Shown piece by piece: positions 1 through 20,000 of a stretch of DNA of 20,000 nucleotides. Within the stretch, counting starts at the first letter, position 1. Each line of letters begins with the position of its first letter. Position numbers and translations under genes: made by a program. A model generated the notes under the pieces. That model did no database searches and was not told the origin of the DNA. It saw nothing but the letters and a program-made list of their open reading frames with translations. The stretch comes from Asterionella formosa (lineage: Eukaryota): contig NKIB01012722.1 of NCBI GenBank assembly GCA_002256025.1, positions 52,157 to 72,156 on the forward strand, read 5' to 3'.

Positions 1-1
1 C

Positions 2-3000
2 AGCACGGCTGTGACGCCAACCACTCAGCGACCCACACCTGTATCTAACAAGCCGGGATCTCCCCTGCCTTTTGTTGCTGGTGCAGTGAATCCTTCTGGA
101 TCTCACATACACAACCACCTCGCCTTTCTACGCGAACCCCGAGACAAACAGGGCCGCGTCATGTCCTCACCGGACTACGACCCGCACACCCTTAAGGTCG
201 ATTTCAATGAACTTACACGACTCGACGGTAAGATTTCACCAGCCCAGCAACAATGGTGGGACATTAAGTCACAGTACTTTGATACGGTCCTCTTGTTCAA
301 GACCGGAAAATTTTACGAAATGTTTCATATGGACGCAGACATTGGCGTCAAAGTCTTGGGCTTCGCGTACATGAAGGGAGCCCAAGCACATGCAGGGTTC
401 CCAGAAGTGGGATATGGAAAGTTCTCTGCCATGCTAGTGCAGGCAGGATACAAGGTGGCGCGCGTAGAGCAGACAGAAACACCCGACATGCTGAAGGAGC
501 GCAAAAAGTCAAAGAAAGCGGGAACCAAGGCCCCGCAAGTAATGAACCGGGAAGTCTGTTCCATCTTAACTGCAGGAACTAGGACCTTTTGTTATATGGA
601 TGACGTGGATGGACTCATGGATGGAAGCAATTATTCCAGTTCTGTTGGGCCATTGTTGGCAATTAAAGAGATTCCCGTGGAAATTAGCTCTCCGCAGGAG
701 GATACCAACGTGCAGCCAGTGTGTGAATATGGCGTGACTATTATTGATGCAGTCCGAGCCACCGTGACCATTGGGCAGTTTGCAGATGATATCCTGCGCT
801 CTCGCATGAATACGCTGCTGGTTCGCTTTCAACCATCCGAGGCGAGTAGTCATATGCGACCTTTCCCCTCGTTTCCCCTTCATTGTCATTCTCACATTTT
901 CCTTTATTTGTTTTTACAGATTTTGGTCGAGGGTGGAGAGAATGGAGCTTCTCTCACCTTGTTATCTTTGATTCAGTCAGCACAAGTCAGTTCCACTTGC
1001 AATGCTCAGGTTGAACGCATTCAGCCTACTTCGACCTTTCCCCAGTCCAACGCAATTGACGCGGCACACCGACAAAAACTTGAACGCAAACGCTCAACAA
1101 TTCATCCCTGGGATGTGCAAGAAACAATCGAAGAGATTCACCGTCGAGGCTACTATCCACGTGCATCTCGTCAACAAGAGGGTCAATTCAGCACGTCGCG
1201 CTGGCCCAGAATCCTTCACATGTGCGTGGAAGGAGAAGCGCAGTTGGCTCTAGCAAGTTTTGGGGCTGCTTTATTTTATTTGCAGCGAAACCTTATCGAC
1301 CAAGAAATTCTGGGAATGGGTGCTGTCCAAGCCTACATTCCTCCTGTCGCTTCGGGGACCGCTCTTGGTCCAAACGGAAGCTTAGATCATATGGCTTATC
1401 AGCAAGAGCAAGGTCTGGACTTTGAACAAGTACCTCCTATGATACCTCATGCACGCGGGCAGGGTGAACCAGACTTTCAGTGTCAATTGAAATTTTCAGA
1501 AGAATGCAACACCAGCCACATGGCTCTGGATGGCACTACGCTTCAAAATCTAGAAATCTTGGCCAACGCAAAAACACATACATCAGCCGGAAGTCTTTGG
1601 TCCAAGATTAATTTCACAAAGACGCCTCACGGGAGTCGAATGTTACGAGCCTGGTTATTGCGTCCTCTCTTTCGAAAAGCGGACATCGAGAGACGCGCTG
1701 ATGCCGTTGAGGAGCTGGTATCTGGGGGAGCAGCTGTTGCCATCTCCGAAGCGCGCAATATATTGGCCAAGGTCGGAGATATTGAGCGTCTATTGTCTCG
1801 TGTTCATAGCATGGGTGGACGAGCAGAAGATTGTGAGCAAGGTCGCGCTCATCCCAATGAACGAGCTGTCTTGTACGAAGGAAAAACTCATACAAAGAGA
1901 AAGGTTGGTGACTTTTCAAAGGTGCTAAACGGGCTCAAGCAAGCATGTCGCATTCCCGAATTGTTCGAAGGAGTAGATGTTCAGAGTGGACTTCTCAAGA
2001 AAATTGTTCGCCCCGTGGATAAAACAGGATGCTTCCCTGATATGGGGAGCGAACTTGATTTCTTCTTCCTGCATTTTGATCTCAAGGCCGCAGCCGAAGG
2101 AAGCTTTGAACCAAGCCGAGGATTCGACGAGTCATACGACGATGCATGTGATGACATCGAGCGCATCGAACGCGAGTTCGACGAGTACAAGAATGAAATG
2201 TGTGACAATCATCTTAGAAATGGGCATGCCGCGAAGTCAAAATGGAAATACATAAACACCCAACCTGAATCCAAAGACAAGTATTTCATTGAGCTTCCTG
2301 CGACAATCAGTGTTCCTGATGACTTCATTGTAAAAGGAAAACGGTAAGTACAACGGCTCACCTTTTGGTGGCATGTGCATGCTTTCCTTTCTCACCGCTA
2401 TGTACTTCGTACACATTTTATGTAGTGGAAATGGGAATAACCAAGTGAACAAGTATCGTACTCGAGTCACTGAAGAAGTAAGTAATTGTAGAATGACCGC
2501 GATTCTGTCATATCTGTGACGCGACAACCTGCTCATCAAATTTCTTAGTTGGTTCAGGAGCTCGAGCATGCCCTCGATGTCCGCAAGGAAGGGAAACAAA
2601 GGGGACTGCAAATGATCTTTGCAAAGTTCGACTCCAAGCGTGACCTATGGGCTGCCGCTGCACAATGTACCGCAATTCTTGATGCACTTGGCTCATTGGC
2701 GCATGCCGCCTCCAAGCCAGGCTTTACTCGACCGACCATTTTGGAGTGCCTCCCAGACGCGAGACCCTGTATTCATATTTCCCAAGGACGCCACCCTTGC
2801 GTCGATATCACACACAGCGGCGGACAATTCATTCCTAACAACTTGACTCTCGGCTCGCTTAGCAAGGGCGACTTTCAGAATCCACGAGTTCTTCTTTTGA
2901 GTGGTCCAAATATGGTACGTTTGGTTAACAGATATCGCGGCCCTTCCTGCAGAATTATTTTCTAATTTTCACTGCCCTAAAGGGAGGAAAAAGTACACTT

Positions 3001-3693
3001 CTTCGTCAAACTTGCTTAATTTCTATTCTTGCTCAGATTGGTTGCTTTGTTCCCGCCGAAGAGTGCGTATTGACCCCTGTAGATCGAATCTTTACACGAC
3101 TCGGAGCCAGCGATCGCATTCTTCTCGGCCAATCCACATTCTTTGTTGAACTGGCTGAGACAGCAAGTGCCCTGCGTGGTGCGACTCGGCGATCGTTGGT
3201 GATAATGGATGAACTTGGTCGAGGAACTTCCACATTTGACGGAACCGCAATCGCCAGTGCATGTGTTCAGCATCTGGTTCACAACAACAAATGCTTGACT
3301 CTCTTTGCTACTCATTATCACTCCCTACTCGAGGAATGGATGGATGACCCTTCTGTTCGACTTGGCCACATGGAATGCTATGTCGAAGGGGGCGTGGACG
3401 ACGACGAGGACCCCAACGATGAAGGCAAAGAGCACAATATTACTTTTTTGTACACGCTTGCCGAGGGAGCTTGTCCAAAGAGTTTTGGAATAAACGTAGC
3501 TAAGCTCGCAGGCCTTCCCGACGAAATTCTCTCCAAAGCAAAGCAAAAGAGTGCTGCCTTCGAACGTCAGATGGTGGCTGGCAAAGTAAACAGTGGTGCA
3601 AGAACCCAGGATGGCTCCCTTGAGACCCAGGTTAAAACCTTGCTTGAGAGAAACGATATGGATGCCCTTAACAAGCTATGGCTGTCGTTGTAG
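2..3693 (+). CDS. MSH6: DNA mismatch repair protein MSH6 (MutS-alpha subunit), 5'-partial; exons <2-841, 920-2343, 2426-2477, 2549-2914, 2983-3693
   Basis: MutS domain I motif [15 protein letters not shown] (Phe-X-Glu), [26 protein letters not shown] and MSH6-like [17 protein letters not shown]. Splicing restores Walker A SGPNM|GGKST. Also [36 protein letters not shown] and [14 protein letters not shown]. All four introns keep the frame. The frame is open from the window start, so the true N-terminus lies upstream. Confidence 0.95.
842..919 (+). other. GC-AG spliceosomal intron (78 nt, in frame, no stop) in MSH6
   Basis: GAG|GCGAGT donor, pyrimidine-rich body and TTTTTACAG|ATT acceptor. Removal gives FQPSE|ILVE and deletes an implausible [26 protein letters not shown] insert. 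The nearby GT at 846 would shift the frame. Confidence 0.85.
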
Positions 3694-3747
3694 GCGTAGA
3701 ACAACTAGAATATGTACGCTGACAAGATACGTAAATGAAGTTAGCAA

Positions 3748-6700
3748 TTAATAATATTGTAAAGCGGCCAGCATACTATTCTTGAACTCTATCTTGGCCT
3801 CTGGTGACATGGACTCGTAAGCCTTCTTGATACCATCGACGATTCCTTGCGTACCGATTCTGGCAGTATTACCTCCAGCAGTCATCACCTGGAACACTTC
3901 TTGAACCACGCAAGACCTCGTGTACTCAACTACCTTTTGCTCAAGGCATTCGTTGTTTTGAGCCATCCAAGATAAGACAATTTTATCGTTATCCCAGAGG
4001 GCCTCAGTCGACCGTGGGTTCTCAAGGAACCACTCTTTAATTAGAGCGCTTGCTTCAATGGGAGTCAATGCTTTTACTCCTCGGCCCACATCAGCAGCAT
4101 CAATTATCTTGCGTCGTAAATCGAACTCTGCGAGCTTTCGTCGAAGTCGCCAAAAGAAGAAGGAGCGAGCGCGACTCCATTCAACTTCTCTCTCGATAAC
4201 TCCGACAGCCTTCATGCGGCCAGGAGTATCGTGGAGCTCACAGAACTGGACAGACAGTTGCTCGTACACAGGAAGAAGAGATCGCTCTCGCTTTGCAATA
4301 CGCTCATTGATCACACCACGCTCCGCCTCATCAGTTTGCTCCTGGAGCTTGGCATCCAATGCAACTAGCTGATCATCTAGTCGATGCATCGTGATGATCA
4401 AATCGCTTCTTCGGTATTTTACACTTGCTGCACCGTTGGCTTCTAGGACTCCCCCTCTTGCCGTTCCCTTGGAGGCATACATTCCCATTACACCAGCATT
4501 GATGGACGCATCCAAGACAACCCATGCTCCGCCACGAATCTCACCAAATGGAGGAATGACTACAAAGACGGGCTGTTGATAAGCAACAAAGGCATCAACA
4601 ATCAAGGCACCATACTTAAGGACCTCATCAAACATATCTCTTTGGCCTCCGCTAAACCCTCGCCAATTGGCAAACACAATCAATGGAAGATCCTCAGTTC
4701 GAAAGTCGTTGATTGCCTGTGCTGTCTTGTAGGCACTATTTGGGAACCATACACATCCGGCTTGTTGGATGACCGCCTCAGACGCCTTGACATCAGCAGG
4801 ATCAGCAGGCTTTATTGCTTCAGCAGTTCGGTTCTCAGTAATAATAACACCCATAGGAATTCCACCAAGTCGAGCCCGTCCAACGACGACAGTTTTGGCC
4901 CACCCCGACAAGCTCTCCGTAAAACTTCCTTTGTCGAAGAAACCACTTTGCCAGACTCCGCGGTCATCATCCCCTCCCGCAATGAGAAATCGAGGGTCAT
5001 AGGGCACACCTGCCACTGGCATAAAATCAATCGCTCTCTCTATTTCATCAATGCCACGGATATCTGATATTGGCAACATACCCCTCCTTGTAGAAGGCAC
5101 GTAAGACAACCAGTCGATAGCTGCCTTCACTGCTCCAAGATGATCATATGCAACTAAGTGTGAAATTCCGTTTGGATACATAATTTGTGGACCACCAAGC
5201 TGATCATTGGTTGAGTAAACATCGACTCCCATCAGCTTATTCAGCGCTTGATAGCCCGTCAAAATGATAGGCGAAGCAGTAGTCCTCTGGATTGTTCGTT
5301 GACCAAGGCGAACAAGATAGGCTCCGATACCTACAGTTCTGCCAAGAACAATAGTCAGAGTGAATATTTCTTGATACGCAGAACTCGTTTCTCCTGCAAT
5401 GAGACCTGACCCCTTCAAGTTCTCAACACCAAGGTCAGGCTCGGAACCAATGATATCAGTAAGTCTGTAAACCTCTTCTCCCTTGTATGTGACCTTTTCG
5501 GCAATAACTTCTTGCTTGTTCATGGTAAGCATTTCGTATATGTCTTTTGTCAAATAGAGAAAATCAAACCCATTCTCAGGCTTCGAGTGGTCTTTGAAAG
5601 CCACTTTGAACGACTTTTTAACTCGTTCAGCAAGCCCAATTCTGGCGCCTGAATTTGCCGCCACGTAAAGGCGGGGGATCTTGTGCTCTCTTGCATATTC
5701 CGACGCAAGCTTGAACACTACATCTTCTCTGGTTCCGAAGCTACCAGCCTTATGAGTGATATCATTCGCGATCAATACAACTTGTCGTCCCTCAGGATAC
5801 TCCCGGGTTTTGAGCACCATCAACCAAGCAACCATCCCAACATCGTTTGCACCAGCTCCACGATTGGTTTGCACCAACTCAAGTTTACCATCAAGATAGT
5901 CTTGCATGGTCCATGGTCCATCTGCACGCTTAAGCTGGACCACTAACTCGGAAGTGTACATAACCATCAAGGGGCGACCAGCCGCACGAATACCACCTTC
6001 AATGCCACCCTTTGTAGCAGTCTCGGTCCATTGCTGTTCGATTGCTGCTTCGAACAAAGCAGGCAAATCGTAACAGTATAGAGTATCTGACGAACTCAGT
6101 GCGTTCATTCGCTGGGCATCAAACGGACGAGTCAAAGGATAAGGTGTATCTACAGGTTGTCCCTCCCATGAGCTGTCACTGCTACTTGCGAGACTTGCTT
6201 TCGTTCCTCCGATCAACTTGAAGACTCTCTCGCCTCCAACAACACTAATAGCTTCGACGTACGTACTCATCACATGGACATAACCCGTCGGATTGCTCGC
6301 AACAAGGCGTAGCGCGATGGGGGGAGAATCCCGGCTCAAACAGCAAACGATTCGAGCTTCCACTTCAGCTATTCCAAGACTGGTGATTCTCTCGCCGTGA
6401 CGCTTCAGAATGTCAACAACAACTTGCTCTACCACCACTGGGTCGAGAACCAATTTGTCGTAATCACTGATCATATTGACGAACAGATGATTATCAGCTT
6501 TGCATTTCAATGCGACGACATCCATGGCATTCAGCGAGTCAACAAGAACTCGTTCAAAACTCGACGACGAGAACTCTAACACATAGCTCAAAGCTCGCAC
6601 GAAGATCCGTGGAGATCTATTGGCTTTCTTATCTTTGCTTAGTGCAGCAGGCTTTGGGGTGGCTTCATACATATGAGCAAAGCATGTAATCGTATGTCTT

Positions 6701-9700
6701 GATCCGACATTTTTAACTCGAAAGTTGGTGGCAATTCTACTGAGGTCAAGATGAAAGACATGACTAGGCTCAATGTGTCGATATAAACTCTCTTCCTTGA
6801 ACTCTGGAGAGCGGTAAGTAAAGAGCGCAGGAGGCGGGAGCTCGTTGATTCCATCTTCAAGGACCTGGTCAAGAGCAAAAGTGACCCTTCGAACGTCCGC
6901 TTGAGAGAGCAAATCATGGTACGGAGTCAAAAGTTTCTGACATCTATCGGCCATTTCGTCCATCATGTTTGCTTCAAGACGAGTACATGCGACCACGATG
7001 TAGAGAACATTGATCGGTCCTGTCCCACATGTTTCTTGAGGGAAGTTCTTCAACACAGTTTCGACTTTCGAAGCGTCGTTCAGATCCTCAATTTTGTCCA
7101 CCAGACAACACACACCTGTTCGCAATGTCATGTGGGGTATATTTTCCTTGTTCGCCGTTTGTAGGAGATTATTTTCAGAATCACTATCTGCTAGGTCGGC
7201 AAGATTACTCAACGAAGCAGAGCTACTAATAATTCGTGTCAAATCAGATGTACTCACAACGGAGGTCCCGCTGCTGAGGGCACTCTCGGAAGGCTTATTC
7301 AAAAAAGAAAACCTTAGAGACCGTGTATCAGGATGCCGTTCGAAATCTTTCAAGGTGTAGGGTCTATAGAGGTTTCGGGTGACAAGTTCCATCCAGGCAA
7401 TTTCCTCTCCAGGCGATGACGCACATTTCAAGAGTGGAAAGATGATGTCTTGCATGGGCAAATGTTCATCCAACAAGCATGCGATGTCACGGTCGGGATG
7501 AGCGTTCGAATCACTGACAAGCTTTAAGGCCGCATCCCAAAACTTAAGTTTTCTATCCTCTATGCTTGGCATGCTGGCTTGAAGAAGTAACTTGCGTGCT
7601 TTTAGAGCAACATTTGAGTAGGCTTCAGTACCCTTCATCGCCCCAATTTCGGAAAGACACGGAAGGGCAGCGGAAAGACTTTCCGCTCCGGTGAGAATAG
7701 ATACCCTTTTCCCAATTGGTGAAGCTGCACTCGTCTTCGAATCAACTCGCGAGCCGTCGCTGACCATGGAAATTACCGTCGCAACAATTGAGGCCGTGAT
7801 TTTTAGGCTGACATGGGCGCGACATATGGCCAGGATGGTTTCGTAGTCACTAGGATGGGACTTCCTGAGATTGTCAACTGCATCAGCGTATGACTTTCCA
7901 TCACAAAACCAACGCTCTACAGCGATCCACCTACGGAGCACACCCAGAAATTCAACCATCGCACGCTCGGACCCAGGTACCCCACTTGCGTGGCTCTTAG
8001 CGTAAGGTATCGTTGCTTCACGGAGAGGCGTTGTAAGAACCTCGAACGCGGTCTGCTCTGCAACACTTGGGAACGACTTGGCACAATCTGCTACAAGTTG
8101 AATGATCTTGTCTGCTGGAAATCTGACGATTTCAATCGAAGAACGAGTTAGATTTGGTCAAAATAAAAATCGCATAGCTCGGGGCAGCTCTAATTGCAAT
8201 AGATCTCACCTAAGTTGAATACCACTTCCAGCGGCACTTTCGCATTCTAATCTGAACTCCTTCAAAATTGCGGTTAGTTGGTCAAACAGACCAGCGGGAA
8301 TTCGGCCGCTGAGAACAGAAAGTTGCTCATCAACTTCATGTATAGGAAGAGTTGGGTTGGTGACAGCAAGCTCTAAATCATGCAATGCTCTGCTGAGCGA
8401 TGCATCGGAAAGGACGAAACCAGCCATTCCGCCTTGTATCTTTTGGATGGCCCCACGAAGCATGAGATGGGGTCGTTTAGGGCTTGACGAGTCAAATTCT
8501 GCACCCCATCCCAATACTTGAAGATCACCACTGAAAACGGTGGCAGGCGAAACATTTTCTGGGTTGTCAAGATCGAGCAAGGCTAGGATGTCACCAGGAG
8601 CAAGAGCAGCACCCTCGTTGACAATCCACGAGACAACTCCAGCCTCCTCGACCTTCAATGGCATGAACATTTTCATCACTTCAATTTCTCCGTAAGGTTC
8701 TCCTTTCTTCACTCTAGCTCCGTCGGCGACAAGCCTCTTGACCAATTTCCCAGCTACGTCTGTTCGAAGGGAGGTTGGATCGTAATCTGGCGAGAACGCG
8801 ACATTTGCACCGCCAACATTTATGCGCATGCCTGTTGCCACATCTCCCTTGCTTGTCAAGTATGCAACGTGACTTTTGCCTCCGATATCAATCAAATAAC
8901 CACCATCACTCAAAAGTCTGACATTAGCGACAATACATTTACTATCTGTTTCCGTTAGTGAGATCGAGAAAATGTTTTTACCGATACGAGTAGCGAACAT
9001 CTTGTACTTAACACCAGAAAGAATGAGCTCCACTTCATTGGTCATTGCCAGCAATGATGGAGGAGGGAGTTGTCCCTTTTCGAGCATAGAAAAGAAGTTT
9101 TTTTCGCCAGCAGCACATTTGTCAAACGCCATTATAGTTGCCCCAATAACAACATACGTGTGATTGTTCAGGGTGTTTATTTTCACGTTGGTGGGTCGGC
9201 TGAGGCGACTCTCGGCGGCTCCGATTCCATCAACATTTTCTTGAATCAAAGCATCCAACCAGGCCGTGTCAATGTCATTGTTCACGAAATCATTCAATTC
9301 GATAAGCTTGGAGATGTAATCAACAGTGGTACTAATGTCACCACGAATAGACAGCTCTTTGAGAGCAAGGACCATATTTCTTCTTGCCTGCTCTCTGTCG
9401 GCACCATTCGCAAAGAGATGCCCGAATTGTGAATCCGCAAATTCGTGGATAGACCCAGAGCTGTCCATACTGAAGTATCCCCAAACATTTGGTGTCGAGC
9501 GGAAATTGATCTCTTGAATACCGCCACTTGTAGGCTTAAAACCAGCTTCAGCATTCTCCGCTGTAATTCTGACCGCAATGCAGTGTCCATGTGGGGGTAC
9601 CCGTTTTGCAGTATCAAAATCAATCAGTGATTTAGGTGAATGGGGTTCTTCTTCAAACCGGTTACGCCCATATAGTTCACGTATTTCAGGAATGCAGTAG

Positions 9701-10964
9701 AGTGGGATGCCCATTGCAACCTGCAGTTGAGCAGCGGGCAAATTTACTTTGGTGATCATTTCGGTCACTGGATGTTCCACTTGCAAACGAGGGTTCAACT
9801 CCAAGAAGTAGAACTTGTGATCTACCGCAGAGTATAGGTATTCGACAGTTCCAGCGTTCGTATATCCCACAGCCTTTGCGAGGGATACAGCGGCCTGCTC
9901 CATCTGGGTCCAGACTTCAGGGTCTGCAGCAATCGGTGGCCCTTCCTCGATGATCTTTTGGTGTCGACGCTGCACGGAGCAATCACGACCATTCAGAGCA
10001 ACTGCGTTGCCGTATTCATCTGCCAGGAGCTGTACTTCAAGATGTCTTGACTTTTTCGATAGTTTCATGATGAAGATTGGACTCCCGGGCACTTCTCCAC
10101 AGACTTGACGATAAGCGGTGAGAACGTTGTCCGGACCATCCACCATTCGGATCCCCTTTCCTCCACCTCCCTCAGATGCTTTAATCATGACAGGGAACCC
10201 AACTCGGGAAGCCGCTTCGACAGCATCAGTCGCATTTGCTATGCTTGCCGCTTCATATGCCTCCGCTGGTAGCGATCCAGTTTCACGGCTGTAGACCGCC
10301 TTGACATGAGCTCCGTTCCAACTAATACATGGCACTCCTGCTGTTTGAGCAATAATCGTACTTCCGATCTTATCGCCAAGGGCTTGCATAGGGGGACCGG
10401 CCGGTCCGACAAACTTGATTGGTGGATTGCTCTGTGCCAGGGTATTGGGCAGCAACGGGTTCTCGCTAGCGTGCCCCCAACCGGCCCAAACGGCATGGAC
10501 ACCGTGCAGTCGCGCAAGTTCGACAATCAACGTGACATTGGCATAGTTATGATTATTTGATCCTCCAGGTACGTCCACAATGACGTCTCCCATTCGGATG
10601 TATTCCGCATTGGCTCTGTTGTTATTATTGTTGGTTAGTTCCATGAAACCCAATTTCAGTCGCATTCTATCCGCCAAAATACTTACCGAAGATCTTCAGG
10701 GGTAGCCATGACTACGAAAGATATAGCGCGTTCATCGCCAAATACTTCATACGCCCACCGACGGATCGACCGAATGCATTTCACCGCTGCAACGCCATTA
10801 TTTGCAATCAAGATTTTCTCGATGACAAAGCCTTGGTCGCCCCCAAGCTCGGAAACGTACGCCGTAACGTCAGCGAATCTACGATGAAACGTAGAGGAGA
10901 CACTGTGCGACATGCGATGCACCTTGTCGCCTTCTTCTGGCAGTCTAGCGTCGACCTCCGCCAT
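3748..10964 (-). CDS. ACC: Homomeric (multidomain) acetyl-CoA carboxylase, probably cytosolic isoform; exons 10964-10687, 10615-8210, 8122-3748 (~2352 aa)
   Basis: Biotin carboxylase domain ([26 protein letters not shown] across intron 1, [43 protein letters not shown]), biotin carrier EIEVMKM, central domain, and carboxyltransferase ([49 protein letters not shown]). GT-AG introns 10686-10616 and 8209-8123 are both phase 2 and keep the frame. The N-terminus [14 protein letters not shown] is acidic with no signal peptide. Confidence 0.96.
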
Positions 10965-12199
10965 GTTCACTGCTAGAAGGGACAAACGGAGAGAAATTGA
11001 GCGATTATGAAACACGATGACAAACTAGAAAACGAGAAACACGTACATACGAAGAGGCACGCACGAGGTACGTAGCAGAGTTCCCGCCGACCCACATCAG
11101 GGTTTCTTTGGATTGTGCTCCTTAATTAATCTTATGTTGTCCTGGGAATTATCAACCTGGACAGAAGAAGAGAGCCCACGCACTTACCAGGATTGCTATC
11201 TCTCTAAACGAATAAATGATGCAGCTTCTATTGAAGTCTCGTTTTCTTTGCACCTCCTGTCCCTGTCTCGTCAGAAACGAGGCAAAGCTGTGCGTTACTC
11301 AACAGGAGTTACCAGTTGATTATTACCTTGCCCAGCAATAGTGAGCCCATATTAGTAATTAATACCGGTTTTTCATAATATTCATAAATGAATGATGCTC
11401 ATATCACTTCATAAATATATGACACACAACATTGTATGTACCCGGTAGCTGACGGTGGAGTTTACCAAGTTAATGTTCAAACACTTTTACGATATTATCT
11501 ACCTGGTATCCAACAATACATATTTATTCATATCCTAAGATATATATATGCATGATGTTTGAAAGGGGAACGTGGGGTTCAAAATTTAGGATGTCAAAGA
11601 CCGCATCATGCAAACAATGACGTAAGCAAGTGCGAACAATGAATTTTGAAACTGTCAATTAAAACTGATTGTTTTCATCAAATTTGGACGGAAAAAGAGA
11701 ACGATTTTGAGTTTGGAGAATATAAAGCAAAGGAGCAGCGCTACACCTGGAAAGCAAAATTTGCTTACTCTAGTACTCTTCTTCCTCTTGCTCACTGGTC
11801 GTTGGGATATGCTTTTTAAGCCATTTGCCCACAATTTGGTATTTCTGCGTTTGGACAAATAAATTACGACTAACCCCTACATAACGACGGTAAGTCACGG
11901 TACAGACGATTTTCAAACAATGAATTACCGGTACTGGTAACAACATTCTCTACGTATGATGAACGTACGGATCTGTCCATTGCCACGTTACCTTAATTTG
12001 CAGGTTGTCTGTCTACCTGGTACATACCAGGGTAGGGAGGGTGCAACAATACAGAACAACCAACCTTGACCTAGACTAGTCTACAAAGGTGTGCGCATTA
12101 GATTAATTGATTTAAATTCTCACCATGTACCAGTATGTACAATAGACTGATACTGGTACTCAGCTGACAAGCCATGAAGGCAAAAATTAAAATTTTGAC

Positions 12200-13566
12200 T
12201 TAAACTTCTTCATGCTCAGCAGTAGCTCCTTCCTCCTCCTCATCCTTGGGTTTATTAACATCTGGTCCATCAAGTGCCTTGTCGAGAATTTCCTCAGTGG
12301 TAGCTGCAACAGCTTCTTGTACAGTGGTAGCATCTGCTGTGTTCTCAACCAACATATTCAGACTGCCCTTGGGGGTAGCATCGACACCGCTGTCTTCTGG
12401 TATCTTGATGATACTAACATCATCCTTGGGAGCAACTTCACTGAGATCTTCAGGATTCATCTTCTTCTTGGATCGGCGCCCATCGACACGATCAGGACGG
12501 GCAATATCACGCATTACCTGGCAGGCCTTGTGAATGGCCTTTTCGTCAGATAGCTCTTCCCATTGTCCTTCAATGGTGCGAGAACTATCCCAGTTTTCAT
12601 CAGTCATCTTGAGAGCACATGCGATCTTTTTGAGGAACCGACCAGGGGGATCGAGACTACGGATCATGCCCACAATTTCGGTGGCAAGAGCGCGCTTCTC
12701 AGAATAGTTTCCAGAATCAAACTGGGGCTTGCGCTCCACAGCCAATGTGCGGAAACGAGCGTTTCCAGAATGGCCATTTACAAAGGCTCCACGACCCGAT
12801 AGTACATCGTGCTCGTGTACACCGTCGGGGTTCTCATTAATCGGAGGAAGCTGTTCGAGATGTTGGAGAAGCTGTACAGATGAACCGATGAAACGATTGG
12901 TTACAATCATGTTTTCCAATTGTGCTAAATCCTGCACCCCATGCGAGAGTTGCTTACCTGACTAACCCCCGGGGTAGACTCGGTCGTCCGCTGACGTTTG
13001 CGAGTCCCATTTTGAGCTTGCATCTCACGCAGTTGCACACGATCAGGGCGCTGAAAGTCACGCATGACTTGGCAAGCTTTCAAGATGGCCTGTTCCGTGG
13101 AGAGAGCAAACCATGGTCCCTTGTCGGACTTGCGTTTCAAGAACCGCCCATGAACGATAGTCATCGCAGCGACGATTTCTGTCGCAACGCGGCGCTTAGC
13201 AGCATGGTTGCCAGCTTCGAATTCAGGCTTGCGCTGAAAGCAGAGAGCACGAAACTTTTGGTTTCCCTTGTGTCCATTCACGGACGCACCGCGACCATTG
13301 AGCACATCGTTCTCGCCTGGCTCTGAAATAGCACCAGGGTCATGTTCGATGTCCTCGTCCTTCAGCTCATTTGGAGGATCTTCAGCAAGTTGCTGATCCC
13401 CTAAGTCTTCCGCCTGCTCCTTGTCTTCGGAATCAGCAGGTTCCTGGGAGAAGGCAAGCAGTGCCGGAGATAATTCCTTTGCACCTTCGGAAAGACCAGC
13501 AGGTTCTTCAGTGGCCGTTAGATCAGTCTGAATCTCAACGGTTACGGTATCCTCAGCATCTGACAT
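12200..13566 (-). CDS. Protein with two tandem DUF6824-like domains (diatom-expanded family, unknown function); exons 13566-12958 and 12871-12200 (~426 aa)
   Basis: Two copies of DVL(N/S)GRGA.VNGH.GN..FR.L...RKP.F..GN...KR..A.EIV....GRFLK....W..LS.E.AI.KACQVMRD..RPDR. A CAG|GTAAGC donor at 12957 and a GTACAG|CTT acceptor at 12872 are both phase 0 and join the two ORF-track ORFs. Acidic N- and C-terminal tails; basic RKRQR and RRSKKK patches follow each domain. Family name is from recalled motif, not a search. Confidence 0.8.
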
Positions 13567-13731
13567 CTTGGGTCAGCGTCTGTGGTATGGCCTGCTTGGT
13601 TCTTGATTGAGGTACCGGTATGTTTTGGAGGGACTTGCAGATCAAATAAGACGAGTGGATCGATTCCAAGGACGAGAGGAGCAGTCAAATGGATCGATGC
13701 ATTGGGTCGGTCGGATCGACAAACTGACCTC

Positions 13732-13825
13732 CTACTGAAGGTAGGACACGACCGAGGGTGGAGACTGCCTGCGAGTATTCTTGTGTTCCAGGCTTGAGAG
13801 GCGCGAGTAGGTTGCCCGAACGAGT
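13732..13825. repeat. Dispersed ~95-bp element, copy A
   Basis: CTACTGAAGGTAGGACACGACCGAGGGTGGAGACTGCCTGC...ATTCTTGTGTTC...GAGGCGCGAGT...CCGAACGAGT aligns in the same orientation with 19777-19874 (40 of the first 41 nt identical). Confidence 0.9.
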
Positions 13826-14759
13826 GGCGCCCCCGGCGCTACGAGAAGGTCAACCTACGAGGGCCTCCAAAGTCGAGTACACAAGATTACGAGTAGGCAG
13901 ACTCCTCCCGAGTAGGGTCTTAACTAGGCAATTTACAAACTAGCTGTCGCCTTGCCATTCGGGTACTTCTAAGTAATTTTTAGGTCTAAGTAATTTTATT
14001 TAGGGGGAATATGGGGCACATCAAATTTTTCGGCATTAAAATTGCCGAATTTTAGCATGACAACCAGAATGACGGTAAAATGCATAGAGATGGTACAACA
14101 ACCGTAAAACACAAGGGAATGATTGTAACAACATGCAACATCAATGAAAATTGAACATGATTTTTGGAGTATGAAATGCGATATAATAAGTAGCATCAAA
14201 TGAGAAATAGAAAAAATTGTTTTGGGTTAGAAATGAAGTAAAAAATAGGAGTTTCAATGGAGACGTATGCATTGTGACATTGTACATCTAAGCCGCATAT
14301 TACATGAAGTGACCTTCATGTAAATAAGCCTCCATCTAAGCAGCGAAATACACCACTTTTCGAAATTTCGTCTACGTACGAGAGTTAATTGTGTGGTACT
14401 TCACATGCAAAAAATAATGCCACTCTTCACTTAAAAAAGATTACTTTCAACGGTTTCATGTGAAGTTTTCACAAGAATGAATTTTGAACGCAAGAATGAA
14501 TTATTCATTCATGACACGCATTTTACTTAGTGAAATAGTAAGGATATTTGTTGTGACTAATGTCATGCATCTGAGATCAAAGTTTTACGGTTGTACACAT
14601 CACATAAAGAACTCACGCTTTTCCGGTAAAAAAGCTCACTCTTCCCACCAGCTTTCATGTAATGTAGGTTAGTACTACTGGTAATAGGTAACTGTACTAC
14701 TAGCTACTACTAGTAGTAGTAGGCAACCCAATATTTTTACGTGATTATTATTTCTCAAA

Positions 14760-15125
14760 ATCAACACTGGTAGAATCATGTTTGCTGATGAGGATAGTAT
14801 GATTGTTTGCCAAATATGTGCCGAAGCAAGGTCCATTCAAGTTACCAATCCAGAAGCCTGTAGATACAACAAATCATTGTCCACTGGCTGGTCAAAGCAG
14901 CTTGTCCAAAGAGGTGAAGTATGTTGCCAGTTGATTGTTGTTTTCAAGAGGTATAATATACAGACAATAGCTACCATTGTTCTTTTCCTGGTGTTTCCAA
15001 ATGCTAGCAAGCCACTTTTATCGAAACTCGCACAAAGATTGCGAAGTCTTCAGGTCGCAAACAATGTGGGCAACATATCTCGCCAGCACCAACAACATAT
15101 CACTCTATTGCTCCCTATCCAATAA
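14760..15125 (-). pseudogene. Possible decayed coding remnant, perhaps transposon-derived
   Basis: One minus-strand frame reads as protein-like text with scattered stops: LLDREQ*SDMLLVLARYVAHIVCDLKTSQSLCEFR*KWLASIWKHQEK..YCLYIIPLENNNQL..L*PASGQ*FVV. It lies head-to-head with the Harbinger-like remnant. No family can be assigned. Confidence 0.3.
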
Positions 15126-15369
15126 TTGCACTCAGGCCGAAATAAATAGACACAATTAGTACCAGTCTTATTCATCTGTACAGTACCACAACAGGACCTG
15201 TCTTTTCCAGAAGAAGGATGTGCAAACCACTAAGCAAGCCATTCCCCTATTTACATCCTGCCATACATCACTCATCTGATAATAATGAGGATCAAAGGAC
15301 ATACAAGGCAACAATACCAATTCAATTTGAAAGCCAAACAGTTCATGGAAGGTCCAACAACTGTCAACC

Positions 15370-15607
15370 ATGGTTTTAGTTCATGTGTCTGCGAGAGTTT
15401 ATGATGTTTGGGCTTGAAATTGCAGGCTTCAAGAAGAGATTGGAGAGCTATAAGGAAAGCGCGAATTTGGAGCGGTTTTGGATTTGGTACGGACCCAGTC
15501 CCAGGATTTGTTCGAAGATTTGGAGTGACCTACAGAAAACGAATATGCTATGTCGCGTTGCTTGTGATGCTTATCCTTTGCATCTTCTTCTGGCGACATT
15601 AGCCTGA
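15370..15607 (+). mobile_element. Truncated, frameshifted N-terminus of a PIF/Harbinger-type (DDE_Tnp_4) transposase
   Basis: ATG at 15370 gives MVLVHVSAR, then after a frameshift EFMMFGLEIAGFKKR...NLERFWIWYGPSPRICSKIWSDLQKT...PLHLLLA. This resembles my recollection of diatom DDE-endonuclease N-termini (GLELVGF..NL.RF...YG..P......IW.DLQ.T). No catalytic DDE domain follows; flanks are AT-rich. Confidence 0.5.
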
Positions 15608-16136
15608 TGTAAGCAGAACACCAATTATTGACGAGCGAATGTAAATAATTCCTATATTAATCTATATCAAACCATCATCAAAACAAATGAAAGTAAGATT
15701 ATTGACACAAAAACTGAAATAATATTTGAGTTAAAAGGCAAACGCATTATTATTTAAGGTTAAAAAAATGAAATCAATTAATAATAAATGGGTAGATGTT
15801 GCAACAGACAAATAAGATTGTGGCAGGAAAAAGCTTTAGAGTGAACAATACTAGGGTAATCGAAAACAGAATTTGAATATAAAATTGTCTTCAGATAAGT
15901 AGTAAAAAATATGTATTGATAATCATACAAAACGACCATAATCATCAACTTTAAAAACTTCATATCTCTTGAATTATGAAGCTTCATTGCTAATTAAACA
16001 GACCTATTGAAAGCGGAGAGCCTGTTCTACATTTAGCTACGTACTTGATTTGTTGTCACCATGAAATTTGACTAAAATAGTTTCTTTTTAGTCGAAACAT
16101 GGGGTTAACTTTATATGACTCTCAGTTTTTAGGTAG

Positions 16137-16310
16137 AACCTGGTACCAGTTTGTAGGTATACCTGGTATCATGAAAACAACAGCCTCATTGTTTTACCGG
16201 ACCTCCTTGTTCGGGTGCGATACCAGTACCTGGTGTTACGTGGTAAGGTACCTGGTAGTACCTGGTAACAATGTCCTATAAACTGGTGGACCCGAGTACC
16301 AGGTACCAGA
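16137..16310. repeat. Cluster of TACCWGG / GGTACC quasi-palindromic motifs
   Basis: ACCTGGTACCAG, GGTATACCTGGTA, TACCAGTACCTGGT, GGTACCTGGTAGTACCTGGTA and GTACCAGGTACCAG within ~175 bp. Confidence 0.8.
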
Positions 16311-16555
16311 TACAAGCCATACGAAACTAACGACGGATGCCTGGCGGCCAACCATTGAATGAAGGATTATGATACTGGTTCTGTACATACAACTCTCATT
16401 GTATCTATGTACATTTCCGTAATGGAAAGAGACAATGATGTTTGCAAGCAGCAAAGCATCAGTCAACATATGACACACTATGTTGCATCCTCCGCAGCCT
16501 CTACAATAACACACAAAATGCCTTTGTGGGAGTGCTAGACCTACTAGCCTTGAGA

Positions 16556-17883
16556 ATGGTACACTCCAGCTATTTTGCAGCATATCAGGGTCTTGCTACT
16601 TCCGCCATTGTTTGTCGGCAGGTCAACAATATTGGTATTGTTGGTGGAGGCCTGGCTGGTCTTTCCACTGCATTTCATATGCTACAAAAGACAAATGGAG
16701 CATGTCATATTACCATTTATGATAAGGGGCCAGTGGGAACTGGAGGAGCGTCATCTGTCGCGGGTGGGTACGTGCTACGTGGAATATAGTTTGCTTTGTC
16801 CATGAGGAATTCAATATATTTGCTACTCTTGATTGAGCCTGGCTCATGACGACATATATATATCACCAAGATCTCTGAGACAAACCAGCATGATTTTTCT
16901 TACTCGTTGTGTTGCCAGCTTCCCGTTGACTCACCGACTCTACTACACTTATTGCAATTCGCAGACTACTGCATCCACTATCCCCTCGAGGAAAAATAGT
17001 TCATTGGGGATTGGAAGGACTCATTGCCACCAATTCTTTGTTGGACCACGCCGTCCATAAAAAGCCCGGTAGTATTTTACGAAACGAGCTGTATCGCGTT
17101 GCTACAACGGAAAAGAATGTCGCTGATCTGAAACGCAGCGCAAAGGAAATGCCAGAATTTTGTGAATGGATGGACGACATGGAGGGATGCCAAAGCGACA
17201 CTGTGATGGGTGGACTGAGGCTGCACAATGGCTGCAAGGTATTACACGTACCGACCTATCTCGAAGGATTGTGGTTGGCATGTTGTGATTTGGGAACCGT
17301 CGAGTGGAAGATTGGCACCATGACAAGATACGACAATCACGACGTTGTTGTTTTAGCTGCTGGTGCTGGTCTTTGGAATGATCAATTGCTCTCGCAGGAG
17401 AGTGATGGACCATATCCAATGGATTTGGTTCGTGGTCAGTCGATTGACTTGATTGTCAAGGACATGCCCTTGCATGCCATTTTGGCTGGCAAGTATATGA
17501 CGCCCCTTCCTGACCCATATTTGTGTCACGTCGGTGCAACGCAAGAACAAATTACCGATCTTGAAATGACCCCCAGGGACTTGTATGATACCTTGCTTTA
17601 TCAAACTTCCTTCTTGTCGTTGTGGTCATCGAATCCTGCCATTCATCGAATTTCCTCTGGAATCCGGGTCCAATCCAGACGTAGCCATCTAGGACGCTTG
17701 CCCATGATTGGACAAATTGGTACCACAAACACATATCTTTTCTCGGGACTTTCCTCTCGTGGATTGTTGTACCATGGGATATATGGCGACCTATTGACAG
17801 ATGCCATTTTGGGTCGACGAGATGTGACAGAGGAACATCCTCACTTGAATTGGTGGAGAAGTAAAGCCGAACCAAAACTGTAG
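16556..17883 (+). CDS. FAD-dependent oxidoreductase, DAO/glycine-oxidase-like family; exons 16556-16767, 16965-17883 (~376 aa)
   Basis: Rossmann IGIVGGGLAGLSTA..ITIYDK; GASSVAG|GLLHPLSPRGK restored across a GTACGT...GCAG phase-2 intron (16768-16964); VVVLAAGAG, LVRGQ, VGATQE, GIRV, LPMIG, FSGLSSRGLLY. Start codon is uncertain (nearest in-frame ATG before the Rossmann motif used). Confidence 0.85.
16795..16884 (+). ncRNA. U24: Intronic box C/D snoRNA U24 (SNORD24 family)
   Basis: Terminal stem TTTGTC (16795-16800) / GACAAA (16879-16884); box C ATGAGGA 16802-16808; guide ATATTTGCTACT 16816-16827; D' TTGA 16829-16832; internal stem TGAGC/GCTCA; C' ATGACGA 16846-16852; guide TATCACCAAGATCT 16861-16874; box D CTGA 16875-16878. 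Both guides are antisense to the conserved LSU rRNA segment GCAGAUCUUGGUGGUAGUAGCAAAUAU, the established U24 target. Confidence 0.93.
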
Positions 17884-18229
17884 CTGCATTCATTTCGATA
17901 TATTATTAATATATAACACAGAAAATGCATCTGAAATACGTAGACAAGACTACTGGTAGTCTGCATATACATCATGCGGTCAGGTACGCATTAACTATTT
18001 TATGATTCCGGTCCACTATATGGCTTTCAATAAACCAAAAATGCTAATACTAGTCATGCTGCAAAGTCGAAGCCTGTGGAGGGAGCCGAAAGGATGGTGT
18101 TTTCAATATGTTCCCATGCATTGAATTACCATTTTGGTAGGTAGGCTGATACTCCCAGGTTCTGGAGCATCGATACCTGGTATTCTCGGAGTTGTAATTA
18201 TATTAACTTTAAGTTCTGAAACCAAGCAA

Positions 18230-18311
18230 GTTGCGGTAATTTTGCTGAAACTAAAAGTTTAGCTACCTTTATCCCATGTTAAATTTTTAGTTTAAGCAAA
18301 ATTACCGCAAC
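18230..18311. repeat. Inverted repeat with 32-bp arms and 18-nt spacer (MITE-like or collapsed DNA transposon ends)
   Basis: Left arm GTTGCGGTAATTTTGCTGAAACTAAAAGTTTA (18230-18261) versus reverse complement of 18280-18311 GTTGCGGTAATTTTGCTTAAACTAAAAATTTA: 30/32 identical. No clear target-site duplication. Confidence 0.85.
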
Positions 18312-18811
18312 GTGCAGGTCCCCGAGTACCCTTGTAGGCTGCAGTCCTTCTCGAATCCCCCAGAGTTTTGTAACTTGTACCAACATGTCAAACTTCCCTA
18401 GATCGTTTCAGTACTTCCAATTTTTGAGCTTCATGTATTCTTGCGTCATGTTGTTTTGGCTCACTGTGGTTTCTTCCTTGAATGTAGGACTCCACATCGG
18501 TTGCCCAGCCAGAGTTGTAAGTTCTGGGTAGCAAAGCTCGAGACTATGGGAATCTATAGTCTCTAGCTTGAATTTCCAGGTTGCCTGTACGCCCTGCTAG
18601 TAGGAGGTGAGCGAGCACACCCAGTCACACGAGGGTGTGGTAAACCTAGCAGAACTGCAAATGATCACTCTCAGCCCGTTCGTCCTATTGTGTTTACATT
18701 CCAAATGGTCGTCATAGCTGTAAGTAAACGGGTGGGCCCGGGCAAAGCAAAAAATTAAAAAAAAATTAAGAGAATGCCTGCTTCAAGGAAGAAACCGTGA
18801 TAATTGAAACC

Positions 18812-19663
18812 TCACAGTTTCATTCGTTGAGCTACAAATGAGGCACTCTTCTCGTCAACACCTTTAAAGCAGTATATGTTCCCCCCAACCTTGTTTCCTG
18901 GAGCATACTGTAAGCACCACACGTCAAATTTTCGCTCGGTTATTTCCGGATTCTCTTGCTTGAAAAGTGCCGACAACATCCCAGTTACAATCATGTCTGT
19001 CGAAGTCGACGCACTATTTGCTCGGTCCAATCCAGTAACTACATTCTCAAGATCCGATAATATGGCCTCTCGGTTGGACCCAGCTGCGCAGAAAGTACAC
19101 TGCTCCATGAGACCACCTGGTTCGGTTTGGTATAGTTCAGGGGGAAGTATTTCTTCATGAAGCATAGACAAGTCAAAACCAGCTACGATCGCAGTGCAAC
19201 CGAGAGGCCTTGCTCCAGCTGTTCGTGTGAGGTCATGCTGAATTCCCGCGGCAAAGATTGCCGCTTCCTCAACAGTTGGAGCTTCTCCAAACGACAATCG
19301 AAAGCGCTGACAAAATTCTCGCAGCGCAGATGCGAGTGCTCGTCCATCTCCAGCTAACCCAGCTGTGATAAGCAAAATGTGCGCGTCAATGCGATGCACC
19401 TTGTCGGAGGAGTCCACGGCCAAAAACGCCGCATTCATGGATGGTACCACCATGGCTGCGATTGAATCCCCTCGCCGAGAAGCCTCCATTCCATACTCTA
19501 CTTGTCTCATTCTACCGTCGGAATCGAATGTTGTTATTGATCGATCATACCGCGGTTCAAACTCCAGGCGTCGAATCGGTCGGCGCCTTGAATGCGCGGA
19601 CTCTACACTTCCAAGGATAGACGCGACAATGGTGGCAAATAACGTGAAAGTTCTCGTAGTCAT
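18812..19663 (-). CDS. 20S proteasome alpha subunit (alpha-7/PRE6-type), divergent, with N-terminal signal peptide and Arg-rich extension; candidate periplastid-compartment copy
   Basis: Alpha N-terminal signature YDRSITTFDSDGRMRQVEYGMEASRRG, KVHRIDAHILLITAGLAGDGRAL, TRTAGARPLG, LYQTEPGG, AAGSN. It is preceded by ~37 aa: hydrophobic MTTRTFTLFATIVASILGSVESA then HSRRRPIRRLE. Single exon, 283 aa. Confidence 0.88.
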   Translation of the reverse strand: MTTRTFTLFATIVASILGSVESAHSRRRPIRRLEFEPRYDRSITTFDSDGRMRQVEYGMEASRRGDSIAAMVVPSMNAAFLAVDSSDKVHRIDAHILLITAGLAGDGRALASALREFCQRFRLSFGEAPTVEEAAIFAAGIQHDLTRTAGARPLGCTAIVAGFDLSMLHEEILPPELYQTEPGGLMEQCTFCAAGSNREAILSDLENVVTGLDRANSASTSTDMIVTGMLSALFKQENPEITERKFDVWCLQYAPGNKVGGNIYCFKGVDEKSASFVAQRMKL

Positions 19664-19776
19664 CTTGTAAATTGTATCGCTATTTCTTCTGACGTGCGAG
19701 AATAGAATCAGTTACCGCAGTGGCTATATCTACCAGTGAGCGGTGCATACGATAGGGGGAGACGAAGTCAATGCAA

Positions 19777-19874
19777 CTACTGAAGGTAAGACACGACCGA
19801 GGGTGGAGACTGCCTGCCAGTGCCATTCTTGTGTTCGAGGCATGGGAGGCGCGAGTTTTTTTGACCGAACGAGT
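19777..19874. repeat. Dispersed ~95-bp element, copy B
   Basis: Same-orientation match to 13732-13825 with a few substitutions and small indels. Confidence 0.9.
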
Positions 19875-19890
19875 AAGATAGCGCCGAGTA

Positions 19891-19985
19891 GTACCGGTAC
19901 CTGGTACCTGGTACCAGGTACAAGGAAGGTCCAGTAGTGTTGAAATATATGGCGCCTACTCTAGCGCGCTCCAGTACCAGGTACT
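19891..19985. repeat. Tandem GGTACCW heptamer-like palindromic repeats
   Basis: GTACCGGTACCTGGTACCTGGTACCAGGTAC and CCAGTACCAGGTAC. Confidence 0.8.
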
Positions 19986-20000
19986 GCCCTGGAATGACCG

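What the first reader, a model, noticed from the sequence alone, without database searches (positions are those of the whole stretch)
16795..16884. U24 box C/D snoRNA hidden in the intron of a metabolic FAD oxidoreductase gene
Seen: this 197-nt intron is more than twice as long as the other introns here (68-87 nt). It holds a full C-D'-C'-D layout, a perfect 6-bp terminal stem and two rRNA-antisense guides, with box D ~86 nt before the acceptor. Established: U24 is a double-guide snoRNA hosted in introns of translation-related genes (yeast ASC1, vertebrate RPL7A). The +5 rule here predicts 2'-O-methylation at the positions equivalent to yeast 25S C1437 (D guide) and A1449 (D' guide). Inference: an ancient snoRNA in an atypical host gene, with variant boxes C (AUGAGGA) and D' (UUGA). 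It hints that the host is co-expressed with ribosome biogenesis; DAO-fold proteins include RNA-modifying enzymes such as the MnmC oxidase domain.
Basis: partly seen in the sequence, partly recalled or inferred. Interest (0 to 1): 0.8.

Follow-up and report, generated by a model that had tools for sequence, protein, structure and literature searches.

The report
Diatom U24 snoRNA in oxidoreductase intron
The long intron of a diatom FAD-oxidoreductase gene really does carry the ancient U24 small nucleolar RNA that guides two ribose methylations of large-subunit ribosomal RNA; this is an ordinary, well-known RNA in a host gene that appears to be shared by many diatoms.

Summary
Confirmed. Rfam's SNORD24/U24 model matches window 16797-16882 (+) end to end at 54.1 bits (cut-off 41, E 3.4e-7); it is the only Rfam hit above threshold in the window. 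All described parts are present: box C AUGAGGA, D' UUGA, C' AUGACGA, D CUGA and a perfect 6-bp terminal stem.

The RNA lies in sense inside a 197-nt GT..AG intron (16768-16964) of a DAO-family FAD oxidoreductase gene. RNA contigs of 4 of 4 runs (2 studies) show this splice.

The two guides pair over 14 and 12 bp with the highly conserved stretch CAGAUCUUGGUGGUAGUAGCAAAUA of eukaryotic LSU rRNA. The fifth-nucleotide rule selects a C and an A 12 nt apart, as published for yeast and Arabidopsis U24.

New here: public ORF calls on orthologous genes translate their introns. Of 25 that reach far enough, 14 show U24-derived peptides such as MTT..ITKISE 25-33 residues before the same exon junction. 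These rows sit beside Fragilaria, Cylindrotheca and Nitzschia, so this host gene is shared across diatoms.

SNORD24 is already listed in two diatom genome papers. The mature RNA, the methylations and the organism's own rRNA were not seen. Ordinary: a new member of a known family.

The parts
16556..16767 (+). Host gene exon 1 (coding part, from the first in-frame ATG). It holds the Rossmann-type FAD-binding motif GIVGGGLAGL and ends ...SSVAGG.
   Evidence: ORF and translation. Pfam NAD_binding_8 27.1 bits against a cut-off of 21.9, and DAO 26.7 bits against 27.9. RNA contigs cover it and end at the joint. The choice of start codon is an inference.
16768..16964 (+). Spliceosomal intron, 197 nt, GTACGT...CAG, phase 2.
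   Evidence: It is the only frame-keeping GT-AG candidate with a good donor. A joint that skips 197 nt, GT..AG, is seen in RNA contigs of 4 of 4 runs from 2 studies. The spliced product is P0001.
16795..16884 (+). U24 (SNORD24) box C/D snoRNA, about 90 nt including the terminal stem.
   Evidence: Rfam RF00069 match at 16797-16882: 54.1 bits, cut-off 41, E 3.4e-7, model positions 1-76 of 76.
16795..16800 (+). 5' half of the terminal stem (UUUGUC).
   Evidence: Perfect 6-bp complement of 16879-16884. It is present in the minimum-free-energy fold.
16802..16808 (+). Box C, variant AUGAGGA (G instead of U at position 5).
   Evidence: Aligned to the box C of the Rfam consensus.
16816..16827 (+). D' guide, AUAUUUGCUACU. 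U16824 is the fifth nucleotide upstream of D'.
   Evidence: 12 contiguous Watson-Crick pairs with AGUAGCAAAUAU of LSU rRNA. This is the longest run in 5 of 5 LSU fragments examined. Duplex energy -14.7 kcal/mol; 4 of 500 shuffles did as well.
16829..16832 (+). Box D', variant UUGA.
   Evidence: Sequence. This is the only register in which the fifth-nucleotide rule falls inside the duplex (inference).
16834..16846 (+). 5-bp hairpin between D' and C'. It appears as an insertion relative to the Rfam consensus.
   Evidence: Fold. The Rfam alignment shows an 8-nt insertion here.
16846..16852 (+). Box C', variant AUGACGA.
   Evidence: Sequence. The orthologues' intron translations begin MTT (AUG ACN ACN) or hold AHDD at the same place.
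16861..16874 (+). D guide, UAUCACCAAGAUCU. G16870 is the fifth nucleotide upstream of box D.
   Evidence: 14 contiguous pairs (13 Watson-Crick and one G-U) with AGAUCUUGGUGGUA of LSU rRNA in 4 of 5 fragments, and 11 pairs in the fifth. Duplex energy -20.9 kcal/mol; 0 of 500 shuffles did as well.
16875..16878 (+). Box D, CUGA, 86 nt before the end of the intron.
   Evidence: Sequence and Rfam alignment.
16879..16884 (+). 3' half of the terminal stem (GACAAA).
   Evidence: Perfect complement of 16795-16800.
16965..17883 (+). Host gene exon 2 (305 codons plus stop), the DAO-family FAD oxidoreductase body.
   Evidence: Pfam DAO PF01266 46.4 bits against a cut-off of 27.9. There are 291 homologues, and the named ones are all diatoms. 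PDB 22zt_A, 'Predicted D-Amino Acid Dehydrogenase', matches at E 3.3e-27.

Best explanation
This is the diatom's U24 (SNORD24) box C/D small nucleolar RNA, carried in sense in the single intron of a DAO-family FAD oxidoreductase gene.

Shown:
- the family match;
- the box and stem anatomy;
- that the intron is spliced out of the host mRNA;
- that both guides are complementary to the conserved LSU rRNA stretch;
- that orthologous genes of many diatoms have an intron at the same codon, and many of those introns carry U24-derived sequence at a similar distance from the acceptor.

Inferred from what is established for intronic box C/D snoRNAs:
- After splicing and debranching, exonucleases trim the intron down to the RNA. 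The RNA is protected by the kink-turn proteins (Snu13, Nop58, Nop56) and fibrillarin, bound at the C/D and C'/D' motifs and the terminal stem.
- The particle pairs with pre-rRNA. It methylates the 2'-O of the C opposite G16870 (equivalent to yeast 25S C1437 and human 28S C2338).
- It also methylates the A opposite U16824, 12 nt downstream (equivalent to yeast A1449). The neighbouring G may be methylated too, as in yeast.
For: - Rfam SNORD24: 54.1 bits against a cut-off of 41, E 3.4e-7, full model length. It is the only hit above gathering score in 20 kb and the top hit of 6 at E up to 1.
- The layout is unique in the window; 1 of 200 shuffles gave any such layout.
- The RNA is in sense inside an intron whose removal is seen in RNA contigs of 4 of 4 runs from 2 studies.
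- The guide pattern found over 33 contaminant contigs in prokaryote assemblies. All 10 of 10 scanned are eukaryotic LSU rRNA on the opposite strand.
- The Rfam LSU consensus reads CAGAUCUUGGUGGUAGUAGCAAAUA, nearly all in capitals, at model positions 1445-1469. The targets are positions 1450 and 1462.
- The longest complementary runs, 14 and 12 bp, fall at that site in 5 of 5 LSU fragments.
- Published U24 target pairs are also 12 nt apart: Arabidopsis Cm1439/Am1451 and yeast Cm1435/Am1447 (table passage); yeast Cm1437, Am1449, Gm1450 (passage).
- Conservation: 253 homologues were examined. 25 ORFs carry at least 27 residues of translated intron. Of these, 10 hold TKI[SA][ED] or PRSL[RS], which are the D guide plus box D read in two frames. 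Four more hold close variants preceded by MTT or AHDD, which is box C'. The motifs lie 23-33 residues before the exon-2 junction.
- None of these peptides occurs in 81,514 residues of protein body.
- In the first set, 46 of 46 exon-2-only ORFs have R or S (AGN, that is the AG acceptor) just before the junction.
- Positive rows lie beside Fragilaria crotonensis, beside Cylindrotheca fusiformis and in the Nitzschia clade.
- The box D to acceptor distance is 75-99 nt in the orthologues and 86 nt here. This agrees with the conserved position of intronic C/D snoRNAs upstream of the acceptor (review passage).
Against: - No read-level evidence exists for a mature RNA of about 90 nt. All runs were held as contigs, which cannot show ends or levels.
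- Intron sequence does occur in RNA-run contigs, but that may be pre-mRNA or DNA.
- The organism's own LSU rRNA was not available (no genome held), so complementarity was tested only against a consensus and other eukaryotes.
- Boxes C, C' and D' each differ from consensus by one base.
- The fold is no more stable than shuffles (z -0.05). That is usual for C/D snoRNAs, so it gives no support either way.
- The orthologue evidence is at peptide level, and back-translation is degenerate.
- 11 of 25 long intron translations show no footprint. None was seen in the 31-row group with Seminavis, Fistulifera and Mayamaea.
- The relaxed peptide pattern has one chance match in an exon-1 sequence (P0028).
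- Other U24 copies may exist elsewhere in the genome and be the main source of the RNA.
Confidence: 0.88

Rival explanations
1. It is a decaying or inactive U24 copy. The variant boxes C (AUGAGGA), D' (UUGA) and C' (AUGACGA) prevent snoRNP assembly, and another locus supplies the functional U24.
For: Three of the four boxes depart from consensus by one base. The T. rotula genome paper lists 4 SNORD24 hits, so diatoms can hold several copies (passage). No mature RNA was seen.
Against: - Both guides, box D and the 6-bp stem are intact.
- The C' variant (AUG ACN = MT) and the D guide with box D recur in 14 orthologous introns from lineages with only 37-47% protein identity. This indicates purifying selection.
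- No variant letters were listed inside 16795-16884 in the 4 runs, while 2 lie in the 3' intron flank of one run. This is a weak point.
- The N. inconspicua paper reports SNORD24 as paired allelic copies (passage).
Confidence: 0.05
2. The conserved intronic element acts mainly in cis on its host, for example by tuning splicing or intron retention of the oxidoreductase mRNA, rather than as an rRNA guide.
For: - Intron-containing contigs stand in RNA runs at 16-40% of the word depth of the exon contigs. The tool warns that this is a poor measure.
- A 2023 Genome Biology paper reports intronic snoRNAs that influence host splicing (search listing and abstract only).
- The host association is conserved across diatoms.
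Against: - What is conserved is exactly the rRNA-antisense guide plus box D, which a splicing regulator would not need.
- The Rfam family match covers the whole RNA.
- No complementarity to the flanking intron was looked for, so there is no positive evidence.
Confidence: 0.03
3. It is a chance resemblance to a box C/D snoRNA in an AT-rich intron.
For: None beyond the short, degenerate nature of box motifs.
Against: E 3.4e-7. 1 of 200 shuffles gave any such layout. Duplex energies were reached by 0 and 4 of 500 shuffles. The same features recur in orthologous introns.
Confidence: 0.01

Closest known systems
Yeast snR24/U24, in the intron of ASC1
   Same: It is an intronic double-guide box C/D snoRNA. 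The D guide targets the C of the AGAUC motif (25S Cm1437) and the D' guide targets the A 12 nt downstream (Am1449, plus Gm1450), sites in the peptide exit tunnel (passage of bioRxiv 10.1101/2024.08.07.607065). It belongs to the same Rfam family, RF00069 (table passage).
   Different: The host there is a ribosome-associated protein gene, while here it is a DAO-family oxidoreductase. Boxes C, C' and D' are variant here. Whether the G next to the A is also methylated here is unknown.
Human SNORD24 (U24), second intron of RPL7A
   Same: Same family, and the same D-guide target (28S Cm2338) (passage of PMC3412847; table passage).
   Different: The human D' guide is assigned to C2352, and the equivalent A (Am2350) is assigned to U76. 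The diatom RNA follows the yeast and plant A-type register. The host is a ribosomal protein gene.
Arabidopsis AtU24 and sponge SNORD24 (third intron of RPL5)
   Same: AtU24 guides Cm1439 and Am1451, 12 nt apart as predicted here. The sponge orthologue is intronic.
   Different: The hosts and genomic organisation differ. One search lists the AtU24 location as unknown. This illustrates the host turnover described by Hoeppner and Poole 2012 (abstract).
SNORD24 hits reported in diatom genome papers (Nitzschia inconspicua, PMC8329260; Thalassiosira rotula, PMC11842555)
   Same: The same Rfam family was found by Infernal in diatoms: paired allelic copies in N. inconspicua (passage) and 4 hits in T. 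rotula (passage).
   Different: The passages I read give counts only. They name no host gene, intron, guide or target. I did not read the whole texts or the supplements.

Membership tests
SNORD24 / U24 (Rfam RF00069) | Covariance-model score at or above the family's gathering score, over the full model. | tested here: met
   54.1 bits against 41, model positions 1-76 of 76, E 3.4e-7.
SNORD24 / U24 (Rfam RF00069) | Box C (RUGAUGA) near the 5' end and box D (CUGA) near the 3' end, brought together by a terminal stem. | tested here: met
   AUGAGGA at 16802-16808 (one departure, at position 5), CUGA at 16875-16878, and a perfect 6-bp stem 16795-16800 / 16879-16884.
SNORD24 / U24 (Rfam RF00069) | The D guide is antisense to the LSU stretch AGAUCUUGGUG, with the C opposite the fifth nucleotide upstream of box D. 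| tested here: met
   14 bp against the Rfam LSU consensus and 4 of 5 LSU fragments, 11 bp in the fifth. G16870 is the fifth nucleotide. The organism's own rRNA was not available.
SNORD24 / U24 (Rfam RF00069) | The D' guide is antisense to the adjacent LSU stretch AGUAGCAAAUAU. | tested here: met
   12 bp in 5 of 5 LSU fragments. With D' at 16829-16832, the fifth nucleotide U16824 faces the A 12 nt after the C, as for AtU24 and yeast U24.
SNORD24 / U24 (Rfam RF00069) | A stable RNA of about 75-90 nt in a fibrillarin snoRNP, and 2'-O-methylation at the two sites that depends on it. | not testable with these tools
   Only contigs of RNA runs were available, and they cannot show the ends or level of an RNA.
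Intron-encoded box C/D snoRNA (splicing-dependent processing) | Sense orientation in a spliced intron, at a conserved distance upstream of the 3' splice site. | tested here: met
   The joint 16767/16965 is seen in 4 of 4 RNA runs. Box D lies 86 nt before the acceptor here and 75-99 nt before it in the orthologues, by peptide count.
DAO family FAD-dependent oxidoreductase (Pfam PF01266), host gene | Pfam score above the gathering cut-off. | tested here: met
   Exon 2 scores 46.4 bits against 27.9. Exon 1 alone scores 26.7 against 27.9.
MnmC C-terminal oxidoreductase domain (TIGR03197), host gene | NCBIfam equivalog score above the cut-off. | tested here: not met
   53.1 bits against a cut-off of 174.2. 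ThiO (TIGR02352) scores 47.3 against 250.8. The host's substrate is unknown.

The most novel reading that the evidence does not exclude
The U24 snoRNA and this oxidoreductase gene have stayed together since early in diatom evolution because the pairing is functional, not accidental. Either the enzyme (best but far sub-threshold family match: the MnmC tRNA-modifying oxidase domain) itself acts in RNA or ribosome metabolism, or its expression is tied to ribosome production through the snoRNA-bearing intron.
Probability: 0.07. Interest if true: 0.6.

Novelty: new member of a known kind. Interest (0 to 1): 0.3.

Why it matters
[quoted passage not shown] A default Rfam scan finds it, and two diatom genome papers already list SNORD24.

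The modest added value has three parts.
- It identifies the host gene.
- It shows that this snoRNA-intron pairing appears stable across many diatom lineages. That is a lineage-wide counter-example to the usual host turnover, and a handy marker intron.
- It exposes an annotation artefact. Public protein predictions for this gene family begin inside the snoRNA (MTT...ITKISE...) or read straight through the intron.

Tried and rejected
- **Whole-genome look-up.** No genome is held. The record of L001 is not held either. The organism's own LSU rRNA and further U24 copies therefore could not be sought.
- **Metagenome scan with exon 2.** It returned one locus, L001. This is a spliced transcript without the intron and without any Rfam hit at E up to 1.
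- **U24 pattern in viral contigs.** 0 hits.
- **The listing of cluster members.** Their organisms remain unnamed.
- **Thermodynamic fold.** z -0.05, 89 of 200 shuffles as stable. This is uninformative for a C/D snoRNA.
- **RNA-run contigs over the intron.** Intron-containing contigs exist in all 4 runs at lower word depth than the exon contigs. Contigs cannot show a mature RNA, and DNA may be present, so I do not count this as expression of the snoRNA.
- **Variant letters.** The 2 variant letters in the 3' intron flank of X8, against none in the snoRNA, are too few to mean anything.
- **Sigma-70 promoter and terminator scan.** This is irrelevant for a eukaryote, and nothing exceeded the shuffles.
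- **Notes of this scan.** None exist for this genome. By words, only notes on other genomes came up.
- **MnmC-like host.** The match is far below the family cut-off and level with ThiO, so it is not taken up.
- **Box C of P0014.** Its translated intron (VRR...) is compatible with UGAGGA, but codon degeneracy forbids a claim.
- **P0074, P0125 and P0136.** These hold ambiguous U24-like peptides. P0125 is counted only under the relaxed pattern, and the other two are not counted.

Full report
**Observation**

- A perfect 6-bp terminal stem: UUUGUC 16795-16800 pairs with GACAAA 16879-16884.
- Box C AUGAGGA (16802-16808).
- A 12-nt antisense element (16816-16827), followed after one base by UUGA (16829-16832).
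- A 5-bp hairpin (16834-16846).
- Box C' AUGACGA (16846-16852).
- A 14-nt antisense element (16861-16874).
- Box D CUGA (16875-16878).

A scan of the whole window against the 4227 Rfam families gave a single match above gathering score. It is SNORD24 (RF00069) at 16797-16882 (+): 54.1 bits against a cut-off of 41, E 3.4e-7, covering model positions 1-76 of 76. At E up to 1 it remains by far the best of 6 matches.

A script searched for box C (U or G at position 5), box D 50-110 nt later and a perfect 6-bp flanking stem. It found this one place on both strands of the window, and 1 of 200 block-shuffled windows gave any.

**Host gene and intron**

Two ORFs flank the RNA, 16439-16789 and 16930-17883. 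They carry the N-terminal Rossmann motif and the body of a DAO-family FAD oxidoreductase: Pfam PF01266, exon 2 at 46.4 bits against 27.9.

The only frame-keeping GT-AG intron with a good donor is 16768-16964. It is 197 nt, GTACGT...CAG, phase 2 in a Gly codon.

A 386-residue public protein identical over exon 2 reads ...SSVAGGLLHPLSPRGK... across the junction (P0001). RNA-run contigs of 4 of 4 runs, from 2 studies, carry a joint that skips exactly these 197 nt.

The snoRNA is in sense. It starts 27 nt after the donor, and its box D ends 86 nt before the acceptor.

The other introns I could infer in the window are 82, 71 and 68 nt (MutS homologue) and 87 and 71 nt (acetyl-CoA carboxylase). They rest on GT-AG ends and reading frame only, not on RNA.

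**Targets**

No genome is held for this window, so the organism's own rRNA could not be read. I therefore searched the prokaryote genome collection for the two guide cores on one strand, two bases apart.
- At least 33 contigs matched.
- All 10 of 10 that I scanned are contaminating eukaryotic LSU rRNA, always on the strand opposite to the guide pattern.
- The 33 matches carry 24 different flanks, so they come from varied eukaryotes. They were selected by the pattern, however.

The Rfam consensus is independent of that selection. It reads gUgCAGAUCUUGGUGGUAGUAGCAAAUAuUC at model positions 1442-1472, almost all in the capitals that mark strong conservation.

In 5 of 5 LSU fragments examined, the longest complementary run of the D' guide is the 12 bp at AGUAGCAAAUAU. 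The longest run of the D guide is the 14 bp at AGAUCUUGGUGGUA (11 bp in one fragment). Duplex energies were reached by 4 of 500 and 0 of 500 shuffled guides.

Counting five nucleotides upstream of box D gives G16870, which faces the C of AGAUC (model position 1450). Five upstream of D' gives U16824, which faces the second A of AGUAGC (model position 1462), 12 nt further on.

The same 12-nt spacing separates the published U24 pairs.
- Arabidopsis Cm1439/Am1451 and yeast Cm1435/Am1447 in the older numbering (table passage of Hoeppner and Poole 2012, PMC3511168).
- Yeast Cm1437/Am1449, with Gm1450 as a third U24 site (passage of bioRxiv 10.1101/2024.08.07.607065).

That the numbered residues are these letters of the motif is my inference from the spacing and the family. 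The diatom RNA thus has the yeast and plant register. In human, U24 is assigned C2338 and C2352 (passage of PMC3412847).

**Conservation of the arrangement**

DNA of orthologous loci could not be fetched, but the protein collections gave an indirect view. The named homologues of exon 2 are all diatoms: Fragilaria crotonensis, Cylindrotheca, Seminavis, Nitzschia, Fistulifera, Mayamaea.

Many unnamed homologues are ORFs called on genomic contigs. They start inside the intron and run into exon 2.
- In the first set of 120 proteins, 47 are spliced forms. In 46 of 46 exon-2-only ORFs with at least one upstream residue, the residue before the LLHP junction is R or S. That is an AGN codon, as expected if an AG acceptor sits at the very same position.
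- Over both sets (253 proteins), 25 ORFs carry at least 27 residues of translated intron.
- Of these, 10 contain TKI[SA][ED] or PRSL[RS]. This is what ...ACCAAGAUC(U/G)CUGA..., the U24 D guide plus box D, gives in its two open frames.
- Four more contain close variants (SPRSLK, SPRSLM, SPRSMR, TKITE). In these the motif is preceded at the right spacing by MTT or AHDD, which is how box C' (AUGACNAC) reads.
- The motifs lie 23-33 residues before the junction. This puts box D 75-99 nt before the acceptor, against 86 nt here.
- Neither pattern occurs in 81,514 residues of protein body. The relaxed pattern has one chance match in an exon-1 sequence (P0028).
- P0014 also shows KYLL (compatible with the D' guide) and LSLAHDD. 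The latter is identical to the window's own translation of D', hairpin and C'.
- P0135 reads through a whole intron of 61 codons.

On a FastTree of the exon-2 parts, with the intron-derived residues cut off, the footprint-bearing rows are spread out.
- One is sister to Fragilaria crotonensis (support 96).
- One is sister to Cylindrotheca fusiformis (support 99).
- Several lie in the Nitzschia/Bacillariaceae clade.
- One lies with an MMETSP transcript.
- Others lie in two unnamed clades.

Against this, 11 of 25 long extensions show nothing. None was seen in the 31-row group with Seminavis, Fistulifera and Mayamaea, where few ORFs reach far enough. I read this as a U24-bearing intron inherited by many diatom lineages. 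Its true extent is open.

**Mechanism**

I take this to be the ordinary intronic box C/D route, inferred from established knowledge and summarised in the review PMC8162545 (passages).
1. The core proteins bind the kink-turns formed by C/D and C'/D'.
2. The intron is spliced out and debranched.
3. Exonucleases trim it to the protected RNA.
4. Fibrillarin methylates the rRNA nucleotide opposite the fifth guide position.

[quoted passage not shown] If the branch point is one of the CTSAC-like motifs at 16926-16938 (my guess), the RNA ends 45-55 nt before it.

The G at position 5 of box C would replace the U-U pair of the kink-turn by G-U. This is an inference from the general model of the motif, recalled and not from a call.

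**Comparison with what is known, and novelty**

[quoted passage not shown] Its hosts differ between lineages.
- ASC1 in yeast.
- RPL7A intron 2 in human and RPL5 intron 3 in sponges.
- An intron in Plasmodium (table passage).

Hoeppner and Poole conclude that intronic locations are not stable across eukaryotes and that broad expression is the main requirement (abstract).

Earlier notes of this scan on other algae likewise report snoRNAs in introns of non-translation genes. I did not check them.

SNORD24 hits are already printed for two diatom genomes: N. inconspicua, as paired allelic copies (passage), and T. rotula, with 4 hits (passage). The passages name no host.

My searches for 'SNORD24' with 'diatom' (3 papers) and for 'snoRNA', 'diatom', 'Phaeodactylum' (35 papers, 20 listed) turned up no description of the host intron. 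I read only passages, not supplements.

The finding is therefore a new member of a known family. The small new point is that diatoms share this host.

The host's best NCBIfam match is indeed the MnmC oxidase domain. However, it scores 53 bits against a cut-off of 174, next to ThiO at 47 against 251. The nearest solved structure is a 'Predicted D-Amino Acid Dehydrogenase' at E 3.3e-27. The substrate is unknown, and nothing ties the enzyme to ribosome biogenesis beyond the snoRNA itself.

**What remains open**
- The mature RNA.
- The two methylations.
- The organism's own rRNA.
- The number of U24 copies in the genome.
- The DNA of the orthologous introns.

Noticed in passing
Proteins P0010, P0013, P0027, P0059, P0093, P0110, P0125, P0214 (start MTT...), P0135 and P0153: Public gene calls for this family start at the AUG of the snoRNA's box C' and translate the U24 D guide (ITKISE / SPRSLR). 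In P0135 the call reads through the whole 61-codon intron. These N-termini or inserts are annotation artefacts, not protein.
   Followed up: yes
window 18226-18315: An inverted repeat with 36-nt arms, 92% complementary, 18 nt apart, lies in the spacer between the 3' ends of the oxidoreductase and proteasome genes. It gives sub-threshold plant-miRNA-like Rfam hits on both strands, for example 34 bits against a cut-off of 100. It could be a small hairpin element or a MITE.
   Followed up: partly
window 2344-2548: The MutS homologue (Pfam MutS_I, III and V) seems to have a 52-nt micro-exon (2426-2477) between introns of 82 and 71 nt. This is inferred from GT-AG ends and frame only.
   Followed up: partly
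window 3748-11024 (-): A large multidomain acetyl-CoA carboxylase gene (biotin carboxylase, BCCP, central and carboxyltransferase domains) is interrupted by two short candidate introns of 87 and 71 nt.
   Followed up: partly
window 12200-13838 (-): Two adjacent ORFs each carry a DUF6824 domain (E 3e-19 and 3e-21). They may be tandem paralogues or exons of one gene.
   Followed up: no
window 14001-16000: A G+C trough (0.36 against 0.43-0.52 elsewhere) lies in the ORF-poor stretch upstream of the oxidoreductase gene.
   Followed up: no
window 16711, 16895, 16905; P0001 against the window: Strain or allele variation. RNA-run contigs differ at one exon-1 site and two sites in the 3' intron flank, and none is listed inside the snoRNA. 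P0001 differs from the window's translation at three residues.
   Followed up: partly
L002-L034: At least 33 contigs filed under bacterial isolates or MAGs in the prokaryote genome collection carry the guide-target pattern. All 10 of 10 scanned are eukaryotic LSU rRNA, so they are contamination.
   Followed up: partly
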